DNA of 64,000 nt from Carcharhinus amblyrhynchos (lineage: Eukaryota): the NCBI GenBank assembly GCA_965287045.1, contig OZ336875.1, positions 74,772,001 through 74,836,000 of the forward strand, written 5' to 3'. Of the stretch, positions 1 through 64,000 are shown piece after piece; position 1 is the stretch's first letter, and every line of letters begins with the position of its first letter. The notes beneath the pieces are model-generated. The model saw only the letters and a program-made list of their open reading frames with translations, was not told where the DNA came from and ran no database searches. The position numbers and the translations under genes were made by a program.

Positions 1-807
1 AAGCCTCCAACCACTTGGGAGAGAAATGGTCGTAAAATTCTGATCTCTGATATTGCAACACATGAGTACAACAGATGTACATGCCTGAAGATTTGATCCT
101 CCTGCCCAAATTTCACCCAAGTTGGATGGTCCAATTACATAAGTACACTTTATTTACTTTGGCCAATAGCATTCTACCTGTCAGCAGAATTAGGAATTCA
201 TCAGTCAACTGAATCCAGAAGTTCTTTCCTCTGTTGCCTAGTAACCTTACCTACGCAAATCTGGTAGGTTCAAGGGTGCCTCCTAACACCTGCAGTCCTG
301 AGAACTAGAAGGGAGTTGTATTCTCGTCTGTTTTCTGTCCCTTTCAGCAGAGGTTGAATTGCAGCTATTCATTACAGCTAGAAGCTGAATCCTTCTATTC
401 ATTTCGATAACCTTGGATGCCAGTAGCTGCCTGGCCTGCCCCTGATAATAGGATATATGCTCTATGCTTCATTGTTCCAAAAGTATGTGATCTGTCTAAT
501 TATACTTACTTCCCATTATGCTAAGGGGTAAATTGTCTGACTAAAGCTCACAAGAAAATACAAAAATACAGTTTAACTCTACTTGTTCAATATATGTATT
601 GTCTGTACAGGTGTCTTTTTATATACCTTAATGTATATAAAGCACACTGTAGTCCCTGTTTTAAACTAAACTTGTTTTATTGGTCTGAAAAGCAGGGATT
701 TCTGTATACCCTGCTACTGGGAGGCAAGCCATTTAGTGAGGTGCTGGTGTGTTCACATCCCCAGTGATGGGAGTGAAAAGGAATGACCTGAAGCTTTGTC
801 TTTTCAG

Positions 808-890
808 CCTTGAAGATCAAATAGAATTGGTGTCAAATCAAATGTGGGAACTGTTAGAAGGAGCTGATAAAATGGTGGCTGGTAGCACCT
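808..890 (+). CDS. CAPRIN2: CAPRIN2 exon (83 nt): LEDQIELVSNQMWELLEGADKMVAGST, end of HR1 region
   Basis: ttttcag| acceptor, |gtaagt donor; resembles recalled caprin WDLLEG.EK.V.GTTY. Confidence 0.92.
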
Positions 891-1029
891 GTAAGTTCAA
901 ATCTTTTTCTTGGTGAATTTGGGTTTTTATCTTGTGTACTAATTAGTCTGATTTGTGACTCAAATTTCTGGATTGAGTACTCATGTTGATGTGCAATAGT
1001 GACTATCCTCTAAATTTTTTTTCTCCTAG

Positions 1030-1182
1030 ATAAACACCTGAAGGAGGCAATAGGTAAATTATTGAACTGTACCTACTTTGATAGAATTCCAGTTCCTCGC
1101 AATGGGTTGCTGAATGATGACACTGAAGATAAAATCAAAGAGGTGCAAGTAACTTCCAAGGCCTTGTCTGGAAAGGATTCTG
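1030..1182 (+). CDS. CAPRIN2: CAPRIN2 exon (153 nt): YKHLKEAIGKLLNCTYFDRIPVPRNG...KDS
   Basis: ttctcctag| acceptor, |gtacgt donor, phase 1 to 1; resembles recalled YKHLKDLLSKLLNSGYFESIPVP. Confidence 0.92.
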
Positions 1183-1439
1183 GTACGTGAAATGGCAAGA
1201 TCCAACTAGCCAATGTCTTTCAGCTTTCCTATAATCAATAAGGTAGCTAGCCTGGAGTTTCCTGTTTTGTCACCCTCCTTTTATCTCTGACAGAGCATCC
1301 AGAATCTGGACAACTTTGGGAAAATTTAAAATCAATGGGTGGACTTTTACAGCCACTTTGGAATCTTCTAGTCCTGCTGTAATGGATGAACCTTTGAACA
1401 GCTTATTGCCTTTCTGACTGTGCTCCTACCATGATGTAG

Positions 1440-3690
1440 CTGTAACATTTTACCCAATGCATCTACTATCTGCAGTTGCATCTTTCAAGATCCTAGGCTG
1501 AAGTCCCATTAGGCCCTGGGGACTTGGCAGCTTTTGATTTCTGATGATTTTCTCTACCCTTTCCCTGCTGATCACTTACCTTCCTTTCACCTGATTTCTC
1601 CAGTTTTTTCTGGAATGTTATTTGTGTCTCTACAGTGAAGACTGATGCAAGATATCTATTCAAGTCTCCTGCAATTACTTTATTTTCCCATTCCATTAAT
1701 TCCCCCATTCTTGAAAACAACGCTCATACCTCAGACTCTTGGTATCAGTTTTGATGTTTCTAATTACTTTCTCTTGTATTCTAATTTCTTCCTCAATCTT
1801 TTAGTAATTATCTGCTGTATTTTACACTCTTCTGACTTGCGGAGTTGTACATTTAACTTTAGCCATTGATGGGGCATTGACTATCTTTACTGATAATTCT
1901 GAAATATTTCCTCAGTGTCTGCCACTGCATGATCAATTAAATCTCTCCTCTACCTAATTTTGCAGTTCATTTTTGCCAGATGCCCTCAAAATTGCCCTTT
2001 TTTTTTAAAAGAAAGCTCGTCTTAAATGCTCTCCCCTCTCAGACTGAAATTCATGGACACCTTCACTAGGTCATTCACTAATCCTATTTTATTGCATGTT
2101 GCCAGATCAGCATGCAGTCTATGTCCACCTAAAGTGTTGCTCTAAGAAACTGTTGTGACAACGCTGAACTCATGATCCAGGCTAACTTGGTCAATCTGAT
2201 TGTTCAATCCATATGCAGATTAAAATTGCCTGTAATTAATTGCTGCACCTTTCTTACATGTCCACTGTATAGCTGGTCTGTTATAACTGAGGAGGGGATT
2301 GAATCAGCGTTCTCCTATTTGGTCATCCTTGATTGATCACAGCAAAGGAAGCTTTTTTCTTTAGACCAAGATATACCTTTTCCAAATCAGAATGTCTTTA
2401 ATTGTATGCAATAAAAACCAATCAAATAAGATTTCTTGCATCAAAGAGCCCATTTATTAACTACTAAAATGTGTATGTGCTCAAACTGAGGTCATCTCTA
2501 TTGGACTATCATTCCTTAACAGAGCTACCTACTCATCTTTTCCTTGCTTTCTTTCCTAAATCTTGAACATTCATGTCTCAGTCTTTGTCACCATGCATCA
2601 GTATCTCCAGTGACTATCAGATTGTTTATTTCAATTTGTGCTGTTAATTGATCTTTATGAATGCTACATACATTTGGCTACAGAGCCTTTTAGTTCTGTC
2701 TACTTTCTTTGTAACCTCTAGTCTTGGTGCACTTTTTTTGGTTTGTACATTCTGATCATTTAACATTCTTACCTTGCTCTTTTGCCATCTCTATTTCTCT
2801 CATTTACTCCAACTTAATCCTTTGCCCCTAATTTCATTTTAAAGTCCTCTCTATTTCCCTGGTTATGACTAGACAGTGTTCAGGAAAAGACTGAATTAAT
2901 GGTACAGCTCCCAGTTCCCCAGTACTAGTGTCAATGCTCCATGATTTGAAACCCATTTCTTATACACCAGTCTTTAAGTCGTGCAGTCCTTCCTCACATC
3001 TGATTTATCCTATGACAGTTTTTTTATGGTTCAGATCATGCTCCTGAAATCATTCCCTTTGAGTTTCTACTTGGCCTCTAGCTGGTCATACCCCATAAAC
3101 AGAATCTATTTCCTAGTTTAACCTGTCATTGGTACGTATGTGGACCATGACCACTAGATCTTCCTCTCCCACTGCAAATCCTTCTCTAATCCAGATATCC
3201 TGAACTTTGACCAGATAGACAATGCAGCTCTCTGGATTCCTGCTCTTGGGTTTACTGCCCTCCAATTATTTAACTTCCCTTACTTGAATGGCTTCCTGTG
3301 CTGTGGTTAGTTTGCTGAGCCACCCTGCTGCTGCAGCTTTCATCCATACAGGTTGCAAGAACCTTGGACCTATTGGACAATGGCAAAGACTAAGGTTGTA
3401 TCTTCTGGGTACACCTTACTGTCCCTGCTCGCTGACCAAATCAGAAGACCTTATCCTAAGAGGTATGACTGCTTCCTGGTACGTAGGCTGGGATTTTACG
3501 ACCTTTGTTCGGGCAAGGCTCATAAACCCTGCCCAAAGCCAACACAGCATTCTGTTCTATGAGCCATTAACTGCTGAGCCAGTAAAATTCTGGCCAAAGT
3601 GTCCAGTTAACTGTCCCTTGCTCTGCTGCACCAGTGTCTGCAACTTGGCCACTAGCTGGCTGGCTGCATCATAGTTTCTTCAGTTGCAGG
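1440..3690 (-). mobile_element. Old CR1 LINE, 5' half (ORF1 esterase region + ORF2 N-terminal part), degenerate; boundaries approximate
   Basis: Minus strand gives KSPGP(D)G...ILK near 1490-1530 (CR1 ORF2) and VMVHI(G/R)TND near 3125-3150 (SGNH-esterase-type ORF1 motif); many frameshifts. Confidence 0.7.
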
Positions 3691-3704
3691 CACTGACTGC
3701 ACAG

Positions 3705-3945
3705 TCTAGGATCAAGGGCACAGCCTCGAGTAAAGAGATGACTCTCTTTAGAACAGAGGTGAGGAGGAATCTGGAATTCATTGCTACAGAAGGCTGTTGA
3801 TGTCAGTTCATGGAGTGTATTAGGTCCTTGATAAGTGGATCAAAGGTTACAGGGAAAAGGTGGGAGAACGGGGTTGACAAACATCAGCCATGATCAAATG
3901 GTGGAGCAGTGGGCTGCATGGTCTAATTCTGCTCCTATCTCTTAT
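3705..3945 (+). mobile_element. CR1 LINE 3' fragment
   Basis: ggatcaagggcacagcctc...tttagaacagaggtgaggaggaat (RGHSL...FRTEVRR) and tail tctgctcctatctcttatg. Confidence 0.75.
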
Positions 3946-4388
3946 GGCCCAGGATCACACTGGCATTCAGGAGCTCCCACATTCTGCAGCTACAATTTCT
4001 CATGGAGGCAGATTCTATTGCAGCACTAGGGGGAAGAAGCAGGAAATAGTACTAAGCCATGATGGGCTAAATGGTCTCCTGCAATGTGACAATTCTGCTT
4101 TATTTTGTAATTAAGTACTGTACTCCCAACCTTACAGTAAGGTGTGTTTTGAAGATAAGATATCCACCAACCAATCACTTATGTTTTCATGTGATGTCAA
4201 CTTGGATTTCTCTGTGTGGCTGTTTAGCTCTGGAGCCAGTGGATAATTGGAAAGCTATTCCATGTGTGGTTACTACTTCAGGGCCCTGTTTTCCACCATT
4301 GACGTGACTCCCCCGCCCCTTGTTCTGTAAATACCCAAGTTATATTATTGGATTTTTACCATAATCTGAATGATTTGGCAGTCGATTT

Positions 4389-4510
4389 AACTCAGTTAGC
4401 TGAACAGCTGTTTGTGATGCAGAGCAGTGCTGGCAGTGTGGGTTGAATTTCTGTACTGGCTGAAGTTATTCCTGAAGCCCCTGCCTTCTTGAGCCTTGCC
4501 TGAGGTGTGG
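4389..4510 (+). mobile_element. tRNA-derived SINE fragment (same family as 6820-7028)
   Basis: Shares tttgtgatgcagagc...ccttgcctgaggtgtgg with the copy at 6820; A/B-box-like head. Confidence 0.55.
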
Positions 4511-6145
4511 GTTTTAAACTGTTTCACTGTATTATCATGTAGTTTCATAATTTGAAATCCAAATTTATTTAATAATTGGCTTTAAATTCCTAGACTGCTC
4601 TGGTGTTGTATCACTATCAGTTCAGCTGTCTAGATTTCTAGTTCAGTAACCCAATTACTGTACCTTGCATGGCTTCATTAAATATTAAGACCTGAATCTG
4701 CAATTAACTTCATTTGCCTCCTAATATTGGCGAATGAGAACTAATGTAAACCTTTCCTTTAGGTTGGATATGGAGAAGTCTTGGTATTGTTGCACTGCAC
4801 AAACTATTCTGTAGTGCATGTTAGTAGAATTGGCTCTAATGAGGGCTTTCCTTTAATTCTGCTAGTGTAAACATACATTTTCCCATAAGTGTTTAATTTT
4901 TTTTGTGGTTTTGCTTCTTTAGTGATTGAGTGAAGCTCGATTCCTTTTTCATAGGGTTGAATGCTTTGCGATGGGGCTTAGCCCTATGAGTTCGCTGTCC
5001 TTGGTTTTCAATAACATAGCCACATTTTTGGGATCCTTGCCCAGTTTGACAGTATTGAGTTTTTTGACTTTGGAATTTTTTTTGCTTCAAACAAATAGGA
5101 AGGCAGAACTCAAGAAACCTCTTGGGCAGAAAATGTGCTTCAGTTTTGATTTAAAAAAAAACTGCCCTGAAAAGATGCTCCAGTATCTATCTTGTTCTGT
5201 CCTTTTTCACATACTTGAAAGATGAAATTATTCTGCAAGTGTGAAGAGGTGACTTAACAACAAGGGACATTGAGTACTGATGTATTCTTTCATTATTTTG
5301 ACCATTTGACTATTTAAAATATATATAATTGTGATCAGGGTTCAGTTTTCTGTCAAGCCTTCAATCTTATTGAATGATGGATGTGTAGACTATAAAAATA
5401 GTCTAATATTTGAGTTAGAATGGGAGGAAATTACTTTAGTTTGGGTAGCTCCATTCTATAATGCAATGTATAGATTTGGTAGTTAGTGCATTGAATGTGG
5501 AAGTTTGTTATTGATGGCGGTTTCTATTTTCTTGAGCTGGAGAGGAGTTTTGGCTTTATTTCGGGGGGGGGGGGGGCACGGGGTAGCGTGGAGCAGATGT
5601 GGAATGGTTGGTTAGCTTCAACTTATCATTTTACCTTTTCCCTATTTCTGTGGAATAAGTGTTGTATTTAGTGGGAAATTTTAATCACAAGCTGCACGTG
5701 GTTTTTACAATTGGTCCCATCTAGTCTAACAGCCTGCATGTTTAATTATCTCAAGCACAAAATCCTGCCACTTGCTGTAGAGTAAATGGATTTGCCAATA
5801 TTAGCATTTAATAAGTACTCATTAATACATCACTGGATCCTGGGGTTTAATCTCTATGATGACTTGATGTCTTATAAACTGTAATAGCGGTGGCAGTAAT
5901 CATGCATTTGAACCCAATGCCATCATACTTGTGGATCTTGCAGCTCTTGTGAAAGGTTTTTGTATGTAGCTGTAAGTGGGGGCCCCATGTTTTAAAAACT
6001 GGCTTCAAGGTAAACTTTTTTGAAAACCTTAAAGACTGGATACCTCCTGGAGATTAGCAAAATGTTGAACTGTTAGATTTGGTGCACTTGCTTGCTTGTA
6101 ACCTTTTTGTATGAGTTTTAAACTTACTGCTTTTTTTTATTGCAG

Positions 6146-6192
6146 AGTCTGACCGGCATTTTTTGTGCTCGAGTGAAATGCAGCCAAGAGAG
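6146..6192 (+). CDS. CAPRIN2: CAPRIN2 exon (47 nt): ESDRHFLCSSEMQPRE
   Basis: T-rich tract + tgcag| acceptor, |gtacgt donor, phase 1 to 0; resembles recalled EIQPQE that precedes FLNR. Confidence 0.88.
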
Positions 6193-6819
6193 GTACGTCT
6201 TAGTTTTGCTCATAGCCATCCTTTTCAAATTATGGTTTTGAAGGCTTTTACACTGTCGAGGGGAAATTGTGAAATGAGTACCAGTTACGTGATAACTGTG
6301 CTGCATTTAGTTGTGTTCTGTTTTCCTATATGCACTTCAAATTGATGATAGACTGGGGAAGCAAAACTTGTTTAGGTCATGCTTTCCACATGCTCTGAAT
6401 TACAATCACTGTTTCGATGTAGAATCGTGTTGCTGCATTTCCTACAAAGAACTGTTGAGTAACCAGGTTTTTTTTTTGCTGTTTTGCTAAGTATTGGACA
6501 AAAATGAGAAAGCCCCCTCCCCATCAATAATGCCAAACTCTGTCACTACTGCAGTAGTCTGCCTGAAGTTTGGATGCTTCAAAAGGTTGTGTGGGTTTGA
6601 GATTACTAACACTGAACCACAAACTAATATTCACCTTGGATGGGATTTTCCAATCACACCCAGCCAGAGACTGGAAATTCCAGTGCAAAGTCAACAGATC
6701 TTTAATGGTTTACCGAACCTTCTATCTCACCTGTGATTCCTACAGTGGGCAGGACTAGAAAATTTGTTTCAAGTGTGCTGTTTTTATTCTCAAATGTGTT
6801 TTGTTCATGCTAAAATATC

Positions 6820-7028
6820 TTGGCTGGATAGCTGGTTTGTGATGCAGAGCTATGCCAACAGCATGGGCTCAATTTCCATACGAGGCTATTCATGAAGCAC
6901 TACCTTCTCCACTGTGCCCCTTGCCTGAGGTGTGGTGATCCTTTGGTTAATCATAATGTCAGCTCTCTTCCTCAAGGGGGTGGGGTAGGGGAAGTGTCTA
7001 TCGTCAAGTGGGACTGTGGCAACTTCAC
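6820..7028 (+). mobile_element. tRNA-derived SINE
   Basis: Second copy of the 4389 family, extends further 3'. Confidence 0.55.
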
Positions 7029-7432
7029 TGATGAATATTTCAAAGCCAGATTTTTTTAAGAGAATTATCTTCTGCAAGATTCACTTATAAATAGCTGATC
7101 AGAAACTGATGTGAAGCTGACGATGAAGAAATTGGTAACCATGTTCTGAAAACTTTCTCATTGTCAACCTGACCCATTGAGGCTTTCAGTTGGGTGAATT
7201 TGTACTGCTGGACTGATCATCTTTGCTTTTGATCAGAGGTTGCCTCAACAATCATCTCTTGAGCAGTGGTAACTTTTGCGCTGGACTTGTGTTCAGCTCA
7301 TCATTGGAGGACTAGTGAGCAAATAGCCTTTTCCACTTCAGTAGAATGAGCAGAAATTGAGAGTTTGTGTTTGTTCTGATACTTTGCTCATAGTGGTGAG
7401 TGGAGTTAAATGTAATCGAATTTGTTTCTTAG

Positions 7433-7804
7433 TTTTTGAATAGGCAGTACCTGAACAAAAATGACTATGCTGTAAAACAGCCAGAGAAACCAAGGAACTG
7501 GGAAGCTGAGTATGTTGGCAGGAAGCAAGAGGATGTTCCCAAAACATGGGACACTGCTTACGTCAGTAGAAAGCAGCAGGAGGAAACGTCTCCTAAAAAG
7601 TGGGACGACGAGTATGTTGATGCAAAACAGGACAAGGAATCCCTCAAAAAATGGGGTACAGAGTACGTCAATCAGAAACTGGAGGAGCAGCCCAAAAAGT
7701 GGGATGTACAATATGCTGACGTGCCGGAGACACCAAGGTGGGAATCGGGATCTGTCCCAAAAGAATCAGCTGAACCAAAGAGAAATCTGCCTGAGCCCAA
7801 AGAG
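7433..7804 (+). CDS. CAPRIN2: CAPRIN2 exon (372 nt): FLNRQYLNKNDY... with K-x-W-x3-Y repeats ...NLPEPKE
   Basis: tttcttag| acceptor, |gtgaga donor, open frame (ORF 7436..7819); FLNRQY matches caprin FLNRRY/FVNRQF. Confidence 0.92.
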
Positions 7805-7875
7805 GTGAGAAGGTGGTAGGCTTTGGCCAGGAAATGCTTGTATTTCGTGACTAATGGTCCTCTTTTTCTCTTTAG

Positions 7876-7917
7876 AAACGGGATCGTATATCAAAACACG
7901 AAACTGAAGCAAAGCAA
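7876..7917 (+). CDS. CAPRIN2: Candidate CAPRIN2 micro-exon (42 nt): KRDRISKHETEAKQ
   Basis: Strong polypyrimidine acceptor tctttttctctttag|, donor CAA|gtgggt, phase 0/0, no stop, purine-rich coding-like composition; 71-nt upstream intron. No homology recognised. Confidence 0.6.
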
Positions 7918-9270
7918 GTGGGTAAAACCTAATTTGCTTTGAAGCACCTACTAGTGGTGATGAATGGCACTTGTTTATGAAAATGGCACACATTTTTAAT
8001 TTTGCTGTTGGCTACTATGGTGGGGTGAAGCTTTGGAACACAAATAACAAGGAATTTCTCTTCTAATGGACCTAACTTTTGGAATGAGCCTTTAGCCAGC
8101 CAAGTAGATCTCAAACCCCACATTTGCTCCCCAACAAACTCAACTTCAGCAAATTCTACTTTATACCTACCTTTTTCCCTGTGGATAGGGAAGGAAATGT
8201 GCCACTGTGTTAAATTGGCTAGCATGCTCTGACCCAACACATGATTTAAATGGCTTTTCACCTGACTGGTGTAGGTTATGTTTTGGAGGACGGGTATCGA
8301 AAGTTTGAGCTTGGTTGAAGTGATGAAACAGTCTCCCACGGCCTTTCGGCTGGGTCTTATTTTCAGATTGGGCTCTTGTTGATGTCTGTTGGTTTCTAAT
8401 TTCACGTGTATTGCAGCAAAAGATTTTGTCTCCTTGTTTTGGGGCCCTGGGGAGGGGGATTATTTTCATGAACCCAGGAACCACAGTGACAATGTACAGG
8501 ATTACTTCCATGCTGGATTCACCATGGGCAAGTTCACCTTGCTACTAAAAACAGACTTTTCAACTGAAAAGCAAACTACTTTGGTTTTCTAGCCTCTTTG
8601 TTATCTGACTTGAGCAGAATATTTTGCAGTTAGTTGTGGATCCAGGTTATATTTCTTACTGGATCAAGAGTAACTGGTGAAAGGAAAAAACAAAATATTA
8701 GAACACTAGGCCAGGAAGCTACAATGTGCAAAACAAATACGTGCCTGAATAAAGTCTTGCGCTACCTTTGAATGAACAGTGTTGTGTTGTACTGACTTGT
8801 GGCACCTAGCAGAAAAAACGGAATCTATGTTCGCTAATCGGGATTAGAAGAAACGCTAGTGCTTTAGATCATCCTTGAAGTCCCAACAGATTGTGGCTAT
8901 GGCATTTTTTCTCATACTGAAACAATTGGAAGTTTTTTGTAGATTTACCAAAACTGAACAAAAAAAATTTCCCAGCTAGGTGACGGTTGCAAGCTTTTCC
9001 TTGGTGTCAGTTGCTAACTTCCATCATGCACATCCAATAAAAAATATAACCTGGATCCACAACTAACTGCAAAATATTGTGGTCAAGTCAGATAAGAGGC
9101 TACAAAACCAAAGAAGAATTTTGCTTTTCAATTAGTCTGTTTCTAGTAGCAAGGTGAACTTGCCCATGTTTCTCACTGTCAAGATGTTGTTCCTGTTTTA
9201 AGCAGCTGTTTTCTTTTGGTTTGAATTTTAATGTGGAACTCATCTTGTGAACTGGTTTAAATCCTTTTAG

Positions 9271-9402
9271 GTGTCAAAGGTGGTGCAGCAGGTTACTGGA
9301 GAGTTCTGCTCAAACTCGTCACTGCCAAAGGATCCAGAACTCAGGAGGCAGAAGCTTCAAGACCTGATGTCCCAAATACAAGGGACATGTCATTTCATTC
9401 AG
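9271..9402 (+). CDS. CAPRIN2: CAPRIN2 exon (132 nt): VSKVVQQVTGEFCSNSSLPKDPELRRQKLQDLMSQIQGTCHFIQ; GC donor
   Basis: ccttttag| acceptor; peptide matches recalled LPKDPVLRKEKLQDLMTQIQGTCNFMQ; the in-frame junction requires donor CAG|gcatgt. Confidence 0.92.
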
Positions 9403-10328
9403 GCATGTATTTGTTTTGCACATTGTAGCTTCCTGGCCCAGTGTTCTAATGTTTTTTCCTTTCACCAGTTACTCTTGATCATAAGCTTCAATTGGCATTT
9501 ATGTATTTTTCAAAAGGAACTTGAAATGACAAATAGACTTGTTAGCATTTGAAGGACAGTGGAAAGAGACCATGTGGAATGGCAGTGTATGCAGCCTGCT
9601 CCCCAGGCCTTTTGGGAGCCCTAGATTTGGTACATGTTTGCAGATGACTTGAATTTAAAATAGTTGACTTCAGGAGAACATAGATGAGCTGTGCAAGTAC
9701 ATGTTGACAAGACGACAGAATTTTTTTAAGCTAAATGATAAAATTTGAAATGGTATGGGGAACAGATGTATACACAGATATTTGAATTTGACAGACCGTT
9801 TGGGAAAGTGGTTAAAAAAGTCATTTATTTTATTTAACAAATGTACCTACTCCACATGACCTTCAGTGGTTCAAGGTGGCTCCCATCACTTTGGGCTGTT
9901 GTTGGTGGCCAATAAATCCCTTAGTCTGGAATGTTTTTTCCTTCAATGACATTCCAGCTAAGATCTAACCACATTCTAATTTGAATTCAGGATGCAGCTA
10001 GGAAGAATGATGGGAAATGCGACTGGTTAGTGTTCCATCACCTACCAAAGCTCAGTGCAGAAATGTTGTGCTGAATATTATTGGTTATTAACGGAATGGA
10101 ACACTGCTTGGCTAAAGGCCAAGTGACCAGGATGAAAACCTGTTCAAGTCACTTCACCAGTTATCAGTGCTTTGTTTAGTTTTGTAGTCTTATCTAATGA
10201 ACTAATAATTGCTGGCTTTCCATCCTGTTGCATTAAACAATTTGAATGTTGTGGTACTCAGTTTATTTGAATTTCTAGTCTATTTGAACTTCTAGTCAAT
10301 TTGAACTTTTTTGTTATTACAATTCTAG

Positions 10329-10407
10329 GATTCCATGTTGGATTCTGACACCCCTCCACAAAGTGCTATTGGATCACAAAAGGCAGCAATTTCTCTCAAC
10401 GCTGCAG
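10329..10407 (+). CDS. CAPRIN2: CAPRIN2 exon (79 nt): DSMLDSDTPPQSAIGSQKAAISLNAA
   Basis: ttctag| acceptor, |gtatgg donor, phase 0 to 1; DSMLD continues the FIQDSMLD motif. Confidence 0.88.
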
Positions 10408-11162
10408 GTATGGTGCTTTTCTAACTAAGATTTATTATTGGACCTCAGTTAAACTACTTCCATCTACTGTGCAAGGTAACCAACATGCAGCCATTTTAAT
10501 TTAAAGCTATACTTGTGCTTGGATATCTGAAGTTGGATTTTGAGTTGTAAGAGCTTTAAAGCAAGGCATTTTGTTTAAAACTTTTAATGGATGTTAACAC
10601 TTGCTAGTAGACATCTGGCATCAGAAATTGTTCACTTGAAGTATGTATATGAGAGAAAAGCAGAAGGGCTTGTGTTTGAGCATTGGCAAGATCTGCGATT
10701 TAGTAATGGCACAACTTTTGGAGAATTGTTGCAACAGTTTTCAGGCTAGTGAATGGATTTAACAAAAGCAAAATGCTGGACACCTGAAATAACAATGCTG
10801 AGAAAACTCAGCAATCTGTAGAGAGAGAGAGAAACTGAGTCCATACATAATATACTGGACCAGATGGATTTAATTGTTGAAAAATTAGATGTGGCTCGCT
10901 CTTGTCCTTTTAACTGAGACGGACCAAGCCTAAAGAGAATTTCAGATGAAGATGTAATTGAGAAAATACCACTCGGCACTAATTGAATAGCTTGCCGGGG
11001 AGCATTTTGTTCCTAATGTATTTTTAGTGAATTGCTGCAAGGAGAGAAATTTGTTCTGACTGTTAGCTGTTGATTCCCATGTGACTGAAGTGGAACTGTT
11101 GGATGTAGTCTTGTATTGCATTTCCTGAATATTGGTGAGCCCAAGTGCCTGGCCCTTCACAG

Positions 11163-11212
11163 ATCATTTGGAGATGCCAGCATTGGATGGGGTAAACACA
11201 GTAAGAAGTCTC
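11163..11212 (-). mobile_element. Solo 3'-terminal ~50-nt piece of the Penelope family at 19641-22825
   Basis: Reverse complement gagacttcttactgtgtttacccca.tccaa...tggcatctcca matches 22776-22825. Confidence 0.75.
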
Positions 11213-12849
11213 TTGGGTCAGACAGATGTAATTTTGTTTAAAAAGTAGCTCTCAGTATGTTATGTTTTTGTGGACTTTTAAAAAATTTGTGCCCCCAGTA
11301 CCTCAATGTTCTTTTAAAATTTCCATTGCTTAATCACTTCTGTCACAAACTTGCTCCACCCTTGCCAGATCTCTGTTCCCTCTGACGTGACCTCTCATAA
11401 TCCTCTGGCTGTTTTACAACTTGGCCTCATGCTTTAGTATTCCCTCCCCTCAGGATGTCATTTTATAACTAACCTTTTTGATTTAAGCTCTTGGTCAAGT
11501 GTTAACATTTGAGAATTGTAGTCCTTGGACAATTCTCAATGCTTTAGTGATTAAAATGTCAAGTCTTTCAAAGAAACTGTGGGCTAATAGTAAAACAGCA
11601 AACGCTGTGTATTTAAAAAAACAAAATGCCAGCTGGTCTGGTAGCATCTGTGGGGGAGGGGTGTTTGTAATCTTCTGTTGTGAAGAGGGGGGAGAGAAAG
11701 AGACAAGTTGACATTTCGAGCAGAACTGCTGAGTTTTTCAATATTGTTATCACATTTCCAGCATCGGCAGTATTTTGCTTTTCTACATAGTAGGCACTAG
11801 TTAGTGATCATCTTAGTCCCATAATACTATTATGGGGCTAAGGTTAACAGCTATTTTTCCTCCAATTTTTAAAGTATGCATTTTGTATTGTCCTTTGAAG
11901 TTTGACAATTTGTTCTTGATTGTTAGCCCTCAGAAGGAAAAGGTACACTATTTAATTATAATGCTATTTTTGTAGTGAGTGCATGTAGAGTTCATTTCCT
12001 AATGGTCTCCATGCTTACAACTTCAAACATGACCTGATGCATCTTGAACCTATTCGCTAACTTGCACATGAGGTTAAATTCTTCAAACAAAGTGTGAATC
12101 CCTCAGATGCTCAGAATATTTAAAGCATGCTTAACTATTCCCTCGATCAGCTATGGTAATTACATATCAATGCAGTGGATGCATTGAGAGCACTGGACAC
12201 GACTGAACCACATTATGTTTACCTAAGGTATTGTGTCTTCAGTGCTGGAGGAAGAAAATAATTGCCTCAACATGACCTTTGCATTCCCTCTGTTCTAAAG
12301 TACTTTACAATGAAGGAATTTTTGAAGAACTGAAATAACAATTATAGGAAATTTTGAGAAATGGAAAATGCTGAAAATATTTTCCAGGTCTGGCAATATC
12401 ACTCTGTAGAGTGAATTAAAGTTTATTACTTCACAGATGTTACCAGACCTGTTTGTTTGCAGCATTATGTTGTTTTAAAGTGTAGATGCTAGAAAATAGC
12501 CAGTTTTTGCACAGCAGGGTCCACTATGTGAAACTTAAATGTTGGCTGTGATGCCAGGCAAACTTGCCTGCTAGTGTCATGGTTCCTTTCCATAGGGACT
12601 ATGAAGACAAACATGTTGTCGATAGTACAGCAGAGATTAGCATAGCTTGTGTTCCAGTCTCTGGAGTGTGTGAATTAAATCTGGTATTGCTTCATTCACT
12701 TTCATCCTCACACCTCACAATTGTCTTCATCTTCTCTAGAGGCTTAAGTTCATGACTCATCATTAATAACTATAAATTGGACTTTTCATTTAAACTGAGC
12801 AGTTTCCTTGTCTTCTGTGCCAGCCAGTCTAATGTGTTTTTCTTGGTAG

Positions 12850-12893
12850 TTTCAAAACAAAGCAAGACTGAAGCCATTCCATCCCCACCTAAG
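12850..12893 (+). CDS. CAPRIN2: CAPRIN2 exon (44 nt): VSKQSKTEAIPSPPK
   Basis: tttttcttggtag| acceptor, AAG|gtaaga donor; the only candidate I found that supplies the required phase 1 to 0 bridge between 10407 and 17325; weak homology. Confidence 0.7.
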
Positions 12894-15800
12894 GTAAGAA
12901 CTAACTTTTTACACTTGGCTGACTTTGGAACTGTGGATGCTGAATGTTGTGGTGCTCCTCTGCCCTGCATTGGGAATTAGAATGCCAGTTTCCAAATGCT
13001 GTCTAGTGACAGCTGGAGGACATTTGAAGTTGAGTATTTCATGTTAAACTTGGCAATTTAACTGCCACCATGAGTTCTTGTACAGCCTGTAAGCATATAG
13101 CTAACAGGTGCACCACTCAACTGAAGCTGATAGTGCCATGACTGTTTATCGTACAGATGTTCCTTTTGTACGTTGAGAGCAGCTATTGTAATGGCTTATT
13201 TGAATAAAGTGGAAAAATTGTACAAACTCTTGCTAGAGATGGTTGGCTTATGAGATGAGATTTGACTTCGAGTGCTGCTGTGCTAATGGGGGCCTTGTCA
13301 CCTTGGAGCTTGTTTGCTATTGCAGACAGTTATGGCCCATCAGCGTGCAGTCAATTCTAGTGCCACTTCCCTATTGGTTGTAACAATTTAAAAGACTACC
13401 TTATCCACAAAACTGACAACTTTTTTAAATACTGGGAGCAACATTATCAAAGATTCTAACCAGGCTTCTTTTGGTGAACATGAAAAAATGGTATACAAAA
13501 TCTTTTATGCAAGTTGTGCAGTGATTTTTTTTTTCCCCTGGGGTGGGTGGATGGGGTAAATGTTCAAACCCCATCCACTCTCTCATTAAACACAGGCTCA
13601 CTGCAGAGGGTAGAGTATGGGAACATTTCTTATTAAAGGATAAAATTTGAGGATCTCAACATTGACTTGACAGGATTCTGATCACATTAGATCTAAGTTT
13701 TTTCAAACAGATTTTCAGTAAAACTCCTTGACTCTTAACACAATTTAGTGATTAAAGTTGCCATGTGCAGTACGAGGTGTGGCAGCAAGAGAAGAGTATG
13801 GTTTTCCTGCTTCTAAGGTGTGTACAGTTTCAAAGAATCCACAAGAATCTTGAGCCTGGCAGCACTTGGATATGCAATGTATCTCCTGCATCTCCAGGCG
13901 TCCCCTGCTGGATAGCTGTCTGACTCATAGTTTCTTGAGACCAATTTAGAATACATTTTTTTAAAGTAAGAAACTGTAGAAATGATCCCTAAAAGTATAA
14001 TCTGATGGCATATTTGTTGCACTATTAATCTGGCAGATGTTTGGAAGGAGAACAACCACCGTCCACAAATTCGGTGTCCTTTGGGATCCAAACAATGCCT
14101 TTTCCAGTAACTGATTCCTTCTGATCATTTCTTCCCTTCAGTGTAACTCAAAAGAATGTTAGACTGAAGAGCAACTCTCCCCAATAAAGTTAAAAGTGCT
14201 TTTAATATGGGAAAACAACCTTGACTCTGGTTCTCTTGTAAAAGGCTGAGGTTACTGTTTATTGGCAGTGCGCTGCCAATATGTGATACAATAACAATGC
14301 AGTGCATTTCAGTTGTCTAATTTTAGATCCATTTTGATGTAAATATCACATCTCCTTGTTACCTAGTTTAGTATCTTTTGAAATGGTGCTGTTCAATTAT
14401 TTCCTGTCAATTTGAGCTACCCATTAAATTTCTTTTCCCATAATTCTTTTTGAGAAAACATTTATGGAAATCCTTGTAGATTTTGCTACTGCCACTTCTT
14501 TCAGGGGTATAATTTTTTTCCCCTTGATTCCCCAACCACAGGAAAGTATCCCAATTTATTTTATTTTGATCAAAATGGCTCGTTGTTTCAACAATTATGC
14601 TCAAATTTCCCATTGCTTTTTTCCTATTTGGAGCATCATTAGCAATATCAAGGAAATGACTCCAGAGCCTTCCTAATGACACTCCAATGGAGAGCCACCA
14701 TACTTGCAACATAGCTGACATGACTCAACTGTGTTGCAAATGAACCTCCAATTCTTGCAGTATTGCTTGGGCTGTGTAAAGTTGTCACTGGACTAGCGCA
14801 GGAATATCACTTTAATGGATAATGGAGAACCTGTTGTACTTATTTTGCACTGCCACTCTAAACTCCTCTACTCTCTCAGCCTGCTTCAGAATTGAGTGCC
14901 CTTTCCAATATTGGGGCCAGTTCTGGTTCGGATGACCAGTCTTCACTATCTGGTTCCACATCTGATCTTTCGGGGCAAACACCACAGGTGAGATTTTATA
15001 ATTGACTTCCCTGTCTATCTCATTTATGAATTTATAAGTGTAGATATGGACTCTGGTTATGACATGACTTGTTCTATCCACAATCTGAACACAGTTGTTG
15101 CCATTTGTCTGTTTGCAAATAGACAAACATTAGGGACATGATACAACCACCTTGTGATCTGGACTGGAATTTTTATCAACTTCTCTCCAAAGATGGATCA
15201 AGTTAACACTTAGTTAAAGCTTTATGCAATCAGTTGATAAATAGACTTCATTTCACAAAAAAATTAACTAAGTATAGTGTTATGAAATTGATTCTTTGAA
15301 CCATCAACATTTCCTGAGTCAAAAGTTTTTAGAACTGTTTATGAAGTACCAGAGTACCCTCCCTATTTTTCTTTCAGCCAATTATTAAAGAATTCTCTTT
15401 TTATAAAAAAAATTTCACTACCTGAATAGACTAGCTGTACCAAGTGCTCTACTGAGTGGTATAAGAGTGCAAACACATTTATCTTTGTGCATTAACATTT
15501 TATCTGTACCTTGAGGTAAAAAGTTGGTGCTTCAAAAAAATTTTTCTTGGGTGTTTTTTTTTTAAAAAAAGCTTTATTAATCTTTTGTTCTGACCTACAT
15601 ATTGGAACCACAAGAAGTCCTGCCTCCCATCAATGAGTTCCATGTTTGTTACCTTTTATTTCGCTCTGTAGTAGGAAGGCTATGCTTCTCCATGTGGCAC
15701 ATCTTTTTAGTGAGCTGGGGAATAGGAATGAGATGGAGGGAAGACATTTGGCCAATCCGACCTAGTAATACTTGTGCCCTTCCCCTGCAGATTCCTAGCT

Positions 15801-16499
15801 GTGCTCAATATACCATAGCTTTATAAATTTTAGTGATTGTCATAATGAAATGACTCCTCTGCTTGTCTTGTAACATTTTAATCTATTTTTACTTTATTTA
15901 ATGCATCTGAATGTTAGTGGACCTTTTTTCTTATAGGAACATTTTAATTTTTAACTGAGCATTACTGGGAGAGTGGGAAGCAAAAGGTTTAAGGAGAATT
16001 TGGTGTAAACACCATGTCTATTGAAGAAAATAAATCTTAATCACTGCTAGTTCTTCAACCTTTGTTCAGTCAAGGCATTGTATCTTGGAGGGGGAGCAAC
16101 ATTTCTAAAAATGGTTTGATTTTTCCCTATTGGTACTGGATAGTAAACATTGCACTTGAGTATTACAAATGTGGCTGTACTAGTAATTTGCACAGATGTT
16201 TTGTGCAGGATACATGTTGCTCACATCTGATGCCATAGAATAATTCCTGATTTGTTTTTCTTCCTGTAAACCAAATCATTTTTGCATATTAAACTTGGTA
16301 AAGAGCTAGTAATGTCACTGACTGTGATCCTTAAAGAAGGAGGAAATATGCACAGTTTGCCTTTATGATAAATCCTTAAGGTTGAGATAGATGGTTGACT
16401 TTGCATTTCCACCTCTCCAAGATAGCAAGCTCATGGAATGCCAAAAGTCTAATTCAAGATTTGATCAAGCAACTACACCTAGTGATATAACAATTGTTA

Positions 16500-17260
16500 T
16501 GGGGCCGAAGGGAGGCTGTTTGGCCCATCACATCTGCATCAATTACCCAAATGAATATCGTAACTTAGTGCTGTTGCTATTCAAATCATCTACCCTCTTG
16601 AATGCCTCAATTGAACCTGCTTCCCACATGTCAGGCAGTGCATTCCAGTCCTTAACTACTTGGTATGGAGAAAGTACCAGACCTGAACCACATGCTGTAT
16701 GGAAAAAGTACTTGCATCACATTTGCTGCTTTTGCACATCACTTGGTCTGTCTCCTCGTGTTCTCTATATTCTTTTACAAATGGGAACAGATTCTCCCTA
16801 TCTACTGTTCAGCCCTCCATGAATTTGGACATCTATCAAATCTCCTCTTGGCCACAGCTCCAAGGAGAACAGCCCAGTTGCAACCCCCTCCAATCTAGTT
16901 TATAACTTTCTTGTAACCACTTCTGCACTCCAATGTATTCTCATTCTTCTAATAGCATGGCACCCAGAGCTGTACACAATAGTACATGCCTGGTCTAACT
17001 GGTCTTGTTATAAACTCAGCATAATCTCCTTCCTCTTGTATTCAGGATTTTATTAGGGCATGAAGTACTATATACGTCATAAAGCATATGGGGCTGCTGC
17101 TTCTGCCTGTCCTGCAAAAATCTATGTACATATACACTCGGGTCCCTCTGCTCCTGCACCCCTTATTTTTGTCCATGTTGTTCCTAATAAAAGAACTTAT
17201 CTCCACATTTGAGCTTCATCTGCTACCTACCTGTCTATTCCCATCAACCTATCTGTCCTT
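16500..17260 (-). mobile_element. Old CR1 LINE 3' fragment; boundaries approximate
   Basis: ggcagtgcattccag, gcacccagagctgtacacaatag (minus: YCVQLW) and gaggctgtttggcccatc tail region. Confidence 0.6.
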
Positions 17261-17324
17261 TGATAATGAAGGAAGACTAGTAATTTAAAATGGCTGGGCT
17301 TGACTCTTGACTTTATATCCTTAG

Positions 17325-17438
17325 AATTCGGCTGCACGCAATTCAGAAAGTGAAGCATACATTCCACCACCACAGATGTACCAAGTGAGCACACCCATCA
17401 GTGAATCTTTAACACAAAAGTCCTTGGAGACAAATCAG
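17325..17438 (+). CDS. CAPRIN2: CAPRIN2 exon (114 nt): NSAARNSESEAYIPPPQMYQVSTPISESLTQKSLETNQ
   Basis: atccttag| acceptor, CAG|gtgagt donor, phase 0/0; resembles recalled Caprin-1 SEGYTASQPLYQ...QKEPIDQIQ. Confidence 0.82.
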
Positions 17439-18269
17439 GTGAGTGCTTTTGTGGTTTGACTACCTGAAATATAAAGCCTCTAATCAGATGTGTCTCAAAC
17501 CTTGTGTTTTGTTGAGTAATTCTGCAAGTGCTGCACAGTGCAATCCAGCATCTCGTTCTAATTTGTGTGGGGAAAGGTTTTTAAATTAATTGTTAACCTA
17601 TTATTTAGATGGGGGGGTGGAGGTGGTCAATGAGTGGGTGGGAAACTAATATTTGTAGAAAATGCCCCCCATAACTTCTAATTGTATGCAAATCACAAAT
17701 AGTTTGGAGCTGAATATTAGAGAGGAGTTAACATGGGTTTCTGCCTCTATTATGTAATGGGAACAGTGAATGGAGTTGGTGTCTTGTGCACATTACACTT
17801 GACTGACAGGTTACAATTGTTTGCTGATTTCAATCAAGCTCTTAGTTCTTGTTTTTAATACTAAGGGATTTGTAGTTTTCACGGATTAGTAAGAATATGT
17901 ATAAATATCTTCAGCACAAGATGGCATCCAGTGTATTTCCACAAGCATTGGTAAACCAGGTAGAACTACTTTTTATGTTGGCATGTGAACCTGAATGTCA
18001 TATGGATAAGTGCATTAAGCTGGATCACCTCACTGCAATAACTAGCTTGGCTGTGTTGGATCCCTCCCAATTCTTGCAAATCTGATTTTCATCTTCACTG
18101 TCTTTTATATGAAGTCAGTTTATACCCTTTGGCAGGAAAAGGATGGCCTTCTGAAGTGTGGTATTATTGGTGCCCTTCTGGATTGAGTAAATGGCAGAGA
18201 AATGCCTTCTATGCCCTGAACTTTAGAAGACTTGAGTCGCACAAAAATGACAGCTCCAATTAGGGAGTA

Positions 18270-19600
18270 TTTTGTGTTGATAAAGAGCCATGCTGTTGAA
18301 GTATTTTGCCTGTACTCAGTAGGACAGTTTGCAAGATTGCCAACAGTAAAAGGAACAAATCATTTTGTGTAGAGTGCTAGTTGTTTGGCAGGTGGATGCT
18401 GGCAGAGGTGTTGCCATGGAGAATGCAGCATTAACTACTAAGCTTTGTCAAATTCAGACCAATCAGGTTGACTCTGGTCTGTGCATTGTCATGAAGAATG
18501 AACCAGGGAATGGTTGTTCCCTATAGTTAAAGGCACAAATTGTGGACATCCTTTCCTGTTTACCAAGGACAGGCTGTGTGAATGACTTCTAGCATGCCAA
18601 ATGAGCCATACCGATTGACTAATTTTTTAGTGTAATTCCAAGCAGTCAGGATTGTTAACAAATGTTATTCAATCACATCTTTTTTTTTGACACTTGTTTC
18701 AAGTTTTTTATAGGCACAGGCTAGTTGGGTATAGGCTGTTCTTCCTGTTGTAAACAGCTGAAAGGACATGCAGTTTGATCTGATCCACCAGTCGTTGGGA
18801 TGTACGTACCACGTTCCTGGCATCAGACTAAAACTGAATTATAGACCACCTTACTTGTGTGATAGAATGTCTTTCTGGCTTGACGGCAGCATCTCATTAC
18901 TGGAGGATACAACTCGTGTTGCTACTGTATGGGACAATTAACTTCACCTGTTACGTTTTTGAGATACCTTGCCCTTCCACCGTATTCTTGATGTCAACTG
19001 GGCACTTTCCAAGTCTGAAAGTGGCAGCCTTAGGACAATTAATGCATGCAAAACAGTGATCTGATCATGGTGGCCATTATCCTGTGGGATGGTTTTGTGC
19101 TCCCTCGTTCAGCATCAAGCTTGTCTGGAGAGCAAACGGCTCAGGTCCTATTTATGAAGTTGCTATTGAGGCCAATCTTGTAACATGTGGAACTGCAGGA
19201 ATCCCAACATGTATATTAACTGGTGAAGGGAAGCTTGTGGTATAGAGTACTAAAGAGCGCTAGCAGAGTTTTCAGCAGATGCATTGAGGAAATGGTGCTC
19301 CTGCTTTTCAGTGGTTAAATTTGAGTGCAGGGTGGAGCCCTTTAAGGCACAGCATGCAGCTGCAAATCCAAATGTAGCAAGCCATTGGAAAATTGCAAAG
19401 GATAGGAGGTTAGCCACCATTCAATTGGAGATGCATTCTCCATGGCAACATCTCTAGCCTGTCAATCAACAGTCTCCCCTCATGCAGTCTAAATTGTTAC
19501 CTTTACTGTTGGTAATCTTGTGATTTGTTCCTGAGTGTGCAAGATGAAGCTTGAACTGCATTTCTTTCCAGAAAGGTTCATGCTACTGGACTACCTGTGA
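18270..19600 (-). mobile_element. Penelope-like element, family 2 (RT C-terminus + GIY-YIG on minus strand) with an inverted terminal repeat copy at ~19430-19600
   Basis: Minus strand gives degenerate ...WDSCSSTCYKIGL..NFINR..AVCSPDKLDAE and MLPSSQKDIL...VVY...DARNVVRTSQRL (GIY-YIG-like); gttgccatggagaatgca (~18410) is the reverse complement of tgcattctccatggcaac (~19432). Confidence 0.7.
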
Positions 19601-19640
19601 CTGGGAGGTTTCATGCTCAGATTCTATGCTTGGTTATGCT

Positions 19641-21245
19641 CAGTAAGAAGTCTCAACATCAGCTTAAAGTCCAGCAGGTTTATTTGGTAGCACAAGCCCC
19701 TAGCTTTTGAAGCACTGCCCCTTCATCAGGTAGTGGGAGTTCCATCCACAAACAGGGCATATAAGACAAACTCAAAATAATGGGTGGGATGCATGTCTTT
19801 ACAGGTAATCAAGTCTTAAAGGTACAGACAATGTGAGTGGAGAGAGGCTTAAACACAACTTAGAAGTGTTGTTTGCAGCCAGGAGATTTTGCAAGTTGCA
19901 GGGGTTACAGATAATGTAACATGAACTCAGGATCCCAGTTGAGGCCATCGTTGTTTGCAGAACTTGGCTATTCTCTGCTCAGCAACTCTGAGTTGTCATG
20001 TGTCGTGAAGGCTGCTTTGGAGAACTGTTTCCCAAAGATCAGAGGCTGAATGCCCATGACTGCTAAACTGTTCCCCCAACAGGAAGAATACACTCTTGCC
20101 TGGTGATTGAGCAGTGTTCATTCATCCATGGTCAGTGTCTGCATGTATCCCCAATCTACCATGCCTCAGGACATCCTTTTCCTGCAGTGTATCAGTAGAC
20201 AGCATTGGTCGAGTTGCAAGTGTATGTACTGTGTACCTGGTGGATAGTGTTTTCGCATAAGATGATGGCATCTGTCGATGATCTGTACTACTTGCAGAGG
20301 TTGCTGTGGCAGGGTTGTGTGGTGTCGTGGTCACTTCTCCTGAAGGCAGGATAGTTTGCTGTGGACAATGGTCTGTTTTGAGGTTGTGCGGTTGTTTTGA
20401 AGGCAAGAAGTGGGGGTGGCCTTGGCATGATGTTTGTCATCAATGACATGTTAAAGTCCAGCAAAGACGTCATAGCTTCTCCGCTCTGGGGAAGTACTGG
20501 ACGACGAAGGGTATTCTGTTTGCTGTATCCTGTGTTTGTCATAGGTCAGTGTGATTTTTCACTGGCGTGTCAGAACTGTCGATTTGCCATATCCTGCTCT
20601 TGAGGGCATCTTCTAGCATCTGGAGGCGTCTCTTGTGATCATCTGAGTAGATCCTAAGGCTTGTCCATAGGGGATGGCTTCTTTAACGTGTTTAGGTTGG
20701 AAGCTGGAGAAGTGGAACATGAGGATGTTATCCATGGGCTTGTGATATGGGGGGGTGCTGAGGTGACTGTCCTTGATGGAGATATGTGACCAAGAATGCA
20801 ACCGATTCTGGAGAATAGTCCATGGTAGTCTGGGATGGAACTTGTCATCATATAGTTGTTTGTGATTTGTTCACTGAGTCCAAAGGAAGAAAATGTCATT
20901 GTATCTAGTGTGTAGCATATGTTGAAGGTCCTATGTGGTGAAGAGGTCTTGTTCAAACCTATGCATGAACATGTTAGTATATTGAGATGCAAATTTGTTG
21001 CCTATGGCTACTCTGTCTGGATGCAAACACAACAGGCCATCCCATCGTATCAGGCAATGGGACCCTGTGCAAAAGCCTCTCCGGCTATGTCAAGGACATA
21101 AACCTATTGTACAAGAACCTCCAGCTTTTGTTGCAACACTACAGACTTCCTACAGAAGCTCAGCACGCATGGAGCAGTTGAACCAGGAGCACTCAACGAT
21201 ACAATGGATGTCTCAACATTACATCAGCATCACCCACAAAGATGG
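19641..21245 (-). mobile_element. Penelope-like element, family 1, left arm of palindrome
   Basis: Reverse complement of 21246-22789 along its length; RT-region AMG.KFA.QY.N.FM and HISIKDSHLST motifs on the minus strand. Confidence 0.85.
19696..19737 (-). ncRNA. Degenerate hammerhead ribozyme motif, left-arm copy
   Basis: Minus strand cccactacCTGATGAaggggcagtgcttcAAAAGCTAgggg; same architecture, GAAA also lost. Confidence 0.55.
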
Positions 21246-22825
21246 CAGTTTCAAGACATCCATTGTCACTAAAGCTGGGGGTTCTTTGACAACGTCAAGG
21301 GCATTCTGTATTGTACAGAGGTTCTCGCACAGGGTCTCATTGCCCAAATGATGGGATGGCTGGGTGTGTTTGCATTCAGACACGAACAGCCATGGGGACC
21401 AAATTCACAGTTCCAATATGCCAGCATCTTTCGTAAGTTTGAACAAGATCTCTTCAACACATAGGACCTTCAACCAATGCTATACATTAGATACATCAAT
21501 GACATTTTCTTCTTTGTTGTCATATGTTGACCACTGAAACAACTATGACAACAAGTTCCACCCCACTATCAGACTCACCATGGACTACTCTATGGAATGC
21601 ATTCTTGGACACATCTCCATCAAGGACTGTCACCTCAGCACTTCACTGTGTCGCAAGCCCACGGATAACCTCACGATGCTCCATTTCTCCAGCTTCCCTA
21701 AACCTCTTTTAAAGAAGCCATCCCCTACAGATAAGCCCTCCTTTATACACAGGACCTGCTCAGATGAGGAGGATCACAACAGACACCTCCAGATGCTGAA
21801 AGATGCCCTGATAAGAACAGGATATGGCAGTTGACAGTTCCAATACGCCACAGTGAAAAACCACACTGACCTCAAGACAAACATGGGGCACAGCAAACAG
21901 AATACCCTTTGTCCAAAACTTCCCTGGAGTGGAGAAGTTACAACATCATCTTCAGAGCCTTCAACATTGATGCAGACAGACATCACGCAAGGCCATCCCT
22001 GCACCCCCACTTGCCTTCAAACAACCACACAACCTCAGGCCATTGTCTACAACAAACCACCCAGCCTTCAGGAGAACAGTGATCAAGACACCACACAACC
22101 CTGCCACAGCAGCTTCTGCAAGATTATCAACACCGATGCCATCTCATGAGAAAACCATCCACCAGGTACACAGTACATACACTTGCAACTCAGCCAACGC
22201 AGTCTACTTGATGCGCTACAGGAAAGGATGTCCAGAGGCATGGTACACTGGGGAGACCATGCAGATGCTACGGCAACAGATGAATGAACACCATTCAACA
22301 ATCGCCAGGCAAGAGTGTTTTCCTGTTGGAACACTTCAGCAGTCACAGATATTTGGTCTCTGATCTTTGGGTAAGCATTCTCCAAGGTGACCTTCACCAC
22401 ATGACAACACAGTCGCTGAGCACCAATTTGATAGCCAAGTTCTGCACAAATGAGGATGGCCTCAACCAGGATCTTGGGTTCATGTCACACTATCTGTAAC
22501 CCCCATGACTTGCCTGGACTTGCAAAATCTCTAACTGTCCTGACTGGAGACACTACACATCTCTTTAACCTGTGCTTAACCCTCTCTCCTCACATTGGCT
22601 GTACCTTTTTAAGACTTTACCTGTAAAGACTTGCATTCCATTATTTTGTAAATAGTTTGTCTTTATATGCCCTGTTTGTGAATTGAAATCCCACTCACCT
22701 GATGAAGGACGAGCACTCCAAAAGCTAGTGGTTTGTGCTATCAAATAAACCTGTTGGACTTTAACCTAGTGTTGTGAGACTTCTTACTGTGTTTACCCCA
22801 GTCCAACACTGGTATCTGCACATTA
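21246..22825 (+). mobile_element. Penelope-like element, family 1, right arm (RT C-terminal half, GIY-YIG endonuclease, terminal repeat, tail)
   Basis: TAMGTKF, HISIKDCHLSTSLCRKPTD, TCNSANAVYLMRYRKGCPEAWYTGETMQMLRQQMNEH (GIY-YIG), DGLNQD near the ORF end; frameshifted. Confidence 0.88.
22691..22731 (+). ncRNA. Degenerate minimal type I hammerhead ribozyme motif in Penelope terminal repeat
   Basis: cac-CTGATGA-a-gga...tcc-(A)AAA-GCTA-gtg: intact CUGAUGA box, stem I cac/gtg, stem II gga/tcc, palindromic AGCU helix III; GAAA is mutated to AAAA. Confidence 0.6.
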
Positions 22826-22874
22826 TGGTTATGCTCAAGCAGACTTGGATTGTTCAGTTTCTGTAGTATCAGTA

Positions 22875-23500
22875 TCATTGGCAAGACCATGTATTGCTCA
22901 TCCCTAATTCACCTTGAAGATGATGGTCTTGAACTGCATTAGTAAAGGTGTAGGTAAATCCTTGTTGCTGATGGAAAAGCATTTTTGATTCGACAAGTGA
23001 TGTAATTAAAAATCAGAATGATGTTGCAGGGAGACTTGGTCCCAAGCACTTTAACCATTCCTCTTCTAGATGGTGGAGGGTATGGGTTTGGAAGGTCCTG
23101 TCTGAGGAGCCTTGGTGAATTGCTGCAGTGCATCTTACAGATGGTGTATGCTGCAGTTACTGTCTCCACCTCCAACATAGTAACTGTTCAAGGTGATGGA
23201 TGTGGTGTTGATCAAGTGTGCTGCTTTGTTCTGGATAATGAGTTTGTTTCTGGATGATTGCAGCTCCAAATAGAATACTATCATCCTTGTCTTGTTAATG
23301 GTGGACAGGCTTTGAAAAGTTAGGTGGTGATAACCTCTGAAAAGTCCCAGCCACTGCACCTGTTCAGTTGCTCATCAGTGGTGAATGCCAAGATGTTGGT
23401 GGGAAATTGAGATGGTAAAGCATTTGAATTAGATTCTCATTCAAGATGGCCATTATCTGGTGCTTTATACAGTGTGACTGTTAATTCACTGGGAGCCTTG
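22875..23500 (-). mobile_element. LINE 3' fragment (CR1/L2-like family; also at 25060-25400 + and 33205-34000 -)
   Basis: Shared tail (gccagcatttattgcccatccctaattgccc-like); + copy at 25250 reads SKSWNSL; clade uncertain. Confidence 0.6.
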
Positions 23501-24284
23501 CAACTTTAGTTGCATAGGTATTGAACTTTTACTCAGGTGGTCCTGAAGATGGATCAGTCTTCCTTGCTTGGCTGAATTGCACTGCAAACCCAATCAGCGG
23601 CTGGTTACAGCAGTGGGATTCTATTGGACAGAGATGTGTGAACAGGAGGAACCTCTTTTGGCAGCCTTGACACTTGGTCCTGGTACCTGCCAATGTGATA
23701 GCATTCTCAGTGGCAGGAATTGGCCTCTTAGGGCCTCAGTTGACCCATGGATGAGCAGCTCACCCATTCCTCACCACTACCGATGAACACAATTCCTGGT
23801 GGTGAGTAGGCAATGACTGTAATGCCATGGCTCCAAATTTAATGCTTCTAAATGCCCTCAAGGGCATAAATTTCCAGCCTTGAATCCCTGTTGCAGGGTT
23901 GTTCAACTGTCATCCCTTGCATTGCATTGGGATACAGTAGCAGTTCAAGTTCTGAATCTGACCTCACCATTTTAAAATGTCTTGTGCTGTGAATCCTAGA
24001 GTGCTTGTTCCATTTGGGGTACCAAATGCTCCTGAGAATTAACTGGTTATTGTGCTGAAGTATTTGGTCTAAGGTAGCAGGATAATTTTTCCTGCATTGG
24101 CATCATGATGTTTTAGTATTCATATACATTGCTCCACATGGTGCAGCTCATAAAGTTGACTTGTTTGTGGAGAAGGACAGGTGTGAATCCCTGCACGAGG
24201 TGTAACAACGAGTGATCACTTCCATGAACCCTTTTCTGTTTGGTCAGAACTGAAACATTCAAATTTGCAGCAATCTGTACATAT

Positions 24285-24940
24285 AGAAGTAAGAGTAGGC
24301 CAGTATGATTTTGGCTTATCTATGCTGGCCTTGACTCCTTTTTTCTGTGCCATCCCTCCTATCCACCTCCACTTTAAATACTTCTTCTAATGATCCAGCC
24401 TTCAATCCCCGTTGGGACAGAGAATTCCAGAGATTCCGTACCATCAGAACAATCTAAGCACCTCAGTTTTAAATGACTGGCCTTTTATCTTGGAGCATGT
24501 GCCCTTGTTTGAGACTCTCCCATTTAATGAAAACATCTTGCCATCTAACTTGTCAAGTCTGCCTCAGTGTTTTGTATAAGATCACCCCTTCTTAACTGTA
24601 AGAAAGACAGACCCAAACAAATTAGTGTCCCCTCATGGGACAATCCTCTCATTCCAGGAAATAGCCTGGCGAATCTCCTTTGGACTGTCTCCAACGTTAC
24701 TATATCCCTTTTTAAGGTAAGGGGTCCAAAACTGTATAGGTGAGGTTTCACCATAACTTGTACAATTTAAACTCGGATCCCTTTGCAAAAAGACTAAAAT
24801 GATTGCCTTAACTAGTTTTAACTGCTTGCTAGCTTTGCAATTTCATGTGCTAGAACACTTGGATCCCTCTGCACTACACCTGCAGTCTCTCCTTTTTAAA
24901 ATCTCCCTTTTGATTCCTCCTACCCAAGTATATGACCTCA
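24285..24940 (-). mobile_element. CR1 LINE 3' fragment
   Basis: ORF 24545..24754: VKPHL...KRDIVTLETVQRRFARLFPGMRGLSHE. Confidence 0.8.
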
Positions 24941-25642
24941 CAAAACAATTAATATATATCTAAAGTAGCCATCCTGCAATGCTCCACTGAATCCAATATC
25001 ATTTTGTTTTCTTTACTTGTAACAGATATGCCATTATTTCTGTTTTAAGCATTTTTTCCCCTTCTAAGTGATGATCCAGATAGCTCTCGGAATTTTGAAC
25101 TAGTGAGTCGTGACTGAACTTTCTGCTCCTGTTGAATACTTGTCTGCTCCTTGGGAGACTAAATTGTCAGAAGCTTCAGAATGTTCACTTCCTTCCAAGC
25201 TGTTGACCATCCTGACTTGCAAGCGTATTGTCATCCCTTTGCTATTGCTGTGTCAAAATCCTGGAACTCCCTGACTAACGGTATTGGCTGTACATAACTT
25301 CATGGACGGCAACAGTCCAAGAAGGCAGCTCATCATCTTTAGAGCAGTTGGGGTGGTCAGTAATTGCTGGCCTCATGGGCGATGCCCACATACCATGGGT
25401 GAATACAAATTGCTTCATGTTAATGGTATTGAGTCTGAAAAACTGATCCCCTCAAATTTGGCTGTTTTTAAAACCTGATTTGCTTGTAGTCAGCATGCAC
25501 TTGCTTCTGGCACTGGTGACTAATGAGTTTGTGCTATTTGAAAATGCTGACTTCTGGCAGCCAGGCTTAAGTGTGGATTTGAAACTATTTTTATAGTGAC
25601 AGCTGTTTGTCAAGTGCTGATTCCTTGTGTCAATTCCACCAG

Positions 25643-25777
25643 GTGACTGCTCTGCCTAATAACCAGACTGCCTCGAGCACAGCAATAACCCCAGCATCCC
25701 AAGGACGGGTACTCCAGACTCGAGTAAGCAATTCTCCAGTTAGCATGAAGACCACACCCTTTCAGGCTATGCAGACT
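25643..25777 (+). CDS. CAPRIN2: CAPRIN2 exon (135 nt): VTALPNNQTASSTAITPASQGRVLQTRVSNSPVSMKTTPFQAMQT
   Basis: ttccaccag| acceptor, |gtgagt donor; PFQAMQT is a caprin HR2 motif. Confidence 0.9.
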
Positions 25778-27646
25778 GTGAGTGGCTGAGACTGGTTTTA
25801 ACTTGGACAAAATTGCTGTCCTTTTTCTTGCTGTCTTAGCATAAAGCATTTGCAATTATTATCTTGGAAGGAATAGTGGTTTTTCCATCTGTTGAACCCT
25901 ATTCTACAAATGGAATTTGTAGGTGCTTAAGAAGCAATTGTATAGGTCCAATAGGATGTGCTTTAGTGATTTAGTTTTTTTGATGGGTCATGCTAATCCA
26001 GCCAGTGCCTAACTTCAGTGTAGGAATACATCTGTGCCTCAACACTTGGATCAGGTCACTTGTTGACTTTGCTCGTTGTTTCGTTTCTTTTTTGGAATAA
26101 GCACAAGCGGGTTTCTGGGTCAGCTTGCTAACCCAACAGTGGGCAATCTCCTGATGGACAATTCATAGAATAGCTTGTATGTAATTTGTCAGCCCTCAGA
26201 GGGAGAGGATGCTGCATGAGGTGGACGAAAGTGGGCTTTAATCAGCTCTTTTTGGGAGGCACTTAGGGGTAATGAAATAAGCAGTTTTGGGACAGGGCTA
26301 AAAGTGAAGATTGGTATTCATCTGCACTTTGTGGCCTCTTGAATGGAGCAAGTGTTCTTCATTATTTCTTGGAGGTATTTACAAACATGGTCACATCAGG
26401 AGCTGAAGGAAATGTTTTACATATTTCAGATTTGCAGTTGATCAGTTTGTAATCTGATTTCATCCATGACCCAGCTCAGAATTAATTTAATCTCGCATCA
26501 ATGTAATTTCAAGTTGTTGGCCTAGTAACATCCAATATTGTGAGGTCATTTGAGCTGGAAAGCTCTTTAAACCTTTTTGAAGTGCATGTCCATTCTGCAA
26601 GCTTGGAAGTCCAACTTCATCCATTTGATGATCATCTGTACTTAAAGTACCAAATTCTTGATTACCCACTTTATTGTATTGATTCTCTTTGATTTGATAT
26701 CCTGATGTTTTTAAAGCTTGTCAGCTGCCAATACTAACTGCAGAGTGAAACCAGGGACCCAGCAGAAACTCTTGCACTAGCCTGGAAATTCATTGGCTGT
26801 ACAGAAGGCTTGAATATTGCCAATGATTTGGACATGTCAGTGTCCATATCATTAGTGCTTCTTACTGGTCAATGCTTTTAAAGTAACCAGAACCAAATTG
26901 TAAATGTTACGTATGGTGTGAGTTGTATAGATCATTTGCTACCTGAGGCTTGAAACTAATTTCTGCTTAGCTCTGCTTAATTGAAGGTTCTAGAAGGGCC
27001 CAGAAATTGAAGTATGTACCATTTTGTTTAATGCCATGTGCTAATTGCATTGTCAGATTACATACTCCAGAGGTGCAGGATGTGGCAGACATGTTGCACT
27101 CTTGCAGCCTTTCACTTGAATCACCACAGCACAGACCCAGCATGATTCTGGAAAAACTTGTAGTACTTCCAGAGAGTGACAACTTTGGGAGTAGAATTGG
27201 TTTATTGTAGCAGCGTTGTCTTTCTAATGTTGTGGCCCTAGATTGCTGTTCATCAGGTATAATGGGATATTTAGCTTTTCTGAAGCTAATTTGTTTTCCA
27301 AGATTGGTCTAGTACAGACTGATATTTCCTGATTTGGCAGTCAAAAACCCAAGATTGTTTCTATTCACATTAATAGTGATTTCTTTGTCAAGTGCATTCT
27401 TAGACTTTAATTTGAAATAGGAAAGTGAAAAATTCATGACAGTCCTGTTGGAATTCCTATTAACACAGTGACGTTACTTAATCTTTCACCACCATGAGGA
27501 TGTTGCTGGCTGGGCCAGCATTATTTGTCCATTCCTAATTGCCTTTCAGTGGTTGAAATGGTGGCCCAGTCGCAATCGACCTGAGACTAAATGTGCAATA
27601 GTACATAAGAAATGAATGAAATGTAACTTTCATCTTTGTCTTGCAG

Positions 27647-27809
27647 GTGTTCAATGTGAATGCACCTCTGCCTCCAAGAAGTGAGCAGGAAGTGAAATCT
27701 GATGCTCCATATTCCCCTGTCTTTAATCAAAGTTTGATAACAGCTAGCACTCAAACTCCACCTCAGCCCGTGTCTCTGCAAAATGCACTGACGCAAGATG
27801 CTTTAACAG
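27647..27809 (+). CDS. CAPRIN2: CAPRIN2 exon (163 nt): VFNVNAPLPPRSEQEVKSDAPYSPVFNQSLITASTQTPPQ...
   Basis: tcttgcag| acceptor, CAG|gtatta donor; close match to recalled VFNVNAPLPPRKEQE...TASTQTPPQ. Confidence 0.93.
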
Positions 27810-27900
27810 GTATTAAAATTATGTACACGATTTGGGAATGGTACCGCTATCTGAAGTGTATATTAACCCCTTTCAAGTCTGGCTTGTAGTCTGCATGGAT

Positions 27901-27976
27901 TAGAATCATAGAATCCCTACAATGCAGAAGGAGGGCATTCAGTCCAAGATGCCTGCACTGACTCTCCAAGAACATC
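27901..27976 (-). mobile_element. HE1 SINE / HER1 LINE-type 3' tail inside the short 27810-28103 intron
   Basis: Minus strand ends ccttctgcattgtagggattctatgattcta, matching the recalled elasmobranch HE1/HER1 3' end. Confidence 0.6.
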
Positions 27977-28103
27977 TTGCCCAAACTGTATATCAAAGAT
28001 GGTGCATATTCCAAGAGATGCTTGGTGACATTCTAATTTTGGGCTACAGTGGTTTTATACTTGAATGCTGTTTAAATTAAATCTTGGCTTTGTTTCTAAT
28101 CAG

Positions 28104-28280
28104 AAGAAACGACACCTGTTGCCAATGGGGCCCCAGTTTTTCTGTCCCACAGTCAGCAAAATAATTCTTTGCCAAGACCAAACCAAGCGTACTTTGGGAG
28201 CAGAGGCGCTGTACGCGGAGCTGCACGAGGTGGCAGAGGAATTGCTAATGCATATCGTGGTTCTAGCAATGGATATAAAG
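28104..28280 (+). CDS. CAPRIN2: CAPRIN2 exon (177 nt): EETTPVANG...PRPNQAYFGSRGAVRGAARGGRGIANAYRGSSNGYK (RGG region)
   Basis: ttctaatcag| acceptor, AAG|gtgtac donor, phase 1 to 1; matches recalled PRPTQPFVNSRGSVRGCTRGGR...YR...GYKG. Confidence 0.88.
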
Positions 28281-29807
28281 GTGTACAAATAGGTACTGTA
28301 TTAATCTTTTTTGTGACATAATGACTTCTTTGACAGTTTTATTCCAGGTTTCATGAAAGTTTGATTTGATTACAATGCTCATCTGATTCAAATTGATTCA
28401 AGCCCCATCAGGTGATTTTTATAGGGTGCGTGCTCCCCATTATTTGCTTATCCAGACAACAGATTCTCTTTCTCAAATTGTCCTGTATTACAACAATTTT
28501 TTTACTTTTGAGAATATAGATCATGGTCAATCCTGAACAATTGTACTGCTATTTGGCTTGCAATATGTTTGTCAAATGCTTGCTGTATCAGTACACATTG
28601 TCCACAGTGAAGTGTAGCGCAAAGGAATTCTGATAGACTGGTTCAGTCAAATGCAATTTGGGGTGAGGCATAAAACTAACTAGCAGCACCTAGCTACATG
28701 ATTCATGACACTACCTGTGGCAAAAAGTGAAGGAAAGATTGCATGCTGTGCACATTACTTTCTAACACTAGAAAAGGCTGAGATCTTTCAAATTGAAAGA
28801 TTTGCCAGGGTTGATGAGATTTTCCACTTGTGGGAAGGTCAGAACTAATGGCCATAAATAAGATCAATAAATCCAATTGAACCGAGGAGCAAATTCATTA
28901 TCCAAAAAGTGATAAAGAATTGGCAACCCCCTACCTTGGAATAGTTGCATGTACTTGGTCATTCAAAGAGCAGCATGAGGGACAGGAGGATATACTTATG
29001 GGTTACATGGGAAGAGATTCCTTTTGAAGCACAAATAGTGGCCTGGACTAGTAAAGCTTGAATGGCCTGTCTATATGCAAGCAAAATTTTACCTCGATGA
29101 GTCCCAACTTTGCACTTTTTGTTTTTCCTTTGGATCTTCCATTCTTGTATAGAATGAGCTCAGTTGACTGATCCATATGTTTCAAAAAACCTTGATTGTT
29201 ACCATAGTGTTTGCTGGCTTATGCTTGGTTCACACTGGCATATGCAAACAGGACATTGTGTTTTGAGCAGCCTGAGGGGAATTGGATGTAATCCCAAAAA
29301 ATAGTTCTGGATTTGCATGCTCAAATGATGTGCCTATCCATATCTGATTGCTGAAGCAACAAGGAAATCAATTTTCCAGTAATCCTACAGATGGAAAGGC
29401 TAAGTACATGGCTCACTGGGTCTCCATATGTCACATCAGTCTCTAAATGGGGTTTTGTATACATGCAAGTGTCGGTTGTGTAATGCATTACTGGAACACC
29501 AACTGCATTGGGGCAAAAGACAACAGCATGGACCACTGCTGTTTTCTGTGCTTCTATACCCCCTGTAATTTGGAACTTGTCTAAAATTTCTTAGCTTGTT
29601 ATCAAGCTGAGATTGTAGGGCATGTTGGTTACAAAGCTCTCAAATGCAACAGTACTTTTTAAGGTAATGTAGATCATTGCTGTTTTTAAAGCAATACTCC
29701 ACTGCAATTTTGGTTTGAACATTGGAATTGTAAATTTCTGTCTAGTTTCTTGAAACTTGTGAGAAATACAAACATGAATTGCTCAGTAAGGAGTACCTAG
29801 CTAAGTA

Positions 29808-30793
29808 GAAGGCCTGTAACTAGTGTGCCACAGAGATTGGTGTTGGGTCTGTTTGTCATCTATATCAATGATCTGGATGATGATATGGCAAATTGGATCA
29901 GAAAATTTGCTGATGCTACAAAGATTGGAGATGTAGTGGACAGTGAGGAAGGTTTTCAAAGCTTGCAGAGGGATTTGGACCAACTAGAAAAATGGACTGA
30001 AAAATGGCAAATGGAATTTAATGCAGACAAATGAGGTACTGCACTTTGGAAGGACAAACCAAAGTAGAACGCACAGGGTAAATGGTAGGACTCAGAGTGC
30101 AGATGAACAGAGGGATCTGGGAATACAAGTACAGAATTCCCTTGAAGTGACATTGCAGATGGACAGGGTTGAGAAGAGTGCTTTTGGTACATTAGTCTTC
30201 ATAAATTGGAGTATAGAGTATAAAAGTTGGTGTCATGTAAGGTTATATAAGGCATTGGTGAGGCTGAATTTAGAGTATTGTGTACGGTTTTAGTCACCTA
30301 GTTACAGGAAGGATGTAAATAAGGTTGAAAGAGTGCAGAGAAGGTTCACAAGGATGTTGCCAGGACTTGAGAAGCTGAGTTAGAGATTGAATAGGTTAGG
30401 ACTTTATTCCCTGGAGCATAGAAGAATGAGGGGAGATTTGATAGAGGTGTGTAAGCTTTTGATGGGTATAGATAGTGAATGCAAGCAGGCTTTTTCCACT
30501 GAGGCTAGGGGAGGAAAAAACCAGAAGGCATGGGTTAAGGGTGAAAGGAGAAAAGTTTAAAGGGCATATTAGGGGGGGCTTCTTCACACAGTGGTGGGAG
30601 TGTGGAATGAGCTGCTGGATAAAGTGGTAAATGCAGGGTCACTTAACATTTAAACTTGGACCATATCCCTCCACACCCCCCTCATCCATGTACCTGTCCA
30701 AGTGCAGGTCAGTGGGACTGGGCAAAAAATGGTTTGGCACAGACAAGAAGGACCAAAAGGCCTGTTTTTGAGCTGTAATTTTCTATGGTTCTA
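29808..30793 (+). mobile_element. CR1 LINE, 5'-truncated (RT C-terminus to tail), with an internal 34-bp inversion
   Basis: LFVIYINDLDD...KFADATKIG...LQRDLDQLEKW...WQMEFN; LYKALVRLNLEYCVRF; tail ttctatggttcta. Confidence 0.92.
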
Positions 30794-31479
30794 TAATGAA
30801 ATGCTATGTATTAAATACTTGAGAAGGGGGATATTATGAATCAGGTTTTAAATTCACATTTCTCTGTGGTAGCTTGTTGTTCCTACGTTACTGTGACTGC
30901 AAAAGTATCTTTCTGGCTATGCAAAGTGGTTTGGGAATCACAATTATAAGTTGCAGAAGGAGGCCATTTGGCCCATGTCTGCACCAGCTCTCCAAATGAG
31001 TGTCATGTCTCATTGCCATTCCCTGTACTCCTGCACATCAAGTGGTTGTGAAAAGTGAGTTAAATACAAGTACTTTCTGCCTTGGGAAGGAGGAGTCCTG
31101 ACTTTGCCACAATGTGTGAAACAGAATTTTAATGGATAAAAGTACAGTTGAAGAGGTGGGAGGCGTTTTGAAGATCTGCATATATCCATGAAGGGTCCAT
31201 GGCTCATTAAAGCAGCTTTGGTCAACAAGTTAAGTATCAGCTAAAATGACTTGCAAATATTAACCAAAGTGATATTTAAAAATACAAAATAGAGCCCCTG
31301 TGAAGTAGCAAAAAGTATTCAGAAATAAAAAATGAGGCAAAATGTAGAGGCTATCAAACATAACACTGGAGGCTTTTTCAAATTTTAAGAGGCTTAAAAT
31401 TGAGGCATTAATGCGAGCAATGTGATTAACAGTCAAGAAATGCAGACTTGCTAAACAGTTGCATTGTATCAATCTTCAT

Positions 31480-32710
31480 AGGTAAATACAGGACAAGTTA
31501 AAGTAAACACAGGAACTAGTAATTTAAAGTTGAGAAACATTGAGACTAATCTCCAAGACCGGATGGCTTTTACATTATATTGAAAGTAGGTGAGGAAATT
31601 GTTGCATTAGGTAAGGGGTCAATGTCACCTCCTTTATTTGAGGAGGTAGGAGTGACGCTTGAGGATTATAAACCTATAGGTCCAGTGCTAATTGTGAGGA
31701 CATTGCTGCAATTTGTTGTATATAATGAACATTTAAACATTCAAATCACATTTCTCCAAAATAATAATCTTTTTTTAAAGGATCCTGTCTCATTACCTAA
31801 TTTTTGAATGATGCATCAGTGAGAATAAGTCTGATACAAAGTGGACTGCTGAAAGGCTTTCAGTCAGGTTCTCCACGCTTTTTTTCCATTTGTGAATCTG
31901 TTGGCTTGGAGAATCGGTTGGGGGATGGGAATGATGGATATGTACTCAAATAGGCAAGGTGCTAGTATAACTAGCTTTTCATACATGCATTGGGAGAAGA
32001 ATGGAATCATACTTGTTTGCTAACAGCACTTGAATTGGAGTAACTGAAGCAGACATCAAAACTGGCAGGTAGCAGTCCAATTAAGTCATTGACTTTGGAC
32101 CAGAAGCTGGGAGGTGTGGACTACCAGAGACACTCCAGTAGAAGTTGGTAAATCCCTGGACAGGTACAAAAATAAAGGCTAATGGAATTTGGACCTTGCT
32201 TCAAGTTGTGAAAGTGGTGCTACATTTCTAGCTCTGCATTCAGTCTTTTTTTATTGCTGTATTCAGTCATGGGCAGCAGACTCCGTCGAAATAATTGACC
32301 TTGGCAGGAATGAAAAGCAGACTCACCAGACTAATGAGTTGGACGTGCAGACTGTATAGAGGAAGCTTGAATGTGCTCCAGTATAGTGGGTTAAGGAATG
32401 ATCTGACTGAGATGTAAAGGAGCAATAGGCAGAGAGATAATGTCCTCAGGAAAGCCTAGAAATAGGAGCAGAGGCTTAAATTAGAGCTCAGTAGTTCAGG
32501 AGTACTGGCAGAAAATTATTTTAAGTGGTGGGAAAATGCCATGCTTGTCACTGAAAACCTAATGGAGGCTAGGGATCGGTTGAGATTTTTAAAAGTTGAG
32601 GCTTGTAGAAGATTATTCAGGTTAATTGAACCAAGGTGGATGGACAGAATTGTGATCAGCTATGCTCTAATTGAAATGACCTTTTGAGGGCCTGAATGGG
32701 TTGCCCTGTC
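31480..32710 (+). mobile_element. Highly degenerate CR1 LINE remnant; boundaries approximate
   Basis: gattataaacctataggt (DYKPI), ctgaaaggctttcagtcaggttctcca (KAF..V), ttttgagggcctgaatgg tail-like sequence. Confidence 0.45.
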
Positions 32711-33204
32711 CCAAGAACAAAATAATTTGTTTTTGTGTAGAAACTAATATATAGCACTGTTCCATTCTCAGCAATTGTTTTCCTCATCTTTTAATGTGAC
32801 TGTTTCTGTCTCTTGCTCACAACTGTTCCAAATTATTGCAATCTTAGTGCACATCTTAATCCAAATCTTAAGTTATGGGCTGAGTGCTTTGGTTCATGAC
32901 AACTCCCTTCTGACTGCCAATGCTAGGATTGAGCCCCCCATACAAATTTATTGACATTCATGATGGCAGACTGGAGCTTTTCAGTTCTATAAATTTAATG
33001 AACTTCAGACCTGTTGATAGACTAGGGAGATTGGGGCACTATGTATTCAACCATATCGCAATGTGGAGGGGAAAAAAAAAATCTGGTCTCAGTTTATCCT
33101 TACAAGTGAATGTGGTGTACATTTGAATCGTACATGACTGAATAGAGCTGTTTCCTAGGTTGGTATCATAGCTTTCCTGTAAACAGAGCCTGGACTTTCT
33201 TATT

Positions 33205-34000
33205 CTTTGGGGATATGGGCATTACTGGCTAGACCAGCATTTGTTGTCCTTCCTAAATTGCCATTGAAGATGTTGGTGCTAGGTCACCACCTTGAGTTGC
33301 TGCATCCCAGTTGTGCAGGTACATTAACAATGCTATTACAAAGGGATGTCCACTATTTTGACAGTGAAGAAACAGCAATAGAATTCCAGGTCTGGATGGT
33401 GAGTAATTTGGAGGATAACTTGATGCTAGGTGTTTCCCATTGAGTCTTCCAGATGGTAGTGATCACTGGATTGGAAGATGCTGTTGGAGGAGGCTTGGCA
33501 AGTTGTGCTGCATGCTGCTGCTATTGTGCTTTGGTGGATGGGGTGCCAAACAACAGGCTGCTTTGTCCTGGATAGTGTTGAGCTGCTTGAATGTAAACAG
33601 AGCCGGGTGGAGATTTTTCTATTACACTCCTGACTTGTATCTTGTGGATGGTATGCAGGGTAGTGAGTTACACTCCCAGAACTCCCAATCTCCCTGCTCT
33701 TGTAGCCAGTTTTTATGCCTAGTCATTGGTAAGCTTCAGGATACGGATTATGGGGGTAGGTGATGGCATGTTCCTGAATGTTAGATTCTCAATTTGTTAG
33801 GAACAGTCATTGCCTGGCCCTTGTGGCAAATTGCCATGTTTTAGCCCAAGTCTGAATGTTGTCCATCTCCTCCTGTTGCACATTGTCACTAAACTGCTTC
33901 AGTATTTGAGTCATGAATGCTGCTGAACATGGTGCAATATCCTCATTTCTGGTCTTCAAGTGGAGAGAAGATCATTGAAGCAGCTGATGGTTTGGTCCAG
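33205..34000 (-). mobile_element. LINE 3' fragment (same family as 22875-23500), interrupted by the young CR1 at 34006
   Basis: tgggcattactggctagaccagcatttgttgtccttcctaaattgcc tail; collinear similarity to 22875-23500. Confidence 0.6.
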
Positions 34001-34005
34001 AACAG

Positions 34006-34920
34006 AAGAACATAAGAAATAGGAGCAGGAGTAGGCCATCTAGCCCTTCGAGCCTGCCCCGCCATTCAATAAGATCATGGCTGATCTGTCGTGGCTCAGT
34101 TCCACTTTCCCGCCCTCTCCCCATAACCCTTAATCCCCTCTCTTATCAAGAACCCATCAACCCGCTTCTTAAAAATATTTAGCGAGGCAGCCTCCACCAC
34201 TTCAACGGGCAGAGAATTCCAGAGATTCACCACCCTTTGAGTGAAGAAGTTCCTCCTCAACTCCGTTCTAAACCGCCTCCCCCTTATCTTGAGGCTGTGC
34301 CCCCTAGTCCTACTGTCTTTTTTGAGCGGGAAGAGTCTCTCCACCTCTATCCTATCCATCCCATTCATCATCTTGTACGTCTCAATGAGATCTCCCCTCA
34401 TTCTTCTAAACTCTAACGAGTACAAGCCTAGTTTATTCAGCCTCTCCTCATAGCTCAATCCCCTCAACTCCGGTATCAGCCTAGTAAACCTCCTCTGCAC
34501 TCCCTCCAGGGCCAAAATATCCTTGCGCAGGTGCGGTGCCCAAAACTGCACACAGTACTCCAGCTGCGGCCTCACCAATGCCCTATACAGCTGCAGCAAG
34601 ACCTCCTACTTTTATATTCAATCCCCCTCGCTATGAAGGCCAGCATCCCATTCGCCTTCCTGACCACCTGCAAGCTGGGTTTTTGCGACTCATGAACAAG
34701 GACCCCGAGGTCCCTCTGCACTGTCGCCTGCTGCAGTTTTTCGCCACGTAAGTAATAGTCCTTCCTACCATTCTTCCTACCAAAGTGGACCACCTCACAC
34801 TTGCCAACATTAAATTCCATTTGCCATTTCCTGGCCCATTCGCCCAGCCTATCTAGATCCTTCTGCAGACTCTCCACACCCTCCGCACAATTTGCCTTTC
34901 CCCCAATCTTGGTGTCATCA
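34006..34920 (-). mobile_element. Young CR1 LINE, 5'-truncated
   Basis: ORFs 34572..34877 and 34096..34599 (LQKDLDRLGEWARKWQMEFNVGKC...LYRALVRPQLEYCVQFWAP...WNSLP); CpG-rich; ttcttatgttctt tail. Confidence 0.95.
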
Positions 34921-37176
34921 GGAATTCCTGCAGGGTTTGAAACATCCCTAATAGTTGTTCAAGCTTCTAAATTGTGGTGAATACTTTCTCCACCTGCTAC
35001 AACAGCCAGATTAGAACACGGATTACTTGGCAGACAAACAACCATCTTTTAATAATGAAGGGAAACCAAAGGCAATAAATCAAGGCATCAAACTCCAGTA
35101 TATTGAGGTGTTTAGAAAGGAGTCCAGCTATCCTGAAACTACAGGTCTAAATGCTGAAAAGCTATTGGGGAAGTTGTGGTTGGAACCACATTTTGCAAGA
35201 TGAGACCTAAGGTAGAAAAGAACATTACCAAAGTTTTATTAAACAAGTATCTAATTTGACAAGATTGGGTACATTGATTAACTTGCTAAACTTCAATTTA
35301 AATGAGTAAGAATTTGTATTTGGTACCACTTGCCATATAGAGCAAAAAAAGCTTTCCTGCAGTTAAGGTGAGCCCTTAAATGTGAAAAGTGATGAATAGC
35401 AAGCTGTTTTTTTTATTAGAACCATCAGACCTCTTCCTATATGGGTTGGGAGGGAACAGTAAATTTCATTAGTTTTGAATTGGAAATTGTTCAACAGATT
35501 GCAGAGTTTTCATAGTGGCAACATTACCAAACAAGACTTGCATCCAGATCTCAAAGTATCAGCACAATTTAGGCAGATATTCTTGTGCCCACTTGGAGAG
35601 CTAAATTCAACTATCCCAAAATAGAGAAAAGGGGAGGTAGTGGGCCCACTAGAAACAAAGATGCAAGTAGTTAATTGATGCAGCTACTTGTCCTCTTGTA
35701 AATGAGAACTAGTAAGTGTGTACTCCAGTATGCCTTCTCAATTTATCTGATGCTATCAAGACTGGAACTCACCTTGCCTGCCCATGTAGGCCACAGTCAG
35801 TCACAGCTCAGGTGGAGATGTGTGCAGTTGTAGATCTAGTTGGCTTTACAATGTGGACAAAGATCAATTCACTTTGGGGCTGCCTGTATTCTTTGAAGTT
35901 GTGATCTCACTGGAGATGATACTCCAGGTATCTGTGGTGTAAGTGCCATATTTTCCTGAGGCCTGCCTGAATCTTTGTCTACCTTGGAGTTCTGTATGAA
36001 TACTTTATCTTCTGGAGATTTTTAGTCACAGTACATATTCACTCCCATCTGAGCTGAGTTCTTTAGGTGCTTAAATATCTAGAATTGAAGCACTTGTGTT
36101 GGGCTTTTTGACCAGATTCCTGTGATGTTACAAATGCATAGTGTGGAACCTGTCTAACTGCTTATGTCTGGAATAGGTAGTTGTATCTCTCCAGGCAGAG
36201 GGTAGGTATGACCACAGCTATTATAACACATTGTCAACCCTAAAGGATGCACATCACTTTAGCCACCTCAATCTCCAGAAATATCAGCATTTCATAAGTG
36301 AAGTGGCAAATAGATGTACAATAGCTTTTGTACACAGCAAGTTTTGTAATTCATTTAATCTCTCTTGCATAAATGTGCAAATGCTGAGCTTGCTCTCTCA
36401 ATTCTGTTTGCCGCTTCGCTGTCAATGCAGACATTTCTGGAGAGGTGATTGATGCTATCTACAGTCTTCAGTGTTATTAATAGTTATAATGTTGGCATAT
36501 AATCCAGAATTGTGGAGAATGTTCATCCTTAAACTGATTAGTGCCCATAGTCATCCACTTTTCAAAAACAGTCTCATGATCCACAAATACCATGATTGGT
36601 ATACATAAGGCCACAAATAATTAGTAAACAACTCCTGTCATTTTTTAAATTGAGGATTAAATTAGCCACAGGTTGGAGATTGGCATCTGTCCTGAATTGG
36701 ATGTTTGTTTATTCCATCAGATGCCTCATTGACTGCAAAGAATGAGTACAGATCATGACCCATCCTTGCTTCATACTGCTTGTGTCAAAGGGGTCAGTGT
36801 ATTTACCACAGTCAGCAATCATTGTAAGCTGTTACATTGGAGTTCCAGCAGAACGTCAAATTTAGCTAAAGACTTGATGATTTCTGTTTCATGTGTCAAA
36901 GGCCTTTGTCAGATTCATAGGCACAGTAGATTCTCACCTGTGCCATATTTGTCACCAGTGACCCTGCTTTTTCTGAAGCTACTTTAACATTCAGAAGATG
37001 TTCTACTATGTAGCTTAACAGTTTTGAGGAGGACATGATAAAATCATCATAGTAAAATTCCTCTTTGGTTGTAACAATTGTGGCAACTATGAACTCCTGG
37101 GGAATGGCCACATTGAGTTTGGCTAACTGGACTGTCCCAAATTAGTAGGTCTTTCCTAAGATCCTGTCTGTGCCAA

Positions 37177-37681
37177 CGCAAGGATATTTTGGCCTTGGAG
37201 GGAGTGCAGAGGAGGTTTACTAGGCTGATACCGGAGTTGAGGGGGTTGAGCTATGAGGAGAGGCTGAATAAACTAGGCTTGTACTCGTTAGAGTTTAGAA
37301 GAATGAGGGGAGATCTCATTGAGACGTATAAGATGATGAATGGGATGGATAGGATAGAGATGGAGAGACTCTTCCTGCTCAGAAAGGACAGTAGGACTAG
37401 GGGGCACAGCCTCAAGATAAAGGGGGGGTGGTTTAGAACAGAGTTGAGGAGGAACTTCTTCACTCAAAGGGTGGTGAATCTCTGGAATGCTCTGCCCCTT
37501 GAGGTGGTGGAGGCTGCCTCGCTAAATATTTTTAAGACGCGGGTTGATGGGTTTTTGATAAGTGAGGGGATTGAGGGCGGGAAAGTGGAACTGAGCCATG
37601 ACAGATCAGCCATGATCTTATTGAATGGCGGGGCAGGCTCGAAGGGCTAGATGGCCTACTCCTCCTATTTCTTATGTTCTT
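37177..37681 (+). mobile_element. Young CR1 LINE 3' fragment (same subfamily as 34006-34920, opposite orientation)
   Basis: ORF 37189..37650 is nearly identical to 34096..34599; tail cctatttcttatgttctt. Confidence 0.95.
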
Positions 37682-38044
37682 AATGGCCTGGAAAACCAAC
37701 CTGGTTTCCAGTCCAGGCTTTAGCAATTGGGCCAGTCCAGAAGCTCATCAGTATTGTGCCATGTAAGGTGGATGGGTGGTCAAGCACATATAAATGCTCA
37801 GCCCAATGCTGTTGTGTTTCCCCAACAGTGCTAAAAATAGGTGAGCAGCCAAGGGAAAGGAACATGTGTTGTCCAGGACTTTATGGAAATGTTGTGCTGA
37901 TTAGTGTAGTCTTGAAGTTCTCTGGCTTGTTTGGCCCTTGCATCCCATGCAGCCTCTGCAGGTTCCTTTTTCACTTTGCTGGGATTTCTTAACAGTGGGT
38001 GTATCTTTGGTTTTCAGCCAGGCTGAAATTGTCTAACAGCAGTT

Positions 38045-38756
38045 CATAGAACATAGAACACTACAGCACAAACAGGCCCTTCGGCCCACGAGTTGTGCCG
38101 ATCACATCAACACCTATCTATAACCCCCAATCCCATAAAACCCCATATACTCATCCAGAAGTCTTTTAAAAGACCCCAGCGGGTTCGCCTCCACCACCAC
38201 TGACCGCAGCCGATTCCACTCACTCACCACCCTCCTGAGTGAACAACTTACCCCTAACATCACTTCTGTACTTTCCTCCCCGCACCTTCAATCTGTGTCC
38301 TCTCGTAGCGACCATTTCAACCCGGGGAAATAGCCTCTGAGAATTCACCCTATCCATTCCTCTCAACATTTTATAAACCTCTATCAGGTCGCCTCTCAAC
38401 CTTCGTCTCTCCAGGGAAAAGAGACCCAGCTCCCTCAACCTAACTTCATACGGCATGCCTCCCAGTCCAAGCAACATCCTTGTAAATCTCCTCTGTACCC
38501 TTTCAATAGCTTCTACGTCTTTCCTATAGTGAGGCGACCAGAACTGCGCACAGTACTCCAAATGAGGCCTGACAAGGGTCTTATAAAGTTGCAGCATTAC
38601 CTCCCGACTCCTAAACTCAATCCCTCGATTAATGAAGGCCAGTACACCATACGCCTTCTTGACCACCTCTTCCACCTGCGAGGCCGATTTAAGAGTCCTG
38701 TGGACCCAGACCCCAAGATCCTTCTGCTCTTCAACACTACTAAGACTCCTGCCCAT
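38045..38756 (-). mobile_element. CR1 LINE 3' fragment, second young subfamily
   Basis: ORF 38220..38840: QKDLGVWVH...LYKTLVRPHLEYCAQFWSPHYRKD; tail ttctatgtttctatg. Confidence 0.93.
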
Positions 38757-40645
38757 AGAGTTCCTGGATGACTTTTCCACAAACCAATCTTGGTGTCTTT
38801 TCTGACCATGCCATTCAACATAACTTGAATTTATTTTCAAAGGCCATTGTTCTCAGAACCTGAAGGACCCCAATTTCTGAAGTCTAACTTTTGATGGGAT
38901 GTTGCTCTTTTTAGGTGAGGGGCTAAATTTTCATATGTAGCATCCTGTGGTCTGAGGAGCATTCCCTGTTGATCATATCTCTTGCTGCTCTGGGAGGTGG
39001 TGATTACATCAGTCTCCCAGTGTTTACATATTGAGTGCATCTGTGTAACATTGTCTTCAGTTATCGACTTTCCAGCAGGTGTAAAGACTCTGAATCATAC
39101 CATTGCTGTTGCATTTCTCCACACCTTGATATCCACCCACCCCCCCCCACCCCCCAAGCACTACCCCCCAAGTCTGATGGTCTGCTTCTACCCCTCCAGA
39201 GTCCTCATCAGTGAGCTTGGCCTCCTGTGGAGTATTTGCTTTGTCAAGGCCTCGTAGAGTTTAACCAATCCTGTCGATGTCAAGGACCATTGTTTGTTTG
39301 GATGTATTTATTGCTATATATTTATCCATCTTGATTATGACAGTTCTTTGTGGCTCTATGGAAAGTGTTCATACTCTTAAGCAAGACTTGATAGAAAAAC
39401 TGACCCCCTTATGCTCTGGGTGACAGAAGAACATGCAGCCTGTAGAGAGCTGACCCTCCTACATGAGTTTTGCTCAAGACAAGTGGACGACTTTTGGTGG
39501 AGTGGTTGTGTCCCTATCTCTGGGCCCTACATTAGAACTTGTTAGCCACAGAAGGAGCATTTGTGATCTGGTTCAACAGACTGAATCAGCTCAGGAAATC
39601 TTCCACCTTTATTGTGTATGTGCTCCTTTCTCCAAAGGAGGGAGAAGAGTATCTTGGAAGATGGACTTGTATAAATACAATATTAACTGGCAGTTCTTGT
39701 TTTATTACAACTTCATGCCAACCAGAGCAGTTCTGCATTGGAGTAAGGAGAACTGCTTTATCAGAGTTCTGGTTTCTTCTTGGCTCACTTGATCTAGTAT
39801 AATGGCTGGTTGAACCATGAACATGTGTATTTCAAGATATAACTAAAAGTTGGTAAGGTGTGCACACACAGTTGATAAAAATGGTGATGGATTGTGCTCA
39901 ACCAACCTCATGGTTCTGCATATCATTTTTTTTTTGTGGCTTCCTAAGCTGAGATGACTGGAGATATGGTTGACTGCAGCATCTTCTGTCCCTGTGTTGA
40001 TGGGCCTTTATAGTTGTCTGCATCAGTGCTGCAGTGTTTTCAGTACCATGAAGGTACTGTGACATTCCCTCTGCCTTATCTGGCAAGGCAGCAGATTTTG
40101 CCCTGAGGGTTTTGGTGGCATTCTCCCTCATGCACCAGCCCAGGTGCCACCATCCCTTAAGTTGCCTGTGAATAGACCCAGTCACTGCCATGCTATGCAC
40201 AAATGGCTTATGTAGAGACAGGTAAGAAGTGTTTGTCTCTGACTGGGAACAGATATTTATCTAGCTCTGAAGTATGATGTAGTTGACTCCTACAGTAGGG
40301 ACTACCTCTGCACACCATATGCATGTATTTACTCTTTTTAGTAATACCTATCTTAGGCAGAATTTTTTAATATTGAAAATTGCAGTCTGAGTGTAGCAAA
40401 TTTGGAGTCACTGAAATTTCAGTCATGGCTTCAATTTGATCCAGGGACAAGACTAACTCTGGACAACCATTGTTTTTAATAGCCATGGTACTCATACCTT
40501 CAAGTCATTTGATTTAAACACTCTGTTATCCCTAACCAGCCTGGTATTGTGTGTATTTTACACTTCTTTGGTATTAGAGTTGTAAAGATTGATTATCCAT
40601 CACGTGTAATCATCTCTGCTCGCCAACTCCTGGACAATACAATAG

Positions 40646-41280
40646 GTTTGATTTTGTTATTGTTACATGTATTAGTATAAGTGAAAAGTGTTTTGTGCAG
40701 TTTACAGATAAAGCATACTGTATATAGAGGAGGGAGTGTAGCATTAGTCACAGCTAGGGTGTAGAGATCAATTTAGAGGTACATCCATCCAAAAGTTTGG
40801 CAGCAGGGAAGAAGCTGAGTCGATTGGTATGTGTCCTCAGACTTCTATCTTTTTTTTTTGCTGATGGAAGGTGGAAGAGAGTATGTCCGGAGTGTGTGGG
40901 GTCCTTAATCATGCTGGTTACTTTTTCCAAGGCAGCAGAAAGTGTAGGCAGTGTCAATGGATGGGAGGCTGGTTTGAGTGATAGACTGAACTTTGTTCAT
41001 GACCCTTTAATTTTTTTTGCTGTCTTGGACCAAGTAGGAGCTGCACCAAGCTGTGATGCAACCACAGAATGCTTTGTGGTGCATCTGTCAAAGTTGAGAG
41101 TCAGTGATGTGCCCAACTTCCTTGGTCTCCTGAGAAAGTAGAGATGTTGGCGGGTCACCTTGTAGCATTGACAATCTGTCCGGGTCCCTCCATACCAATG
41201 TCCAGGATGGATCTGGACGCTTAAAAATTTAGAAACGCTCAACCATTTCTACCTCACCTCCTGTCAACATTGACAGGGTT
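40646..41280 (-). mobile_element. Rex1/Babar-type LINE 3' fragment
   Basis: Minus strand QHLYFLRRPRKLG, IKDPTHSGHTLFHLPS...RLSFFPAA; aataacaaaatcaaa tail. Confidence 0.75.
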
Positions 41281-42151
41281 GGTTAAACTCTATGGACATG
41301 TCCTCTCTGACGCTTCCTGAAGTCAGACTATTAAGATACCTATTGAATGCATTGTACCATTAAACTGAATCGGAGCTTTGCCAGTTCATGGCTGCTGCCT
41401 GGAAAGATGTAAATTTTTAAAACCTTGAGGCACAAGTGGCAAAAACATAGGAAATGATCTGTCTTGAATTTGGGTTTGACTGCACTGTGCAGTGGAGAAT
41501 GTTTTCAAGCTTTCAGCTGCTCTGTTGGTTGCAGAAATGTGGATATAATGTGCTAGTGTAGATTTTTTAACTTTTTCTCTAATCTTCAACATTTTTTTTA
41601 TCTTGTTTGCAAATTGCTATCACCTTTTGTACAGCTTTTAGTTCTGTTTTTTAATTCTTTTTTTTGAAACACAACTCTTCCAGGTTGGGCCACTCTAGTG
41701 GATATAGTTTTCAATGCTTGTTTTTAAGTGTGCTGTTATGAAAAATTGAAACCCAGAAGCAACTACCAACAGAGACCTGAATCTGCTTTTTATAGCATGA
41801 TTACTCAACAAACAGGTCAAACTCTGTTCTGATGAAATGATTCAATATTTGGTCTGTCTTTTCTGCTCAACTGTGGGCAAGTTAATCAGGTTATTATGGG
41901 ATAGGTTTAATGGCTTAAACAATTCTGTAGCCTTGGGACATTGGGTATTTGGTGAACTGACCCATAGGCAGCTGGTGGATAAATAAACATCAGTTCAATA
42001 AATCTGAAAAATGTTTGGCGTCTATTACTGGGACCTGTCAAATAATGCTGATATCTTGATGTTGCTTTTGCACACTTGCATCAAGTCTGCTGCATTCTGT
42101 TTTAATGAAAGTCTAATGCTAATAAGCTTGTGATGGTCTTTCATCACCCAG

Positions 42152-42246
42152 GATTTGATGGCTACAGAGGAATTCCCATTCCTGGCAATGGAACATATGG
42201 ACCCTTTCCAAATAGAGAGTACCCTGGGATGCCATATACTCAGAGG
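42152..42246 (+). CDS. CAPRIN2: CAPRIN2 exon (95 nt): GFDGYRGIPIPGNGTYGPFPNREYPGMPYTQR
   Basis: cacccag| acceptor, AGG|gtaagg donor; matches recalled GFDTYRG...REYSGAPYSQR. Confidence 0.92.
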
Positions 42247-43861
42247 GTAAGGATACAGTATGTTATCTTGAAAATTTCCATTAAATTTAGTTCAAAATTC
42301 TCTGCCACCTTGATTCTTGAGCACACTGGCTTCATTTTCTTTAGCTAGTTTTAAGAGGAAGTTTCATGAAGAGAAATGTGAATCTTGTGGCAATTATTTT
42401 TGATTAGTAGCTGTTTAATTTTAAATCAGTGTTGTAAAAGTAACTTATTGACGACAAGGTAGATTCTGAGAGCCCCCTTGGAGGAGGGGGTATATAGATC
42501 TCTGGGGCACAGTTACAGATTAATTGTATGAAGACGGGTGAAGGAATTTTAGTGTTAATCTTTGTTGTATTACAGCATGTAGAAACTGGGAACACATTGT
42601 CAGGCTGTCTGACAAGTGAGTCGAGGATTATTGATGGCAGGCAGGAGTGGAGTTGAGGCACAATAGCGATCAAACCAACCATCTTATTTAATGGTGGAGC
42701 AGGCTTGAACAGTCAAATAGCCTTTTCCTTGGATTGTCTTTTTCCTCTTGAGACAGAAGACAGGCTTCATTTTGGTTTTCATAGTAATCTTATGAACCTT
42801 GGGCTTTTTTCTCATTGGCTTTGAAACTTAAAGCATAAATTTTATTGCTAATAAAGACTGTGGTTAACCTAGCTCACCATGGAATCTGTTCTGCCATTTC
42901 ATAAGATTATGGCTGAACTGTGACCTAACACTGCATCCTGCCTTTGCCTTTGTATCCTTTAATATCTTTGGATGATGAATCTACCAATCATTGACTTAAG
43001 AATTGATCCACCATTAACTTCCTAGAAGTGTCCTTTTTGAAAGGCCTGGCTTTAATTTTTAGATTCTATTTAACTTTGAAAAGTTGAGGATCTGGGGTAG
43101 AGAGATCTACTCCCATCCGTTCCCATATCTTAGATCAAATTACAACTTAACTATTTAAATTCTAGGGAATACAGCCATATTTTGTTTAATCTCATGAGAG
43201 AACTGTCAGTGAGAAATTGGACTTCCAAGGACTAAGTCCAAGATCAAAATTTCGTTTATCTAAGGTTTGCTGTCTAGAAAGGCTCACACTTGCATTTCAT
43301 GATGCAGTTTGTTGACTAATTGTTGCAACCAGTCTCTAGTTTAACAATAAACCCAAGCAGACACCATTGACTGAGAGCAAGGAAGATTCCTGCTCAGCAA
43401 AGTGACACCCCTCTGCACTAGGCTTCTGGCAACAGATTAGTAACTTTTTCTAGGGGAAAAACCCCACTGTGGGAACAGATGAAAGTGATGCACAAGATGG
43501 TCTAGGTACAAGAAGAGAAACATCAAGTAATGAGGTAAACTGGACCTCGGGGATTGCCATATGATGCAAATCAAACTGAATTCCAGTGATAGGAGTGGTG
43601 TGGTCTGAGCAAGTGTAGACAACCTGGTATTTTGTGCAAATTCATGAGGTACTTGATGGAGACCAAAATATTTGGCCTTAAGGGGAGAAGAACTTGTTTC
43701 TCGGAAGCAATGCCTTTTAAAGATTGCGTCTTGAGCAGTATTGCAGCTGCAGTGTACATCACCAAATCTGTGCCCTCCTGATCTCCTTTCATGATGGTCT
43801 GGAAATTATCCTAGTTCTAACCATATGGTTACGTGTAACTTCTACTTTGCCACCAATAGCT

Positions 43862-44712
43862 ACTTTGATTTATTATTGTCACACGTATTAACATAGTGAA
43901 AAGTATTATTTCTTGTGTGCGACACAAAGCATTCTGTTCATAGAGAAAGAAACGAGAATGTAGTGTTACAGTCAAAGCTAGGATGTAGAGAAAGATCAAG
44001 TTAATGCAAGGTAAGTCCAGTCAAAAGTCTGACAGCAGCAGGGAAGAAGCTGTTCTTGAGTCAGTTGGTACGTGACCTCAGACTTTTACCTTCCTCTTGA
44101 TGGAAGAGGGCGGAAGAGAATGTCCAGGGCACGTGGGGCCCTTTAATTATTCTGCCTGCTTCGCTGATGCAGTGGGGAAGTGTAGACCATCAGTGGAAGG
44201 GAGGCTGATTTGCGTGATGGGTTACAATTTTTGTAGTGCCTTGTGATCTTGGGCAGAGCAGGAGCTATACCAAGCTGATACAATCAGAAAGAATGCTTTC
44301 TATGATGCATCAGTAGAAGTTGGTGAGAGTTGTAGCTGACATGACAAATTTCCTTAGTCTTCTAAGAAAGTAGAGGCATTGATGGACTTCCTTAACTATA
44401 GTTTGGCATGGGGGGGACCAGGACAGTTGTTGATCTGGACACCTAAAAACTTAACTCTCGACCCTTTCTACTTCGTCCCTGTTGATGTAGATGGGGCATG
44501 TTCTTTAAGCTTCCTGAAGTCGATGACCATTTTTTTTTTTTGTTGACATTGAAGGAGAGATTATTGCTGCACCAGTTTACCAGATTTTGTATCCTGTTCC
44601 TGTATTCTGTTTCGTTGTTGTTTGAGATCTGACCCACTATGGTGGTGTGGTCAGCAAACTGGAAAATTTGAAGGGGAGGGGAATTTGGCTGCACAGTCAT
44701 AGCTGTATAGAT
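43862..44712 (-). mobile_element. Rex1/Babar-type LINE 3' fragment (same family as 40646-41280)
   Basis: FQFADHTTIVGQISNNNETEYRNRIQNLVNWCSNNLSFNVNK; shared 3' UTR and tail. Confidence 0.82.
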
Positions 44713-45038
44713 GTTTAGCTGCTTGGCTGCCAAGTTCTGGACTTGTCCCTCTCACTACTTTTTAAAAACCTACTACTTTGACCAAGCTTTGGTCACGTCC
44801 CAGGTGCTTCAGTGTCAAATTTGTATACTGTTTTATTACAGAAAACAAAATTCTAACAGTGAGCTGAGATTCCATCAAATGATTTTTGTGCTGATGAATG
44901 TAGGATGTGGTGCAGAGATTAGCTAGATATAGCTGATAGGATATCCTCTGGTTCTTCAAATTGTAACTGATCTGTCAGTATTTGGATGCCTTGATCCTCA
45001 TGTTTGTATTTAATTGGGCTGATGTCTGCACTTTGCAG

Positions 45039-45102
45039 GAGTCTGGTTACCAGCAGAACTACAAGCGTGGTGGAGTTGGACCTCGGGGGACCATGAGAGG
45101 AG
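45039..45102 (+). CDS. CAPRIN2: CAPRIN2 exon (64 nt): ESGYQQNYKRGGVGPRGTMRG
   Basis: ctttgcag| acceptor, GAG|gtaatt donor; matches recalled QQCYKRGG..GPR / GYQQNFKRG. Confidence 0.9.
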
Positions 45103-48100
45103 GTAATTATCTAAAATCATATTTTATACTTGGGATCACTAATGTTTAGGATCCATTTTCTTGAGTAGCTTATTGATGTCCAAACCCTGAAAGATTAATA
45201 TTTTAAACATTAACCAAATGGTATAATAATACTAAAAGTCTTCCAAGTTGTTTGCTAGCTCTTTCTGGACTCTGCATTCTTTTTATCCTTGCTACCACCC
45301 TACTCTGACTTTTAGCCAAGTCCTCACCAGGCATTGCACCAAAATGCATTGTGCAGTGCAAGTCACCCATGGACATTATGGTATGAGCTACATTGTGAGG
45401 TCATGCATGAGATGCAAGTGCCTTCTAGAAATTGGCAAAGTAAGATGCTCATTGCAAAAAAAAACTATCATTCGTAGTGATCCCTTTGCATTGTTTTCTT
45501 AATCCTAGCTTGAGGTCAGTCTGGTTTGGATCTGATTTGCATGTGCCACAGTCCTATTCTGCACAGCAGCAATGAAACATGTTGACACTGGCTGAATTGG
45601 AGGCATAGCTGCATTTTTATAGCTTCTGAAGTTTTATTTTCTGGTCAATCAACATGGAATTTATTTCCAGACTCCAATTTGACCAAATATTTAAAGCTTC
45701 CTGAAACGTTTTTTAAAAACTTGTAGTCCTAGTTGTGTTAGGCCAATCTGATTTACCCCCACCCCCTCCCTGGAATTAGGAAAATAAATGCTGGATCAAG
45801 TAGCATAATTTCTCCATGTGCACTCTTTGGGAACTATTGGACCATATTGTAATTTTGCAGACAGATCTTGAGTCTGTTAACACAAGTCCTTATTAGCTTC
45901 CATTTGCTTGCATCCCATAAAGGGTATTTCTGCTCAATAGGAAATGGTTTGGAATGTTTGTACAGAGATTTGTCTTGGTGCCATCTACTCTTGGGTGTCC
46001 AAGTTTTCTGTTTGGCTGGCAACATGCTGGTCAGTGAAGTGTAGTCTGAATAACTAGTCAGATATAGAGTTGTACTTCCAATATTTACTATCTTCTTTCT
46101 AGGAACCAACTCCAGTTGAGTTGTGGCTCATCTCCTGTAATCCTTGGGCTGAATTTTAGGAGGATTGCTTTAAATTTGACACTTAATATTTGACGTCTTG
46201 CTGCTGTTCCCATACTTCAAAATACTGGTGTGTTGATGCCAACTCTCTGCTTTAAAAACTGTGCATTAAGTGGCACAGATGCTCTGCAGCAGTTTGCTCT
46301 CTTGCTTTTAAAGCAACTTCTACAATGCTTCCTGCTTCAGGAGCATATTGTTCCTAGAATTTAAGATTTTCTGCCTCCATGTTGAAGCATCTTTGAGCAA
46401 ATAAGTACAGGAATAACAGTGGCTGCATTTAATCTTCAGGGCTCTTGGCCAGCTTTAGATTTGCCCACCAGCAATCTATTTACTGACCAGTGTTCAGTTT
46501 TTCACTTATCTTGGTGTTTCTCTGCTGCCCATGCAATTTGAAGCATTGAGCTCCGATCAGTACTAGTCTACTGGCACCGTTGTTTAAGGATGAAATGTCC
46601 AAATTTCTCTAGAGCTGGTCTAATTGTTCTAATGTGACTTAATAGTCAATCCTGCTACTTGTGCAGATGCCCAATGGTTGACCTTTCTACCAGTATACAT
46701 CTGTTTCCTCTAATTTTGAGGCCCATGGTTACCCCTCCAACAAGATGTAGAGATATTCTTGCTGCTTATTAGCATGCCCCTGAAATGGGGGAAGATCTTT
46801 GGCAACAAGTGCAGTATCACAGGAGGATTCTGACTAGTTAAAAGCTTTGGCATTCTATGTTACTGCTCTGAAGATGGATGTTTGTTCATGTGTTGCAACT
46901 GGGCTGCTGGCTGGCTGATTTTGTATGATTTGTGCATTTAACTGAACTTGTTCGCAGCACAAGCTTTTCCTAACTTCTGGTATTTTGACATGAAGTTTGG
47001 ACATCTTCATACCTGTATGGATGTGTTCATAGAAAAGTGACCTAACACTCCTCTCATAGAGGACTTCAAATCCATTCTGCAAGTGCCAGTCAGAAGGGGT
47101 CTTCCCTAAGTCCCCTTAAATAGCACAGATTTTTCTTTGTAGCATTTCAACTGATAGTCATGGTTGTTTCTGTATGCATGCATCGAAATGTCCTTACTGA
47201 AATAGCTTTTGGTGTTGGACCTGCAGCTCATTTAACATTTAGCCTCTGACCCCAAACTCCTGTCATTTTAAGTATTGTGTAGTTACTTTCTTTTGCTCCA
47301 CTTTTGTGTGAGCACTTCCTTTTTTTTTGGAGGGTCAAACTCTAAAGAGAACTAGCTACACGGAGTTTGAAATCATCTCTAACATAAGAAAAGTAATGTT
47401 TTGGTAGTATAGGATGGTGGATCCGTACCAAGGAAAGGAATTTGATTTAATTTAAATGAGACCCTCACCTATTTCTCCGTCATTTTTAATCCTTAATAGT
47501 GGTATTACTTTTTGCATTTGTTCTAAACCTGTAGCTGATGGTCTGAAGACTGAGTACCCCTGGAGGAATCTTGGGCTTTGTTTCCAGTAGGTGATATGAA
47601 ATTGATCTGCAGCATTCCTGATTGAGGCTCAGAATGATGCATGTTTTGTTTTAGACTCATGACTGAGCATAAGTCATACCATTTAAGACTAAATGCACTT
47701 CAATTTGAACAAGATAAATTAACTAATTTCTTGAAGCAAACTACAAGCTTAATCTTCTGACTTGATTAGCTGGTCAATTTGGGTCACTGAAGATTGCCTA
47801 ATTTGAATGAAGGGTGCCTGAACTGATCCTTTTTGTAAAGGAGGCAAATGGCACTATTTTGACCTGAATTGAACCTTTTTCAAGTGGATTGCTCACTTGT
47901 ATTGTGACCCTTGATTAAACTCCAATACAGTGCTGGTTTCTGGAAACCTGTGCCTTGCTTAAATAAAAAATTTCAAGTTGATTGCTGTCCAAGGTCACAT
48001 TAGGGTTTTCTCCAGTTCCTGGAGAGAATGAGAATTTCTTCTGACCTTAAGTTGCTTTTGTTTGCCTTTTCAAAAGTTAATTATACATTCACCATTTATC

Positions 48101-48115
48101 TGGACATTTAAAAAT

Positions 48116-48133
48116 CCCCCCCCCCCCCCCCCC
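48116..48133. repeat. Poly-C tract (~18 nt)
   Basis: Read directly; a poly-G tract also occurs at ~5563-5576 and (GGT)n at ~58765-58785. Confidence 0.85.
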
Positions 48134-48820
48134 TGTTGAATTAGTGACATGCTCAAGTAAGAGCATTTTGTCAATCCAAGTAGCTAATTCCTTTTGGAAG
48201 TTGACATCTCATCAAGGGAGTTGACTGTTCAGGGCATTGTCCAACAGTGTTCTTGTCTAGCAAAAAGTACTTTGCTTTCCTGCTTTGTGTGGAGTTTGGC
48301 CCTGTACTAATTGGGCACCATTTTTTGTGTTGACTTCTCCTAGATGGAAGTTTTTTACTGAATAGTGACCTTGAAAGAAATTGCTCCTCACGTCCTACTT
48401 TTGCCTGTTCAATGTTTGTGTAAAACATCATTCTGCAGATTCACCATCTTTTTTCACATGTCTTTTCAACCCTTTGATGTAAATATTAATGTGTCCAATA
48501 GTGTGGCTGTTCTAAAATTATCCAATATAAAACCATTAAGAAGTAACTTGACTTTGAATTTGTAGAATGATGCAGGGAGCAAACCATAAACAAGGGGTTC
48601 TTAAAATTGTTCTTTTTCTAGTTTCAAAAATGATTTATCATGTGGGGGAGTTGCTTTTGTTTCTGGAAGTTGTGATAGAAATGGCTTCTAATGTCTGGAG
48701 TTAGCAATCATGTTTTGTGGGGGTGGTGGGTGAAAGGGTGGAAATTCTCGGGGTTGCACTTTTTAGATTGGAATGTAATATTGCCTTGTCGAGCAGAATG
48801 GGAAATTTTTCAACCTTTAG

Positions 48821-49410
48821 CAGGTCCTAATTACTCAACTGCAGGGTGGAGCGATTCATCTCAGATGAACAGTCCAGAGCAAGACAGTGAGCACTTCAAC
48901 AGTGGGGATTCTGGACAAGGAGACTCGCGAAGCATTACTCCAGTGGATATGCCAGTGTCCAGCCAAGCTGCCACCATCTTGCCAGTACATGTCTACCCTC
49001 TCCCTCAGCAGATGAGAGTGGCCTTCTCCACAGCAAGGACCTCTAACTTTACCCCTGGATCTCTGGACCAGCCCATTATCTTTGACCTTCTGCTCAATAA
49101 CCTTGGAGAAACATTTGACTTTCAGTTGGGGCGTTTTACCTGCCCTGTGAATGGCACCTATGTCTTCATCTTTCACATGCTGAAGCTGGCTGTGAATGTG
49201 CCGCTCTATGTAAACCTGATGAAGAACGATGAAGTCTTGTGCTCAGCTTATGCCAATGATGGGGCCCCAGATCATGAGACTGCTAGCAACCATGCTGTTC
49301 TTCAGCTGTTCCAGGGTGATCAGATCTGGCTGCGATTGCACAGAGGTGCCATCTATGGTAGCAGCTGGAAGTACTCTACCTTTTCTGGCTACCTCTTGTA
49401 TCAGGACTGA
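48821..49410 (+). CDS. CAPRIN2: CAPRIN2 terminal coding exon with C1q domain (AGWSDSSQ...RVAFS...FSGYLLYQD*)
   Basis: cctttag| acceptor; translation nearly identical to recalled caprin-2 C-terminus; stop TGA at 49408-49410. Alternative in-frame acceptors at 48824 and 48845. Confidence 0.97.
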
Positions 49411-49412
49411 AA

Positions 49413-49418
49413 AATAAA
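49413..49418 (+). terminator. Possible proximal poly(A) signal AATAAA 2 nt after the stop codon
   Basis: Hexamer present; downstream GU-rich element is weak. Confidence 0.3.
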
Positions 49419-49523
49419 TGTGCTTTAATAGCTAAAATGCTTTGCACTCTGATCACTGTATCAAGGGTCACTGAAGTGAGTTGCCAGCAATGACATGTTA
49501 AATTGTTGTAGTGGTTTTTTCTG

Positions 49524-49557
49524 GAGTTTGGATTTGCACTGAGTTTGGATTTGCACT
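49524..49557 (+). repeat. Perfect 17-bp tandem duplication (gagtttggatttgcact x2) in the CAPRIN2 3' UTR
   Basis: Read directly from the sequence. Confidence 0.9.
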
Positions 49558-49724
49558 GACTGGGCACTTTAACCTGTGATGCCTTGCTGGTAGAGCTGTG
49601 AATATATTCTGTTACAGAATGTTACGACTTGCACTTGTCAGTCAAAGACAATTTGTGTGACTGTTCAAATGGATAGACTCCCTTAGCAAGATATCCTGCT
49701 ATTTACAATGCCTCATGGTGCCTC

Positions 49725-49730
49725 AATAAA
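49725..49730 (+). terminator. Poly(A) signal AATAAA (likely main CAPRIN2 3' end)
   Basis: AATAAA followed ~12-30 nt later by a GT/T-rich element (tttggttggttggtgttttg). Confidence 0.7.
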
Positions 49731-52689
49731 GATATTCTGCACTTTGGTTGGTTGGTGTTTTGAATGAAGTGAAGCTACCAAATCTTGTGCATTAAGAATT
49801 CTGGAGTTGACAACTCTGCAAATGTTAGGTGAAATATTTGCTTTCTGCAAAAGGTCAGCACTTTGTCAGTCATAAACTTCCCACTTTACATCTTTTCACA
49901 TCTCCTGACTTTCCACCCTTCTCCATGTATTTTTCCCCTCCTTCTCCTGAGAATCAACCTAACTTTCTTTACCAATTTGAGTATAAAGTTTTTAGCATGA
50001 TTCCTAACTACTGGGGTGCTCATTTGCCACATTGGGTCAAGATTTGCACTCAAGGGCTCCAAAAGCAGTTTACAAAATGAGTTCCCAATTGAAATTTGAG
50101 AAATTTATTTTCTCTTCTCACCACCTTGTCCATGACTCAAATTTGCAGAAGCTATGAACCAGGACCAAAGATTCCTACTTTTAAATTTTCATTGGGCATT
50201 TTTTTCCTAAAGAATACTTTGCACACTAAGTCTAAACAGTCGCCCTGCCACAGCCTTTTGCTAAAGCTATACTTGGTGCTTTGTATATTCAAACTGTTCA
50301 AAAGGACAGCAATCCAGATCGGGTCACCTGTACAAACAACTGAATACCAAATCTAAGATGTTCAATGGAAAGTTTCTTCAAGAGCTCATTTTGTTTGAAG
50401 ATGCTGTATTCTCAATTGGAATGGCAAATGTTACTTTCCTAGAAGTTAGTTGAGGGGAAGTGGAAATTCAGTCCTTATCAAAGAGCAACAGTTGAGGTTG
50501 GTTTGAGTGGCTTCCTGCCTACTGTCATGAACCTATTTCAGCCAAGTCTCTTTGCAACTTTAATTTTGACACATTTCAACCTTGTTTTGGTATAGGGCAT
50601 TTTATCAATTCTACAGAAGGTTTGGGATGTCATTTACCATGCTCTGGGGGGGAAAAAAAAGAATTCCCCACCTTGTTGATTCATAATCTTGATTTGGTTC
50701 CTTTGTTTGCTTTTCTATCTTGTTCTACCATTTTCCTGTGACCTTTTTATAGTCAGCACCAGCAGGGATGGACTTTTTTCTAAGAATGAGACTCAATGTA
50801 GATCATGGTATTGAAGCATTTTACAGATGCTTAATTTTCCTGTCTTCTATTTGGGCAGTGCATCCCTGGGCATTAGGTTTTCTTTCAATAATCCTCGTCC
50901 TAATGACATTTTTGATTAAACGGTTCCATGGAGTAGGAACTTCCAGGTATGTTTTACATATTAATAGCAAATGAGCATTAATTTTTCAGTGCAGGTCCAT
51001 CCCAGACCTGTTTTTTGTAGAAAATCTGAAAGGAATCTCCCATCTTCAAGTTTGTAACCTGTTCTTATCTATTGATTTCGTCTAATTGCACTTTTTTTTA
51101 TTTGAAGGATTCTTTTGACCAAAGGTGGTTGAGCTCTTTTCTGCAGGAAAGCATTGGGATCCATTTCTTGAACAAACCACAAGTTGGGGGCCAAAATGAG
51201 TGAAATAACTGCAGTCACTAGTTGTTGCTCCCTTTTTTAAACTTCACCCATACAAGCACTTTATTTGTCACTGCATCCTATCTTGTTCATTTTGCAGGTT
51301 ACCTCACCATCTTTGTATTTAGGAGAATTGACACTTTTATCCCTCTTTAGGTCTTCAGTACAGCCCTGAATGATAGATTTATTTTTGCACTAGTTGATAG
51401 CAAATCTGTCACTAATTCATCAGCTATTGAAGATGCAATTAGGATTATAGCTGGAACCAACTGGCCATAATGTCTGTCCAAATGGATTGTTGCCTATATG
51501 GGCTGGTGCAACCTTGGCATTAGGTGATGGAAATAAACAGGCTGGTAACTAAAAAGACCTGTCACAGACTAATCTAGTGTGAGCATTGAGTTGGCACACA
51601 TCTGTTAGTAGGTTTGTCTTGATTGCATCATTCATTGCAGTCCTCCAACATTTGAGTTTTTGCATAAGATTTAAATATCTAGTTCCAGCTCAGTTAAGAA
51701 CTTGTCAAGAATGACACATCCAGCTCAATTAATGAACATCTATATGGCTGGTTATTTTTCTGCTCCTCCACCCTCATTTTTAGGATTTGTACCCAAAGTT
51801 CCAATGTTGTAACATCTTTCCCTAAGAACACATCAGGGATTAGTGACGGATTATGCTGAAGTGCTCCGGCCACTGCAACACTACTGTCCCCCTTTTCAGC
51901 AATTCTGTTCAGTTATCCAGATTCAATAAAAAGTCCCCCTCCTGCAAGAAACATTCCTGTCAAGGATACTCACCTGAAAACCTTCAGGTTTTCATTGAAG
52001 TTCTGCTCTGATCTAGTTGTGAAAGGCTGTCTTGGTTCTGGTGAAGTAGGCTTGCAGCTACAATGTAATGATGTATTGTAGGGTATTCACCTTTTAGGAT
52101 AGCCTGCAAATCAAACGGAACTATTTGTTCAGCTTTACAGTGTTTGGACCAAATAAGCTAATTTGAGTGACTGGTAGAATCCATATTCTCCCACTGAGAT
52201 ACCAGTGCTCCTTCTCCACTGCAGTTGTTTCTTTAGTTGTGGATTTGATGTCAATCTGTACTTGCATCTAGTGCTAACACCAACTTGCTTTCTAGTTGAT
52301 ATGCCTGGGGAATCTACTGTTTTTTTTTGTTAACAGATGAGCATGGAGAATTTTGGGTAGATCTAGTAGACCAATTTGCTTCAGCCATTCGACTGCCAAC
52401 ATAATGGGAGGACTCACTTTGTAGAAACATTATGGTGACATTGTCTTGATGCAGCTGTGCTACTGCTGTAGACTAAAGAGCTGTTCTGATGTGCAAGCCT
52501 TAAGCAGCCCACCCCATACTGTGGTGCATGTACAGTTTTTAGTGTCAGTTAAATACTGACAATGTTTCTGTTCCCAGAGCTATAGATTCATCTCTGCCTG
52601 ACAGAGATTTTTGGTTTGTTCACAACTGTGGTATTGCATTTGACCTGGTGATGTGCTTGCAACCAAATTCATGCTATACTAAGACCACC

Positions 52690-53240
52690 TGCTTCTACCA
52701 ATGTGACATTACTTGACTTCATCTCTGTCTAAGCTCATCTGCTGAAGCTCTACCCCTTCATTACTGTTCCAACACGCTCCTGACCTTCCATAAGCATGAG
52801 GTCATCTGAAATGCTGCAGCCTGTGTTTTCACCCACTAAATCTCAATCTCCTAAACCCTATGCTTACTGATCTGCAATTGGCTCTTGATCAAGCAACACC
52901 TTGACTTAAAATTTATTCATTTTTGATTTTCAAATTCTTCCAGGGTCTTGGCCTTTCCCATCCTATCTCTCTATCTCCAAGTACACAACTTTCAGAACTC
53001 TGCTACTCAATCTGGTCTCTTGAGCATTCCTAATTTTTATATTTGCTCCACCATTGGGTCCAAGACACCTGCCCCCCGCCAAAGGAGTTGCCTACTTCAC
53101 TTTGGCATCCCTTAACCTAGTTCTTGGTTAAGCTTTTGACTATCTTGACCTAATAACTTGTAATGGCTTGGTGTCAAACTGTTTTAAAATGCTCCCGTGA
53201 AGCACTTAGAATGCTTTATCACATTTAAGGCTGTAAGACA
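52690..53240 (+). mobile_element. Old L2-type LINE 3' fragment
   Basis: gctcatctgctgaa...gaggtcatc...tactgatctgcaattggctc (LHWL-like) ...tgtcaaactgttttaaaatgctcccgtgaagcactt tail. Confidence 0.55.
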
Positions 53241-54319
53241 AATGGTTGCTTAGCCTAGCTAATGATTTTTGTCTTTAACATGAGCCAGTGAACAAAGCTG
53301 CCACTTGACCTTTTTTTTCTATTGATTCACTGTTTGAGTCTATTCCTTAGTCTGATATTCTGTTTTTGATCATTCTCTCAATTTTGAACCTGTTGCAGTG
53401 TAGTGGACTTGCACAATCACTAAGGATGTGACTTTTTTTGTGCCATTCAATACATACCCTCATTCAGCTGCCTAGATTTGAATTCTCTCCCTAAAGCAGC
53501 CACCTTCACCTCCAAACCCCATGCATTTTTTCCTTCACCTTTTTTTGAAGACTATTTTTGACTAAACTTCTATGGTAGTGCCAAATTCTGTTTTAACACT
53601 TTATGAAGTACCCTGTTTTACAGTGCTCAAGGTGTGAATATATAAATGCCACTTGTATTCCTAGTTTGTGTGGAGTTGTAATCCTGGTGATTGCAACAGT
53701 AGCATCCCTCGCAAAAAAAAAATTAAATGTTTTGGTGGTTAAAATATTATCCATAACACTATATATTGTGGTGAAAATTTGGTTGTGTTCATGTACATAC
53801 ATCAATCTGAAATGAAGTTCAAATTATGTGAAATTCACTTTGGGTTGGAGTGCTATGATTAATTCCAATGAACTGGAGGCAGGGCAAGGCTTGTCATCTC
53901 TAAAAGACTCCCAACTCTAATCAACAAGATTACGTTTCCAGGAAATGCAGTGAATGGAGGAAAATTATATAATAAAGTTTGATTATTTCTCCAGGAACAA
54001 GTATAAGGTGTGTGTATTGCTTTATGGTAAAGGTTCCCACCTCAACCTTAGGGAATCCATCTATAAATGGGTGTAAAGTGCTTAAATGTACATTCCTATT
54101 TGTCTCCAACTTGCTTAATCTAGAATACATCTGCTGTACAATAGCTCTAACATTGGGCACTATGTAACCTTCCTGACTCCCTATAATGCAAATGAGACAA
54201 AGCAGCCACTGTGAACAGATTCAGTTTGGATTTTCCTATGCTACATAGCTAAATTATTGGACAAATGAGGTGGAATATGCCTTGGCAGGAGAGAAAGAAT
54301 TAAAAAAAAAACTTGGCTA

Positions 54320-54697
54320 AGAAGAGGCTGAAGGTCCATCTACCCAGTGTAAAAATTTTTAGAATGAGATGATTGCATCAAAACAACTTTACAGGGCTTT
54401 GCAGTGTTGAGGTAGGGGATAGCCTCTGAATAAGAGGGAGGCCATTTCAGACTATGATTGAAAAGCAATGTGCTGAATCTTTGAAATTCTACCCTAGATG
54501 ACTATGGAAACTCAGCCATTGAGTATGTTCAAGACTGATATGTTAAATATGGGGATAGCGTGAGAAAATGGTATTGTGGAACATGGGAACGGTGTTTGAG
54601 GTTGGCAGTCAGCCAGAATCTATTTGAATAGCAGGTCAGGTTCAAGAAGCTAAATGGCCTAGTCCTATTTCCTGTTTATATTTCCTGTTTATATTTC
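54320..54697 (+). mobile_element. Old CR1 3' fragment with (tatttcctgttta)n tail
   Basis: ggggatagcctctgaataagagggaggccatttcagact...gaatctttgaaattctac; ctaaatggcctagtcctatttcct. Confidence 0.65.
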
Positions 54698-55348
54698 CCC
54701 TTGAAGGGAGATATAACTGAATCAATATTCTCTACTGAAAGGATGTTGGTGTGAGACAAAATAGTGTGAAACAAATCTATTTTATGTAGATTTAATTGTT
54801 ATTCATATAGTTGTGCCATATGCCTGATTACATCAATCCTTGGTCATATTTGATCACTACCTACTAATGAAGGAATTGAAAAAATTAAAATATTGTAACT
54901 AAAAATTTCAAATTCTTCAAAGTGACAAGCGTGTGCACCTAAGCCATGCTGTGTTGCTATCACTACAGTTTTATACAGCACTTCCTTGAAGCTGTTCCCT
55001 GCCTGGTCAATGCTTTGTAACTGCAAAAAGAAATCTAAGAGCTTCAATAATATCAAGCACATCCACAATCAATAACCTGCTCTGAAAACTCTGCTCACAG
55101 GTTGACAGCTGTGAAAAATTCTACCACAGCAGCTGAGACAATCCAGAACATTCTAGCAATAACGTTCTAAATGAAACTAATCTAAACTTTTTTTGTCAAT
55201 TTGCCCCATCACCTGCTATTTTATTTTTCCTCTGGATCTAGTTTCACCAAAAAAAAATCAAGTTTTGTTGAAATTTGCCCATTAGCTTTTAAGCCTTACT
55301 GTTTAGGCAAACTGGTGAAAATATTATCTCTGAAGATGGATGGGGCAG

Positions 55349-55662
55349 AAGACATAGAAGCAGAATTAGGCCACTCTGCCCATCAAGTCTGCTTGCTATT
55401 CAATCATAGCTGATATTTTTCTCGTTCCCCATTCTCCTACCTTTTCCCCATAACCCCTGACTCCCTTTCTAATCAAGAACTTATCTGTTTCTGTCTTCAA
55501 GATACTCTGAGCTGGCCTCCACAGACTTCTACAGCAAAGAGTACCACAGATTCACCACTCATTGCCTGAAAATTCTTTCTCATCTGTTTTAAAGGATCCT
55601 TCCTTTAGCCTGAGGTTGTGCCCTCTGGTTCTAGTTTTTCCTACTAGTGGAAACATCCTCTC
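55349..55662 (-). mobile_element. CR1 3' fragment
   Basis: agacatagaagcagaattaggcc tail; ctgaggttgtgccctctggttctag (minus: RTRGHNL). Confidence 0.8.
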
Positions 55663-56499
55663 AGACGCAATAAACAAAGCAAAAGGGAAATAGAATAAAT
55701 TTCTTCAAAGCACCAACATATCTAACAGGTGAACTGGTGCTGATGCACAATGGTTGCCTTGAAATGTTAACCCATTCTCTGCAGTCATTGCCTGATCTGC
55801 TAAGTTTTTACAGAATTTTCTGTTTTTATTTTGTTTCCATCATCTGGTGTGTCTTGCTTTTTCACAAAGCAGGTGGAATTTGGGATATGGTACTGCTATT
55901 GATTTGACTTAGGCCAGAATTCGCAGGCTGTTCGTGCTAGTGGGATTCTCTGGTTCTGCCAGCAGTGAGTTTCACAGTGACGTGGGGTGACATCAATGGC
56001 AAATTGTATTGACAGTGGCAGGACCTGAGTATCCCGCCACCAGTGAACAGCACTCCACTTCCCACTGCTGAGAATCTCACCCCTAGTGTCTAGATTGACT
56101 TCTGCCATGTACTGTTGAAAATTTCATGGTCCATTTTGCTAAAATAGGCACATGAATCCCTTTTAACTAAATAATTGAACTTTAAATTACAATGAGATAT
56201 GTTTAACATTGCCACAAGTATTTAAAATTTCATTGCAAAATCAGTTTCAACTTCTTTGAATTCCTGCTTCCTGATTGTAGTCATGACAAATATTCTGGCA
56301 TCGCTTTCTAAGTCTAATTAGTTTGTGATAAATGGAAGTCTTCATTATAATGCCCTTCATGGCCCATCCCCAAAGTGTTTTACAGTCAATGATGTACTTT
56401 TGAAATGGAGTCATAGTTGTAATATAGGAACTGTGACAGTCTGCACACAGCATGTTCCCACCAATGGCACACTGTGCTGTTGGAATCATTCTTCTTCAC

Positions 56500-56990
56500 A
56501 CTCCAGCCATTCCTTATAGTTCAAATCTTGTCTATCTCCTTTGAATATATTCAATGAATCGGCTTCCACCACTCTCTTGACTGGTGATTCATGACTCTTG
56601 GTGAAAAGAAATTCCTGCTCATCTCAGTCTTGAATGGGTGACTCCTTATACTGAAATATTCTCCTTAGTGCTAGGTTCCCCTCAAGGGGAAACATCCTCT
56701 CTGCATCTACCCTGCTAAACCTCGTCTGAATCTTGTGTGTTCCAATAAGATCACCCCTCATTTGATGTATATCAGTCTGACACACTCAACCTTTTCTCTT
56801 TAAACATATTCTTCATCCCAGGAACCTACCTTCTGAACCTCTGCTGAAATGCCTGCAATGCAAGTATATTCCTTAAATAAGGCAACCAATATTGTAGGCA
56901 GGACTCTAGGTGTGGTCTCACTAATGCCTTGTACAGTTGGAGCAAGACTTCCCTACTGTTGTACTCTGCCTTGTAGTAAAGGCTGATATT
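56500..56990 (-). mobile_element. CR1 3' fragment
   Basis: ccaataagatcacccctcatt (MRGDLI), ggtgtggtctcactaatgccttgtacag (LYKALVRPHL). Confidence 0.7.
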
Positions 56991-57009
56991 GATTCAAACT
57001 CAAAGTACC

Positions 57010-57225
57010 AAAGCTTGGCTGTTGACTGTTCCTTGGTGCATTCTCCATGACACTGCCTCTATCAATCAGAGTCCACTTGCCAATCGCTCAGCACACTCTT
57101 CCCCTGCAGTATAAGTTGTTGTTCCCTTCACTATTGGTATTCTTATGAACTGTCCTGTAGAGTTAAGACAAAAGGCTTTGATGAAATGTCATGTTTTTCC
57201 AACAGTAATCAAGCTCTGTACCATC
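57010..57225 (+). mobile_element. Solo terminal repeat of Penelope family 2 with decayed hammerhead core
   Basis: tgcattctccatgacactgcctct...caatcagagtccacttgccaa matches 18380-18430 (reverse complement) and 19432-19560; tgtcCTGTAGAgttaagacAAAAggctt. Confidence 0.55.
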
Positions 57226-57728
57226 AACCTCCCATTAAAGTTTGTGGTTGTGTCTGGTTTTTTTGAGGGGGTGCAAGAGGAAAATGTCAGGATCCTATTT
57301 CTCTCTTCCTTTGGCATTAGCAGTTTCTCAGTACTTGTGATACTGTTGCATAATGCTCTCGTAAATATTCCAATGTTTTACATGTTCACAGTATTGGCTT
57401 GGGTGTCAACCTGTTTATTTTAAGCACCTCCATCAAAACATCATGTTGATACATTTGATAAGAAACATTACATTCTGTAAGATTCTTTCACCAAGTTCTG
57501 TAAGATAATGTACAAGGGTTCATTTCCAAATTAATTTGTTTAACCCAGAAATTGACTTCAGTATTAGTTCCCTAAAGTAACCTAGCGCTTACTCAAACAG
57601 TTACCGGTAGGTGTTCGTTGTCAGGGATGGTTTCAATGGTCGTGATTTTCTAACCAGTGCAATCAAACTCACTTGCCCTTATGTCTATATATTAAAATTT
57701 AAACTGCTGCCTGGAGACATGTTAAAGG

Positions 57729-58807
57729 ATATCAATGTGAAGGTCACCACTGATTGCATCATACCAGAATTAAACTCATTCTGCTTTAGGAATGGATAGT
57801 AGGAAAAGAGGAGGATACAAATGCCCCAATACTAGTGCTCTCCTCTTTTACTCTCCAGAGTTACAACAAACTGCGGATACAGGTTGTACGCAGCAGTTAC
57901 AACAGAAGGCGAGGAAATAGGGGAAAAAGCTGCAAGAGTTCAATGACTAGTAGCGAGGAGAGCCATTAACCCAGCCATCCAGAAACAGGCTGCGATCTTC
58001 CATCCAACTGACCCTTAAATAATTCCAAAAACAGCAACCCACACCGACCAAATCTGTGCATCAGTAAAAACACACAAAGAATTGGACAATAAGCTACAAT
58101 AAGGGCCTGATGTACAGCAATCCCTTTGTTCTGTCAGCAGTTCTACATTTGTTCTTATGAATGAAACTTCTTCCTGCCATGTGTACTCTGTACAATTATA
58201 TCACTCACTTGTTCTGTCATGCAAAAGAACTTGGGGAGTTTGGGGTGGGGGTGAGAATTATTTTAAATACAATGAGTACAGTGGTCTGGAATATGGTGGC
58301 TGAAAGGGCTTTGAAAGAAAACTGGACACACATTTGAGAAGGAGAAATTTACAATGTAGTGGGGAAATAGAAGTGGGACAAATTGGATCACACTTTCAGA
58401 GAGCCTGCACAGTATGATGGTCTGAATGGTCACCTTTGGAAAGGAAACTGGTAGTGTGGACCTTTAAAAGGCAACATTTATATCAATGTAGAGGTCGTCA
58501 CTGATTGATTGCATCGTACCAGAATTAAACTCATTCTGCTTTAAGAATGGAGGATAGAAGAGAGGATAAAAATACTCCAATAGTAGTTCTCTTGCCTTGC
58601 TGCTCCAATAAAAACAAACTCTGTTGAAAAAGATTGCATGCAGCAGTTACAACAGAAGGCAAGGAAACGGGGGGAAAAAACAAAACCTTTTCCTGCGAGG
58701 TTTAGTTTGTACAATTATATCATTTGCTAGGTCTGTTGTGCAAAGTAACTGGCAGGGGGAGGGGGGTGGTGGTGGTGGTGGTGGTGAGAATTCCTTTTAA
58801 ACACAAT
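57729..58807 (+). repeat. Diverged local direct duplication (copy 1 ~57729-58273, copy 2 ~58480-58807)
   Basis: Exact shared blocks taccagaattaaactcattctgcttta (57762/58517) and gcagcagttacaacagaaggc (57890/58640), plus tgtacaattatatca and ggtgagaatt in the same order. Confidence 0.85.
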
Positions 58808-59311
58808 TCTATGCAATGGAGAAAACTGCTCAATTCAAACTGATGATCCAAGTAACTTGCTCAGTTGGAATGCTGAGTGCTGTGAAACGCGAGCAAAAAA
58901 TCCACAAGGCAGAGGTTTCCTCATGCAGATATGTTTTCAGTTGATTACTCCTGATGTTAGTCTGCCAGCAATATTGTCTCCACTGTTTTACCTTCCCCTT
59001 ATTTCACCCTATTCAACAAATACAGCTTCACATTTGGTACATTGATGGGAAGAATGTAAATTTGGATGTGGCTTCCCAGCTATTTTCATTAGCAGTAGGT
59101 GAGAGCATAAATGCTGTTTTGCAGCATAGATTTGATTGCGGTTTAACGAAAATCCGTGGTTTTGATTCTAAATTTACTAAGTTTTACATAGAATTTCTAT
59201 CACAGAAACAGGCTTTTCAACCCAACAGGCCTATGTCAGTGTTCATGCTCCACACCAGCTTACTCCCATTCTAATTATTTAATCGCAGCCTTGTTTAGAC
59301 TACGTAAACTG

Positions 59312-60080
59312 CGGCTCATGGATGGTACTCACTCTCGCCTCTCAGTCACACATTTCTGGGTTAATTCCCACTCCAGGACTTGAACACAAGAATCAAGGCT
59401 GACATTCCAGTGCAGCACTGAAGGAGTGCTGTACTGTTGGAGGTGGCATCTTTTGAATGAAATGCTAAACTGAACCTCTGCCTGCCTTCTCAAGCGAATG
59501 TAAAAGATCCCATGACACTATTTCAAAGAAGAGTAGGGAAGTTATCCCCGATATTCGTCCCTCAAGCAATACTGTCAAAAAAATGATCTGATGATTATCC
59601 CAATATTGTGAGAGTTCACTGCAAATTATCTGTTGTGTTTCCTATATTGCAGCAATGATTATACTTCAAAGACACTTCATTGACTATAAGAACATAAGAA
59701 ATAGGAGCAGGAGTAGGCCATCTAGCCCTTCGAGCCTGCCCCGCCATTCAATAAGATCATGGCTGATCTGTTGTGGCTCAGTTCCACTTTCCCGCCCTCT
59801 CCCCATAACCCTTAATCCCCTCTCTTATCAAGAACCCATCAACCCGCTTCTTAAAAATATTTAGCGAGGCAGCCTCCACCACTTCAACGGGCAGAGAATT
59901 CCAGAGATTCACCACCCTTTGAGTGAAGAAGTTCCTCCTCAACTCCGTTCTAAACCGCCTCCCCTTTATCTTGAGGCTGTGCCCCCTAGTCCTACTGTCT
60001 TTTTTGAGCGGGAAGAGTCTCTCCACCTCTATCCTATCCATATAAAGTGCCTCAAGATGTCTGGTGGTTACAAAAGGCAA
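59312..60080 (+). mobile_element. Deu-domain SINE (SacSINE1/AmnSINE-like), split by a young CR1
   Basis: gaaggagtgctgtactgttggaggtggcatctttt...gtaaaagatcccatgacactatttcaaagaagag matches the recalled Deu core; its tail resumes after 60041. Confidence 0.75.
59688..60041 (-). mobile_element. Young CR1 3' fragment, almost identical to 34006-34359
   Basis: Direct comparison by eye shows about two substitutions over ~350 nt. Confidence 0.95.
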
Positions 60081-60094
60081 AATAATTTGTTCTT

Positions 60095-60432
60095 GGGACA
60101 TGGGCATCACTGCCAAGGTCAACATTTGTTGTCCATCCCTAATTTCTGTAGTATTGAGGCACTGGCTAGGCTGTTTCAGAGTTTAAGAATCAACCAGATT
60201 GCTGTGGGCCATCTCATGTAAAATTGGGATATTTCTTTCCCTAAAGGAAATTGGTTGAACCAGATGGTTTTTACAACAATCAATGATAGTTTCATGTTCA
60301 CAGTGACTGAAGTTAACTTTCAATTCCAGATTTTATTCATTGAATTTAAATTCCAGCAGCTGCTGTGCTGGGATTTGAAACTGTGTCTTTCTGTATTACT
60401 AGTCCAGTGACATTACCACTACACTGCCTTCT
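60095..60432 (-). mobile_element. SINE with a tail shared with the 22875/33205 LINE family
   Basis: tgggcatcactgccaaggtcaacatttgttgtccatccctaatt tail; tRNA-like head at the right end (actagtccagtgacattaccactacactgcc). Confidence 0.55.
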
Positions 60433-61789
60433 CCACCTTACTTATTTTTAACAGCATATCTTCTATTCATTTCTCCTGAATATGCTTACGTTGCTACCCC
60501 TTCAGTACGATTTGCAATGCAGTGTGCTTCAACCACCCCATGTGCTAATGAGTTCCAGCTATTGAGAATCTGAAAAGTGCACCATGCAGTCAGAGGCTCA
60601 TTACAGCTGACAATAAGACTGTGAGATGAACGGTGGTACTTCTTTGATTTTAGATGTTAAAACGTCAATAATATACCTGATGCAAGTTACTGCATTAAAA
60701 ATGCTTTCCTTGCTAAACTAATATGCTGGGAAGGAAGCATTGGGTGGGATTTCCTGGCTACACGCACTACTGGGATTATCCAATCAATGACAAGAAGTCA
60801 ATGGAATTTTGGCTGGGCTGCTGAATTTCCCACGGTGGGTCCTGCCACAGTTGGGTCGGAAAATCCATGCCATTGGTGTGGAATTTCAAAGTAAAACTCC
60901 TTTGTAATGTTCACGTGTACTTTACATTGACCTAAACAGACTGATAGCCTGGATTTTGCAGTCAGGAGCAAAGTAATGTCCCTTGCTGTTGACATAGAAT
61001 AAATCTCTGCAGCAACTCACTGCAATTTCAGTTGCCTTGAGCGAAGAATCTATCCGGCACAGGTAGCAGTGAAGTCTCTGTGCTATTGTCTAGTGCAGTC
61101 GTTGAAGGCAGGCCGGTTGTGAGAGCGACTTATGGTGACTGCATCCCAAAAACTGTATAAAGCTGGCTGCTGCAATAGGACTTTGGAAAATAGGGTTTAG
61201 TGGACATGATAAAAAGTAAAAATCTGAACATTTTTAAAGTACAGCCACCATTTTGATCAGAAAAATCATTTTAAAAAGTGATATTTAAAAAGTAGTCAGA
61301 GATTTTACTTTTAGAATAAGATTGATCAGACTTTTAAAAAAAGGTTTCATGTTAAAATATTAATCCATTTTAACTTTTAAAAGCCTCCTCTTGTGAACCT
61401 CCTCAGTATTCACGAATTGAGAGGATGCCAGTAATGGCTGGAAGTACAGATGCAAATTCTAAAGCATAATTAATTTGTAATTTGTGGACATCAGCCCAAA
61501 ATTGCACTTGTTCCACACTTGCTATTTGAAGGTTTAAGCGCTTGGGTGGTGGCGTGTGTTGGCCCTGCATCTTTTGGATTTGCGCTACAATGCGCTTGTC
61601 ACACTGGAAGTCGCAGGGCCTCTCCGTCATTCAGTAATGGGGAACACTGCAAGCAACAAATCACAAAAAGGAACTTGGTCCTTTCAACCAGTCAATGTCC
61701 CATGAAGAAAATGTGCATCTCTCATGAAGATGATGCAGAGACACAGTTACTCATGCATCTGAATCACTGAATGAAGCAGCTGCAAACTG

Positions 61790-62121
61790 TGTCAAGGACA
61801 TCTCAAAGCATTTTACAACCAATGAAGCACTTTTGAAGGGTGGTCACTGGTGTAATGTAGGATATGGTTGTGCACAGCGAGGTCGCTGTTGGCTGAGGGA
61901 TAAAAATTGAGCAGGATCTGAGAAAGGACACCCTGCACTTCTTAGAAATTGTGCCATGATATATTTCACATCCACCTGAGAAGGCAGACTAAGCTTGGTT
62001 TAGTATCATTTCTGAAAGACTTATATCTCCGATAGAGCAACACTCCATCAGTACTGTACTGGAGTGTCAGGCAGGATTGTGGGTCCAAATCTCTGGAGTG
62101 GGATGGAACCCATGACCTTCT
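61790..62121 (-). mobile_element. Deu-domain SINE, opposite orientation to 59312-60080
   Basis: gtgccatgatatatttcacatccacctgagaaggcagac...ctccatcagtactgtactggagtgtcag...ctggagtgggatggaaccc is the reverse complement of the Deu/tRNA head. Confidence 0.7.
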
Positions 62122-64000
62122 ATTGTCATATTAATCGCCATGATATGGGCCATCACTGGCTTGGCAGGGCAGTGGCTGGTCAGCCAGAATATTGCAGTAA
62201 GACTGTTGCACACCGTATTTCAAGACTTCAGTTCGATGAATTGTACAAGGTACCCTGAACAGAAAAGCTGAACTTACTGACCCTGGCTCATTTCTCTTCA
62301 CAGGCCATGGCATCTTACCACAAATGAGGCAGACGCATGAATAAATTACCACCACAATCAAGTTTGCACAGTTTTGCAGTTTACAATACATAACTTCCCA
62401 CAGTCTGATACAATATACAAACAAAAAGCGTCGTGGTGGTATTACGCGCACTCATTCTCGTATCATTGCAGACTGTATAGAGACATGTCCTTATCCAAGT
62501 TCCCATTACATCTCAGACTTCAGGGAAATTGAACTTCAACTGCTGAAACAGTTTGGGAGCTTGAGGAGAAACAGTGTCTTAAAGGGTGCATGGAACATCA
62601 TGCCAGTTCTATTGGATACAACCATTGCTAAATTGCTCAAGATATTTATTGTGGAAATGTTCTTGTGTATGAACTGTAAAGACAGCTACACTGTCAATGC
62701 CTAGCTTATATTCAAACACGTATGGTATTTTTACTTGAACTATGACATGAAGAGGGCGGCGATGTTATTACTTATACTGTAGCTCGTGCTGTCTTTCTTA
62801 CCCATGGGGAATGCATTTTATGCTGTTACCTGTTTAATCTGCATTGAAAGTGAGTTGTGTAAATTTGCAATATGTAGGGGGTGCAGTATTCCTCAACAGT
62901 TGAGACATTTCAGATTTTACATGAAATGCTGGAGCACGGTTTTCTGGATGTACATTGACTTTGTTTACAGCCATTAAATGTATGTTTAAAAATAAATAAT
63001 AAAATATTCTCACAAAATGTGGGGTGCTGTAGCAAAATGAAGCAAACCCAATCCCTCCTTATCCCCTCTATTTTGTCACTTTATTTTCTGTCTCACTGAA
63101 AAATGAACTGCCTTTTATAATCCAGGATATTGTCCAATGATGATGTTTAGTTCTATAGCCTCCTGTGTGTAACTACTAGCATATCATTTTGGGGGATTCC
63201 TTTCCTTATTAGGAAGGGGGAGTTGAGACTTGTAGTTGCTCAGGATGTGATATTATTCAGGAAAAATGTTAATGATCTTTCTTACAACTGTTGGAAATCA
63301 AGCAGACATCCAAAGTAGAAAGGCACTATCTGTTTTTAGGAACACTCTTCACAGGAGAAAGCCATTCAGCCTTCTGCCACGCAAAAAGATTATGGATAAT
63401 CTTTGTTTGCACTCTCATTTACTCATCATGCTCCCCAAAAATCTGAAGACATATCTAAATGAAATGATTTTTCACCTCTTTCGCTTACTGCAGATAGCTG
63501 CACTCGTGGTTGTTTCTTTCCTCTGTCGGAATCAGGTCCGCTATCTAATGCTTCAAGCAACTTTAGCCTGCATTGTGCTTTCAGCTGGTTTACCTGCAGC
63601 TTTATTTTGTTTCATTAAGTCTCACATGTATTGATTCTTTTCCCTTAGCTGTGTTTTTGTCTCCCCCGCCTCCCCCCCAACACAAAAAGCTCTAAGCGCT
63701 TCCCAGAAAGGCAAAAACAAAAAAGTCAAATTTTAAACAAAATGTATTACAGCAAGTCTCTACCACTATACCAGCAGCACAGGCTAATAAGGCAGGTCAA
63801 AAGTTCAGCTGTCCCTCTCTTTCACTTTGCCAGCGAAACAAGAGAACTATATGGCAATTCCATCAGAAAAATGGAGGCAAGTGGGCAAATTCCTTCCAGA
63901 ACATGGGGCCTGCTGTAAGTTCACCTTACACACCAGATTGAGTGAAAAACTGTCTTGAACCTGGCACATAATCATGTTGGAACTGCCTGCCTCCACCAAC

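What the first reader, a model, noticed from the sequence alone, without database searches (positions are those of the whole stretch)
21010..21385. Both palindrome arms share the same internal inversion junction (nested inversion)
Seen: in the left arm the minus-strand RT motif (IQT...AMG.KFA) joins directly to plus-strand upstream RT sequence (ANTTGHPIVSGNGTLC...TTDFLQKLSTHGAVEPG...TMDVS) at gtctggatgcaaacac (21015-21030). The right arm has the reverse-complement junction gtgtttgcattcagac (21366-21381), 15/16 identical. The layout is A(-) B(+) | B(-) A(+). Inference: the template already carried a 5' inversion plus deletion (a non-autonomous rearranged master), or a first cDNA was re-copied by fold-back during integration. 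Either way it records the mechanism of Penelope integration.
Basis: partly seen in the sequence, partly recalled or inferred. Interest (0 to 1): 0.7.

Follow-up and report, generated by a model that had tools for sequence, protein, structure and literature searches.

The report
Penelope palindrome with self-copied inversion junction
An old, dead jumping-gene insertion forms a 3.2-kb mirror repeat in which the same one-off rearrangement seam appears in both halves, most likely because a newly made DNA strand folded back and copied itself during or soon after insertion, a rare accident rather than a new kind of element.

Summary
Window 19643-22825 is one Penelope-like insertion (Neptune-type linker) with a 12-bp target duplication, a tailed right end and an untailed left end, which is the family norm (45 of 54 two-armed insertions). 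What is unusual is that the head-to-head junction occurs twice, once per arm: 1 of 190 family loci surveyed. The junction was found nowhere else in the 2.9-Gb genome, so there is no rearranged subfamily. The arms are about 7% diverged from the family along their whole length and share almost no private history, so the duplication is about as old as the insertion. Contigs under other organism labels carry the centre and the right junction. Best reading (0.55): an ordinary palindrome whose nascent strand folded back about 30 nt inside the spacer, copied its own junction and re-annealed to the other arm. Main rival (0.3): both arms were read from the RNA of a lost, junction-bearing donor. The scan noted related arm-sharing and fold-back cases elsewhere in this genome, but not this doubled junction.

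The parts
19631..19642 (+). Left target-site duplication (12 bp; its last 2 bases also fit the element end)
   Evidence: Exact match to 22826-22837; also found by the TSD scan
19643..21023 (-). Left arm, segment A: RT C-terminal half, linker, GIY-YIG endonuclease and pLTR, ending at the untailed 3' site
   Evidence: ref 2773 to 1377 by blastn, tail match stops at position 61 of 97; junction read by eye
21015..21030 (.). Left copy of the inversion junction (ref 1348 joined to ref 1002, 1-nt microhomology at 21023)
   Evidence: not bridged by any public contig laid
21023..21247 (+). Segment B, sense (ref 1002-1232), collinear with intact copies
   Evidence: 81% identity to the reference copy
21247..21288 (-). 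Centre: switch to antisense B at about ref 1203 (loop about 30 nt), then a 68-nt deletion to ref 1115-1095
   Evidence: local alignments; bridged by contigs of X1, X2, X4; exact switch point inferred, two readings possible
21293..21317 (+). Private micro-inversion inside B(-) (about ref 1066-1094 in sense), ending at a self-complementary 8-mer
   Evidence: read by eye; contigs of X7 and X4 keep 5 bases that the window lacks here
21317..21373 (-). Segment B, antisense (ref 1059 to 1002)
   Evidence: 93% identity to the reference copy
21366..21381 (.). Right copy of the same junction (shared base 21373)
   Evidence: bridged by contigs of X4 and X7
21373..22789 (+). Right arm, segment A: RT motifs (GTAMGTKF, YIRYINDIF), CX4CxxC-type linker remnant, GIY-YIG endonuclease remnant, pLTR
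   Evidence: ref 1356-2773 by blastn, 77%; translations
22790..22825 (+). One-sided ~36-nt tail
   Evidence: tail match to position 95 of 97
22826..22837 (+). Right target-site duplication

Best explanation
This is one dead Penelope-like insertion whose head-to-head junction is present in both arms, likely because a nascent DNA strand folded back and copied its own junction during integration or in an early round of replication. Shown: one TSD-bounded event, one tailed and one untailed end, an identical junction in both arms, no other copy found, and arms that split about when the element inserted. Inferred steps: (1) both cut target strands primed reverse transcription at the two 3' start sites; (2) the untailed cDNA stopped at ref 1348 and annealed to the far end of the tailed cDNA at ref 1002, which gives the family's ordinary palindrome; (3) the top strand, extending through B, turned back at about ref 1232 onto itself (loop about 30 nt), copied B, the junction and part of A, then re-annealed to the tailed arm through their long complementarity, and ref 1233-1347 was lost as a flap; (4) a deletion and a micro-inversion then broke the symmetry of the centre.
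For: Single event with a 12-bp TSD. Tailed plus untailed ends in 45 of 54 two-armed insertions, matching the two RT start sites and two-strand extension shown in vitro (PMC11167929, parts 1-2 of 4 read). Because the tail is only on the right, a pure self-copy of the left arm cannot give the whole locus, whereas switch-and-return can. Junction unique: 2 exact 17-mer matches, both here; 0 of 40 inspected of the 69 one-mismatch hits and 0 of 37 inspected of the 60 other <=3-mismatch hits are this junction; doubled in 1 of 190 loci. The centre is nearly symmetric, which 6 of 66 other junctions with both ends below ref 2300 are. Switch-and-return excursions to the opposite strand exist in other copies (L107, L157). 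The arms are sisters with a stem of 0.003 against tips of 0.07-0.08 (support 0.74), and CpG decay went the same way at 17 sites and the opposite way at 13, so there is no sign of an aged donor.
Against: The ancestral single-junction state was not observed. Microhomology at the inferred turn is only 1 nt (or 4 nt on a second reading that needs an extra 42-nt deletion), and no strong self-priming hairpin ends there. A near-symmetric centre could also come from two cDNAs running off the same RNA 5' end. Arms of ordinary palindromes share rare variants (5 of 35 rare deletions against 0.22 expected), so a common template for both arms is plausible in this family, as the rival needs. The window's arms share a 5-6-nt frameshifting deletion at ref 1825. 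There is only one example, and the sister relation of the arms is weakly supported (an earlier tree put L172 between them).
Confidence: 0.55

Rival explanations
1. Second-generation copy: a transcript through an earlier ordinary palindrome (antisense B joined to sense A, pLTR and tail) was mobilised in trans, and both target strands copied that RNA, so both arms inherited its junction. The donor was later lost or never fixed.
For: Arms of one insertion come from one lineage: 444 shared non-majority states against 114 for arms of other loci, over 53 loci (much of this is subfamily structure). In 6 loci an inverted piece ends within 15 nt of where the other arm starts, which suggests both primers sit on one RNA. 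The arms share a deletion at ref 1825. PLE mobilisation in trans is reported (PMC3846280, passages).
Against: No donor or sibling found. None of the 9 other family loci with the same deletion, nor 13 loci with two alleles shared by the arms, carries the junction. That deletion site recurs, and these arms are unusually deletion-rich, so it may have arisen twice. Tiny shared stem on the tree. The model needs two stops within about 30 nt (6 of 66 elsewhere) or a common RNA end.
Confidence: 0.3
2. Late arm-to-arm gene conversion copied the junction and its neighbourhood from one arm to the other long after insertion.
For: The deletion at ref 1825 and substitutions at 1852 and 1858 cluster within 35 nt and are shared by both arms, which fits a short conversion patch. 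Earlier scan notes propose homogenisation at other loci (unchecked here).
Against: The arms are not more alike near the centre: arm difference 0.142 and 0.115 within 500 nt of the junction against 0.117 and 0.118 farther out; 88 of 112 aligned bases match across the junction itself. The centre is shared with contigs under three other organism labels.
Confidence: 0.07
3. Both cDNAs independently switched template at the same hot spot.
For: Two other insertions have junctions nearby (ref 983/1363 in L054-L055, 967/1412 in L281).
Against: Those differ by 11-60 nt at base level (for the first). The junction has 1-nt microhomology and recurs in 0 of 124 other junctions.
Confidence: 0.03
4. Assembly artefact.
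For: No public contig laid bridges the left junction.
Against: Arms are only 84% identical, the TSD is intact, and contigs of three studies under other organism labels carry the centre or the right junction with 93-97% identity.
Confidence: 0.02

Closest known systems
Endonuclease-bearing Penelope-like elements with an inverted 5'-truncated copy, one-sided 30-40-bp tail and TSD (PMC8557442 and PMC3846280, passages)
   Same: Head-to-head arms, one-sided tail, TSD, RT followed by GIY-YIG endonuclease.
   Different: The junction is doubled and the centre is locally tail-to-tail; not seen in the passages read, nor in 189 other loci here.
Two-site, two-strand priming by Anolis Poseidon in vitro (PMC11167929, parts 1-2 of 4 read)
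   Same: Two RT start sites that define the tail; both target strands are cut and extended. This fits the tailed/untailed ends here.
   Different: Different clade. The paper leaves the later steps unvalidated and, in the parts read, does not treat inverted junctions.
LINE-1 twin priming and foldback inverted duplications (PMC10191854 and bioRxiv 10.1101/2024.12.14.628481, passages)
   Same: Second-strand priming gives inversions; self-annealed 3' ends with small hairpins prime inverted duplications.
   Different: Those foldbacks copy 52-220 bp of host flank beside the target. Here the copied DNA is the element's own internal junction, and B stops 115 nt short of A.
Quasi-palindrome template switching, Ripley model (PMC8604942, passages)
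   Same: Two polymerase hops, one arm templating the other, with return to the original template.
   Different: Described there for arms of about 10 bp with spacers of a few bases; here 1.4-kb arms and at least 230 nt of spacer copied, with a non-homologous first hop.

Membership tests
EN+ Penelope-like element | Reverse transcriptase core | tested here: met
   Two related copies hit Pfam RVT_1 at E 5e-6 and 9e-5, below the curated cut-off; 2 of 5 proteins hit, 0 of 6. Motif remnants are visible in the window; motif names recalled.
EN+ Penelope-like element | C-terminal GIY-YIG endonuclease with two cysteines inside the core | tested here: met
   Atlas top clusters at 0.95-0.96 carry PF01541 on 17-21% of members (a lead). 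The core with two Cys reads directly in L135, L056 and in window remnants. No Pfam hit.
EN+ Penelope-like element | Inverted 5'-truncated copy with a one-sided 30-40-bp tail | tested here: met
   definition from PMC8557442 passages.
EN+ Penelope-like element | Target-site duplication | tested here: met
   12 bp; 31 of 54 two-armed insertions show one of 9 bp or more, allowing one mismatch.
EN+ Penelope-like element | Hammerhead ribozyme in the pLTR | tested here: inconclusive
   Rfam scan of 1 kb of L148 found none. A core-like 10-mer (recalled motif) lies at 22699-22708 and 19720-19729.
EN+ Penelope-like element | RT groups with PLE references in a tree | not tested
   No reference PLE proteins were fetched.
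Neptune clade | CX2-5CxxC motif in the RT-EN linker (shared with Nematis, absent in Penelope/Poseidon) | tested here: met
   CX4CxxC in L056, L100, L135, L143; eroded in the window arms; definition in PMC8557442 passages.
Neptune clade | Phylogenetic placement against Nematis | not tested
   No tree with reference clades.
Rearranged non-autonomous subfamily | Several dispersed copies share the junction | tested here: not met
   Not every mismatch hit was inspected, and a diverged single donor could be missed.
LINE-1-type twin-priming inversion | Inverted piece ends where the direct piece begins (recalled from Ostertag and Kazazian 2001) | tested here: not met
   B ends at ref 1232, A begins at ref 1348. 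Six other loci of the family do meet it.
Quasi-palindrome template switch | Derived arm extension relative to an observed ancestral state | tested here: inconclusive
   Geometry fits, but all public contigs laid show the derived centre.

The most novel reading that the evidence does not exclude
The doubled junction is a trapped integration intermediate. Penelope primes both target strands at the two start sites of one RNA, joins the two cDNA ends, and its nascent strands switch freely among RNA, partner cDNA and themselves. This one scheme would explain the tailed/untailed ends, same-lineage arms, twin-priming-like jumps, excursions and this locus, and would answer how PLE inverted repeats form.
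Probability: 0.3. Interest if true: 0.6.

Novelty: new variant of a known kind. Interest (0 to 1): 0.38.

Why it matters
How Penelope-like elements make their inverted repeats is stated as unresolved in the papers read (PMC8557442, PMC11167929). A junction present in both arms shows that one arm's inner part and the other's had a common template after the junction formed, which rules out two fully independent cDNAs at this locus. The single locus has no evident function and cannot fix the timing. The family survey made along the way (tailed/untailed ends in 45 of 54, same-lineage arms, six twin-priming-like jumps) is the more reusable result, and it gives testable predictions for the existing in vitro system.

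Tried and rejected
Hypermutation of the right arm near the centre (15% against 7%) vanished when sites near indels were masked (7.4% against 6.4%, p=0.62); rejected as an alignment artefact. L308 shares 4 of 8 rare alleles with the arms but lacks the deletion and does not group with them; not used as a sibling. L002/L003 span the junction query by BLAST but join 19 and 11 nt away. A cluster of 28 identical 3-mismatch hits on C9 is not this element (14 of 28 inspected). The hairpin scan found no strong self-priming stem at the turn. No RNA holder was listed. No contig of X1, X4, X5 or X10 covers 21001-21013 at 90% likeness; a hole proves nothing. The PDB sequence search gave nothing useful; Pfam was blank; Rfam found no hammerhead. 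The IQ-TREE run timed out and FastTree was used instead. Spacer length against deletion density across 42 loci was not significant (rho -0.20, p=0.21). Literature searches listed no paper on a doubled internal junction in a PLE; I saw listings and passages only, no supplements, and the older subscription papers on Penelope structure were not read.

Full report
Setting. The window lies at G000:C6:74772001-74836000 in a 2.92-Gb assembly. Earlier scan notes call the genome shark-like (not checked). A self-comparison shows one long inverted repeat, 19641-21080 against 21317-22789, 84% identical over gap-free columns.

Observation. Both junction 16-mers are at the stated coordinates and the quoted peptides read as stated. 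I used one near-full-length genomic copy as a ruler (L058:3333-6106, 'ref'). The locus maps as A(-) 2773 to 1348, B(+) 1002 to 1232, B(-) about 1203 to 1002, A(+) 1348 to 2773 plus tail (base-level ends read). In 52 copies of the 108-locus set this region is one collinear block. The junction shares one base. B(-) carries a 68-nt deletion and a ~29-nt micro-inversion that B(+) lacks, and ref 1233-1347 is missing from the locus.

What the element is. Related copies give weak RVT_1 hits (2 of 5 proteins), an endonuclease region nearest to GIY-YIG clusters, two cysteines in the endonuclease core and a CX4CxxC linker. By the definitions in PMC8557442 (passages) this is an endonuclease-bearing Penelope-like element of Neptune or Nematis type; no tree with references was made. 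The whole palindrome sits between two copies of a 12-bp target duplication (19631-19642, 22826-22837), so it is one insertion. The right arm ends in the ~36-nt tail and the left arm does not.

Family context. A 23-mer from the RT has 916 exact matches. I mapped 108 loci first (99 stretches covering the first 100 listed hits on C1-C2, 8 BLAST hits, one of them dropped as a duplicate, one further BLAST hit and the window), then 190. The sample is not random: it favours well-preserved copies, some 3-kb loci are cut, and short second arms cannot show a doubled junction. Head-to-head junctions occur in 114 of 190 loci (126 junctions). Of 54 two-armed insertions scored, 45 have one tailed and one untailed end, and 31 have a TSD of 9 bp or more. 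This matches the two RT start sites and the extension of both target strands reported for an Anolis PLE (PMC11167929, parts 1-2 of 4 read). So the palindrome is ordinary. The doubled junction is not: only the window shows it.

Is there a rearranged subfamily? No. The junction 17-mer has 2 exact matches, both here, and 69 with one mismatch; 40 of the 69 were inspected and none is this junction. A 22-mer with up to 3 mismatches gave 60 other hits; 37 were inspected, none is this junction, and 14 of the rest are the same string as a non-family cluster. BLAST scored 40 of 1223 candidates; its only other spanning hits, one duplicated insertion, join 19 and 11 nt away. The left arm itself was not among the 40, so this search can miss diverged copies. 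Nine other family loci with the arms' 5-nt deletion and 13 loci with two alleles shared by the arms lack the junction.

When did the junction double? Each arm is about 7% from the family majority at non-CpG sites, evenly along its length. The arm-to-arm difference is no lower near the centre (0.142, 0.115, 0.117, 0.118 outwards). CpG decay went the same way at 17 sites and the opposite way at 13. On a 92-row tree the arms are sisters with a stem of 0.003 against tips of 0.07-0.08 (support 0.74); a 64-row tree placed L172 between them. The window's arms share 10 non-majority states against 3.3 for other arms, similar to ordinary palindromes (444 against 114 over 53 loci). The duplication is therefore about as old as the insertion, and a late conversion or a long-decayed donor is unlikely. 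One result cuts the other way: a 5-6-nt deletion at ref 1825 and two nearby substitutions are shared. The deletion recurs in the family and these arms are very deletion-rich (16-22 per kb against a median of 3.6 over 186 other arms), so it may be independent, inherited or a short conversion patch.

Is it real DNA? Contigs of X2, X4 and X7 (organism labels A, B, C; three studies) cover 21149-21375, 21168-21450 and 21293-21450 with 5-14 other letters. X1 covers 21159-21308 with none but may be the source sample. The centre and the right junction are thus bridged and predate the split of those sources. The left junction was not bridged.

Mechanism. Take an ordinary palindrome: untailed arm to ref 1348 joined to a tailed arm from ref 1002. 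If the top strand, while extending through B, turns back at about 1232, copies itself through B, the junction and into A, and then re-anneals to the tailed arm, the product is the observed order, with the ~30-nt loop on the top strand and the tail on the right. This is a Ripley-type double template switch (PMC8604942, passages) and resembles the small-hairpin inverted duplications at L1 sites (PMC10191854 and 10.1101/2024.12.14.628481, passages). Support: uniqueness; a near-symmetric centre (6 of 66 comparable junctions elsewhere); switch-and-return excursions in L107 and L157. Weakness: only 1 nt of microhomology at the turn, or 4 nt on a second reading that needs a further 42-nt deletion; no strong hairpin there; a single case. 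All four steps are inferred, and integration cannot be told from an early replication. The main rival is that both primers copied the RNA of an earlier palindrome that already held the junction. It fits the evidence that both arms share a template, and mobilisation in trans is reported (PMC3846280, passages), but it needs a vanished donor with one offspring and two stops close together. I put these at 0.55 and 0.3.

Novelty. Inverted arms, tail and TSD are known PLE traits. PMC3846280 already reads palindromes at inverted junctions as signs of self-priming. Five literature searches listed nothing on a doubled internal junction, within the limits of the library and of what I read. Earlier scan notes describe arm-sharing and one fold-back into flank elsewhere in this genome; look-ups by words, sequence and place found no note on this structure. 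Verdict: a real, rare structural variant of a known element class; interest 0.38.

Noticed in passing
L055:4399-4787, L097:2643-2722, L142:4227-4241, L273:665-735, L281:3733-4200, L296:3795-4196: An inverted piece ends within 15 nt of where the opposite arm starts (7 of 29 candidate segments; the seventh, L125, is a locus-edge artefact). This is the LINE-1 twin-priming geometry and suggests both primers act on one RNA.
   Followed up: partly
L107:779-1171 and L157:2066-2151: An arm leaves the antisense track, copies 84-357 nt in sense, and resumes within 6-32 nt of where it left: template-switch excursions.
   Followed up: partly
window 19643-22825 and L279:2619-5537: The most deletion-rich arms of 188 (16-23 small deletions per kb, median 3.6) belong to two long, nearly spacer-less palindromes. 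L279 was picked by a deletion pattern, and the trend over 42 loci is not significant.
   Followed up: partly
54 two-armed loci: One tailed and one untailed end in 45; the tailed arm is the longer one in 16 of 28 simple cases, so arm length is not tied to the start site.
   Followed up: yes
window 11166-11212: A 47-nt minus-strand stub of the same family's 3' end with tail and nothing else.
   Followed up: no
L052:273-440, L174:3827-4009, L177:939-1273, L324:1573-1892: Miniature near-perfect palindromes made only of the pLTR ends, with arms meeting within 0-8 nt.
   Followed up: no
L054 and L055 (contigs C914, C1380): The same insertion occurs on two small contigs beside 63-65-nt tandem arrays; L054 has two later inserts that L055 lacks.
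   Followed up: no
window 8523-9480: A second inverted repeat (87-91% identity, about 230 nt of arm in two pieces) with no match to this family.
   Followed up: no
G000:C9:83847764-85581611 (L205-L218): At least 28 copies of a non-family sequence spaced 20-70 kb apart in both orientations, which looks like a large segmental array.
   Followed up: no
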